From Glaucostegus cemiculus (taxonomy: Eukaryota), in NCBI GenBank assembly GCA_976551045.1, contig CDPCPM010000013.1:20460001-20524000 (forward strand): a stretch of 64,000 nt of DNA, read 5' to 3'. This document shows, piece by piece, positions 1 to 64,000 of this stretch. Each line of letters starts with the position of its first letter. The first letter of the stretch is position 1. Made by a program: the position numbers and the translations under genes. The notes under the pieces are model-generated. The model searched no databases, was not told the DNA's origin, and saw nothing but the letters and a program-made list of their open reading frames with translations.

Positions 1-1215
1 TGAAATTGACGTGTTTGCTGTCATCGACTTCTGATTGATGCGATAAAATATAACTGCCAGACATGCAAGCTTGGCAAACCATTGTCAGTTCCAAACGAAG
101 GGAGATGTCTTTTAAGTCAAAGGCTTCATGTTCATGTCACTGTTCATATACTCAGTTTAATATTTACCCCAGGGCAAGAATTGCACTTCAGCTTGTGAAA
201 GCAGATGATGGTGGTTCAATCTCAATTTCTTCACACATAGCAATAAATATATTAGAATTGAGGGCCTTTGTTTTCACATAATTCACAGTTTTAATTACTT
301 AATGGGAATATCATTTAAGATCTGAAGACAATTTCTAGAATGAAGCATTGTGTTGCTTGACCTTCCATCACTCTGGCTACTACACCCGAATGTCGGCCTA
401 CCGTTGCAGCTGCTCCATCAGTGCACATTTCAATGCAATAGTCCCACTGCATTCATGCAGAACCTGAAAAATCTCAGCACAAGTTGAGTTTTGTGGCAGT
501 TATTCAGAGCAAATTAAATCTTTATGGAAGGCCCCTTCATAGGCATTACACACTGAGAACTGCAGCCTCACAAATCTCATTGGTCATCTAATCTTATTGC
601 AAACCAGCCTGATGTTCTCACGTTCTCTATCAACTGGGATTAAAGGTCTTCTGCAATATCAGTAATCCTATGTGAGGCAGAAGAATGCCACTAATTTTCT
701 TGTCAGCTGTATCACCCAAAACTGAACGCTTACTTGTAATTGAAGGCATTATTAAGTCTTTGTCTGATGTAAATGGCGATTTGAATTTGGCAGTGGGATG
801 AACCTGAAGAGGTGGTCCTTATCACATACCATCATTTGTTGTTCTTGCAGTACCTACTAGGTCTTTTTTGAGATGTCACTTCATCTTACTTCTACTGGAA
901 AAATTACAGTCACTTTTCTTTCAAGTTTGTGTGTTTGGTCTCAAGGTAGTAAGTCCTTTTGAATGGTTTTATAGTATCATCACAACACACACAAACAAAC
1001 TGAGGTTTGGGGCTCTCTTCTTGCCTGCATGGAATAAACCCTTACTTTATATATTCAGCATTGTATCTTCTGTCGAAGGACAATTGCTTCCTAGTCTTTT
1101 CCAACTTTCCTTCTTTTTAATTACATTGCTGGTCACATAGTTCCTCGCTTCCGTTTCTCCACACTTCAATGAATTCCAAAAAATGATCTGACTTTATCTC
1201 CTATGGAAGGCAAAA

Positions 1216-1430
1216 CAGACTGCAGATGCTGGAACCTGGAGTAACAAACAATCTACTGGAGGAACTCAGTGAGTTGTGCAGCATCTGTGCAGGGAAAGGA
1301 ATTGTCGAGGTTGTGGGTTGAAACCCTGCATCAGGACTGATGCATGATTTTGACCCAAAACATCAACAGTTCCTCTCCTCCCACAGATGCTGCTCAACCC
1401 ACCAAGTTCCTCCAGCAGGTTGTTTGTTTT
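1216..1430. mobile_element. Palindromic (head-to-head) Penelope-type terminal-repeat unit
   Basis: Arms 1243-1334 and 1337-1428 are imperfect reverse complements centred on tgcatcag-ga-ctgatgca. Carries the cacagatgctgc...gagttcctccagca motif shared with several other loci here. Confidence 0.7.
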
Positions 1431-1559
1431 ACCTCCTTTGACATGCGCAAATTAAAATCTCTATTTAACTTGCTGATTTGTATTCCTGTTAATTTCAGTA
1501 GAAAACCACATGTGAACATAATTAGAAGTAAAGAGCAGAAGTGGAGCTCCAGTAAATTG

Positions 1560-2235
1560 GAGTACTGAGATTTAAAGGTATTGCAGTTCAGAAGGACCTG
1601 TGTTAGTCTTGCATCAAAGTCATTGAGAGCCAGCATGCAGGTACAGCAAGCAAATAGGAAAGCAAATGGTATGTTGACTTTTATTGCAAGAGGATTTGAG
1701 CAAATTGAGGTATCTCGCTCCAGTTATATAGGGTCTTGGTGAAATTACATCAGGAATATTGTCTACAGATCCGATCTCTTGACCAAAATAACAGAAGTGT
1801 AGGACAGCTTTTCTAGATTGATTCCTGGAATTTGTGGGTTTGTTGAATGAGGAGAAATTAAGCGACCTGGACCTATAGTCTCTTGAGTTTAGAAGGACAA
1901 GAAATGATCTCCTTGAAAACTACAAATTTCTTACAGGGCTTGACAGGCTGGGTGTGGGCATGATGTTTTCCCTAGTCAGGACATCTGTGGTGGGGGTCAC
2001 AGTCTCAAAATAAGTGACTGGCCATTCAGTACAGAAATTAGAAGAAACTTCTTAACCAGATGGGAATGAATCTTTGAAATTCTCTAGAAAGAGGGCTGAT
2101 GCAGAGTATATTTAAGGCAAAGATTGGTAGATTATTAGATATTAAAGGAATCAAGGTTAATGTAGGAAAAGGCACTGAAGTAAAATTAATGTTAGAGTAG
2201 GCATGAAGGTCTGAAAGGCCTCCTCCTGCTTCTAA
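1560..2235 (+). mobile_element. CR1 (HER1-like) LINE 3' fragment
   Basis: RT C-terminal signature (caggtacagcaagcaaataggaaagcaaatggtatgttg) and CR1-type 3' tail (gaaaggcctcctcctgcttcta). Confidence 0.8.
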
Positions 2236-3914
2236 TTTTCTTATTTTTAGCTGAAACTTTGTACTTTAAAAACTGCAGTTCTCCCATAATATTCCACCAA
2301 TGTTTCAGCCTTAGATTACAGAAGCATAGGGTAGTACTGCACAGGTGGAATTTGCTCAGCCCATTAAGTCCAGACTGGCTAAAAATGAGTCTTTTTAGGT
2401 TATTCATACTTCTAACTACAATAATCTAAGCCTGACAATTAACTAGTGTTGTATACCATTCTAATATGACTGACCTTTTAACATAGGTATATTACATGCC
2501 TTTTAGCTACTTTCAGGGACCTATGGACAAGTCCAGGATCTTGGTGTTCCTCCAAATTACTGCTATCCTATCTTTGAATATGAATTTCTTTGCTTTACTG
2601 ACCTCAAATACATTGCATATCTCTGGAGTTAATTTCATTTGCCAATTTTGCTCCCACCTAACCCGTTTATTAATACCCTCCTCTTGCAGCTCAAAACAAT
2701 GGTTCCAAAGATATGAAAAGTGATATAATTGCCAAACTATATTTTCCAGGTCATTAATATATATCACACATACAGCCCTCTCTGCATCTAAAATTTGTTT
2801 TATTTCTATTTTACCAAGTTGTGACAAAAGGATGTTGAACTGATATGTTTCTTCATCCACAGATGCTGCCTGACCTGCTGACTATTTCCGGAACCCTCTG
2901 TTTTTATCTTAAACAACTTCCTGTACTTTATCACACTCTTTTCATTGAAAGCAGTCATCATTCAATGGCTTCAGAAGAAAGTAAAATGGTACATTATTTC
3001 AATACATAGTGAAGGGGTTATAGCCACAAATCATTTCAGTCCTCAATAATTTGATGCTAGAATTTATACACTTTATACATTTTTAGAACTACATATTTTT
3101 CTATACCAAATAATTGTATCCTATTATTCAAGTTTTGCATTTTTTAAGTGACAAGAGAGCTGCTTTCCTCATATTTAAAAATACATCGCAAGCTTAGGAT
3201 TTTTGTTAAGCATTACAAATGAACCAGAAAATTCTACTCATACTATAATTATATTCTTTCCCAGCATGGCCTGGTGATTGCTGTTGAATTAATTAAAATA
3301 GAATGCATGCATTAATGATCCTCCCAAATTACTGACCATATTCATGGAAAAAGCACAAGAAGCATGTACCTACACTTACCATGTGCACAGGCCAGTTGAT
3401 GGTACATCCTCCTAAAGCTACTTCCACCTGTGAACTCCCGAGTCCTTTGAGAGTTTGGCAGCATTCTGTGAGAGTATCCCTAAGCTGAAGGTTATGTTGT
3501 TTTAATGTCCGATGTTCAGTGTCACCTTGGGAGTGATCCTGGGATAATGAAGTACAGGGGTTGGAGGTGGTGTGACAAATTAGGAAAATTAAGGTGAGGG
3601 CATTTGTGCTTTGCAGAGCTATAGTGAAGGTCTTGTGATTATTCAGCATTGAAAGGCATGGGAATTGGCAGATCTGTTAATATTATGATAAAAGGCCTTT
3701 GGTGGCCTGTGCATGTAACAACTTGCTCCCATAAACCTGCAGAGTAAGTTTGTGGTTTTCCACCTTAGGACAGCTCTAATCTTTGCAGCATTGTAAGTGA
3801 GAAGACTCAAGCTTGGTTGATGTAATGTCGGGGCAGTCAACATCACAAGTGAGGGAATGGTTGGGGTAAACCACTTAATGGATGGGTTACCTTACAGATA
3901 CCAACCTAACAGAT

Positions 3915-4125
3915 AACACCAACCTGACTTGGAAGTATATATCATTTTTGTCATTCTTGCTGGCTTTAGATCCTGGAACTCCTTAATGATCTACATTGTG
4001 GGAATACCTTCTCAAGGATTGCAGCAGTTTAAGAAGGTGGCTCACCACTACTTTCCGAAGGCAATTAGTAATGGACAATAAATGCTGGCCTTGCCAGTTA
4101 TAGTCACATCCTGAAAACTGAATAA
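3915..4125 (+). mobile_element. 3' tail of a CR1/L2-group LINE
   Basis: gcagcagtttaagaaggtggctcaccac...aataaatgctggccttgccag. The same tail occurs inverted at 6020-6230 and direct at about 46800-47010. Confidence 0.65.
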
Positions 4126-4529
4126 AGACAAACAATGGAAGATGTTCAGCCCATCAAGTCTGTTCCATTTTTAGTTGGATCATTGCTGTTTATAACTCAA
4201 CTTTACTCCATATACATTGGTACCCCTACCAAACAAAAATCTAGCAGTTTCAGTCCTAAACATTTCAAGAGACCTAGCATTGACGTGAGTTCCAAATTTC
4301 CTTTATGCTTCATAGGAAAAGAATTTTCCAATTTAACTTTTAAATAGTCCAGTTCTAACCCCAGGATTATGCTGTCAAGGAAAGGAAACCTGCTGCCTGT
4401 TTGTGTCTGGCCACACCACTGCTTTGGTAAGTGATTTCTAAGTTTAGAAATGAACTGTAACCATTAGGGATGAGCAATGAGTGACAGCCTTTCCAGTAAC
4501 ATACATATTCCAGGAAGAATGAAAAGCCT

Positions 4530-4850
4530 GAAGGCACTTTAGAGCACTGAAGTAATTTTGAAATACAGTGGTTGTTATATTGAAAAGAGTAGCCAGTCTG
4601 TCCACAGAACGAGCTCACAAGCATTGAGGTAAATATCCTTATAAATCTGTCTCATTTAATTGTCTGAGAAGTAAATTTGGCTGGAACACCAAGAGCAATT
4701 TCCTCTTCTAATTCAAATTGATATTTTGTATCCATCTGAGAAGGCAGAAAGAGCCTGAATTTAAAATCTCATCCAAGGGATGGTTCTTTTGAGAGCACTC
4801 AGTCAGAACTGTACCGAAATGTCAGCAGACTTTGGAGATTCTATCATTTT
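4530..4850 (-). mobile_element. Deu-domain SINE relic (SacSINE1/AmnSINE-like)
   Basis: Minus strand ...ttggatgagattttaaattcaggctctttctgccttctcagatggatacaaaatatc...ggtgttccagccaaattta resembles the DeuSINE central domain as I recall it. Confidence 0.55.
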
Positions 4851-5099
4851 ATACCCTTAGTATCAGTGAAAAATAGTCTGAACCATGACAGAGTTGAATC
4901 AGTTTAAGTACGCTCATGTTACATCAAGAACCATTCACACTCAGGTTCCCATGATCATTTACACATATCATTTCAGCCAAATCCTTCCCACCTCCAATAT
5001 AGACCTCTCCCATAAGGCAATACTGTTAGTTTTAATTGCCTATAACCACTAGAAAAGGCCTCACATTTGATCTAATTCACCGTACTTAGCTCACTACTA

Positions 5100-5680
5100 C
5101 TTAGACAGTCCCTCAGGGTCGAGTGTGACCTGCTTCCACTCCAGTTCTATGGGCAGTAACACGAATGACAAATCCAATGTGCAGTCTTACGTACTGTGCC
5201 TCTGGTGGGGCAGGAGGTGATTTGTGGGTTCTTAATCCACTCTGCCATTGTCAATTAGCCTCGGCGAAAAGCTCAAGTGTCTTCCTAAATGCTCCTACTG
5301 CGTTTTGAATTGTTACATGCTGGAGATTCTTGTGAGTTAATGAGAATGTTACATTATTTTCAATAATGTTTTGGAGCTTTTTGACCCCCCAAAAACTTCT
5401 TACCGTGATCGAGCTTGGAATAGAGTGCCTGTTTTAGGGGTCTAGTATCAGGCATGCAAATAATGTAACCTACCTATCAGAGCTGGCAGAGCAAAAATAC
5501 TCTCTAACACTGGTACACGTATCCTGCCAATAGATTTGGAGCATTCTCTGGTGTCCTAATGTCCCTGCTATAAGTAGTCCATGTCACTGGAAGCATTCAG
5601 GAGGGTAGGGATCACTGATGTCTACAATGAGCCTATTGCCAAATCTTTGCACCCTTTCTTCTTCAAGTGGTCATAGGCTG
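5100..5680 (-). mobile_element. RTE-clade LINE 3' fragment, degraded
   Basis: Colinear similarity to 16790-17330; 3'-end motif cagtccctcagggtcgagtgtgacctgcttccactcc. Confidence 0.6.
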
Positions 5681-5725
5681 TTGTAGTGCATTAATGGTGG
5701 AGGTAAATAATGGGGTTAGCAGAGA

Positions 5726-5948
5726 AAATTAGAGGCTTGGTATCTGAAGTGGCTGACTCAACTCCTGACAGCCCAAGATCTTTCTCACTATCTACAAGGC
5801 TCAAATCAGAAATGCAATGGAATACTCTCCACTTGCTTGGATGAGGTCAGCCAACAACTTTCAAGAAGCTTCATGCCACTGAGAACAAAGTACCCCATTT
5901 GATTGGCACCCTATTAACCAACCTAGACATTCATTCCTTCACCACCAG
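5726..5948 (+). mobile_element. CR1/L2-group LINE RT fragment; inverted partner of 6389-6610
   Basis: About 84% identical to the reverse complement of 6389-6610; encodes MEYSPLAWM-like sequence. Confidence 0.8.
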
Positions 5949-6019
5949 TATAGACCTCTCCCATACTGTAGATGTGAATGTGATCCTTGCTTTATGGGTC
6001 TTCTCATGAACTTTCTTTT

Positions 6020-7530
6020 AATATGTTCATTTTTGGGATTTGGGCATCACCAGCAAGGTTTAAATTTAATCCTGTTTCTAACTGCTCTTGAGAGGATGGC
6101 CATCTTCTTGAACAGCTGCAATCCTTCTGGTGAAGTGCCTCTCACAGTACTGTTGGGTAAGGAGATCTAGGATTTAAACCCAGTGCAGTGAAAGATCAGG
6201 GACATATTTCCAAGTCAGGATAGTGTACAATTTCAAGGGAAATCTGCACAAGGTAGTGTCCCCATGTGCCTGATACCCTTGCTCTTGTCCTTCTTGGTGG
6301 GAAAGCCATGTTTACAAGGTGTTATTGGAGAAGCCTAAGTAAGTAACTCTAGTGCATCTCGTAATGAATACTGCAGGCATTGTGCCCAGGTGGTGGAAGA
6401 AATGAGTGTTTAGGTTGGTTGATGGGGTGATAGTCAAATGGGGTACTTTGTTCTCGATGGTGTGGAACTTCTTGAGAGTTGTTGGCTGACCTCATCCAAG
6501 CAAGTGGAGAGTATTCCATCACACTCCTGAACCGTAGCTTGTAGGTAGTAAAAAAGGCCTTGGGATGTTGGGAGTTGAGTCACCCACTTCAGGTACCAAG
6601 CCTCTAATTTGCTGTGATAGCCCTGGTTATATGGCTAGTCCAATTGTTTCTGGTCAATGGTGACTCCCAGGATTTGGATGGTGGGAGTGGAATGCCACTT
6701 AACATCGAGGGTAGTTAGTTAGATTCTCTTTTGTTGGAATAGTCATTGCTAGGCAGTTTTGTGGCACAAATGTTGCTTGCCACTGATCAGTCCATGCCTG
6801 TAAAAATTGCCTTGGCCTTGCTGTATGAAGACATGGACTGCTTCATTTGCTGAGGGGGTTACAAATGGAATTGAACATGGTTCAATCATCAGCAAGCATC
6901 CCCAATTCTGACTTTATGAAGGAAGGAGGGACACTGATGAAGCAGCTGGGGCACAAAACACTGCCCCAAGGAACTCCTGTAGTGATGTACTAGATTGTCC
7001 TGTGGCAAATACAATAATCTTTGTGTGAGGTATGAATGCAGAATGGGGGTGCTTTTCATTTGATGCTCATTGACTTCAGTTTTATCAGGGCATCCTAATG
7101 CTACACTTGGTCAAGGGCACTCACTTTTACCTCCATTCTAGAACTGTTTGGACCAAGGCTATGATGAGGTTCATATCTGAGTCATCCTAGTTATTGATGT
7201 GTAAGTGCCAATTGATTGCACTTTCAACAATGGCTTTCATAAATTTTCTAATAATTGCGAGTAGATTGATAGGTGGGTAATTAGTCAGATTGGATTTGTC
7301 TTACATTTGATGAATAGGACTTTGCTGGGTGACTTTCCACATTGTTGGATAGATACCAATGTTGTAACGGTACTTGAACAGCTTTACTGGAGGTGCAGCT
7401 GGTCCTGAAGTGTATGCCTTCTGTACCACAACTGGGATGTTGTCTGGTTCCATAGCTATTGCTGTTTCCAGTGCTCTCACCCATTTCTTGGGGCTTGCTT
7501 TATGCAGTGGGTGCAGATTGGCCTTTACAG
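6020..7530 (-). mobile_element. CR1/L2-group LINE, 3' ~1.5 kb, degraded
   Basis: 3' tail at 6020-6230. ORF 7301-7606 contains RT-proximal motifs (EPDNIP..V.K, GIYPTMWK). Confidence 0.75.
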
Positions 7531-7534
7531 TCAT

Positions 7535-8745
7535 ACAGCAATAGAGCAGTACAGCACAGGTACAGGCCCTTCTGCCCAATGAGTCCATGGAGATCATGGT
7601 GCCCACTCATCTAGTACTAATTTCCTGCATTCAGCCCATATCCCTCTAAGCCCCGCCCCTGCATGTACCTATCCAAGTGCTGCTTAAATGATACAATAGT
7701 ATCTGCTTCAACCACTTCCTCTGGCAGCTCGTTCCATATACTCACCATGTTCTGCATAAAAAAGTTCCTTCTCAAGTCCTTTTTAAATCTTTCCCCTCTC
7801 ATCCTAAATCTATGCCCCCTAGTTTGGACTCCCCTACCCTGGGGAAAGACTGCTACCATCCACCTTATCTATGCCTCGCATGATTTTATAACGTCACCCC
7901 CTATTTACCTATGCTCCAAGGAATAAAGACCCAGCCTGGCCAACCTCTCCCTATAATTCAGGCCCTCTCATCCTGGCAACATCCTTGTAAGTCATTTCTG
8001 CATTATTTCCAGTTTAACCATGTCTTTGCTATAACAGGGTGACCAAAACTATACACAGTACTCCAAGTGTCGCCTCATCAACGACTTGTACAACTGCAAC
8101 ATAATGTCCCAACTCCTAAACTTAGTGCTCTGACTGATGAAGGGCAGTGTGCTAAACACCTTTTTCACCACCTGTCTGCCTGTGATACTGCTTTCAATGA
8201 ACTATGCACTTGTATTCATAGGTCCTTCTGTTCCATTGCACTCCCTATTGCCCCACCATTCATAGTATAAGCCTTACGCTTATAAAATGCATCACCTCAA
8301 ACTTATCTGTATTGAAATCCATTTGTGCTCCTCAACCCACTTCCCTAAATGATCAAGATCCCCTTGTAATCTACAATAACCTTCTTCATTATCAACAACA
8401 CCTGCTAATTTTGTGTCATCCGCAAACCTACTGATCAAACCTTATGCATTCTCATCCAAATCATTTATATATATAATGAATAACAAGGGTCCTAACACCA
8501 ACCCCTGCTGCACACCACTACTCACCGGCCTCCATTCTGAGAAACAACCTTCAACCACTACCCTCTGCTTCCTACCACCAAGCCAATTTAGATTCCAGCA
8601 TCATAGTGTTTTTCATCTAGATTCCAGCATCTGCAGTCCTTTGAATCCACCTGACTTGCTATCCCTAGAATTGATGGGACCTAACCTTCTAAACCAGCCT
8701 ACCATGCGGGACCTTGTCAAAGGCCTTGCTAATGTCCAAGGCCTT
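7535..8745 (-). mobile_element. CR1 (HER1-like) LINE 3' fragment nested in the older LINE
   Basis: ORF 7617-7859 TRGHRFR...RRNFF...WNELPEEVVEA; FADD (tttgcggatgac on the minus strand near 8415-8426). Confidence 0.9.
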
Positions 8746-10039
8746 TGTTTATAACAGATGTATCATGTAAGGTACATTTGTTCATACATTTCAGTGAATG
8801 TCAGTGTTGGCTTGGAGCTCGGAGGGTGCAGTACGTATGGATTGTCTGTTGGACTGTACTCTGTGATCAAGGTTGGAATAACTTTGGTTCAGGAGTGGCA
8901 GCAACAGAGGTTGAGTGGTTTCCCATTTATCCTGTTAATTGGCTTCAGTCCAGTGGAGACCAATTCATTTAAATTAGGGCTCACATACCATCATGTAGCA
9001 TGTCTGGAATTGAAGCACATTTCTTGGGGCAGCCAAATTTAAGGGGAATCTCTATATTCTCACTTGGTTGAAAGGGTTGGGAGGCTTGTGACGTTGAACA
9101 AAGCCTACTGTACTCGTTAATGCTGTTCTTTGTATTTTTCTTGGAGATGTCACAAAGTAAAAATCTTGTCACTTTTACATCCTGATGGATGAAGTTTGTA
9201 CTGTGACTTGGGAAGAAGAATACATTTTTCAATGACTTATCCTGTCTCTGTCAGCATGGAATCCATTGTTACTACCTCATATTTTTTCTTCTTAAAGATG
9301 ATCATCGTAATGGCATCTCTGATGTTCCCTGGGAGCTCTTCCTAGATGAGGGTGATGGGGTGGCAGAAGCATGAGTCATTCCCCTGAAAAAGGAAGCCCT
9401 GGGAATTAACAACCTGCCCACAGCACTGCAGGAGATTTTATACTGTCAGCAGCAGGTAAAACACATATAGCTGCTGTTTTACCAAAGCTTTCTGAGAAGA
9501 TCCATGGGGGTCTACATAAAACCATAGGGCCAGACACCACAGCCATCAAGACTGGGGGAAGAACAACAGGTGGTCCAGGAGAGAGACAGGGGGATGGGAG
9601 TGGTGATGAAGGAGAGTGTGTTGAGGGAGTGGGACAGAGGGCTTATTTGTTTACGCACAAGGCAAGGCGATCAACAGTATACATCCCTGATAGAAAATGG
9701 TTCAGTGTAGTTATCTTAAATTACACCTATTGGTACTAAATTGAGCCCTCAAGGGTGCAGCACTAGACACCCCTATTTAACTGTGTTTGAGATTCTCAAA
9801 AGTAAAATATGCCTTTTGAATGTAAAGAACCAAGTATTTAACATTCTGGTCAGCAGGGTTCAGTAAGGTGTTTTCAGGTATATTGCTAGGATTTTATAGA
9901 ACTAAATCAAATCATCTTCAATAAAGATAACGATTATTTATTTTCTCCTGTCCTCCCCATCAAGTTGACAATTTGGCTAAGCCCAGAGTGATTCTGGGAG
10001 GCAATGGAGGAGTCTATTATCTGGATTATTCCTTTGGTG

Positions 10040-10640
10040 TGGTTAGTTGCAAGCATTTAATTCTCCACTTGTTAATTACACACAAACCTTTATTTTTCCC
10101 AAACTGCCTCTCCTGATCCAGCTAATTCTTCAATTCTGAATCTAAGGGATGGAGACTTCAACATGTTAAATGGATACCTGTTTTAATCATCTGTCACCAG
10201 CTCTGATTGGACCACCCCAAGATTCCAAGACCATTTTGGAGAGAATAGATAACCCACAGACTTGGTTCTACTTCAGCCTCTCTTCTCTGCTCCTTCATTC
10301 ATATAGCTACCATGAAGAACTCATGGATTTTAGTACTTCCATAATTCCTTTACAATCAAGCCAAGTTTTTCCCAAGTTTCTCTTTTCCCCAGGTGCCCAT
10401 GCCTTTAGACATTTAGGCACATTCTGAAATCTCTTCCCTAAATTTCTCTACTTAGTAAACCCCCTTCTCATCCTTTACGAACTTTCACAAAATACACCTT
10501 TTAGACTGATGTTTGTATCATCCTACCTACCTCATTTTTCTTTGCCCTCACATCAATTTTTGTCCTAATTACCTCTCTGTGGAGCACCTCAGAATATACT
10601 TGTTGCTCAAGGAGTCTCTATTAAAGTAAGTTCTTTTCTT
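10040..10640 (+). mobile_element. L2-type LINE 3' fragment, degraded
   Basis: Pyrimidine-rich body and L2-like tail (ctctgtggagcacctcaga...ctattaaagtaagttct). Confidence 0.45.
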
Positions 10641-11169
10641 GTTGAAATCTTTCTGCCTTTTTATTGTGTGGTTCTAAAAGCTTCCTGGAAACTCTTCTTA
10701 AACTATAACTTTAGCCCTGCCATTTATATTTTGCCTACCTTATAAAATGAACTGAGACATTCTGATTTTCTGAAGGGTGTTGATTTATCAGAGTTTTAGT
10801 GTATTTGGTTATTGTCTGTCTCTAGAGTACCAAAAGTTGCTTCAAAGTATCAACAGCATTTTGGATTATTAAAATAATACTGTCAATTTTCCAATCAAGA
10901 ATAATTATTGACATCATAATTTCAAAGTTCCAGAGTATCCTGTAAATTAACTTTAGGCTAACTGACACAATACAAGGGGAAGAACTGAAGAAAGTGTTTT
11001 TGATGGAAATAAGCATTGTCATTGGCTTGGAAAATGTCAACTTTGTTTCCATTACCATCTAGAAAAACTGTCAGGCTGGAAAATCTATCCATTGAGCCTG
11101 CCCCATAAACTATTTTTATTCTTTTAAATGTATTTTTAATGTTTGCTGTTTGAATATTTGTGACAGGCA

Positions 11170-11700
11170 GTTAGTCTGGGAGCTGGGACTCAGTGGCTGT
11201 CAAAACCATTCTGAGAGCCCTCGTGCTCCATTATGGTGCACTGAGCTCAGGTTGTCAACGTAAAGCTGCAGCCAAAAACATGCTAGAAGAAACAGTGTGG
11301 TTCAAGAGCAGGTGATCAATGATCTTGGGATCAGCAAAGCATCTGTCCTTATGAAATGATGCACTGTTACAGATATTTTGGAATTAAATAGCTTCTAATT
11401 CTCACATTTCACTAACACTTCAAAGCAGAAATGGAAAGTATCACATGCTTCTATATATCCAGATGTCTTTGTATCCTGCCAGTGTAAGATGTATCCAAAG
11501 TGTCCTTAGAGCCAGTCTTAAGCACACTGACCTCAATTGTAGGAACTGAAAAGTGAATTTGGGGAAACCAAGCAGAAATCTGAGTGTCCTGCAGAATGGA
11601 ACTGCAACACTAAACTATGTGGAATTTCTATCTACGTTTGGCCTGACTGACAGGATAAATTATCTTTAGGCAGGCAGCCTGCTTGAGAAGGAGAAAACAT
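11170..11700 (+). mobile_element. RTE-like LINE fragment, highly degraded
   Basis: Weak + strand similarity to the RTE fragments above (caaagtgtccttagagccagtcttaagc). Confidence 0.4.
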
Positions 11701-13124
11701 AAGAGAATATAGGAAATAGTAAATAATATGATGCTAGAAGGGGTGGGAGAAATTAGTACTATGGGTAAAGTTCTGATTATGGTGAAGGGGCATAACTGGT
11801 GATTGACAGAGGATCTCATTTGTAGGGAAGTTAAGACAATCATGGTGGCAGATGCTAGTTGACGGAAGAGGAACGATGTGGTGAGCAGATACATTTCTGG
11901 CCAGGGGTGGGGAGCAGACAGGTTGCAGTGAGGTTTGCTGCTAATGAGAGTGGGCCTGGGGGATAAACTTCTGCTTTTCCTGGCTCACAAGCTGTACAGT
12001 AAATGTACGTAGATCATGCTTTCTACCGTTCTCACCTGCTTTCAGCTGCTGAATTTCCTGAGGCCTGGAAAACCCATCTGCCTGTGGCTAAAAATAGAAT
12101 GACTGTTAAAATGATGCTAAGCAGTCTCGTTACAATATTTAAATGAATCCACTTCTTTTGATCAAATTGGCCATCTGCCTCTGTCAAAATTGGAAGTGGG
12201 TGGATTTGATTGCTGTTCCAGATATTTTCAACTTTAATTTCTGAAATAATCCCAACCCACCCATTTTTGAGTGCTAAAATGAAGCCCATTGTTAACTCAA
12301 TTATCCAAAATATGTGTTAAAGGAAAAGGGCAAAGTGCATAAAGTATTAAAACATAGGAGTAGATTTCTTCTTCATAAGCGTATCACTAATGTAAGTTTC
12401 CTTTAATAAACGACACCACTGCTTTGAGACTTTCCCTCCAGAATTATTATAAATGTTGCTTCTTCAGACTGGTCATAACATTAAGCATATCTGCAACTAG
12501 AACTGTCACAATGCTAAAGCAACTTTAGTTTAATTGCACAATCTAATAGCAGTTACCACAAGTATCTTATTTAAAGTTTCAATTTTTGTAATAATTATTT
12601 AGCATTGTGGAAACATGTGCTTAGTACTATTTATTTCAGCACTATTTGTTCGTAAATGAACTGACCACAGAATGATATGTCATAATGATATTCTGAAGTT
12701 CTGCAGCAGACACATATCAATTTATGTCACTCTCCATGCAATGCTCCTTTTGAGAGATTGCAGTACAGAAGGAAACTATTTGGCCCATCGAGTCTATGCT
12801 CGATCAATGCAAGGGGAACCCAGCTTCTCCCATTACCCTACCTTTAGCTTCTCTGGCTTGATGAAGGGGGTTAATTATACCCCTGTTGTGATCTTCCAGA
12901 ATCTCCTTTCGGCTTGACCAATTGAATGGTAAGGTGGGAGGGTCACTGCTAGTCATTTAAAGGATAATGAGTTTGAGGAAAGCTTTGAACACAACTTTCC
13001 AAATGAATTAAGTGCAGGAAACGTAGCCTCCATTCAGTCTGCCTCTCTATTGTTTCTCTTTCCATGGACCGACATGTATTAAATATTCAATCACTAATCA
13101 ATGGACCTGCATTTGGTCATTCAT

Positions 13125-13348
13125 GATCTACCTTGTGTGACCTTGCACCTTATTGCACTGCACTTTCTCTGTAGCTGTGACACTTTACTCTGTACTGTTA
13201 CTATTTTTACTGTATTACATCAATGCACTTTGTACCAACAATGTAACTGCACTGTGTAATGAAGTGACCTGTACAATCAGTTTGTAAGACAAGCTTTTCA
13301 TTGTACCTCAGTACAATTGACAATAATAAACCAATACCAATACCAATA
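13125..13348 (+). mobile_element. Rex1/Babar-type LINE 3' UTR with (ccaata)n tail
   Basis: aagcttttcattgtacctcagtacaattgacaataataaaccaataccaatacc. Reverse-strand relatives at 18585-18790, 20580-20795 and 48594-48697. Confidence 0.55.
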
Positions 13349-15044
13349 GCACCTAATCTTACCATAGTATCACTAAACTGTGAGCTCAGATTGAATGTTT
13401 GGCCCAACTGGTTTTATGAATTTGGATCTTCCACTTGTCTAAAGTCAGTTGCCAATCTTCCCATGACTCCCAGCTCCCTATTCTGAGGAGCTGCTTGGCC
13501 ACAGGAAAAATGATCAAAGTGTTTGTTGGTGTGCTGTTGCTTTGGTCACCTAGCACACCTACTAGGGAGGAGTAGGAATTCCAAGCCAGAAATCTTCATT
13601 AGTTACAAAATCAACATATGACATAATATTAGAATGTCAATTATGTTATTGGAATATTTTGATCAAAAGCAATTAATAGTTTTTTAAAGCCCGTGTTTAA
13701 AATTTGATTCTGAGTAAAGAAAGAACATGTTTATAAATCACTTTTCCTATACAGAGGACTTCCCAAAACACTATTTCACAAACCGGGGTGAGATAAGTAG
13801 CCAACTAAATTTCTTCAGTGATGTTGGTTAATAGATAAGTGTTGTGCAAATTTTTGTCTTTTACCATTAGATCTTTCCTATACCTGAAAATGCAGATGAT
13901 GGGAGATGACTTTGGAAGAGTAGAGTGGAATTCATGACCAAAAACACCTGGCAAATTTCCAGACTGACATGTTTTGGCCTGGAATGGTCACAATCACATT
14001 CCCTAACTTTCTTTTGCATAGCCCTGGGGGGAAAATGGCATGCAGCAGAATTTCTGATGCCACGTTTTTTTTCTCTGAATTGAACCATAAAATAACTGCA
14101 TTCCATGTTTTCTTTTATTCTCTGACTAGATGTATTAGTCCCTAATCATTTCATAACACTATCTTCCTATATTCTTCACTTCTTGCTAGTTAATCACTAT
14201 TTATTGCCATTAAATCTCCCAGAATTAACAAACCAGCAAATTATCTAATTACTTCTCAAAATATGCACAATACATAATTTTGCTCATTAACATCAATCTA
14301 ATTTTTTCCCGTTTTTGCTTAAGGATGCTCTTGTTGTCCATGTCTTATTTTCACCATGAAACTATTGTACCATAACTTAAATACCTCAACGTTTCCTTAG
14401 CATTTATAGTTCAATTTTTTTTTACCTTTATAATTCACATAACACTTGAACAGAGATGACTTTATACTAATTATTTTATTTTTACAATTTCTAATACAAT
14501 AATAAGGTTAATGTAGTGCCTGTGATTATTTTATAAATAAATGTATTCAGAAATCCAATTTATGAAATTGATTCACAGTCATTTAGAAACACCAGTCATT
14601 TAGAATTTTATATAGCACAGTTTTCTATTCTTTACATTTACAAATTCTTAAATCAAGAAAATGGAAGCTGGAAGTTGAACTGCCAATAAAAGCATGAGCC
14701 AAAGTACTTTGCATGGGTCCTACACCATTTTGTCTTGGTAATATTGAGCTTTTTATGCACACATCTCATGCTCTGGGGGCACCAATTATATTTGCTTAGA
14801 AATTTATCCCCAATCCATAGCACTAAATGCACGATCTGGTAATGTTAGTGTGTTGTCTGTGCTGTACTCTGAACCTAAAATTTAAATCAATGGAATGAAT
14901 TTTGAAAGCAGAGTGCATGCATTGTCACTACAATACACCATGTTTAGTTCCACTGCTGGCAGTTGTTTTCCCTATTAGCATGCATTAATTGCAGGTAATT
15001 TAGTGGGTGCCATATGCCTGTAGAAATAAAACTGTGCTGCCATG

Positions 15045-16522
15045 GTTCTACATTATTGACTTATAGCATAAAAATCAGTCATAAAACTTGATAAGGAAAC
15101 AATGGTGCCATAAGCTGACTCAGTGCAGGAGACAGGAGGGTGATAGTTACGCTCCCTGGGACCTAAATTAAATGTTAGTGGATCCATACAACTGCCAAAA
15201 CAGTCACATTATTCTCTTAGAGTAAAGTTCCACTATCCTGCCTCATCCCCTACCCCTCCGGAACCACAGGGTAGGATGCTAGCTAAGCCATTTCAGTGGT
15301 CATAGCCCAGGGATTTCCCTGAGCTGGTGAGGATGGTAGATTTTTTTCAGGGGCACTTTGAGAACATCCTTGGAGTGTTTTCTCTGTTCTCCTGGAAATC
15401 TCGTGCCACAATGGAGCTTGGAGTAGAGTGCTTGTTTCGGGAGTGTGGTGTTAGTCCTCGATGCTGGGGATGTTGGCTAGAGAAAGGGGACATCCTGCAA
15501 GTAGGTTTGTAAGATTTTGTGGAAGCAGAGCACCACTGATATCCTGTGTGCATCAGTGAGTTCCCAAATGTGAAATATGATTCAAGTCATTTGTCGCTAC
15601 TCAGAGGTTAAGAAAGTGGGAGTAGCAATGTCCTTCACCTCTATGAACAGAGCAGTCTAAACATGATGAAAGGCTGGAGCTCTGCTCACAGAAACTGAGG
15701 AATGTTTTTGTCACCACTCAGATACGAAAGGGTTAGCCTTAAGGTGCATTGTTCCTCGTGCATCTGGATGTAGGAACATGACTCCCAAAAGACTTTTGGG
15801 CTAAGCCAGAGCCCATCTCGCCTTCCTCCTTTGAGCTCCTTGGAAAATTGCTTTGCAGTGCATTTCCCTTATTCTAAATGGAATCACAGTTAAAACAATC
15901 AATTTTTATCAATAAACAGAGGCAAATTTGAACTCTGTGCACACAAAGTCTGCTACTACTTTTATCTAAAGTTTTCTGGCCTGTAACGTGCTCAGCTCCA
16001 GTTGACACCCAAACAAAAATGCAAAGCTTTGATGATCCCCTCAAGTTAGACTGCTGCAGGGTGCAGTATATCTTCATGCCTTTCCTGTCCAAGGGCGACA
16101 GTGAGTTTTAATTCCTTTGGTTTAATTCAGTTTCGCAAGAGAGCCAGCAATTGGGTGCTGCACATAAATTAATATCACCACTGTCTGCTCCATATGCTCT
16201 GTGTATACCCAGGTCACCATCATGGAAACTGTAGGTCAAAATTCATTATCATGGACTATTATATTAAACTATTCAGTGGCTTAGCTAGCATCCTACCCTG
16301 TGGTTCTGGAGGGGTGGGGGATGAGGCAGGATAGTGGAACTTTACTCTAGGAGACTGTTGTGTCTGTTCTGGCAGTTGTATAGATCCACTAACACTTAAT
16401 TTAGGTCCCAGGGAGAGCAATCGTCACCCGACTGTCTCCTGCACTGAGTCAGCTTATGGCACCATTGTTTCCTTATCACGTTTTGTGGTTGATTTTTATG
16501 CTATAAGTCAATAATGTAGAAC
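15045..16522. repeat. Long inverted repeat: 246-bp arms (15045-15290 and 16277-16522) with a 986-bp spacer
   Basis: Manual alignment of the left arm to the reverse complement of the right arm gives 225/246 identical and no indels (gttctacattattgac...gctagctaagcca / tggcttagctagc...gtcaataatgtagaac). Confidence 0.97.
15288..15525 (-). mobile_element. RTE-clade LINE fragment; direct duplicate of 16991-17225
   Basis: About 88% identical (29 substitutions, one 3-bp indel) to 16991-17225. Homologous to the RTE fragment near 5300-5550. Confidence 0.75.
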
Positions 16523-16789
16523 TTTAGAAGTATATATTATGCAAATAAATTTCTAGAAATGATTTATCAAAGTTGTGTCTTTGTAAAACTGATCAAGTAA
16601 TTTCCAAACAGAAAGTTTGATGGAACAAACAGTGAAATAGGAGTGAAGTGGATTTCCATTGTTTAAAGCGACATCTATGTTCAATGCTTTATTAAATATC
16701 ATGTAAATATGCTATGTTTTTAATGGAAATAGCAAACTATTATTTTCACAACTATTACCCATAAACTTTTCTATGTAGTCATTATTTCA

Positions 16790-17450
16790 GGGTGGAGGAT
16801 CATTTGCTTACACCAGTTCTGTGGCCTCTGAAGTGACAAATGAGTCCGATGTGGCATCCAAAGGCTGCCACGGGTGGGGCAGGATGTGCTTGATGGGTGG
16901 GAAGATGAATTGTTTGGGATGGTGCTAATTGCACTTGGCCTCCAGTCTCTTAGAGCCTGTTGTTCGGTGCCTTTGAATGTTTTTTTTAAACCATTTGAGT
17001 GGTCAGAGTCCAGGGATTCTGCTGAGCTGGGGAGGATGTTAGATTTTCTTCAGGGGCATTTTGAGAACATCCTTAGGGTGTTTTCTCTGTTCTTCTGGAA
17101 ATCTCGTGCCATGATAGAGCTCAAAGCAGAGTGCTTGTTTCGGGAGTCTGGTGTTAGTCCTTGATGCTGGGGACGTTGCCTAGGGAAAGGACACATCCTG
17201 CAAGATTTGTTAGATTTTGTGGAAGTGGTATTGCTATTACTCCTCCAAAACTTTGAGATGCAAGTTGTCCATGCATTAGAAACATACAGGAGAATAGGGA
17301 TTCCTGCTGCTTAATAGACAACAGACATAATGCTCAGATTGGGATCTTGGTCATACTTTCCCTCAGCCAACTGAAGGCTATGCTGGCAGACTAGTGGCAG
17401 CGGTGAATTTAGTCATCATTGTTTGTCCTCATTGCGAAATGACTCCTGAG
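16790..17450 (-). mobile_element. RTE-clade LINE 3' fragment
   Basis: Minus strand resembles the RTE RT C-terminal region (RLPKQAL, ...KDVLK). Homologous to 5100-5680. Confidence 0.65.
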
Positions 17451-17639
17451 ATGCAGAAAGCCATTCACATTTCCCAGGGTTTCTTTGTGAATCTTGATTG
17501 GTTGGGTACTGCAGCAATTCATGTCTTATGCTCAAGCACACAAGGGGGTAGAAGTACTGTTGCAACTATGCTGTTCTAAGCATCAAACATGAATCCTGGC
17601 TTGAGAAAGAGTACAATGTAGACTTATGAGACCCTATTA

Positions 17640-18560
17640 AGTTACAAAATGAAATTACATAAACTGGGGTTGGAATTTATTGGATGGGTTTGATAGAAAA
17701 AATAAAATATTAAAGATAATTGATTGGGTAGGTAAATTATTTCTGCTGGGTTGAGCACAGTACTATGGAAAAAAATTCTAAAAATTAGTGCCCTTTACTT
17801 TGAGTAGTGAAGATAGAATATGTTATTATATGAGAAGGATGGTAGACATTTAGAACTCTCCTGTAAATGACTATTAATGCTACATCTAAGCTAATTTTAA
17901 CTTTGTGTTTTGTAGAATGTATTCAGAAACATAGGGAAATGTTAGATATGGAGTTAGGTTACATATCAGCCATAATCTCATTGAATGATGGAACAGGCTC
18001 AAGGGTATAAATAGTTCATTCCTGTTTCCATCCTGCTATGTTCTAATATTACTAACTTATGATGATGATAGAATTATGGCAAATTTATAATGTAGAAGAC
18101 CTTTTAGCTTATTATGACTGTGCTTACGCTAATTTTATGAGATAAATGTGGCTGAGGAACATCATTTGCTCATCTTGGTTCATCGTATAAAAAAACCCCA
18201 CAATTCATCTCCATCTTTTTTGTAATTCTTCTACTGTTTTTACCTCCTCTGCTCTACACTGAACATTCTGTGTTTTGCTCTTCATGTGGAAAACTCTATG
18301 TCAGTGCTAGTTTGCAACATCTACTCTTTGAGCTGGTGTCTCATTGTCCTAATCACAAAGCTGAGTTTGAAATAATTTTCAATACATTCCTCTTCCCTTC
18401 CATTTACTTCATTGTGTAGCTCTATGGGATTACCTCTGGATTCTTTAAAAATCAAGAAATCTTAAGCTACTCCTAGAATTATTTTAGACTTCTGACATTC
18501 AGTCTTGTAGTTCACATCTGAACTACTTTAGGAGCCACATGTCTCACTTGTGTCTCATTC
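17640..18560. mobile_element. Two old CR1 3' fragments, tail to tail (+ 17640-18050; - 18060-18560)
   Basis: CR1 tail (cagccataatctcattgaatgatggaacaggctcaagggtataaatag) followed by a degraded reverse-oriented copy. Confidence 0.5.
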
Positions 18561-18584
18561 TCAAGAACTTGGCAAGGTGAAAAT

Positions 18585-18790
18585 TGGTAAATCGATTTAT
18601 TATTGTTACATATACCAAGGTACAGTGAAAAACTTGTCCTTGCTTACTGTCCAAACAGATCATTTTATTACAACAGTGCATTGAGGTAGTACAAGGTAAA
18701 CCAATAACTGAATGCAGAATGAAGTGTTACAGTTACAGAGAGAGTGCAGTGCAGGTAGACAATAAGATGCAAGGCATAATGAGGTCGATC
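18585..18790 (-). mobile_element. Rex1/Babar-type 3' UTR
   Basis: Reverse complement similarity to 13125-13348. Confidence 0.55.
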
Positions 18791-20339
18791 AGAAAATTAT
18801 ACAAGTTGATCACAACTTCCTTTAAACTTTTACTGTATACTTGACTGCATTTAATCATTTCTTGTATTAGTTATTCTGAGCTGTAGTGATTGTAAAGCAG
18901 GCATAGAGTGGGGTTCAAAAATACCATTTCACAATGGTACTAAACTTCCACAAATGTTGTCTGAAATATTATTATTGAGAAAAAGCCATGGACTCTATTA
19001 GCTGTCGATTGCCTCCAGTATCATTGTCCTTCCCCCTCACTTCTCCAAGGGTTGTTGGCAAAGATTTCATAGCCCAAAATATATGCAATTCAAAAAGCCA
19101 AGCTGTTTCTGGAGGTGGAATTGATGGTGAAAGCTATGTAATTGATTCAGGTAAGATTTGAAGCCCCATGCAAACTCTATTCCAAACTGAGAGTACTCCA
19201 TAACCTATCTCCGCTCCACTGAGTGTGAGTCTATTGAGATCCTTTTTAATTGCACCCTTCAACAATTTATCCATGCTATTTTTTTATTCTTTCTACAATT
19301 ATTCTGTGATAGAATTTAACCTGTTCAATTTATATGGTGAATAAAATACTTCCTCTAAATCCTTTAACAACTCTACTAGGAAGGATAATCCATTAAGAGT
19401 GTTTTGTATAAAAAGCTTTACATTCTATCCATAGGTGTGAACTTCCCTGCCATTCAATAAGATCCGGTTGTCCACTTTCCCATCCCACTCCCACATTCCT
19501 TGAATATGTTGATTTCAGCATTGAACATGCTTAATGATTAGGTATCCACAGGACTTTCAAGTGGAAAATTCCAATGTTTTATAACCTCAGTAAATAAACT
19601 ACCCTAATCTGAGATCAAAATGGCTGATTTATTAATCTGAGTGTATGCTTCTTCTTAACATTAACCCTGTCAATCCCTTTCAGACTCTTTTATGTATCAA
19701 TATGATTATTTTAATTCTTCTAAACTCCAGTGACTATTGCCAAAAAGAAAGTACATCTTTCCTTAGCCACAGATACCACAATAACCACAGTACTCCACAG
19801 TAAATGAAAATCAAGAAAAGTGAATGCTGGAAACCTGAAATAAAAACAGAAACTTCACAAGAAACAGAGTTAACATTTCAGGCGACAGACCTGAAAATGT
19901 CAGAATTGAGGAGGAGAGAAAACAGTTCTCCACTTTGATCTGCTTGCAGCTAAACTTTCTTAAACTTGAATGGCACTCTCCTTGCAATAAAGGCCAACGT
20001 ATCATTTTCTTTCCAGTCGTTTATTATAGCTGCATGTTTATTTTCTCTCTTTGAGGTCCCAGCACACAAAGCATTCTGTACAGGTAGAGAAGACAAAAAG
20101 TGGGATTCAGTTGCAAGGGGGACAGATAGGTAATGCTTTAGCCACAAATGTAACTTCAGGGTTTTATGTTAAATCCTTGGTGGTAAGGTCAAAGATGTAA
20201 AAAGTACTAAAGTAATGTTTTGTTTTAAATGCAGAAGCTGGAAATCTCTAGCTTTGACCTGAAATGTTAACTCTTCTTCTTTCCACAGATACTGCTTGAC
20301 CTGCTGAGAGTTTCCAGCATTTTCTGTTTTCATCTTAAG

Positions 20340-22920
20340 GGTAGTACACTCAGGATTGCTCCCAAAGCCATGTATTAGTAAGAACAGAGAGAGGGCAATG
20401 GATAAGATGAATATGTGACTAGAGGGATGGCACAGGAGAGTGGGATTTAGATTCCTGATGTATTGGCACTGGTTCTGGGGAAGATGGGACCTGAGAAAGC
20501 TGAATGGATAGGATCAGGACTGATATCCTTGTTTTTGGTGCTGGCTAATGCAGTTAAGGAAGGTTTAAATTAGTATGGCATTAAAATTGTATAGGTGCAA
20601 TGAAAAGCTTACTTGCAGCAGCATCGCACGCACATAACATCATATAAGCAGCATTCGCAAGAAAAACATAAAATTAAACATAAATTATACACACTTTACA
20701 AGAAAGAACACAATTAGAACAAAAAAAGTCCATTTTAGTGCAAAGTGATCAAAGTGGCCGTAGTGTTGCTAAATTATAGTGCTTAGGGTTTTGCCAGAAA
20801 AATGCTAAAGATAAAGAGTTCTATATCTAAATGTACATAGTATCCAAAAACAGGGTTGATGAACTAACAGCACAAAAAGAGATTAACAAGTACAATTTAA
20901 TAGCAGTTATAGAGACATTGTAACAAAAAGATCAAAGCTGGGAATTCAGTGCTCGGGGGTATTTGACTTTTAGGATGTGGAAACAAAAAGGTAGCTTTGC
21001 TCATCAGAGATAAAATAAATACAATAGTGAAAGATACAGAGTCCATTTGGGTAAAGATAAAAGAATAGCAAGGGAAAGAAGGAATAGTGTATAAACCCCA
21101 AACACTGGTCATACTGTAGGAAGGAATATAAATCAAGAAATAATTGGGGGCTGGTAGAAAGAATAGTGCATTAATCATGGATGACTTTAATCTTCATGTA
21201 AATTGGAGTAATTAAATTGGAAATGTTAACCACAAAAATTAATTCATAGATTGTATTCTGGATAGTTTCCTAGAGCAATATATTAAGGAGCCTACCAGGA
21301 AAAACACTATTTTGGATCTGGTAATGTATAATGAAATAGGTTTAAAATGATCTCAAATTTTAAAAAAACTCTGGGAAATGGTGATCACGGCAAAAATTCA
21401 GCTTTATTGTAAAAATCTTGGGTCTAAAGCAACTGTGTAGAACTTAAATAATGGGAAGCACAAATGAATTAGGATAGAGTTGGCTAAAGTGGGCATGCCA
21501 AACGGATTAACAAATCAGATAAGAGACATGGAATCCTAGAGATAGTGGCCAAAATGATAGTGCATACTGTATATTCTTCCAAAAGTCCTCAGCTATGGAA
21601 GGACTAGAAGTTTGCCAATCGGATATACTAATTCAAAAAGGGCAGAAGGCACAAAACAGGTAATAACAGGCTACTTAGTCTAATACCTATTATTGGAAAG
21701 TCATAATCTGATCAAGCAGAGGTAGCATGACTTTATGAAGGGGAAATCATGTCTGACAAATGTACTAGAATTATGTGAGTTCATCAGTTAGAGTGGATTT
21801 TCAAATGTGTTTGACAAGGTGCCATGCAAAAGGTTACTTAGCTAAATAAGAACTCCTGGTGTTGGAGGTAATATATTAGCATGAATGGAGGATTGGTTAA
21901 CAGAAAAGAGCCAGTAGGGATAAGCAGGTCATTTTTGGCTTGATAGCCTGTAACCGTTGTTATGTCACAAAAGTCAGTGCTTGGACTACAGCTGTTTACA
22001 ATGGGTATTAATAATTTACTGAAAGGAACCAAATGTATTGTAATCAAAATCAGGATGATACAAAGGTAAGGAAAAGGCAAACTATGAAGAGGATGCAAAC
22101 AGTTTATGGAAAGATAAGAAAAGTTAAGTGAGAGCGCAAAAGTTGGTAAATGGAACATAATGGGAACTCACTTTGAAAGAAAGAATGATAAAGCAGATTG
22201 TTATTTAAATTTAGGAAGAATGCAGTAAACTGCAGCACAAGGGACTTGGGGGCTCTTGTACATGAAACACAAATAATACAGGTGCAACAAGTTATCAGGA
22301 AGGCTAATGGACTTTTATTTCAAGGGGGTTGGAATAGAAAGAAATATTACCAGCAAAACAATATCTTGAGTACTGTTTATAATTTTGATCCCCTTAGTTA
22401 TGCAGAGATAGATTATCAACGGTGGCAGCTGAGGGAAGGTTACTAAGGATGATCCTAGCTAAGGAGAGTTTTGCCTTATGAAGAAAGGTTGAACAGGTTG
22501 GGTCTGTACTCATCAGAATTTAGGAAAGTAAGAGGTGATCCAAATGAAACACATACAGTATGTTACAGGAAGGGTTAAAAGAGTAAATGCTGTAAGGATG
22601 TTTCCCCTCATGGGAAGAATGACCAGAGGAGATAGTCTCAGAATAATAGGGCATCCATTTAATACTTAGATGAGGAAAAATTTCTAGTCTCAAAAGATTA
22701 TGACTCTTTAGGAATTCCTTGCCCCAAAGGCTCCAGAGGCTGAATCCCTGAGTATATTCAAAGATAACATGGGTAGATTTTTAATCAGTGAGGGAAATGA
22801 AGGGTTTTGAGGATAGAGCAGGAAAGTGAACTTGAGGAACGTTGAATCTGTTGTGATCTTATTGAATGATGAGGCAGGACTGAGGGACTGAATGGCCAAG
22901 TCCTTTTCTATTTCATAGTC
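20340..22920 (+). mobile_element. CR1 LINE, degraded ORF2 (endonuclease + RT) through 3' tail
   Basis: EN motif (IMDDFNLH near 21175), RT motifs (tttgacaaggtgcca near 21810) and CR1 tail at 22840-22920; many stops and frameshifts. Confidence 0.85.
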
Positions 22921-22984
22921 TTCTGGTGTTATGCCTTCCATACAAAAACATTTATGACTTTCTCAGCATATAATAAACGTTTTG

Positions 22985-23570
22985 TTATTCTAGTCCTCCT
23001 ACCAAACCAAATAACCACATTATTTTCCCTCATTATACTCCATCTGCCACCAACCTGCCCACTCACTCCACCTGTTTATGATCTTTTTTAGATTCTTTTC
23101 TTCCTCCTCACCACTTACTCTCCTACCTTTTTAATTATCAACAAACTTAGATACAATATACTTTGTCTTTTAACCAAAACCATTAATATACATTGCGACT
23201 AGCTGACAACCTAATACTGATCTCTTTGATACTCAACAAAGAACAGCCAACCAATCTAAAAAAGGTCCAATTATTTCCACCTGATTTCTGTCCTTTACCC
23301 AATCTCCTATCCTTACCAAAGTATTACTACTATCTGATGAACCCTAATTTGAGGCAACAGCCTTTTATCTTCTACTTGAAAAAATCCTTATGAAAATTCA
23401 TATATACTACATACACTGGTTCTCTCTTATCTATCCCACTAAATAAAATAATATTAGAAGTATTAAATCACTATTAAATATTGTTATCTACAAGATAGTA
23501 TTAGATTTGTCAAACATGATTTTCCTTGCATAAAGCAGTGTTTACTCTGCTTGATCATATTATGATTTCC
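22985..23570 (-). mobile_element. CR1 RT fragment
   Basis: Minus strand aaatcatgtttgacaaatcta (KSCLTNL) near 23500-23525. Confidence 0.65.
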
Positions 23571-24479
23571 TAATTAATTCAATATTGCATGGTACCCTCA
23601 GTGAAGCACCTTTGGGACTTTGGTGGTGCCATACTAGCAGAGATTCCATACTGTTGGGCGCTACTCTTATTAGTACCCAAACACACATAGAGTTCACTGT
23701 TTTTACATGTTACATAGTAGCATTATAAAATTTGCAGTGAACCCGAAGAACTGAAAGGGAGTGGAATATATAGAACTCCAGATTCTGGCTCCCATCACAA
23801 ACCTCCCCACTTTCCTGGCCCCTGGTGTTTCAAATGCTGGCCCTGGCTTCACTCTGCACCCTGGCTCATGTTCCAGATTAATGAATGTGCCAACTGCCAG
23901 ATTATTGGAGTTTTGCCATAATTGATCTGTCTACTGCCATTGTGGTTAGTGTGCATGGCAAGGGCATAATGCTAGAAATCTGCACACATGAATCCAACAC
24001 TTATTTGGAAACAAGTCAACATTCTTGGTGCCAAAAACAATTGGTATTGCCCAGTCAAATTATGCAGACCATGATTTTGCAATATTCTTACAGAAAATAT
24101 ATTTAGTATTACTCACAAGCCACAATGGTTTACTTTCCATAAATGAAAAGATCCAGTCAAAAGCATTTACTACCATTAATGAAGTCGCATAAAGTGGTAG
24201 TCTCTTTTGGCACTTTTATTGACATATCCTGGCAAAGGCAAAATGATACTAGAGAAAAGTCTCAAATTTAGAAAGTGCTTAATTTGGTAATTGTTACAAT
24301 TAAGTTGTACAGAACATTTTTAGCAGTGAAACGTATCCTGATTTTAACATAACTGCCATACTCTGAATTGGAGGTTAAATTTACATGTGCCTGATTTTTG
24401 CTTTTCATTGAGGTTAATGGAACATAAAATGAAGCAAAATGTAAATCCAACTCCAGCAAAGAATTGTGGATTGGGTTAA

Positions 24480-24956
24480 GTTAAAATTGGGTTTTGAGAA
24501 TTCCTCACAGTATGTGAAGTGGCTGCACAATGCTGTGAAGGCTTTCTGTTCTTTATTCTTTTATAATTGTCAGCCGGAACAAGGAAACCTGTTGGTCTTC
24601 GAGCACAGGGAGATGTCCATAAGGGATTGCTGCTGACTGGCATGTTCCAGGCTGCAGGAGTATGTGTGGAGGGATGCATTGAAGCATGTTGCAGGCTATG
24701 CAAAGGCTCTGTGGGGAAGGACCACAGTCTAGTCTCCTTCCGCTATTGCATACGGAGGGGCAGCATCGTTAGCCCCTCAAACAATGAAATGCTGTATCAC
24801 CTCGGGGGGCCAAGTGAGTGGCAATGGTGCTATGGTTTTAAAAAAAATAAGTTAACACTACTGATTGTATTGGCCATGAATATAAAAAGGTTTTGCTTTG
24901 TTTAAACTTTTGTATAATTTTTATTAGGAATAAAGTTTATTTTGAAATAAAAAAAG
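24480..24956 (+). mobile_element. Tx1/L1-clade LINE 3' end with AATAAA and A-tail
   Basis: ttccaggctgcaggagtatgtg...tggggaaggaccacagtctag is homologous to 54775-54863; ends aataaagtttattttgaaataaaaaaa. Confidence 0.7.
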
Positions 24957-25049
24957 ACCTACTATGACATGTATCTGTTACAGACGATACTTGCAACAAT
25001 TCTTGTCATATCAACATATCAAAACTGTCAGTAACATCTTTACCCACTT

Positions 25050-25370
25050 TGTTGGCAATACTCTCACTTCTGAGTCAGAAGCTTGAGGGATTAAGTCTTG
25101 CTATATTCTCATACATGTAATCTAGGTTCAAACTTCATTGTTATGCTGAGAGAACATCTATTGTTTGGTGTTAACTCAAGTGATACATTAAATTCAGGCT
25201 TCACTTAACATTTCAAGTAATTTGTGAAATGACCCCTGCCATTATTCTATAAAGAGCAAATGTTGACCCAGCATCTAAATTAACTTATCGCCCTCCAAAA
25301 ATTAACCGTTACTTCATTTATTTGCTGTTTGCAACACTTTGCAGGTGGTTAATGTCTATGCAAGTTCCTC
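25050..25370 (+). mobile_element. Deu-domain SINE relic
   Basis: tRNA-like head (actctcacttctgagtcagaagcttgaggg) followed by a degenerate Deu domain (acattaaattcaggc...gacccctgccattatt). Confidence 0.45.
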
Positions 25371-25857
25371 AAAAATTACTCTACTCTCATAATAAGCAAG
25401 ACCAGGCCTTTAGAATATAATCTGAACTTTGCGATGGTATTTGAGACTTGAGTATTGAACTCTGCAACTGGCACCCTCCAAGTAGACGTTTGAAGATCAA
25501 ACAATGCCGCTGAATAAATGATTGATGATGGTGATGTGAAAATCCTTGATTGCACTTTAGAAGTTGTCCATTTTCTTTAAATCATTTTCAAGTATTCTGT
25601 TGATACGGAGAACTGTAACTGATGGTGGTTGCATCATCTGAAGAGTTGGTGAACTTTTAGCTTATTCACTATTTTAATTTTGGGTTGTATACGTCCTCCT
25701 AAATTTTGAAATAAATGCTGTATTTCTTTCATATTATTTTCTAATTTTTAAATGATCATGAATTGAAAAGCTAGTTATACTGTATCTAGAAATTTTTGGC
25801 CTGCTTAACATGATCTGTACTGCTCATAGCTTTGTCAATTATTTTTCTTAATTTCAC

Positions 25858-26493
25858 AGGTGGATAGGGTAGTTAAGAAAACTTGTGGGATGTTAGCTTT
25901 CATAAATTGAAGGATCGAGTTTAAAAACCACGAGGTAATGATGCAGCTCTATAAAACTCTGGTTAAACCACACTTAGAGTACTGCATCCAGTTCTGGTTG
26001 CCTCATTATAGGAAGAATGTGGAAATGTTGGAAAGGGTGCAGAGGAGATTTACCAGGATGCTGCCTGGTTTAGAGAGTATGCATTATGAGGAGAGACTAA
26101 GGGAGCTAGGGCTTTGCTCTTTGAAGAGAAGGAGGATGAGAGGAGACATGATAGAGGTGTACAAAATATTAAGAGGAATAGATAGAGTGGACAGCCAGCA
26201 CCTCTTTTCCAGGGCACCAATGCTCAAAACAAGAGGGCATGGCTTTAAGGTAATGGGTGGGAAGTTCAAAGGAGATATCAGAGGAAGGTTTTTTATCCAG
26301 AGAGTGGTTGGGGCATGGAATGTGCTGCCTGGGGCAGTGGTGGAGACAGGTGCATTGGTCAAGTTCAAGAGGTTACTAGATAAGCATATGGAGGAATTTA
26401 AAATAGAGGGATAAGTGGGAAGAAGGGGTTAGATAGTCTTAGACGAGGTTTAAAGGTCGGCACACCTGTATTGTGCTGTACTGTTCTTTGTTC
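25858..26493 (+). mobile_element. Young CR1 (HER1-like) 3' fragment
   Basis: ORF 25938-26414 LYKTLVKPHLEYCIQFW...RGDMIEVYKI...TRGH...WNVLP; ends tgtactgttctttgttc. Confidence 0.92.
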
Positions 26494-29105
26494 ATCATTT
26501 CTTTAGTTTACAAAAACATTTTTAATCACTTTAGTTTGGTCACTAGATTGCTTTAATCAGATATATCCTATAGTTGCCTATGAAGGCAATGTATCTTTGA
26601 CTTTTCTTATGTAGAATCACAAAATATGAAAGTATATGAAAAAGGCAAGTGCAGGGTATACTGTAACTCATGTTTTATTTAAGTTTACCCATGGTTAGTG
26701 GGTTTCTATATAATTTTATATGAACACTCCTGCCAAGACATTTCACTGCATAGCACTTTTTTTTTCAGGAGTGAAGTACAATAACAGCATCCTGGTTATT
26801 TCTTTTGGAAATTCAGCCAGTGACTTTGGAACATAATCAGACTTGCATTCCTATGCAATTTCTCCTTCTGGGGCACACAGGATGATGTTAATTCTCAGGA
26901 AGCACCCTTTTGGAGCCTTGCTGGGCAACTTCAATCACACATTGTCCTGAGAGCTACCACTTTTGAACACTCCTGGGACAAAGTTGTCTTCCCAGCAAGC
27001 AGTGGACCTGCCGAAGACATCTGCCAGGGGAGTACATTAATTACCTTCATCCTTCAGGTCCCCAACTTCTACGCTACACTGATGCTAGTTGGACCCTCCA
27101 CCATTCACCTTCTCCCCTACAATCTCCTGCTTTCTCCCAAAGTCCTGATATGCATCTTGTGTCTCTTGCAATGCTACCATTGGCACTCAGAGCACCAGCT
27201 CCTAATTGCACTTGCCCCACAAGCAACATTCAAACTGCCTATCCATGGTTACCTCATCATCAATCAACCTGCCAGTTCATGATACTCTCTCTCCTCATCA
27301 GTCAAACTGCTGATCCCCAAAACATTCCTTGTCAACAACAGCATTCCATCTTCCTGTCTTTGATCTCCCCCTCCCCCTTACCATACAAACTGTTGGTGCC
27401 CAGTATACCCTCCCCCCACCATGCAAGCTGTTGGTAACAGATCTCCAAATGCTTGGCTTCAATAAACATCCATACCTCCCCAGACCAGCCAGCAACAGCA
27501 TAAGCCAGTTAGGTCTGTGACTGCCAGCCATCCCACTGAACCAAATGTCTGAAGAGTCTTTAGTTACATAATGCCATAAAGTAGTTATTGGTTCCCCACA
27601 GCTGTGCTGATCTACTACTTGGGTGCACTAGAATTTCTAGGTATATATCCAATGCATGTTCACTTTGCTGCTGAAGCTAAATATAATGGACAAATTAGTT
27701 ATTGGATAATATCATGTTATTTCTTTTCTGAAATGTTATTATTATTCACAAGTTAAAACCTTGGCTCTTGCATACCTCATGGAGATCACTAATTCATTAT
27801 GGAAGGGTTAAATCAATACATGCACAGTAGCTGTCCAGTGAAAGGTACCAAAATAATTGTTTAAAAAAACCTATAGTTTGTATGTTTGGGATGCCATAAA
27901 TCATGAAATTAGAGGTACATGTTAATGGGTGTAATACGTTAATCATCGGGGAATTTAATAAACATTTGGAGTGCAATCAGAAAAATAACCAGGAATGGAT
28001 CACTACAACATTGAGATTTCAGTGTTTGCATGTGCATGCATGGTAATGGAGAAGTTGTTCTCAAATGGTCTGAGGAATATTGACAAACACCTGTAATTTT
28101 ACTGAACTTTAGCTGCAAAGCTGGGTTGTCATAAGTGCAGTGTAGCTGACACAGATCCAAGTCAGCACCTAAAGGTAGTGAGACCTAGCTTGTGAGCTGG
28201 TACACATAGTGGCACCAGCTCATTTAATGCAGGATTCTGGTGGCAGGGTGATGCAGGTTAGGAGAAAGGCATCAGGACCTTTTTTCTCTGGTTGTGCAAC
28301 ATGAACACCTGCTCCCAGCCACAGCTTTAAATTACACTGATGGTAGGGTGTGGAAAAAAATAAAACTTTAAATAATTTAATTCTTGCTAGAAATAGAATT
28401 TGTGGTCTGGGATGTGTTTAATATCACCCAGCTCACTAATGTCAGTGTAAGTGGGCCTTTAACAAATGCCAAGCTCAAATGCTGGTGAGATCACACCACC
28501 TATTGTTTATAAAATCATATGTGTTCCGTTTCTTTATTTTGATAAGGTGATCACACTTATTACTTCCTCTGCCTCTATCCCTTTTGTGCCTATTTAATTC
28601 TGCTTTCAATCCATCTGAGTGTTCAACTCAATTACTTTTGTAGCATGTGCTCTAAATTCTTATTGCTTTTTCTCCTGAATTTCTTGTAGGATTTTTAAAG
28701 ACAGTCTTAGATTTATGATTTCTAATTTTGAGTACAACCACAAATTGATCTTAGCATTCAGATAGTGTAGTATTTTCGTTGTCGTGAGCATGTGGCCAAG
28801 TAGTCCAGTTTTATGAACAGTTATCACATCAAGTTAAAGTTGTCAAATGCAACCCATGCCTATACCTATTAAAGGGAACTTGTAAGGAGGAGAGGATGGG
28901 GTATCCCAAACTGGTGCATGTCATTCTGTAGTTTATGCAGGTTTGGTGCAAGCCATAGCAGTACATGGAAGAAAGCAAACAACTCAGTTTTCAGACTCTG
29001 ATCTGGACACGTTGGTTCATGATACAGAGAGCAGGAGAGTGTTCCTGTAGGTACCAGGTCTCAGGAAGCCTTGCAGATTTATAAGGACAAAGTTTAAAAA
29101 AAAAT

Positions 29106-29654
29106 TGCAGGTCCTGCAAATCTGAAACAAGGAACGAAGATGCTGGAAACATTCAGTAGGTCAGGCGGCATCTGTGAAGAGAGAAACAGAGTTAACATCA
29201 AACATACAAAGACACAGGGGAGCTGGAGAGAAAATATGGGTCTGTGATAGGATGGAGACCCAGAAGAAGAAAAAGATACAAATGATTATGTTCGCTGAGA
29301 AAGGTTGATGAAGGCTTGTTAGTTGTTGATCTATCCAGAGGAGATGTAAGTAGGAGATAACTGAGAACAGAGAAGAGATAAAATAAAACAATGCTGAAAC
29401 TGTGAGATACAAATTGGTACAGCTGATGGAAATCTGAAGTAATGGGCAGGAAACAGCTGGCAGGTCAGGCAGCAGGCCAGACATTCTGTTTGTTCTCTCC
29501 ACTACTCTCCTGCAGCTTAAAACACTTCTGATTTCTAATCGTACCTAGTTCTAATGATGGGTCATAGATTGAAAGTGTTAACTTTATTCCTCCCTCTGCA
29601 GTTGCTGCCTGAGCGGCTGAATATTTCCAGCATTTTCTCTTCTAATTCTAGATT
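29106..29654. mobile_element. Non-autonomous Penelope-type element with inverted ~90-110-bp terminal repeats
   Basis: 29106-29198 (gatgctggaaacattcagtaggtcaggcggcatctgtg...gagttaaca) is a degenerate reverse complement of 29547-29654 (tgttaact...gctgcctgagcggctgaatatttccagcatttt). Confidence 0.55.
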
Positions 29655-29840
29655 GGTAGCCAAGTTGGTAGAGCTTGATTTGATATATTGGCAGGAATGG
29701 AGCTCCAAAGATGTTGATGTGGCGCTGTAAGAAGATTAATGAGTTCACATCCATGGTCAACATCAATGAATACATCTTCAAATCCCATCTCTCAACAATT
29801 ATGCCATTATAAATCCTGTCTCCCAAGAACTGGACTACCA

Positions 29841-30185
29841 CAGGGGTATATTGTCGCAGCAGTCAGTGCTGCTGCCTCACACTTCCAGGAAGCTGGATTA
29901 CGTTCTGTCCGTGCGGAGTCTGCACATTCTTCCAGTGACCACATGGGTTGCGTCCAGATGCTCTGGTTTCCTCCTACATACCAAAGACATACTGATAGGT
30001 TGATTGGCTATGTTTACATCTTAGTGTGCCAAAAATAACCAAAACTGAGTTGCTAGGCCTTAGTGAAAGAGAATAAGTTGCAGGGGCACAGCAAAATCAG
30101 GAATGGAATGCAGATTAATAGGATTCCTCCCCTGGAGCCAATATGAACCTGATTGGCTAAATGGCCTCTTTTTTTTATCATGATA
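29841..30185 (+). mobile_element. HE1-like V-SINE, degraded
   Basis: tRNA-like head, V-domain (ggagtctgcacattct...ctctggtttcctcctacataccaaagac) and CR1-like tail (ggctaaatggcctc). Confidence 0.6.
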
Positions 30186-30779
30186 AGGATAAGATTACAT
30201 ACCCACATACATTATTATCACTCACCTAACAATAATCTCTATCAATCAAGGGCTAGTAATCAAATTCCACCATGTTCTCTCAGCTTGCCACTACTCCATT
30301 CTCATACAGTTCCAGCTAATCAAACATTTCAGACATATTGCACAGCCACATTGCAAGAAATTCATCAGTGCTATGATACAGGAGAAGACAGTGGATAACC
30401 AACAGCTGCAGACCCGTGGGAAACAAGTTTGTGTACATTGGTGGACAGAATAATTTATGTCATCCTGCAAATGAGTCTGCCAAGCAGTTTCACATAGATT
30501 ATTTCAGATGATGATATGGTTATTCCTAATTCTTCTTCTCACATCCCACTTTTCTCTTATCCTTCATTCTCTTCAGATTTATAAGATAGTGTAAGCAAAT
30601 AATAGGCAAAGTCAAGCAGAAACAAAAACAAACATTAATGGTATTGATGTACATATTTTTTTTGTTTTGATTGGATAGATAAATATCATTTGGAATGAAG
30701 ATTAGTTTGGTCTTTTATTCATCCATTATGATCAACTAGATGCTGAGGTGATAATCAATAGATGGAATACAGGAATAGA

Positions 30780-31120
30780 ACCATGAAGTCTTCTTTGTAG
30801 CTCCAAGTATCCATGATTTTGACCCAGTGATATTGGGGAATAAGTCATGATGGTGTGTGTCTTAGGGGTTACCTAGTGAGTGTCCATGGTTCCACAACCA
30901 AATGCTAATCTTGCCCTTCTGTTAAAGGCAATGCTTTGCAGATGCAGTTGAAGAAGCATTTAGGCTTGGTATATGGGTCAGTGTTATAAAGGAAGAGAAT
31001 GTTCAGAGTTGCCAATCAAGCTGGCTGGTTCTTCCTGCATTATATTGAGCACCTTGAGTGTTGCTGGAGCTGTATCTTTCTTGGCAAATGAAGGACATTT
31101 CATCATGCTCCTGACATCAC
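30780..31120 (-). mobile_element. CR1/L2-group LINE fragment (third copy of the 5726/6389 segment)
   Basis: Minus strand cagctccagcaacactcaag...cagccagcttgattggca is homologous to 5845-5910. Confidence 0.6.
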
Positions 31121-31370
31121 TGTCAGTTCCAACTCAATCAGCAACAAACCTGAAGCCAATGAAGATCCCTTTAATAGATAAGGGTAGCATGAGGGAGCAG
31201 AGTTATTCTTCTTGTAAGCTGCACAATTCCTATGTGCGATTAACACATGGTGTTCGCTAGATTGTCATAGTTCATTTTGAGCTAGGATAGCCTCAAGTAG
31301 CCTTGCACTAAGATTGGCCAAACTAAGTGCCTATATTGCACAGTGCCAGTGTGCGCATTTGACACATGTA

Positions 31371-31533
31371 GATAAGATTTCTTTATTAGTCACATATACA
31401 TTGACACACACAGTGAAATACATCTTTTTGCATAGTGATTTGGGGGGCAGCCCACAAGTGTCACCATGCTTCCGGCGCCAACATAGCATGCCCACAACTT
31501 CCTAATCTGCATGCCTTTGGAATGTGGGAGGAA
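31371..31533 (-). mobile_element. 3' half of the SINE family at 40937 and 42323
   Basis: Reverse complement of 41070-41232. Confidence 0.85.
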
Positions 31534-31607
31534 GCCAATTGTGCGTTATATTGCAAAAAAAAAGCACACTCAGATTTGAAAACAAAATTGAAACCAAATT
31601 GGCATCT

Positions 31608-34405
31608 ACATAGAACGTAAAACAATACAGCACAGGACAGGCCTTTCAGTTCACAATGTTGTGCCAATCTAATTAAATTAATAATCAAATGCCCAACTAA
31701 ACTAATCCCTTCTACCTAAATATCCATATCCTTACATTTCCTGCACATTCATGTGCCTACCTAAGAGCCTCTTGAATGCCCCTGTCGTATTTGCCTCCAC
31801 CACTACCCCAAGCAGCACACTCCAGGCACTCACCACTCTCTGTGTAAAAAAAAAAATTTACCCCACACATCTCCTTTGAACTTACCCCCTCTCACCTTAA
31901 ATGCATGTCCTCTGGTATTAGGCATTTCAACCCTGGGGAAAACATACTGACTGTCTATCTATGCCTCTCATAATCTTATAAACCTCTATCAGATCTCCCT
32001 TCATCCTCCACCCCTCCAGAGAAAACAACCCTAGTTTGTCCAATCTCTCCTTATAGCACATGCCCTCTAATCCAGGCAGCATCCTGGTAAACCTTGTCTG
32101 TACCCTCTCTAAAGCCTCCACATCCTTTCTATTATGGAGCGACCAGAAATGAACACAATACTCCAGATACATCCTAACCAGAGTTTTATAAGGCTGCAGC
32201 ATAACCTCCTTACTCTTGAACTCAATTCCTAATAAAGGAAAGCATGGCTCCTTTACCACCCTATCAACCTGTGTAGCCACCTTTAGGGAGCTATGAACTT
32301 GGACCCCAAAATCCCTGTGCTCATCAACACTGTTAAGGGTCTTGCGATTAACAGTGTACTGTCTCTTTATATTTGATCTCCCAAGGTGTAACACTTCACA
32401 TTTGGCCAAGTTAAGCTCCATCTGCTATTTCTCCGCCCATATCTGCAACTGATCTATATCCTGCTGTATCCTTTGCTAGTCTTCTACACTATCCACAACA
32501 TCACCAATCTTCATATCATCTGCAAACTTACTTAGCCACCCATGTACATTTTCATCCAAGTCATTTATATACGTCACAAACAGCAGAGGTCCCAGTACGG
32601 ATCCCTGTGGAACACCACTAATCACAGACCTCCAGCTAGAATAAGTTCCATCGACCACTACCCTCTGTCTTTTATGGACAAGCCAATTCTGAATCCAAAC
32701 GGCCAACTCATCATAAATCTCATGCATCTTAATCTTCTAGATGAGCCTCCCATGAAGGACGTTATCAAATGCCTTACTAAAATCCACATAGACAACATCC
32801 ACAGCTCTACCTTCATCAATCACCCTCATCACCTCCTCAAAAACACTGGATCAAGTTAGTGAGACACCACTTGCCCTGCACAATGCCATGCTGACTGTCC
32901 CTAATTGTGCCATGGTTTAACAAATGCTCATAAATTCTATGCTGAAGAATCCTATCCAGTAACTTCTCTACCACTGACGTGAGACTCACCGGTCTATAGT
33001 TTCCAGGAGTATTCCTATTTCCCTTCTGGAATACTGGAACAACATTAGCTACTCGCCAGTCCTCTGGGACCTCGCCTGTTGCTAGAGAGAACATGAAGAT
33101 CTTGGGCAAGACCCCAGCAATCTCATCTCTTGCCTCGCTCAATAACCTGGGCTATATCCCATCGTGCCTTGGGAACTTACCCACCTTAATGCTCTTTTAG
33201 AGACCCAACACTACATCCTTTATCTCGGTGCCCTAGCATATTAGCATGCTACACACTCATCTCCCTGTCCTTCTCCTTAGTAAATACTGATGCAAAGTAC
33301 TCATTTAGGACCTCACCCACATGTTCTGCTTCCAAGTACATGTTCTGTCCTTTATCCTTGAGTGGACCTACCCTCTCCCTAGTTTTCCTCTTTCTCTTGA
33401 TGTATGTATAGAATGCCTTGCTATTCTCTTTAATCCTACTTGCCAAGGACTTTTCATGGACCCTCCTGGCTTTCCTAATTCCCTTCTTTTCTGTCTTCTT
33501 TATAAATCTGAAGGGCTCTGTTTGATCCTGGCTTCCTGAGTTTTACATACATTTCTTTTTTCTTCTTGACTAAATTCACCACCTCTCTTGATATCCAGGG
33601 TTCCCTTACCATGCCATCCTTGTCCTTCCTTCCTACTGGATCACACCTGTCCTGTACTCTGTGCAGTTGGTCTTTAAACACCCTCCACATGTCAGATGTG
33701 GACTTGCCCAAAAATAGCTGTTTCCAATTAACTCTCCCTAGTTCCTGCCTAATGCTCTCATAATTTGCCCTGCTCCAATTTAATACTCTCCTGCAAGGTC
33801 CATACTTATCCTTACCTATAGCTATCTTAAAACTTAAGGAGTTGAGGTCACTGTTCCTGACTGTTCTCTCACTGATAGGTCAGTCACCTGACCAGGCTCA
33901 TTACCAACACCAGGTCCAGTATGGCCCCTTCTCTCATTGGACTATCTACATATTGATTTAAGAAACCCTCCTGGATGCACCTAACAAATTCTGCCCCATC
34001 TAAACCTCTTGCTCTAAGGAGGTCCCAGTTTATATTAGGGAAGTTGAAGTCCCACATGACAACAACCCTATTGGTTTTACACCTTTCCCTAATCTTCCTG
34101 CATATCTGTCCTCAACTTTCCTCTGGCTATTTGTGGGGTGGAGGGGGGGAGGGTGTCTGCAGTATAATCCCATCGGAGTGATTGCACCTTTCTTATTTTT
34201 GAGTTCTATCCATATAGACTCAGTGGACAAGTCCTCCATTGTGTCCTCTCTGCGTGCAGTTGTGATATTGTCCCTGATTAGTAGTGCAACTCCACCCATC
34301 CCCCTCCATCTTTTATCTGCCTCTCTATCTTTTCTCTAAAGCTTCGAAATCCTGGAACATAAAACACCTATTCCTGTCCCTCTCTCAACCAAGTCTCTGT
34401 AATGA
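31608..34405 (-). mobile_element. CR1 LINE with nearly complete but frameshifted ORF2 (APE endonuclease + RT)
   Basis: Consecutive minus-strand ORFs: GGVALLI/ESIWIEL (EN), GNYRPVSLTS, GVPQGSVLGP, FADD, LEYCVHFWS. Confidence 0.95.
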
Positions 34406-34867
34406 CAGTTATAAAGCTCTATAGCTTTATAAAATGCTCTATAGCATTATAAATAGCAGCAAAACATGGCCTGAGTATTTAACTGTAACAATTATTTATT
34501 CATTTTATCTAACCCACTACTACCCTCCTGGGCATTCTCTTTTGACAAGCAAGAAATTTCTAATTTAGTTTTGCAGTGATGGCAACTGTTTTGTCTCCTT
34601 CAAAGCTATATTCAATTCAATTCTTCTGTATTTTGTTGGAGGGGCCGAGAATAATGTGATTTAATACACCTTTGTTTCAGTGCATCATCAAATTAGTATT
34701 AAAGTATAATTCAGTTGTGAAAGTAAAATTAAATTGTGTATTTGTAATTAGGTTTTCTATTTGAGCCTGTATTTGCTTAGTATTGAATCTAGAATGTTTA
34801 CTTTTTAAAACTCATTTACCATTGCTGTATAGGAAGAACAATTACTGTACAAGAGTGAACTGTTATG

Positions 34868-34975
34868 GGTGCTGGAAATCTGAAATAAAAATAGCAAGTG
34901 CTGGAAATAGCAGGTCAGGGAGGCCTGCTAAAGAGAGAAATGTGGAACATTTCAAGTCAATGTCCTTTCATCAGT
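34868..34975 (-). mobile_element. Penelope-type terminal repeat fragment with a hammerhead-like core
   Basis: Minus strand reads CTGATGA-AAGGACATTGACTT-GAAA-TGTT. Related fragments lie at about 2836-2910, 8590-8645, 19823-19890, 20230-20335 and 49905-49980. Confidence 0.55.
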
Positions 34976-37179
34976 ATGCCATTAATGTTCAAGTTCAAGT
35001 GTCGAATAGCCTTTGCGATGGAAAGTGAATAGAAAATATATGAAAGTGCTTACATGTCAATACAATATTAAAATGAAACTAATTGTGCCACTCCAGTGGT
35101 TTCAGAATCTGAAAGTGCTCTTTATTAGATAACTGATTCTGGTTTCCATGACAAAATGTTTCTCTTCCTGTAGAAAATACAGCTTATATTTGGAAAGCGT
35201 TTTGAAGCCTTGACGACATTTTTAGTGTGATTCATAAGCCATGTATTACCATGGTTGTACTGATGCTGTTGTCATTATTGCTACCTGATTGAAGAAAAGT
35301 CAAGGATTTATTTCAATAGCATGATCAAGATGAGTGCTGTGTAATCATAAGAGAATGACTGAAAGTGTGATTGATGGAATTTTGGGTTGCCAACATCAAT
35401 GCTGCATGTGAATACCCTTTTCATTCTTTGTTTTTTTTTTATTTATGATGTCATATATTATTTTGAAAGTGTCAGCAGGTTTGAGAAGGGATTTAGAGAA
35501 CCTGAAGTAAATTTCCCTACATGGCTGAAACGTACTGTGCAAGTTAGTGCATGCAATCAAAGTTCTCCTGAAAACATAAGTCATCTCATGCTTATATAAG
35601 GCAGTAACTAGATTTAACACCAAAATTTATTGTACTATGCTGTATTTCTTTCATCTGCTTCAAGTCCAGCCACACAAATTAAGTGACAAATAATGCAGGC
35701 AGCACTGAAATGGTGGGAGTCTGATAATTTTCCATAAGATAAAGCATGTTTGTTGAAGTAAGATAAACACTTGTGGCAAATATTTTTACACGTATAGATC
35801 TGTAAGTAAATGTAACAGGTAACAGGCAGATGGCACTCATTAAGAAAATGTATGGCAGTACAGTTTAAGACAAAATGTTTAAATCTTCATGGGAACGAAG
35901 CGACATTACAAACAGCAAAATAACATCAATTTGACCTCTATTCCTGTTTGCAATGGATGTTTTTGGATAAGGTGTATGCAAGGATTCTGAAATCAATTAA
36001 TTTCCCTTCAGCAAACTGTGAAATGTTTATTGGCACTGATTTGTACAAGAATTGTGATAAACAAACCTTTTGGTAAGTTTATAAAGCTAACTTGTGATGT
36101 TAAGTTGTTGTGTTTTGTCTTCCTAAAATAAATCTTTTGGATATGGGTGTAAGTAAAATAATCAACAGCTCAAATTCAAGTAGTGAAAGATGGGATTATT
36201 GCATCAGCAGTAGATTGCTCCAGTGCTCAAACATATTTATAATCAGTTTGATTAGATGTGATTTGATGCACTTTATTGCACTCTCTATTTTCTCCTTTTC
36301 ATAGGCAAAGTTGGTGTAAGGAATATACCTTGCAGATGCATTTCCATCTCATTTATAATTGTTTATCCTATTGATCGGATAATCTGTTCTCATATTTACT
36401 TTGGCAAATGTAACTAATTTTCAATGCTTATATTCAAGCAAGCAAAACAAATTACAGTTCAATGCCAAAGGAAGGTATCCTGTACATGAATATAAATTAT
36501 TCTGTTTTCAGCTTTACTTGTTTTTGACTTTGTATGTGTTGGCAATTTTATATTGCTGATTTATATCTGGCATACATAGACGACTGATGGCAAAAAAAAT
36601 AAGATTGTTAGGGCAAATATATTTCATTAGATTATAAGTCATACAAAAGGAATGTGAGCCAGTGCAGAATAAAGAATGCCAAAGAAGGTAATTGGTTGCA
36701 ATCTGTTAAACTTTGCCATTTGTTTTCATTATACAGCTAAAATGTGCAGACATTTTCTTAATAGTAAAATTTTCTCCCTTGATTCAATACCCTTTAATAG
36801 CATTTCAAATACTGAATCTAGATTTATCTACTTTTGGAAAATTCAGAATTGATTTACCCAAAAAAATGAAGCTTTATTTGAATATTAAGCCATACTTGGC
36901 CCTTTTTAAGTTTTGTGCACTAGCGATGCAACTTTTCCTGAATCTGCCCCATTTTTATAAAATATTTGATATCACTGGTTCTGGAAGTTGAAAGGGAATG
37001 ACTATCAACCTAATAATTTTGTTTTAATTCTTGTAGTATTTATACAATTTTTGTTCATATTATCAGGTAAGGGTGGATAGCCAAAGCCATCCATATTTCT
37101 AATGTCAGTAAATATGTTTACACCAACCTTCTTTAGAACAGTAAACTACCACCCAACTCCCTATATCATCCATACTATC

Positions 37180-37255
37180 CCTCAAACACCGCCCCCACCA
37201 CTACCAACCACACCCTACCCTCCCTCCCCTAACCTCCTTCCCTCAACACCCCTGG
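37180..37255 (+). repeat. C-rich low-complexity tract
   Basis: Runs of ccc/cca/cct over about 75 bp. Confidence 0.7.
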
Positions 37256-37899
37256 CCAGCAGAACCTACGACATCCATATTTTGAGTCAGGTCAATTAAT
37301 ACTGAACCCTTTCCACATTTTATTGCCAAGACAACTGTTAGTGTATAAAATCTCTTGTTTTATAATTATCAGAATAATGTTACTAATGAAGATGTGTATT
37401 GTGGAGTACACTGTAAAGTCATAGGTCTGTTGTAAAGAATGGACTAACATAAATATGTTTTTTTTAATTGTTTATGGTGGTATATGGGAAAAAGACATTC
37501 ACATACAAAAACTGTGGTTTCCAAGGTGATGTGAATCAGAAGCTAGCTGGAGCTGTGAGTGGGAATATCTTGCTTAAGTAGGATTAGTGAAGAATTCATC
37601 TGGAAGGATAGCGAAGCCTGCTGATAAGTATGTGTGTTTAGAATAATTCTGTAGAACTACAAAATACTGTACAAGCACTTAATTTGTAATGTAAATGGAT
37701 TTTTTTTATCTTTGTTGTTGCACCACAGGAAAAGATTATTTACATGTCTATCCATCTAGACATTTGGCTGGTGTAATTGGTCTTTGGCATTGGCACAAAA
37801 TGGTTGAGAGCAAATCAGCACCTCATTTACACCTCCTCCTGATCTTATTTGCCTTTAACCACACAAACAGGGATGAGCAGGACCAAGGAGGGATTTAAG

Positions 37900-39900
37900 C
37901 ATAATTATTTAAGCAGAAATTTTTTAATGGTCTTTGTTGGGGACCAGAAAGCAAAATAGGTCAGGGTGGATGATAATGATTCACTGCATATTAAGGGCTC
38001 GATTGGATGAGTTGAAGTGTGCAGAGGGTGGAGGATAGAAGCTTGGTCTGGAGAGCATTGGGATAGTCAGGTCTGGAGTTGCCAAGTACATTGATCAGAA
38101 TTTGGCAATGAGTGGCTGAAGCAGCATTAGAGATATTTGAAGTAGAACTATGCAACTGAATATGATGGAGTGTACCAGGTTAGCAGCTCAGCTCAGGATT
38201 AAGTCAGGAACCAAGACTGTGAACTGTTTGGTTCAGCCTAGGTGCAATGGTGGAGAAGGGGAATAACGTGGGCAATGAGGAAACAGTGTTTATGGTAGGA
38301 GCTGAAGACAACAGCTTTAGTCCTTATTGGGCAAGATCAAGCTCTGATGTCGATGACAGTTCTTTTGGAAACCACTGCCCATCTGCCCTCCAATGTTCAG
38401 TGAGTCTTTGACTTCCATGTCTGAGCACTGCAATGCAGAAATTGGAAATGCACTGGACGCTTCTGCTGTGCCACTTCATTCACATTGAGTCTATCCCTCA
38501 GCTTACAAGCAACAGAGCCCTTCATTTGAATGGGGTTGTTGCACTCCATTATAAAGGTAAGTTTGGGTTAAGGCTTTTATTTTGCTTTATTTCACTTCAT
38601 ATTTATATTTTTAATTACCTTACATTAATTTAACATTAAATAAATTTATTAATTTTATGCTTTTGAATGACTTTATAAATTGTTTACATTCACTAAAACT
38701 GTTTTGAAATGTCTCTGAACATAAGAAGCATTTAAGAACACTGAAGCAATGCTTTGATAGTAGTGAGTTGTCATAGACCGTTCGGGTGTTCCTGGAGATG
38801 AGGCCTCAGGTTCTGCCACCCGAGGCCTGATTGCCACTCACAACCTATTACACCTAGAGAGCTGTGGAGTGAAGGCCTGTGAGACTAGTGTGGGCAGTGA
38901 ACATATGGTCTAGAGTCTAGACCAACTTGAACATAGTCCAGAACATAATGTTTAACTGGAACAAATTGCGACAAATCCATGACTGAATGGCTGATAAATG
39001 TATGAAATAGAAGTAAAGCTGGATGGCATTAGCACAGAAGTGGAAGGTAAACTCATACTTGTAGGGAGTAAATGAAGAAGGATGAAATCTTGGCAGTTCC
39101 TAGAGTTATTAATATGGGGATGGAAAATTATCTTCCTAATCATACCCAAAGTGGAACCATGTGAGGGAAGCCCCAATAACCCAAACAATGGGATGAGTTA
39201 AGTCTGGTTGACTGTTCAAAGGCGATAAAGATGTCAAGTAGGAAGTACATAAATAGAACTATGGTTGCATGTACAAAGATTTGTCATTTTAATTGGGCCC
39301 TTTAAATGGCAGATCCTGTAACTTTATTATAACCAATGCTTAGAGTTCCCGGAAAGGTAAGAGAGTGAACAATACATCTGAAGACTTGGTTGAGGAAGGG
39401 GAAAGTGTTGTCATTTACAAGGATGGCAGAGGAGAATGTAGGGACAGGTTTTTTTTAAAAGAGGGCAGTGATGACAGTTATTTTAGACAGTTCAGTGGAG
39501 GGAGACAGGTGTGAGGAAATCAAATTTTGTATAGAGAACATATTCAGAGAGCTGTGAAGGACAATTGAACAATAGATAGTTGAGTGGAAATTAGATTACA
39601 AAAATCTCAGAAAAGATGAGGAGTTATAAGATGGAAGGAAATTGGACAAGAGGAATTTGGGTTTAGTTTTAGAGCAGGGGAGTCTGGAGGGAGTTTTGGA
39701 ATGATGAAACATGGAAAGAGTTTTACGCAACAGAGGAGGCTGAATGTGGTTAGCCATTCTGAGGTGCTTGTTAAAAAGAGTGTCATGATGGGTTGGCAGT
39801 CCTGTTGGGAAGTGGTGTTGGGTGCTGCATGGAGGGAAGGATCAGAGATTCTGGAAGGGGTCAGTGCACAAAAGTTTGGGAGGATATTAAGGATACAAGT
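37900..39900 (-). mobile_element. Old L2-group LINE fragments
   Basis: Purine-rich + strand typical of antisense L2; degraded, with uncertain boundaries. Confidence 0.35.
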
Positions 39901-40936
39901 AGTTTTAGAAAAGCACTTAACTTCTTCTGTGCAGCAGTACTCGCTTCCGATTAACTGTAGTTTTCCTGAAGCCCAGGAAATTCAGTCAGCTAGGATCAAA
40001 TGAAAAGAGATAAAATTAGGCTTGCAAACTCATTATAACAGTTAAACAACTATCCAGCCTCTGTGAGTGTCTTGGTTATCTCAAGGTTGCCTCAATATGA
40101 GCATGTCCACTGAAATGCTGTTGAAGGTGTGAGGCAGCTCTGTATTAAGCGAGCAGTGTAGAGTATAATCATCAAGGTTGCAGTGTGCTATGGAGCAAAC
40201 TAGCAAAGAATGTGGCTCATTTCTTGGCCCTTTGAAAAGCATAGTTTAAGGGGAAACAGTGTGATTGAAAGTCAGTTGTTTCTCAGTCCAGTGAGATTGA
40301 AAGTCATACTCAAGTATAAAAATACAGTGCTAGAAAATTGAAATTACACTGGAGATAAACACTGAGCATCATAATATCAATTATGTCATTTGGGGAGTTT
40401 TAAACTTGAACCACGTTTTCAACACTAAAACCTCAAATGGAATGTCATGAGTTGAATTCCCTGCTGGGCACTAATGAGACCTGAAAATGGGTGCAGTATT
40501 ACTATTCTCCAGGTTGAACCTATTCCCAAATTCATTGCACTGTTTATCAGCATTGTGAGAATAGATTTGTTGGCCAATGTATTCTGAATATCTTTGAATA
40601 TTTTGCTCATAAATACCTTCTAACATTATGCTTTTCCCCTTTGTATTCTCACTGATTTTAACTCTGCCTTCCAGATAGGAATAGGATCAATGTGTAGTTA
40701 CAAAGCTTGTCAATGGCTTAAAGGTCAGCTCCTCCCCATGACAATGATGCATTTTCGTTAGTTACCTGGATCACCTCTGCTGGAATATAGTGGAATCATG
40801 AATGTGTACAGATCAATCCCATGATACAATCATTACGCAATACCATTCTTCCAGGAAATCATGAAGGAATCATTCAATATCCATCCTATCAGTAAGCTGT
40901 AATGTGATAGGTCTCCTGTGCCTGTTGAGGTTGTAT

Positions 40937-41232
40937 GGAACAATACGGTAGCATAGTGGTTAGCACAGTGCTTTACAGCGCCAGTGACCTGGGTTCAAAT
41001 CCGCCACTGTCTGTAAGGAGTTTGTATGTTCTCCCCGTGTCTATGTGGGTTTTCTCCGGGTGCTCCGGTTTCCTCCCACATTCCAAAGACGTACAGGTTA
41101 GGAAGTTGTGGGCATGCTATGTTGGTGCCGGAACATGGTGACACTTGTGGGCTGCCCTCCAAAATCACTACGCAAAAGATGTATTTCACTGTGTGTTTCG
41201 ATGTACATGTGACTAATAAAGATCTTATCTTA
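40937..41232 (+). mobile_element. tRNA-derived V-SINE with Rex-like tail
   Basis: A box (tagcatagtgg), B box (gggttcaaatcc), V-domain (gggtgctccggtttcctcccacattccaaagac), tail gtacatgtgactaataaagatcttatctta. Confidence 0.9.
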
Positions 41233-42322
41233 AAAGGACAGTAAGCTTGAAATAATGGGATCTCCATGCTATTTTGTAATTTAGCTAGTCAGGACAATTT
41301 CCAACTTACATGTGACCATCTCCTGCTTTTTCTTTTTTCTTTGCTTAACCCCTTCAAGCTTTATCTGCTTGTTATGCAGTCTGCTGTTCCCAGTTTACTT
41401 TTGGTTAGAAACAGTCGGAGGAAGAGGATCAGCAACAGAATCCTCAGATTTGGGAGGATTATTTGGGAGGCTACACTTAGGAGATCATATCCAACTCATT
41501 AGATTGTACAAGAACCACTATGTTGGATCTGCCTGAAGAACAGTGCATTGAGAGGGTGTGCTCCTACAAGCAGTGTCCTGCAACAGATCTTCCTGCCAAA
41601 TTTATCAGAGAACACACTGCCATTCCAGCATTGCAATGCCTGTTAATGGAAATTGTAAATCTGAAGGCTACCAGTCCTGTTCAAGTCTGATCACAGAAAC
41701 AGGTTTGTGCAAATTACCAGGCAGTAGTTATCCTGTGACAATCAAACAGTCCAATATTTGAACTTGTTACCAATGCAATAGCAGGGCATTGTTGAGGGTC
41801 AAGTATATTCCCTAAATATGTGGCTCTCACAAATCACTACAGCCCCTAATTTCTTTGCCACCAGTTTTTTTGGGTCTGCTATATGTTGCAGATCTGGCAT
41901 CTCTCTGATTTATACCATTGTGTTAAGCAGGTCACTGATGCCTGTTCATCACAACACTTATCCCTACCACTAAAAATCAGAAAAATCCAAGAAGTGTTGG
42001 GTGAAGAATTTCCAAAGGTTCACATCTCTATGAGAAAAGAAATTCCTCCTCATCTCAGCATTAAGTGGGCAATTCTTTACTTTCAGGCTATTGCCATTAG
42101 TTTTAGTTTCACCCATTAGAAAATACGTATTCTCAGTATCTTGCTGAGAGAACAAGGCAATTTGCTTAATCTTTTGTGATGACTCCTTTGTACCTGAAAT
42201 CAATCTTGGGAATCTCCTCTGCACTGCCTCCAAGGATTGTTTATCCTTATTTAGACAAAGAGACCAAAATTGTATGCAGCATTCCTGGCGTGACCTCATT
42301 AAACTCCTGTAAAGTCCTGTTA

Positions 42323-42618
42323 GGCAGGCACAGTAGTGTAGCAGTTAGCGTAACACTATTACAGCATCAACGACCTGGGTTCAATTCCGGCCACTGTCTG
42401 TAAGGAGTTTGTACATTCTCCCCATGTTTGTATGGATTTCCTCTGGGTGATCTGGTTTCCTCCCACATTCCAAAGACGTACAGATTAGGAAGTTGTGGGC
42501 ATGCTATGTTGGTGCCAGAAGCATGGCAACACTTGTGGGCTGCCCCCAGAACACTCTACACAAAAGATGTATTTCATTGTGTGTTTTGATATACATGTGA
42601 TTAATAAAGATATCTTAT
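42323..42618 (+). mobile_element. Second full copy of the same V-SINE, nested in a CR1
   Basis: Colinear with 40937-41232. Confidence 0.9.
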
Positions 42619-42944
42619 TTAAGAGTAGAGCATAACTTCCCCACTTTTGTACTCCATTTCCCTTGCCTTAAAGACCAACATCCCATTAGCATTCCTAATA
42701 GCTTGAGGCCTGCCAGCTTTCTGTGGTTCTTGCACAGCAAGATCTCTCAAAGATCAACATTTATTGGTTCACAATACTGAAATAATATGCTGCATTTCTG
42801 TTCTTCCTACCAAAGTAGATAACTACACATTTCTCCACAATATACTCCTTCTGCTATAGCTTTATCCCACTTATTTAACCTGTTTACATCTATGATAGAT
42901 CTTTGTCCTCTTCAGAACTTACCTTGAGTTCTATCTTTGTAATA

Positions 42945-43280
42945 CAGAGTCATTTAGCATGGAGACTGGCCATTCAGCAAACATCATCTGTGCCAACCAT
43001 CAAACGCCAATTTACAGTAAGCCTGTACTGATCCCATTTTATTCTCTCCACATTCCCTTCAACTCTCTCAGATTGACTGACACACTCTGGGCAATCTACT
43101 GTAGCCAATTATCCTACTAACTCTCAAGTCTTTGGGGCTTGGGAAGAAACTGGAGCACCCAGGGGAAGCCCGTGCGGTCACAGGGAAAACGTATAAACTC
43201 CACTCAGACAGCACTGAAGGTCAAGATTGATTCCAGGTCTCTGGAGGTGTCAGGCAGCAACTCCACTAGCCGTGCCAGCA
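42945..43280 (-). mobile_element. HE1-like V-SINE
   Basis: + strand gggaagaaactggagcacccaggggaagccc is the reverse of the V-domain; CR1-like tail near 42950-43000. Confidence 0.75.
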
Positions 43281-43990
43281 ACCCTTCCCAAAATTCCAGG
43301 TCCCTTCATCTCAATTGTGAATGTAGATTATAAATAACTGAGGTCCATATATTAATCCCTATGGCTTCCTAACCAGTTATTGTTTTGACAGCCTGAAAGT
43401 GACAGTTTATTCCTACTTGCTGCCTTCTGTCAGTTAACCAACCCTCTATCCATGCCAGTATGTTACCTGCAATACCACAATCTGCAGTAACCTTATTGAA
43501 TGTTTTTTCAGAAATTGAATACATATTACATCCATTGACTTCTTACTGACCATTCTGTTGGCTCAATTCTCAAAAAGCTCTAAAATTCTCAACCATTATC
43601 ACCCTTCCATTAAACCTTGTTGATGCTGCTGAACTACATTATGATTATTCAAGTTTATTGTAATGACTTCCTTAATTATGGATTCCAGTATGTGCTTAAG
43701 GCATGTATTATGATATTTACTTTGTAGTTTCCTGCTTTTTCTCTCCCTCATTTCTTGAATAATATTCATCGTTTTCCAATCTGCTGGGAACTTTCCACTA
43801 TCTTCGGAACTTTGGAATATCACAATCAATGCATCACCTACCACAGTAATCCATTTTTTGAGAACATAAGATGTAGGCCATCAGGTCCAGGAGACTTACC
43901 AGCCTTTAGTCCCATTCATCTACCAAATATGTTATCTCTACTAATGGTGTGTTAAGTTCCTCCCTCCCTTTTCTCCCAGACTTCCTACTA

Positions 43991-44522
43991 TAGTGTTCTT
44001 TCTCATTACAGCAGTTTGGGTAATGGAAATTCACCCTCACAGAATTCACAAATCATTACCAAAAAGTTTGTGATACAGAATATAAATTCACTCTTATGGA
44101 ATTTTTGTGAAAAAGTAAATCAATAAACACAAAATGCATACAGAGAACTGAACTAGTTTACCAAGAACAATAATTGCAGGCTGCCGGTTCACAGTGGGAG
44201 GCCACATAAGGGATTTGCTTTGGAAACCGACAAGGCAATCTCATGTATTGATGCCCTTATACTTTATCGAACAATGCAACATCCATTTCTAGTTAATTAA
44301 AACAACAATCCTTTCTCTTCTGCCTACACTACAATCTGAGTTCCCTTGACTATAGACTGTGCACCTGTGGGGGTATTATTGCTGAGAGAAAAACTACTCA
44401 TAGGAATGCATCCCCACTTACAACATGGGAATCAATGGGAAAAAAAGGGTTTGCATTATGGAAAATTGTGATATGGATAGTTTTCTGAAAACATAACCCC
44501 TCTGTAATGCTGGAGTAGTCTG
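43991..44522. mobile_element. Tc1/mariner (Tigger/pogo-like) MITE
   Basis: TA at 43989-43990 and 44523-44524. Degenerate TIRs (tagtg...cattacagca vs reverse of tctgtaatgctggagtagtctg). Removing it rejoins CR1-like sequence (ttcctacta|tttttggtatg). Confidence 0.5.
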
Positions 44523-45059
44523 TATTTTTGGTATGCTTTTTCCACCCTCTACATTGGAGAAATATGAGTTCAAAATCTCTGACATTTATTTATTTCCAAT
44601 GATTACTTCCCCAGTTTATTCCTCCAAATGACTAACATTTACTTTTGCTACCCTCTTTTATATATTTGTGGATGGTCCTACAGTCTCTTATACATGCCTT
44701 GCTGGTTTTTTCTCATATTCTACCTCAAATTATAGTCAGTAGCAATTTTATGCATGAAATTTGAACTTCTAGAAGTCCATTCAAAAAAAGCTTGTTAGCT
44801 AAAATTAAAGATCAAGGAATTGAAGGTAAATTATTGTTCCCATTAAGAATTTGGTTCAGTGCTTAGAGGACACAGAGTCAGGAACATGAGTATGCACTTC
44901 TGTTAAAAAGAAGAGCTAGACTGAGTCATCTCCCCAGTAGATCAATTTCATTACAGAGGTCAGCCCATGGAATCTTTGAGATTTCCGTGGTATATTTTTA
45001 AATGCTGCCTGGTTTAATTGCAATCGCAACCTTATGGCAACATAAGAGTTTAATGCTAC

Positions 45060-45940
45060 CTTCGGTTGGCCATGATAACCAAACATGTAATGTGGTGGAC
45101 ATCAAGGAAGGCTATCAAAGCTTGCACAGTGATCTGAACCAGCTGGGATGCAGACAAGTGTGAGGCGATGCACTTTGGAAGGACAAACCAGGGTAGACTT
45201 CTACAGTGAATGGTAGGGCACTGAAGTGTGCTGTAGAACAAAGGGACCTGGGAATACAGATCCATAATTCCTTGGAAGTGGCATCACAGGTAGATAGGGT
45301 CGTAAAGAGACCTTATGGCACATTGGCCTTCATAAGTCAAGGTATTGAGTACAGGAGTTGGGATGTTATGTTGAACCTGTATAAGATGTTGGTGAGGCCA
45401 AATTTAGAGTATTGTGTGCAGTTCTGGTCATCCACCTTCAGGAAAGATATCAATAAGCTTGGAAGAGTGCAGAAGAAATTTACACGTATGTTGCTGGGAC
45501 TTGAGGACCTGAGTTACAGGGACAGGTTGAATAGGTTAGGATTTTATTCTCTGGAGTACAAGAGAATGACGGGAGATCTTATAGAAGTATACAAAATCAT
45601 GAGGGGTATAGGTAGGGTGAATGCATGCAGGCTTTATCCTCTCGGGTTGGGTGACACTAGAACTAGAGTTTATAGGTTTAGGGTGAAAGGTGAAATATTT
45701 AAAGGGGCTCTGAGGGGGAGCTACTTCACTCAGAGGGTAGTGTGAGTGTGGAATGAGTTGCCAGCGGAAGTGGTGGATGCAGGCTCACTTGTAACATTTA
45801 AGAGAAGTTTGGATAGGTGTATGGATGAGAGAGGTCTAGAGGGCTATGGTCCGGTTGCAGGTAGATGGGACTAGACAGAAAATCATTCTGGCTTGGACTA
45901 GATAGGCCGAAGAGCCTGTTTCTGTGCTATAGTTCTCTGT
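45060..45940 (+). mobile_element. CR1 3' fragment
   Basis: ORF 45206-45745 RDLG...LVRPNLEYCVQFWS...GDLIEVYKIM; tail ggccgaagagcctgtttctgtgctatag. Confidence 0.92.
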
Positions 45941-46759
45941 GATGGGCACCTAGAGCATACATGGATGTCATCAGGCCATGCACAGTATCTAATCAAACCT
46001 CTTCTCAATAAAATTCATTCCTGAATATGCAACTGATATCCAGTATAAATGGCACATAGGAAAGCAGGTCTTTAACACTGGGACAAGCTGGGTACATATA
46101 CTAATCAAGAAGCTTATTGCCGTTTATTAGGGGGTCATTTGGAATACAGTTCAATCCATTCCTTACAGTTAGCAGCCTGCACTGAGTCTGGGTGAATGCT
46201 GAACTCAAGTTTGCTTTTGTTGTTGCTTATAATGGTTGCTATAATGGAGCCTTCAGCTTGAACAAGAACAGGATGAAAATAGCTAAATGCAAGGATGACT
46301 GGCCCTAAAGAAGAAAACTAAAACTGCTCTGACCAGGGGAACACATCAGCAAGAAAGTTCCAGAAGCTGTGTTGCCATCTTCAGCAGTCTATGGAGCAAA
46401 ATATCCAGGCCTATTTTTTTTAAATCAACAGATCTGTCACCTTCAGCAGATGGAGCTCCAGTCGTATGCCTGTGTTTGGTCTATTCCACCTGTAGATATG
46501 AAGGTCTCAGTCTGGCTAATCTTCTGAATCATTCAAGGTAGTGGCACCTGATAAGCATTGCACCTCACAACTTGCAGCTCATCACTGCATGATCATTGAT
46601 ACTTCCTAAAAATGCCAGGCAATGCTCGCAGTGAACAAGAGAGTCTAATCACTTGCCCTTGAGATTCAAATGCAGTACCACTACCAAAATACAATGCATT
46701 TACTTGCCTAGGTTACTATGACATCATCTCTAAATCTCTTAACCTCTAGCATCAAGATA

Positions 46760-49560
46760 GACAAAGAGAGCAGGCACATAGGAAGATGTTTACCTGCACA
46801 CCGCCCTGATTTGGAAATACAGTATGTCATCATCCCTTCATTGTCTCGGGGTCTAAATACTGACAGTGCCTATTTTACAGATTTGTTGGAATACCTTTAA
46901 CAGAAAGATCGCTGCTGTTCATAAAGGTAGCTTACTATAATTTTGTCAAGGGCATTTAGGAAGAGGCAATGAATGCTGGCTCTACCAGCAATGTCCCATC
47001 TAGAAAATAAATTAAAATGTGGTCTTTCTGAAAAGATATTCTCATGTAACAATATTGTGTGATGTGAAGATAACTTGTCCCTGTTAAAATGCCCAAAAAC
47101 AGCTGTCCTTAGTATTTGAGGTGATATCAATTAATTTTTTTTCATGCAATGGAAGAGGAGGCTGTCATTATTTGCTGTCATCCAGTTGTAAAATAGCACA
47201 AATTTTAATGCTTGTGTTAGTGTTGTGTGGCATTAAAATCTCAGGACAGTTCATTGGGTTGGCACTGCAACATATTACTTTGTGTTGAATGTGGTTCTCC
47301 AGTGGTTTTGCAATTGCACACATAGGAGCAATTGGAGAATATTTCCTAGTTTCTTTGGGGCTGCACTTGCAGACAAGTAGAAAGTGTTCTTCATTGTCTT
47401 TGGAGCTTTGGCAAATACCTCTTGCAAGTCAGAACATCCTTTTAGCTGCTTCTGACATAATGTAATTAGCTGCTGAGTTCAGTAATTTTCTGGTTAGTGG
47501 CAATTCCCAAGATGAGGTTTATACTTGATGGAGATGGTCATTGCCAGACACTCAAATATGTGTACATGTAGACTTCACATGGAGTTTTAGAACAAGTAAT
47601 CCATTTCAGGCAATGCCTATCTTCTGCAATTCAGCTGTTTGTCATTAGGACCAAAGTTGTGATGTGGTCTTGAGCCAAGTGATCATAGCAAAACTTCAGG
47701 TACACACTGGTGAGCAGATAAGTCGCAGTAAATACCTAAGTAGCCAACTTTATCCTATTTCTGTATTAATTTCTCTTGGCAATAAAAGATAACATTCTGT
47801 TTATTGCACACTGTATCTGCATACTAGCCTTTTGTGAATCTTGCATGTGAAAGTTCCTAATCACTTATCACTTAGATAATAAGCTTCTTTTTTTATTTTA
47901 CCTGACAAAATGGACAATTTCTTATTCCCTGTGATGTACTCCATTTACCAGATCTTTACCCATTCACTTAAACCATCTATTTTCCCTTTGTACACACCTT
48001 TTGTTCTTTTCTCAACTTGCTTTCCTACCTATTCTTGGGACATCAGCTAATTTATCAAACGTACCCCCAGTGAGTTCATCCAAGCCATTTATGTGAATTG
48101 TAAAAGTTATTGAAGCCCCAGTTCCAATTGTGTGGCACACCATTAATTACAACCAGCCTGCCATAAATAGACCCATTTATCCCTACTCTCTGTTTCCTGT
48201 TATCCATGCCACTTTGTTACCTCCTACATCATTGAGATTTTACCTTCATCAATAACCTTTGATGTGGCACCTTATCAAATGCAAGTGTAGTGTATCCACC
48301 AGTTCTCATTTATCCATAGCAGATGATAGAGTGGTGTTCACTGTTGCTAATGCTGTCATGAGCAGATGGATGTTAAGGACAAAGTCAGGTGGGTTTTCCT
48401 TCATGTTGGTTTGCTTATTACTTGTAATAGACCTAGTCTAGTGGCCTATGAACTTCACGACTTGGTTAGCTGGGTCAGTGTCAATTCTGTCAAGCACTAT
48501 TACATTGAAGATCCCTTGCAGAGTAAATTCTGTGCCCTTGCTACTTTGACTGCAACTCACCAGTATTGTATAACATGGGGAGGCACTGATTCTTGAGTTC
48601 AAAGTCAAAGTCGAGTTTAGTGTCATGTGCACAAGCACATGGTGCAATGAAAAACTTACTTGCAGCAGCATCACAGGCACATAGCATCATATAAACAGTT
48701 GATGGAGGATGGTAGGTGGTAATCAGGAGGAACAATCCTTGTTTATGTTGTACAATGCAATGTGACTTCACAGTGCCTGGAGTTAATGTTGAGCACTCCC
48801 AGGGCTATTCCTGCTTGCTTGCATACCCCTGTTCCTCTACTCAGAAAGGATGGACCCAGGACTTGTGATGGAAAATATTCTGTGAGTAAGACTTTATCAG
48901 GGTGTTGCTTGACTCATCTGTGGAATACAGCTCTCAATTTAGACACCAGCCATCGGTGGTTTTAGGTAGACTTTGCAACACTGAATGTACTGAGCCCAAC
49001 TTTGCCCTGTCCAAATTAAGTGTGTAGTTAGAGGCCAGTTAGTTCATCCAGTTTTATTCTTTCTCTATTTTAGCATAGCAATTACAATATAAGTGATTGG
49101 CCTGCTGAGCCATCTCACAATCAACCACTGTTTGCGGTCCAAACCATGTAAGGATGGCACATTTTAGTTTTTTATTATTACAATCCAGTTTCATTAAAAT
49201 GATCCCTTTAAAAAAAAATCCAGATTGTTAATTAAGTTTAAATTCCATATTTGCCATGGTGTTATTTGAACTCACATCTCTTACTGGTTGGCTGGTCAGG
49301 TAATTAACCACTGCACCAACCTATCATCTCTCCTCAGCTAGAAATGAGGTGAGAGTGACTGTTCTTGACATCAGCATTTGACTAAGTGTGATAAAAGTGT
49401 AGGGAATCAGTATTGACAGGAAAACACCACAATGATTAGAGCTCATACATTGCACATAGAAAGACTGTTGTCAGTATTGGAAGCCAATCAAATCAGCCAT
49501 AAAACTTATTGTGGGAAGTCGTCAGACCCAACCATCTTCAGCTGCTTCACTGATGTAGTA
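46760..49560. mobile_element. Cluster of CR1/L2-group LINE fragments in both orientations, with a nested CR1 (47740-48320, -) and Rex tail (48594-48697, -)
   Basis: LINE tail at 46800-47010; EN-like LLITTYHPPS (ORF 48541-48771); RT-like PTIFSCF (ORF 49432-49671). Confidence 0.55.
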
Positions 49561-50299
49561 TGTATAAATGTAGATGTTCCTTTAAAATTGAACATACCAC
49601 ATGGTGTGACAATTGGTAGATTGTTGTTCGAGAAACTACCATCAGTAGATGGTTGGTCCCTTCATAAATGAAGTTCCATTAATACCTCTGTTATTTGCAT
49701 TTGCAAGTAGAAAACACAAAGGGGTCCGCAGACATTATATTGACAGCAATTTGGGATGTGGCTGTTTGAGAGTGTAGCAGGACAACGATCTGGGGAGTCA
49801 CTGTACTCGGGGTGCATTGGCCTTAACTAAACAGACAACTGGTCAGATGAGTTCAGGTGGCACCAAATACTGTCTAATTTGCAGTGGCAGAAGGAACAAA
49901 AACAGGCGATGCTGGAAATGTTTCTCTGAAGAGAGAAACAGAGTTAACATTTCAGGTTGATGACTTTCCTGACTTCTGACAGACCAGAGTCACTGCTGCT
50001 CTAATGAAACTATAATCAAAAGCAATATTTCAAAAACTACAATACAGCCACTTGGTATTGGTATGGAAAAGGACAAACCTGAATGTATTAAACCCAGGCA
50101 GATCTATCACTAAAGGCAGATATGGTGATCCAGGTGTGGCTAGTGAGGCTCCTGTAACATTATTGATGGGATTTGACAGCAGTCCATCTGACAAGGAATA
50201 CAAATTTTGGACTGAAAGCAATTAAAGAGGAAGTGACCAAAGTTGGGAATTAAATACACCAGGATACTTAACTTTTCGAAGAGATAGACAAAATATAAA

Positions 50300-52075
50300 A
50301 GGAGGTGGAAAAGCCCTGGCATTAAAAAGAGTATAAAGGCAGGAGGGAGATAGGATCTTGGTCCAGAACCCCAAAATCGAGAAGTAAAGTAAATTAAGGT
50401 GGGGCTAAAGAACAGCATGGGACAAAAAACATTGGTGGGAATTATATACAAGTCCCTAAACAATAATAGTAAGGCAGAGCAATATCAGAAAATTAGAGGT
50501 ATATGTAACGAGGTTAATTCAGTAATCATAGGGGACTTTAATCTACATATAAGCTGTGCAAATCAAATGAGCAGCAATGGGGTGGAGGACAAATTAATAG
50601 AGTATGTAACGGATGATTTTCTAGATCACTGGAGGGACCATTGAGGGACAGGCTACTTTAGATCTAGTATTCTATAATGAGAAGGAGTTAATTGATGTTC
50701 TAGCACTTAATGGGCCTTTAGGGAATAGAGATCATAATATAATGGGTTTTATATACAAATTAAAGTGATTTAATTCAATCTGAAATCAGGGTGTGAAATC
50801 TGAACAAATCAAACTCTAAAGGCAGGAGGTGTGAATTGGGAAACTGCATTAAAAGAAATGACAGTAAATAAGCAATGGCTAATATTTGAAGCATTAGTAC
50901 ATAGTTTGCAAGTGATATATAACCCTTTAAGAAGAAACAAACAGGAAAGATGGTCCACCTGTGGCTGTCAAGGGTGGTTAAAGGTAGTATTCGATCAAAG
51001 GAAATTTGTATAATGTTGTCAGAAAAGCAGGAAGCTTCAGGATTGGGAAAATTTCCAAATTCAATAAAGGAAAAGAGGACCAAGGCATTGATAAGGAAAG
51101 GAAAAGTAGAAAATGAGTGTAGGCTAGCTAGCCAGAAACACAAAAAAAATTCTCCAAGAACTTCTGTAGATACACAAAAAGGAAAAGTTTAGTTAAAGAT
51201 AATGTTGGTCTCCTACAGACTGAGGGAGAAGAAATTATATTGGAGAATAAGAATATGGAAGATAAATATTCAGTTCTGTCTTCATAGCAGAAGAACCAGA
51301 AGCCTCCGGGAATTAATGGAGCACCACAGGTCTATAGTGAATAAGGAGTTCAAAGAAATTAACATGAGTAAAAAGTTAGTACTTTGGAGTATTTAATGGA
51401 CTGAAATTTGATAATTTGCTCAGACCCAATAACTTGCCTCTTGGGAATTTGAAGGTGGTCACTATGATAGATTCATTTGTTGTCATCTTCCAAACTATCG
51501 TAGAGTTCAGAGTGGTTTCCATGGGAGGAAGATAGAAAGTGGCACTGTAGACTAGTTGGCCTGATATTATGGCAGGGAAAGTACTAGAATCTCTTTTTGA
51601 GGAAGTGGCAACCAAGAAAAAAATAATAGTATTGACAGTCAACATGGATTTTTGAAAGGAAATCACAACTGGTAAATCTAGTCGAGGTTTTTGAGGTTGT
51701 AACTAACAGAATAGATAAGGTTCAACTAGCTTTTATTCTGTATTTGGACTTTCAGAAGTCCTTCAGTCAAGTGCCACACAAGAAATTATTAAACAAAAAT
51801 AGAGCCCATATATTTAATAGTGTAGACTGAGGATTGCTTAATGGATGGAAAACAAAAATAGGAATAAACTGGTTATGCTTGGGTTGGAAGGTGGTGTCTA
51901 TGGGGGTGTTACAAGGTTCATGGGGCACCAGCATTTCACGATTTGGATGAGACATCAAGTAGCTGATAATACTAAACTAAGTGACAATGTGAGCTGTAAG
52001 GAGGATACAGAAAGGCTTCATCTTAAATGAATAAACAGGGATGTGATTGATGGAATATAATGTAGTAAAGTGGTT
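50300..52075 (+). mobile_element. CR1 ORF2 fragment (EN + RT), degraded
   Basis: IIGDFNLH (ORF 50399-50644), tatttggactttcagaag (YLDFQK), ADNTKL. Confidence 0.85.
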
Positions 52076-52299
52076 GAGTAAGCTGTAAGGCCCATGACTT
52101 GTGTGTGAATGTTGAAGTAGTGCTAAGTTTATGAACGCAGTAATGCAGTTGTTGACAGATATGATTTGTTGCTTTTTATACTGACCTTGACCAGGTGTGT
52201 GAGTTCATTCTATTTCTTCTGTCAATATGAGCAGACCGTCAAGGCATCAGTCAGACATTGTTTAGCCACCTCCTCCCACTGTTGCTACATTTCTGTCCT

Positions 52300-54385
52300 T
52301 GGGTGCTCCCTAGAACGTTCAGTCTGCATGACATCCATTCAGGCCACTTCCACCAACATTCATTTGTCTGTGTCAGGAAGCAGGACACCCAGTAGTATGG
52401 GCATTGCTGCATTGTGTGCTCTCCTAAGCTGTATAGCAACTTTCATCAGTGGTTAGATTCAGTGGATGCCTCACATTTAAGAGGTGCAGAATGATGTCAG
52501 TCGGCACTGGTCAGTTTCATCAATTCACCTAGCACGAGCTAATGGAGAACATTGTGAATGGCATTTCCAAATTACACAGATAGAACCTCTGCACGTAGTG
52601 ACACTTGGTGCTTATATACTTTGGTTCCACACACAGCTTGTGGCAACCGCACACAAAGGAGCCATCAGGACAAAGACAGTGTTGAGTATGCTTTCCCCCC
52701 TTCACCTGGGACTTGTTCTTTATGGCCTATTGGACGCACTCCATCTTCTATTTCAGATGAAATGGAAAATGACTTGAGTGAATGCCAAGGTGGAGGAGCA
52801 GGGTATGGCCACACCTGTGCCATGTACAGCAACACCAAGAGCACCTTGCCTGTTTCCTTCCAGTAACCTACAGTCCTAATTTTTGTTTACCCTTGGCTAT
52901 CAGCTCCAGTCAATTTTTGTTATATGTCTCGGCCCCTCTGAATCCGATCCCCAGTAACTTCAGATAGTCAGAATTGATGGTGAAGGGGATGCTAGAATAG
53001 TTAGGCCAGTTGCCAAAGAGCATGGCCTGCAATTGATTCTGGCCTCCAAGATTGGCTCAATCTGCTCATAGGTGCTGATCAATCCGCAGACTGACCTTGG
53101 ATCAAAGCAGTAAATGGTGACATCTTCAATGTACAGGGGAACTTTGATAAGAGTGCTCTCACTGTCTGGCATTGTCACTCCTCTTATGCCCACAACCTTC
53201 CTGATAGATTTGGCAAAGGGTTCTATACATCACACAAACAAGACAGGGAAAAGTGGACAGCCTTGCCTTGCTCCAGGCTTGATGGGGCAGCTATCTGTTT
53301 CCCATCCATTGATTTGGACTGCACTACTGATGTCTGTGTAGAGCAGCTGGATCCATCTTCTGACACCCTCCCCAAAGTAATTTTGGAGAGTTCATCCATC
53401 ATATATGTGTATAATATCCTATCAAAGGCCTTCTCCTGGTGCAACTGACTAAGCATGTGTCCAGTCACTTGCCCCACACATAGGCAATGGTATCCCTGAC
53501 CAACACAAGGCCATCAGAGAGTTTTCTGTTGGGTACAGAACAGGTTTGGTCCGGGTGGATCACCTGTCCCAGAACAAACTTGATTCAATTGGCGAAGGCC
53601 TTGCACAGGATCTTGTAATCCACCTTCAACAGTGATATGTGTCTCCAATTCCTGATGTCCTCCATCTCCCCCTTCTGCTTGTAAATGAGGATGATGGTGA
53701 TCTTTTTATTGATTCTGACGGACTGCCAGCCGGAAACATAGCATTGTACAATTCCAGTGGGTCTTGACCATCCAGTTCCACAGAGCCAAATACAACTCAG
53801 CTGGTAAGTTGTCACTTCTGGTATTTTATTCACCTCAACTGAACAGATGGACCTTGTCAGCTCTTCCAGGGTTAGAGGCTGGTCCAGATGCCTGCTCACT
53901 GACTTCTAAGACCTCCATGATAGAGGGCAGGAAGTCCCAATGGGCTATTCAGTCTGTGCCCTTTCTATCATACTGATGGGCATAGAAGGATTTGTTGATC
54001 CTTTATATGTCCATCCATGAGGATGTTTCTGAGCCATCCTGTTCTTTAAGGCTGCAGATCACAGAGTTCCCCAGTGAACCTTTTGGAAGAAGAAGTATGA
54101 GCACATCTCATTCTGCTTCATGGAGCGGACTCTAGATCAGAAGACGATCCTGGAGGTTTGTGAGGCAATAGTGAGGCTTGCAGGCTTTTCACCTCTTGGA
54201 GATCCACCCTCACATCCAACCCCTCAATTGCAGGAGGAGAAGTTCCTACAAGTTCTTCTGGAGTTGACACAATTCCCTCTGACTCTCTCTTACTTTCTGA
54301 ACCCTTTGACGATGAAGGACCTTTTGATGGTCTCCTTGGTTGCTTCCCACTGGTGAGAAATAGGGCTTCACGGCTCTCCAACTGT
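52300..54385 (-). mobile_element. Tx1/L1-clade LINE RT region (inverted 5' part)
   Basis: WRHISLLKVDYKILCKA, QEKAFDRI and LYIEDVT (YxDD-like) in minus-strand ORFs. Confidence 0.85.
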
Positions 54386-55113
54386 CAATCGGAACTCATC
54401 ACCAAGATCTCGCTTGGCTGGCAGTGAGAAGACCCTCCTTGTCAGATCCTTCCTATAGAGGTGACAACACAGGGCACACTGCCATCAAGAGGCCCATGAT
54501 GTGGATGAGGTGATTGCTCTCCTCATTGTGGACTGCAGGTTTGCAAAGAAGGTTTAGGAAAGGATATAAGGGCCCTTGTTGAGGTTCATCTGAAGCAGTT
54601 GCTTTGCAGAGGATTTGCTGATCCACAGGTTGTACCCAAGGACACATACCAAGACAAACTTCCAGTGTTGGTGGAAGGTCATCAACTCAATGAAAGGTGA
54701 ACTTTGGTCTTCCGGAAATCGGTAGGTCTTCTGGTACAATGAGATGTTTGTAAGGGAATGCTGCCACCTGGCATATTCCAGGGTTCAGGAGTATGTGCTG
54801 AGGGATACATGGAAGCTATGTGCAGCTAATGCGGTGTCTTAGTGGGGAAGGACTGCTGTCTAAGGTCCTACCACCACTTGACACGGAGGGGCTAGATCTG
54901 TTGAAAAGCCTCTCAAGCTCTTGAAGTGTGCATTGTCAAAAGAGGCAACGTGAGTGGCAATGGTGCTTACTGTAGAGAATGTACTATACAAATATATACA
55001 TCTGATAACACTCTGAATGTATAGACTGTATGACACAATGAATATAAGGAAAGCTATGCACATTTCTTGCATGTATTTTTATGAATAAAGTCCATTTGTG
55101 AGATTTTAAAAAA
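54386..55113 (+). mobile_element. Tx1/L1-clade LINE 3' part with AATAAA and A-tail
   Basis: HQDLAWLAVR-like sequence at 54398-54430; homologous to 24480-24956; aataaa at 55084. Confidence 0.8.
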
Positions 55114-58100
55114 TTGCAAATTGTGTTTGTAAAGTGCTTGTATAGAATGTGTGAATAAAAATCACTGAGTAATTGTACCAGGATATACTTGTGTAGCCCC
55201 CACCTGTGCCATGCTATTTTAAGGGATGTTATTTTGGCTTAATGGGTTTTTAGCCTATTCTGTTCTAGATTAATTTTCCATAGATATATTGAGGGTACAA
55301 TGGTTATTGCTACTTAAAATTATTGGAAGTATTTCTACAAATTATTGCACCTCAATATTTTCAAATCTATTTGTAGAATAGAAATTAGAAGTATTGAGCA
55401 CTCTTCTTCCTTTTTACTTGTAGCTCTATTATTATAGTATGATGATGTATGGTATTGGTGTGAGAATAGTTGTCCAGCACTTAAATGATAGTCATGTGAG
55501 ATTGAATTTAAAATTATGTTTATCAGTAAACAGTGAAATACTTTAAGATACAATATTGAGTTTTGTATTAATAATGACTGGCCCTCTGAAAGCAGGATTA
55601 AAATGGATGTTGATTTAAATATGCTTAGTGAAGAGTTTAGCTGACATTACACGAATATCACAATATATATGAAGTTAAATATAAATTGTTTAAAAAACTA
55701 TTTAGATTTTTGTGACAATGTATTCATTGTAATGTTTTAATTTGCTGCATTCTTTAGAAATATTTGGAACTGTTTGGGTTGGCCTGTGTAATAATAATTG
55801 AATACTCAAATTTGATATGTTGTTTGATATGTCCTTAATTAGTTCATTCATTCGTTTTCAGAAAGTGAATGTGTTTTCCAAGTAAATAATATTTAGAGAA
55901 ATAAACTTAAGTAAAATGTTTTTTGGAACAACTTAAAATTAGTTCATGAAACTTAACTATTTGACAGAGAAGGACTTAACTGATGGCTGCATTTCTAGAT
56001 CCCACAATTGCAAGAGTTCAGAAAGTCAGCAGGGTATTTGATGTGGACGTATTTGCCAAACCCAGTCCTGTTCACAATCAAACTTTCCAGCAGGGGTCAC
56101 TGGATAATGAGGAACAGCAGGAGCCTGACTGATGTTTTTCTTTCCTATGCCAGAACATTGTAATTAATTATAATGCCCTCATTGTCAATCTAGCTACTAA
56201 TAACAACTGAGTGTACGATCTAAGGAGTGAACCTGAAGTTGCACCATTCTGTATCTTCTATTATCTGTTCTACTTCCTTGAAATTAGTTATCCAATTTAC
56301 CTCAATTTTCCCAGACTATTCTGTTGCTTCACAGTAAATTCTGTGATTAATTAAAATAAAATTAATTTTCTTCTTTTATTGAAAGTGTAGCAATGAAGTT
56401 AGTAAAATGTTGGATAATTGTTTCAAAAAATTGTATGCTGTATCTCTTCTTTGATGTTGATAAGAGTTTCCTTTTATTTGAATACCATAAAATTTGATCT
56501 GAATTTCAGAAGACTTCCTTTAAAATATTGTGGCAGTTCTTACTTAATTTGAACTTGAATTTTGTGCGGAACAAATCCAAAGAATGGAAATTTCCTACGG
56601 TTGTTTATGCTGGCAGCAGCTCCAAATAATAATGGCATTTAAAAAAACATTGCATTCAATTCACCTTTTCAGTCTTACAGCAGTAAAACATAAATAAACT
56701 TGTTCATTCTCAAGTCACAAGTTCATTCCTGATACACAAAGTATATCTGCTGTTTTATATGAAGAGTTTTTTTATCTTGTAGATAAAAATGTTTTTAAAA
56801 TGTCCTTATTCATTCCTTCTTCCAATCTTAGAAACCTGTAAACAAATGAATTAAAATGGAACATGCTAACTACCAGGTAGAGTGGGGGGAGCGGAGGGGG
56901 GAGCAGTGGGAATATAGAGTTGAATATTAGTGGAAAATAATTAATAAGACTTGTTCTCCTGAATAAAGATATGCAAAAAGCCCTCTGGTGAACAGAATAG
57001 AGGAAATTGAGTATAATAATGATTACCATCTGCAGTAAAAAGCTGCTGTCAGCATTTAAAGACATTTGTTGTTTGATGATATGAGGTATTAAACCATTCC
57101 ATCATGTGCCATCATAGACTGCAGTGATAGGATGACGAGTTCAAATAACAGAAAACACTGATGCTTCAACTTGGTCAAATGACTCCGGGTTTGACTGCAC
57201 ATTTTTAATGGGTCATTCCTTCTTGAGCTCTCCTGCTGCTGCTGTGACAGGATAGCCCTGATTCCTTGTTATTCCTAGGAAGATTCAAACATAATTGGGA
57301 AGGTACCCTTGTTTTCAGGTGAGAAATTGATTTTTTTTAAAGAGATACCTATGGAATAATTATACTGATTTCAGGTGCCAGGTTAAAATATTTCTACTGA
57401 AATTAACTGGAATGGAGGTTTATAGAAATCCATTTCAATGTGTTTGGTTTCCCTGGTGATTTCTCTCAGTTGGCTGTCGAGGTTATCCTGCTGTGGAAAA
57501 TGTGTATATGGTTTGCAATGTAATTTGGTATTTGTGCTTTGAAGGAGTTATTGTTATTTGTTCCTGCTTTCCTAACTCTTTCCTTGATGAGTGATTATAT
57601 AGTAATTATATTTGGAAAAAAATAGACTTTTGAAGATCCCTTTGGTAGATCAAGCATTGAGTTGAAATAATAGGATGGATGTTCTTTGCTCTTTAAGTGC
57701 AAAGAGCTGTACGATTATATTTGTTAAGACAGAATTTTCATTTGTAACGTTGAATCATTCTGAAGCAGATTGCAGGTATTGTGCAGGCTGATGTATATAA
57801 CTATCAGCAGATGTACTAGGTTCTGACTGTATTCATTTTGTTTTTTTGCCTGAATCCTGACAATATACAATATTATTTTACAACATAATAGCTACAAAAC
57901 AGTATTTCTGAAAAATTCATAGACCATTGCATATACTTAATTTGCATTGTGATAAAAATTCTACTTTAATTATTGATATGAAAATTGTTTTGTGTGGTAA
58001 TACATGCCAATGAGAACATATATGTCAGTAGTAAACCTGTTCAAGTTGTTTAATTTTTTGCACTCTAAATGCTGCACAGCTTTTTTAATGAAAATTTTCT

Positions 58101-58596
58101 CTGTGTGTAAATGCATCTTCTACAGACCTGCAGTATTCTAATGTAAAATGCCTAACAATATTTCAGAAGAAGCCTAATATATAGAACCAGTAATGCATTG
58201 AAAAGATGCCTATGGTTGATTGCAATATTAAAGTCACTTAACTTTGCAGCTGCAACCTATCTATTGTAGGTCTATATGAAAACTATTAACAATAGAACCA
58301 TATGAAACAATATTGGCCATATAGGTTTCTCTGGAAATGCATTCTTTGATCAAGAAGTGAAATTCATGAATTCCTAGGAACAGTGTTCAAACTACACTGT
58401 TTCCTGTTGTGAATGTGTGTGTACATCATGGGGGTGGGGTGATGGGGAGAAGTAGAGGAAGTGTCAATATTTGTAATTTTAAAGCTACTACAGCTAATAA
58501 GCCTAATATTGAATGTATTGTATAAAAATAAAATCTCAAATATTTTTATTTGCTTTTTCTCTCCCCACCCTCCTACCACACACGTTACCTACTAAG

Positions 58597-58711
58597 AGTA
58601 CAGCCGTTTTGAGGCAAAAATCCATGACTTGCGGGAACAGATGCTAAATCACAGTATGAGTTCTGGGTCTGGCTCCCTAAGAACCAATCAGAAACGCTCA
58701 TTATATGTAAG
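58597..58711 (+). CDS. DLG2: Internal coding exon of a discs-large MAGUK (PDZ3 C-terminal helix and PDZ3-SH3 linker), most likely DLG2/PSD-93
   Basis: After AG at 58595-58596 the sequence reads (g)AG TAC AGC CGT... = (E)[37 protein letters not shown](R). It ends at a consensus donor AAG|GTAAGT (GT at 58712). Length 115 nt, phase 1 to phase 2. [16 protein letters not shown] is the DLG2-type motif (DLG1 [19 protein letters not shown]3 [19 protein letters not shown]4 NSSLGSGTASLRSNPK). Not in the ORF track because it is a short spliced exon. Confidence 0.93.
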
Positions 58712-61309
58712 GTAAGTACATTTATTTACTATTTAATCAATTAGCTGTTACTTATTTCACTGCATAAAGTATCATGTGTATATGTATATATTTTCAAATT
58801 GGATTGTAGTTAAAAATGGGCACAGTGTCAATGTAGGGCAAGCTGCACATACTTAATATGGCAAAAATTAGAACCATGAACTTGGCAGGCCACGGTGGCT
58901 ACTCAGCTGCAAGTTTGGGCAGCAGTCACAGTCCCAGTCCTTGCTTGGAAGGTGGCCAAGATCCTCAGCTGAGTTTGGGGTGTCAGCAAAGACAATCTGG
59001 GGTGAGATGAGCAGCGAGCAGAAGCAACCATTGAATGCAATGAGAAGCCTGTCTGAACTCCATAATAAAATACATAGGTGAAGTTCAAACTTACATCTCT
59101 TAAATTACACTTTTGTTTGCTGAGAACCTGAAGCAATTGACTGCAGTATGCATGTTGGACGAGCATATGTCAGTAAGGCACATATGTGCCACTTGTGTTG
59201 AAAAAGTGCATTAATATGACCTTTTCTGTTGAACACTGACACACCCATTTTACACATGGGAAATTGGGTATTGTATCCAATTTCCATGCCACGACATTAT
59301 AAAATGAATTTGGATCATGCTTAGTCAGTGATTGGCAAACCATTTATAAGAATACTACATCCACTGATGAAACAACTGTACTTTTATGTGATTTGGGACT
59401 ACATAGTCACCTTTGAGTCAGCATCTGGGGTTCTTGCCTTCATTATTACATCTACCATGGCACCAACTGCCAGCTCAACCAAAAGCCCAAAGTTTATATC
59501 AATGAGTCTTTCCATGACATTTTATTGGAGAAGGATATAAGTATCTGCAAACTTAAAAACAATGTTAATTACTAAATCTTAGCACCTTTACATTCAGTGA
59601 AATATTTGTATATATGCAGATTTTCTATAATTAGCTCCACCACTGGGTGGTGATGTGAGAGGTGCCATAGATCTTGTTGTTACTCACTTCTTTCTGTTGG
59701 CTGTGAATTCTGTTAAGTATAATCAGCCTGTGCTTCTTGGCAGATTTGAATGTGCAATGTACTCTTGATATTAAAATCTGTGCTTTATGAAAAACAAAGC
59801 TTTGTCTAAGCTGTTGAAGGGAGACCAAATTACAGGAGTGCTGTTTGTCTCTTCCTTCATGGTGTTTTCCATATCTGGTCTTCTACTTTTGTGTGAAATT
59901 TAATTAGTCATTTTCTAATGTGAATTTAAGTGTGGTCCATAGAAAAATAATAGCTGAGTAATTGATGGTATCACAAATATCACTAAATGCATAGTACAAA
60001 GGGTTATCAGCTCCCATCAGCCCAGATGTCTAGGGATTTGCTGAAAAAAAGGAGTTAGTTCTTCATACTGCAAAAATTGTTTGAGTCTTCATGATGAAAA
60101 ATATGAGTGAGTCATATGATTATGTACCTTGGGCACTTAGTTGTATAGTGAATGTTGGTAGAGGCTGTAAGAAAATTGTCTGTCTCACTTAATCATTCGG
60201 AAATATCAAGTGGAAAATAGCAAGAGTGAAGGAAAATAATTTTTTTTTAAACTGTGAATAAATAATAAACGAGGACTTGGGTATAATCATTTCAACTTAC
60301 TCTTGAACCAGTTGTCAGTCCCTTATTTTCTCTAAGGTGTAAGGATTTTTGTGAGCTGGTTTCTTTGTCACAGTCATTCTTTGTTCTGTGTTTATATGTG
60401 ATGCAGAAAGAGAAAGTCAGGTAGTATCAAACATTGAAATGTCTTTCCCTACTGTTTCATACATGCCAACTATGATTTTTTTGTGGTAGCATTTGGAGGC
60501 AAAATCAGCTCCGACCAAACCTTTCAGTCAAACATGCTCCAACTATGTCTATCTGCTAATGTACATGGATTTCTGCTGCTCCTTACTAATGCAGTATTCT
60601 CACTAGGACAACAGTTTCTCTATATAGTATGCAGTGATCAGAAATACAATGGAAAAGAGACACCATAAGTGTACAGGGTAGAAATGGATGAAGTAAAGAG
60701 CAGAAAGAGGAGAAAATGGATGACAAAGAGAGGGAAATGGAAGTATATATAAAGAAAGGAGGAGAAGGACTAATGAAGATGGAAATGAATGTTAAAGGTA
60801 ATGATGGCAGTGAAGAGGGGATCTTGGATATTAATTGCAAGAAGAGGGAAAAAGAAAGGCAAAGTCTGGGAGCAGAGATTGTGGTGATTTGGACTAAGTT
60901 AGACATGATGCAAAGGAGTACAATAGCTAGCATTAACTGAAAGGGAGTGCAGAGAAAATGTTCACGTGTGTTACATTGAGAACAAAGGGTGCTAGCTTAA
61001 ATACAAGGAATAAATTGAGGCTAAATTTAACAAAGGGATTTAGAGGGAGGGAAAATATGCCATTTTGACCCGAAGGAGAAAACACTATTCTGGTTTAAAT
61101 GGACACAATATTGACCATTTTCCTTCTTCAAATTTTCTTAAGTGGGAGGGTTTGAAGGGAATAAGAAAAGATTCTTAGAAGTGGGAGCTGAATTGCATAC
61201 TGCCTTTTTGAACTGCAGTATGAGGACATAGCATGCCTTTGTACTGAGGTGAGAGTTGGATTTGGGATAGTGATAGTCAAGGTAACTTTTCAGGAAGTGA
61301 TGGTTCATT

Positions 61310-61815
61310 TGTTTGGAGACGGTCCAGATGAGGTTTACAAGAATGATCCCAGGAATGAAAGGGTTAACACATGAGGAATATTTGATGGCTCTGGGCCTGT
61401 ACTTGCTGGAGTTTAGAAGGATGAGGGGGGATCTCATTGAAGCCTACCAAATATTGAAAGGCCTGGATAGAGTGGACATGAAGAGGATATCTCCAGTAGA
61501 GGGAGAGTCTAGGACCGGAGGGCACAGCCTCAGAATAAAAGGATGTCCCTTTAGAACAGAAATAAGGAGGAATTTCTTTAGCTAGAGAGTAGTGAATCTG
61601 TGGAATGCATTGCCACAGATGGCTGTGGAGGCCAAGTCATTGGGTATATTTCAAGCAGAGGCTGGTAGGTTCTTGATTAGTAAGGGCATCAAAGTTTATG
61701 GGGAGAAGGCAGGAGAATGGGATTGAGAAGGAAAGATAAATCAGCCATGATCAAATGGCAGCACAGACTCGATGGGCAGAATGACCTAATTCTGCTCTTA
61801 TGTCTTTGGTCTTAT
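61310..61815 (+). mobile_element. CR1 3' fragment
   Basis: ORF 61313-61585 RFTRMIPGMKGL...RRMRGDLIE...RRNFFS, plus CR1 tail. Confidence 0.92.
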
Positions 61816-62704
61816 GTTTGTTGTACTTTCGAATGTCATTTTATTGTTCCTTACTTTTTACTTAAGTATCTATGTATTGTGACCTATTTAAGCGCAAAAA
61901 AAGATCTATTTCTAATCCAAAAATGTGCAGTTTTCCCGGGAAGTGCAGCCTTTGAATACCTTGAAATGTTCACTGAGGTTCATTTTTTAGATTTCCCGCA
62001 TTAGCCTGTCATGATTTAGTTTTTCATTTTTCCAATTTGAATGAAAGAACATTGGATACAGGTACATCTTACATTACAGAAACCAACTTGACTATTTGTT
62101 GAGATATTGACTTACAATCAAAGTCTGTTTATGGTAGATTTCTATAAAAGTGTAATTATTGATTTATCTGTTGCTCATGGAATACTATGTCTGAATTCAA
62201 AGAATGATAATATTTACATATTGTTTCCTTTAATGCCTCTTTAATTTGATTAAGCTGGAAATAGAATGAAATGTCCATCCTTGTGATCTTTGTGTGTAGT
62301 AACCAAAATATATGTCTAGAAAGTTCAGGTTAAACCTAATTTGAATTGCTCACTGACATCATATTATAGAGAATCAAAATTAAATCAGTAGTTAAAATAT
62401 ATTAATACTAATACATTAAATTTACCTGAAATATTGCAAAGTATTTTGGAATTTTTAGTGCTTTATTCCAGAATGCTTTAATGGGATTTGGGTACATGTA
62501 AAAATGAATGCTAGATGATGTCAAGTTTCATTTCACCAGTATGATGCGGAGTTAACAAGTCAAATATGTGAACTATAATATTGATTAACTGTCTTGAATT
62601 TGTCACAATTCAAAGAGCTGTCAATTGAAGTATTCTCAAAGGTACAGTGAACCATCTTGATTATGGCATCACATGAAATATACTTCAATTAAGTCTAATA
62701 TGTT

Positions 62705-64000
62705 TTCATTAGATTAGAATATAGTGAAATTAACTCCTTTATTCAAAAAAGGGAGATGGTATGCAGGAATCTCTATGCCTAGTTAACAGTGTCTATCACA
62801 GGGAAAATTTTAGAAGCTGTTTTTAAAGATATTATAGCAAGGCAGTTAGAACAATTCAAGGTAATCAGGCAAAGTCAACGTGGTTTTGTAAAAGGGAAAT
62901 CATGTTTGACCAATTTATTGGAGTTTTTTGATGAAGTATCATATGCTTTGGATAAAAAGGAAACAATTAATGTACTATACTTAGCTTTCCAGGAGGCTGT
63001 TTATGAAGTGCCACATCAAAAGTTATTGTAGAAAATAAGAACTCTGTGTAGGAGGTAAAACATTGGCATGGATAGAAATTTGGTTGACTAACAGGAAACT
63101 CATAAATGGGTCTTTATCTGGTTGGCAAGCTGCAACAAGTCTGCCAGCAGCATCAGCGCTGGGCTCAATATTATATAAAAATGACTTGAAAGAAGGGACC
63201 AAAGGTATGGCTGCTGGGCTTTCTAATGACACAAAGATAGATAGGAAAATAATTTGCTGAAGAGGACAAAGAGCTACAAAGGAATATAGATAGGTCAGGT
63301 GAGTGAGCAAAGATCTTGCAAATGGAGTATAATGTGAAATTATGCATCTTGTGAATAAAAGTAAAGAAGCAGCAAACTATCTAAATGGTGAGAGATTGCA
63401 GAGTTCCAAGGTGCAGAAGAATATGGGTGTGCTCGTGCAAGGTTTGTAAAAGACTAGAATGCCAGCACACCAAGTAATTATGAAAGCTAAAATTATGTTT
63501 TAGTTTATTACTTGGGAAAATACATACAAAACTAGTGTTGCTGTGCCCCAGGATAAAAGGAAGAATGGAGACGAGAGACTGCAGGTGCTGGAACCTGGAG
63601 CAACAAACAATCTGCTGGATGAACTCAGTGGGTCAAACAGCATCTGTGAGAGGGTGCAGGGTTTTGACCCAATGCAGGGTTTCAACCTGCAACATTGACA
63701 ATTCCTTTCCTCCCACAGATGCTGCTCCACATGCTGAGTTCATCCAGCAGATTGTTTGTTGCTCCATAAAAGGAAGTATATAAATGCATTGGAAGTAGTT
63801 CAGAGAGGCATTACAAGACCAATACCTGGAATAGGCCTGTTGTCACATGAGGAAAGATTGGACAGGCTAGGCATGTATCCTATAGAATTTAGAAATGTGA
63901 GCAGCAGCTTGATTCAAACATATACAATTCTAAGGAGTCTTGACAAGGTGGAAAGAATGTCCCTCTTGAGGGCGAACCTAGAACTAGGGGCCACTGTTTA
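62705..64000 (+). mobile_element. CR1 RT fragment running off the window
   Basis: GFVKGKSCLTNLLEFF...YLAFQEA (ORF 62789-63031). Confidence 0.9.
63564..63765. mobile_element. Palindromic Penelope-type unit inserted in a CR1, with 11-bp target-site duplication
   Basis: Same family as 1216-1430. tggagcaacaaacaatctgctggatgaactcag and ctgagttcatccagcagattgtttgttgctcca are exact reverse complements. Flanked by ataaaaggaag at 63553-63563 and 63766-63776. Confidence 0.8.

Follow-up and report, generated by a model that had tools for sequence, protein, structure and literature searches.

How do two long, nearly identical arms that resemble no recognised repeat family come to face each other in what is presumably an intron of Glaucostegus cemiculus, and is the resulting inverted repeat a by-product of DNA repair, a mobile element, or a structure that is kept for a function? 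We addressed these questions in the stretch of DNA that carries the repeat (64,000 nucleotides, referred to below as the 64-kb window).

Structure of the inverted repeat and of the copy beside it

In a self-BLAST of the window, the two arms (Table 1) formed the top non-self match, with an E value of 3e-96. They are identical at 225 of 246 positions and align without gaps, the spacer between them measures 986 nt, and their similarity ends abruptly at both arm ends. Self-comparison thus returned exactly the ungapped 246-bp inverted repeat that had been noticed in a preliminary description. The 21 mismatches consist of 14 transitions and 7 transversions, on the + strand the transitions would correspond to 9 G-U and 5 A-C pairs, and the perfect runs are 33, 47, 33, and 30 nt long; the mismatch classes, the nine G-U pairs, and the perfect blocks given in the preliminary description were all reproduced by count. 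The predicted fold of a single right arm does not stand out from that of shuffled sequence (z=-0.07; 200 shuffles).

No third copy of the arm was found in the 64-kb window, where the best other match in nhmmer --max had an E value of 0.13, and the whole window was without Rfam and tRNA matches. None of the 32 frames of at least 30 aa over the arms and spacer matched Pfam, the longest stop-free frame in this region being 79 aa, and no direct repeat of at least 3 nt was present within +-6 nt of the outer arm ends. These results agree with the earlier statements that the window harbors no further arm, the spacer no transposase, and the outer ends no target-site duplication. An old, short target-site duplication lost by decay is possible. 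With regard to other traces of the arm sequence, a very faint similarity was observed at 28192-28323 (E=0.13). Of 300 shuffles, about 1% equal its score, for a region that had been picked first, and the match could be fortuitous or a remnant of an ancient repeat.

The preliminary description had regarded the repeat as a stand-alone structure of unrecognised sequence. The arm indeed matches no recognised family, but it is half of a two-part local duplication, as the spacer opens with 235 nt of a direct copy of 16987-17225, a segment beyond the right arm. The left arm runs into this direct copy over 7 nt, and the chance of a junction match of at least 6/7 is approximately 0.002. The region 15045-15525 is therefore a single 481-bp unit composed of two nearby pieces (246 and 242 in size), the first of which is reversed.

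The second piece is derived from a LINE, and the direction in which it was copied can be read from its flanks and from a third, diverged LINE copy at ~5100-5710. Outside 15284-15525, LINE similarity is absent at both ends (13% and 73% of shuffles score as high), whereas LINE sequence extends past both ends of the neighbour. An anchor spacing of 54 nt is found in both 15284-15525 and 16987-17225, in contrast to 86 nt in the third copy, and the two sequences also have an identical in-frame stop. The close pair is identical at 147 of 169 positions, whereas each member against the third copy gives 96/145 and 94/145. When 152 columns were grouped, 49 united the close pair against the third copy, and 7 and 8 supported other groupings. 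Because of the shared deletions and stop, and because the neighbour is the only one of the two embedded in LINE sequence, we conclude that 15284-15525 is the local copy of its neighbour. The third copy served as the outgroup and is the sole polariser of the shared deletions, and with this one outgroup, a deleted LINE subfamily that was inserted twice is formally possible.

We take the relic at 16780-17430 to be RTE-like on the basis of its motifs, a clade confirmed by no tool, and the designations "RTE-like" and "L2/CR1-like" are likewise provisional labels for LINE sequences. In searches for a clade name, protein homologue searches found no match, a library search gave four unnamed matches built of short repeated stretches, and Atlas gave weak hypothetical clusters only (0.91 and 0.83, with low recognition). 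The LINE frames had no credible match in Pfam.

Table 1. Positions of the features discussed, in window coordinates; M1 and M2 are the two histories described in the text.
Feature	Position	Strand	Remarks
Left arm	15045..15290	-	Inverted counterpart of 16277-16522; copy under M1, original under M2; inner end overlaps start of direct copy
Junction microhomology between two donors	15284..15290	.	7/7 to arm donor, 6/7 to 16987-16993
Direct local copy (R) of LINE relic 16987-17225	15284..15525	+ (LINE sense = - strand)	86.4% identity in 242 columns with a single 3-nt gap
Remaining spacer	15526..16276	.	Non-coding; single-copy in window (no other copy below E=0.26); no Pfam match; best Rfam 24.6 bits vs cut-off of 90
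Right arm	16277..16522	+	Donor under M1; sequence matches no recognised repeat family
Decayed LINE relic holding donor 16987-17225	16780..17430, may reach ~17660	-	Resembles third copy ~5100-5710 on both donor flanks; 0/300 shuffles reach either score
Host-gene exon, DLG family	58597..58711	+	PDB DLG4 residues 393-431, E=2e-12; AG/GT borders; 42 kb downstream of right arm

A candidate two-donor repair event

The two duplications are compatible in age. Differences were counted at 21 of 246 positions in the inverted pair and at 29 of 232 in the direct pair (Fisher p=0.18), corresponding to a pooled divergence of 10.5% (50 of 478 columns). Both pairs display an excess of transitions, and CpG decay is present. 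Faster decay of one of the arms was considered and rejected, the AT-ward differences between the arms (13 vs 6) being not significant (p=0.17).

Together with the common junction, our results make it likely, and we hold this with good confidence, that the repeat is a neutral two-donor repair duplication that arose in one microhomology-mediated template-switch event. We envisage a single germline event of the SDSA/MMBIR type, which would have been followed by neutral decay. In the history designated M1, DNA broken somewhere between 15044 and 15526 would have been filled in with 481 bp from two donors 0.75 to 1.7 kb away. Copying would have proceeded from 16522 to 16277 in the reverse orientation, switched at the 7-nt microhomology, and then proceeded forward from 16987 to 17225. 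Either both broken ends would have primed synthesis, with tails of ~240 nt annealing at the microhomology, or one end would have switched twice. In the history designated M2, the left arm would be the original, and the polymerase would have jumped from it to 16987, copied to 17225, returned through the spacer and arm in reverse, and resumed at 16523, leaving the spacer flipped. M1 is the simplest history, M2 is equally short, with three new junctions in each, and both represent the same class of event. The ancestral joint that we reconstruct has a 3-nt overlap under M1 and likewise under M2. GC continuity leans weakly to M1; GC continuity, the 3-nt overlaps, and the weak match at 28192-28323 do not separate the two histories.

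Events of this kind have been described in the human genome. In the available text of Pace, Sen, Batzer and Feschotte 2009 (PMC2671141), 824 human proximal repair-mediated duplications (RD) of up to 619 bp with donors within 5 kb are reported, and cases are also described in chicken and zebrafish. Chimeric acceptors, listed in Table S1 of that study, account for 20 of 1,136 duplicons, and in the five with both donors local, the donors are 289 to 3,432 bp apart. A poly(A/T) tail was present in none of 39 inspected proximal duplications vs 17 of 29 distant ones, and one inverted example is given (ACSBG2).

The insert described here resembles these duplications, as far as the available text of PMC2671141 describes them, in its length (50 to 619 bp in that study, 481 bp here), in the proximity of its donors (less than 5 kb away on the same chromosome; here gaps of 986 and 1,461 nt from copy to donor, with 464 bp between the donors), and in having a chimeric acceptor joined at donor-donor microhomology (here 15284-15290). 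They are intronic and without poly(A/T), and the same applies here, with no A/T run of at least 5 within 20 nt of either insert end. Their outer breakpoints display microhomology, filler, or deletion, and in our case there are 3-nt overlaps only, under either history, the overlap at the insert borders being at most 3 nt. They have one other genomic copy, and here one other copy is present within the 64-kb window. On the other hand, the duplications of Pace et al. break up an annotated transposon and were verified against orthologous sites that lack the insert, whereas ours is described from a single genome. The genomes surveyed, again according to the available text, were without cartilaginous fish, and a word search of that text did not return the words "hairpin," "inverted," or "gene conversion." In literature that was mostly open access, the phrase "repair-mediated duplication" together with shark, skate, or cartilaginous was absent among the matches listed. 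The length, the donor distances, the lack of a poly(A/T) tail, and the joint at 15284-15290 all fit a chimeric duplication of the Pace type.

Two further systems are related, as judged from the available text of each report. The complex germline MMBIR insertions (MMB-TI) of Osia et al. 2021 (PMC8421209) also involve a reverse copy followed by a forward template, are joined at microhomology or at microhomeology with one mismatch, and accumulate as germline variants. They differ in that their templates were sought within ~100 bp, whereas those considered here are 0.75 to 1.7 kb away and ~240 nt long, and the event itself is old. The local n-jump clusters of the PCAWG study by Li et al. 2020 (PMC7025897) likewise represent phased local copy-and-paste with inverted and non-inverted junctions, and M2 would be a three-jump in their terms. 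These clusters differ in being somatic and in ranging from the kilobase scale upward. A single locus is of little weight in itself, and its interest would be that of a cleanly preserved trace of repair synthesis from two donors. The subtype with two local donors is the rarer one (5 of the 1,136 human duplicons, according to the available text of PMC2671141), and the lineage lies outside that survey.

Retention of the duplex and other origins of the repeat

The DLG-family exon listed in Table 1 was found by eye among 342 + strand frames in five sub-regions. Short-motif scans and splice-site scans overlooked it. As the exon was found by eye only, further exons in the window are possible; none was found between the arms. 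The preliminary description had taken the + strand as the sense strand of DLG2. The orientation is in accord with the exon, whereas the PDB matches are to DLG4, and DLG2 is the paralogue that we assume. From the + strand exon, we infer that both arms lie in one transcript. A search of mostly open-access literature did not return a paper joining DLG2, intron, inverted repeat, and RNA editing.

In such a transcript, the arms are predicted to pair over their full length, forming a near-continuous 246-bp helix on the sense strand. The predicted arm-to-arm energy is -431 kcal/mol on the + strand and -419 kcal/mol on the - strand, and the pre-mRNA duplex of ~250 bp that had been proposed is predicted as stated. 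The two arms contain 79 and 54 adenosines. The intronic duplex is probably a by-product and, like many other inverted repeats, an ADAR substrate. Editing of the arms is plausible because the brain of the elephant shark is heavily hyper-edited, with 200,171 unique hyper-editing sites, of which 81% are in repeats, in the available text of Porath et al. 2017 (PMC5625713). The intronic ADAR substrates described there are also long, near-perfect duplexes of two inverted copies in one pre-mRNA. In contrast to them, the arms here lie outside recognised repeat families, and the duplex is a predicted one. The locus illustrates how an inverted repeat of unique sequence, and hence intronic dsRNA, can arise without a transposon family. 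With respect to the recurrent spacer inversion proposed in the preliminary description, inverted repeats are reported to be less unstable when they are further apart or more diverged, long single-stranded DNA being the exception (PMC10164571, in its available text).

This raises the question of whether the product of the repair event has been kept by selection or conversion, either as a functional RNA duplex (for editing or for splicing of the host intron) or as a duplicated enhancer. We consider this unlikely, although several observations are in its favor. These are the near-continuous helix predicted on the sense strand, the heavy hyper-editing in elephant shark brain (PMC5625713, in its available text), and the four perfect runs of at least 30 nt. 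The longest of these, the 47-nt block (15089-15135 / 16432-16478), contains consensus motifs for AP-1, SOX, and GATA, which were chosen post hoc. The two AP-1 sites in the arms are the only 2 of 12 in the window with SOX and GATA motifs within 40 nt, and by its motifs the block is a possible enhancer. Against retention for a function, the arms do not differ significantly in divergence from the direct pair (p=0.18), the region between the arms yielded no exon, with the sole exon found lying 42 kb away, and of six further inverted pairs examined in the window, one, a longer LINE pair, has a lower duplex energy. The ratio of G-U to A-C pairs is 9:5 (p=0.42), and a strand bias toward G-U was rejected as not significant.

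The distribution of the mismatches was another point raised in the preliminary description, which had claimed that they are clustered. The perfect blocks are real, but the clustering is weak. The sum of squared runs gave p=0.04 with the terminal runs and p=0.30 without them, p=0.26 after adjacent mismatches were merged, and p=0.16 without the six sites in CpG context. Merging adjacent changes or removing CpG sites hence abolishes the clustering that retention would draw upon. The count of runs of at least 30 nt gave p=0.0008, with a threshold that was picked after seeing the data. Gene conversion from arm to arm is unsupported after these corrections (p=0.16 to 0.30). The slightly higher similarity of the arms compared with the direct pair, together with the one test at p=0.04, would permit a degree of conversion or constraint. 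Read by itself, the sequence gives no sign of selection for the duplex. A neutral duplication, which the preliminary description had given as a fallback, is the most likely state.

Origins other than a repair duplication or its retained form have, taken together, little probability. Sharp ends, arms of equal length, and a total length of 1.5 kb would be expected of a non-autonomous element that ends in long inverted repeats (MITE, foldback, DIRS-like, or Penelope-like) and belongs to an uncatalogued family. We regard such an element as very improbable, as the target-site duplication (at least 3 nt, sought up to +-6 nt around the outer ends) and any coding match (Pfam, 0/32 frames) are absent, and an element leaves unexplained why the spacer begins with a copy of DNA from beyond the right arm. 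DIRS-like elements contain an internal region complementary to their termini. No such complement was found here, 42 to 73% of 300 shuffles scoring equally in all four comparisons. Penelope-like elements carry a hammerhead ribozyme in their terminal repeats and an RT/GIY-YIG frame; Rfam identified no hammerhead here, and there was one loose match to the core pattern in the spacer near 15695.

In twin priming, the 5' part of the product is inverted and is followed by a 3' part in the sense orientation. Many LINE relics are present in the window, and a LINE enzyme that reverse transcribed + strand intronic RNA in this manner would account for the order seen on the + strand (an inverted upstream piece and a sense downstream piece, with 464 nt missing). 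The order fits a + transcript only; for read-through RNA from the - strand of the LINE itself, twin priming was rejected, as the order of the pieces is wrong. For + strand RNA, we judge twin priming to be just as improbable as an element, as poly(A/T) and a target-site duplication are both absent, and the insert lies 1 to 2 kb from its source, a setting in which 39 of 39 inspected duplications were tail-free (PMC2671141, in its available text). An assembly artefact has a negligible chance of being the explanation, since ~10% divergence (50/478) with an excess of transitions and loss of CpG reflects evolutionary decay and not collapse or read error, and the window contains 0 N.

A second inverted copy and other repeats in the window

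A second inverted copy is located 9 kb away. There, 5713-5946 repeats 6389-6623 in the inverted orientation (234 bp, 83%), the two being identical at 160 of 192 positions, vs 108 and 102 with a third family copy. The left copy adjoins a LINE relic, RTE-like by our labeling, at the 5' end of the relic and runs via a microhomology of ~12 nt into a short direct copy (5935-5972) of ~4982-5030, with a score of 34 vs a maximum of 24 in 2,000 shuffles. The donor of the short copy is DNA on the far side of the RTE-like relic. We infer that a LINE was inserted here with a long target-site duplication and that its 5' junction was closed by a snap-back fill. A junction class of the snap-back type has been reported for R2-mediated insertions (PMC11371274, in its available text). 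The pair 5713-5946 and 6389-6623 also includes a perfect run of 43 nt, which is unusual for its divergence (p=0.003) and may represent conversion.

The two events (246 and 234 bp, 9 kb apart) each adjoin an RTE-like piece and each have junction microhomology into a second local copy. With two events in 11 kb, one feature of this region may be beyond the ordinary. This raises the possibility, which we consider unlikely, that the genome makes or keeps inverted repair copies of ~240 bp, beside RTE-like LINEs, far more often than the vertebrates surveyed. Giant neuronal introns would then be seeded with locus-private dsRNA independent of repeat families, and some of the hairpins, including the one reported here, could be homogenised by conversion, edited, or duplicated enhancers. 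Densities of 0.08 to 0.65 per Mb of transposon DNA have been published for such duplications (PMC2671141, in its available text). At the human rate, ~0.04 events are expected in 64 kb, a value to be read with the human count as a minimum, with the first event as one that was selected for, and with slow substitution keeping old events visible. The locus reported here would be of greater interest if such copies are common in sharks and rays, or if its arms are edited, polymorphically inverted, or homogenised.

Other repeats were also observed in the window. A dispersed, self-palindromic repeat of ~185 bp occurs at 1243-1428 and 63596-63766, with arms of 80 to 88% identity and loops of 2 to 55 nt, and partial copies are found near 2850, 20270, 29140, and 29600. 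Judging from their palindromic structure, these repeats would form hairpins alone in pre-mRNA. A direct pair at 40973-41236 and 42359-42625 (86%, 1.1 kb apart) has a third copy at 31369-31537 (90% and 86%), and the pair is therefore probably a SINE-like family rather than a local copy. The longest LINE relic in the window is at 31800-34340 on the - strand, with frames of up to 165 aa and a Pfam match to RVT_1 (E=4e-5). An inverted LINE pair at 25896-26348 / 31792-32243 (71%, 5.4 kb apart) has a predicted duplex energy below that of the reported repeat. Short inverted pairs less than 2.1 kb apart are found at 21695-21767 / 23499-23570 (81%) and at 3916-4041 / 6099-6226 (69%).
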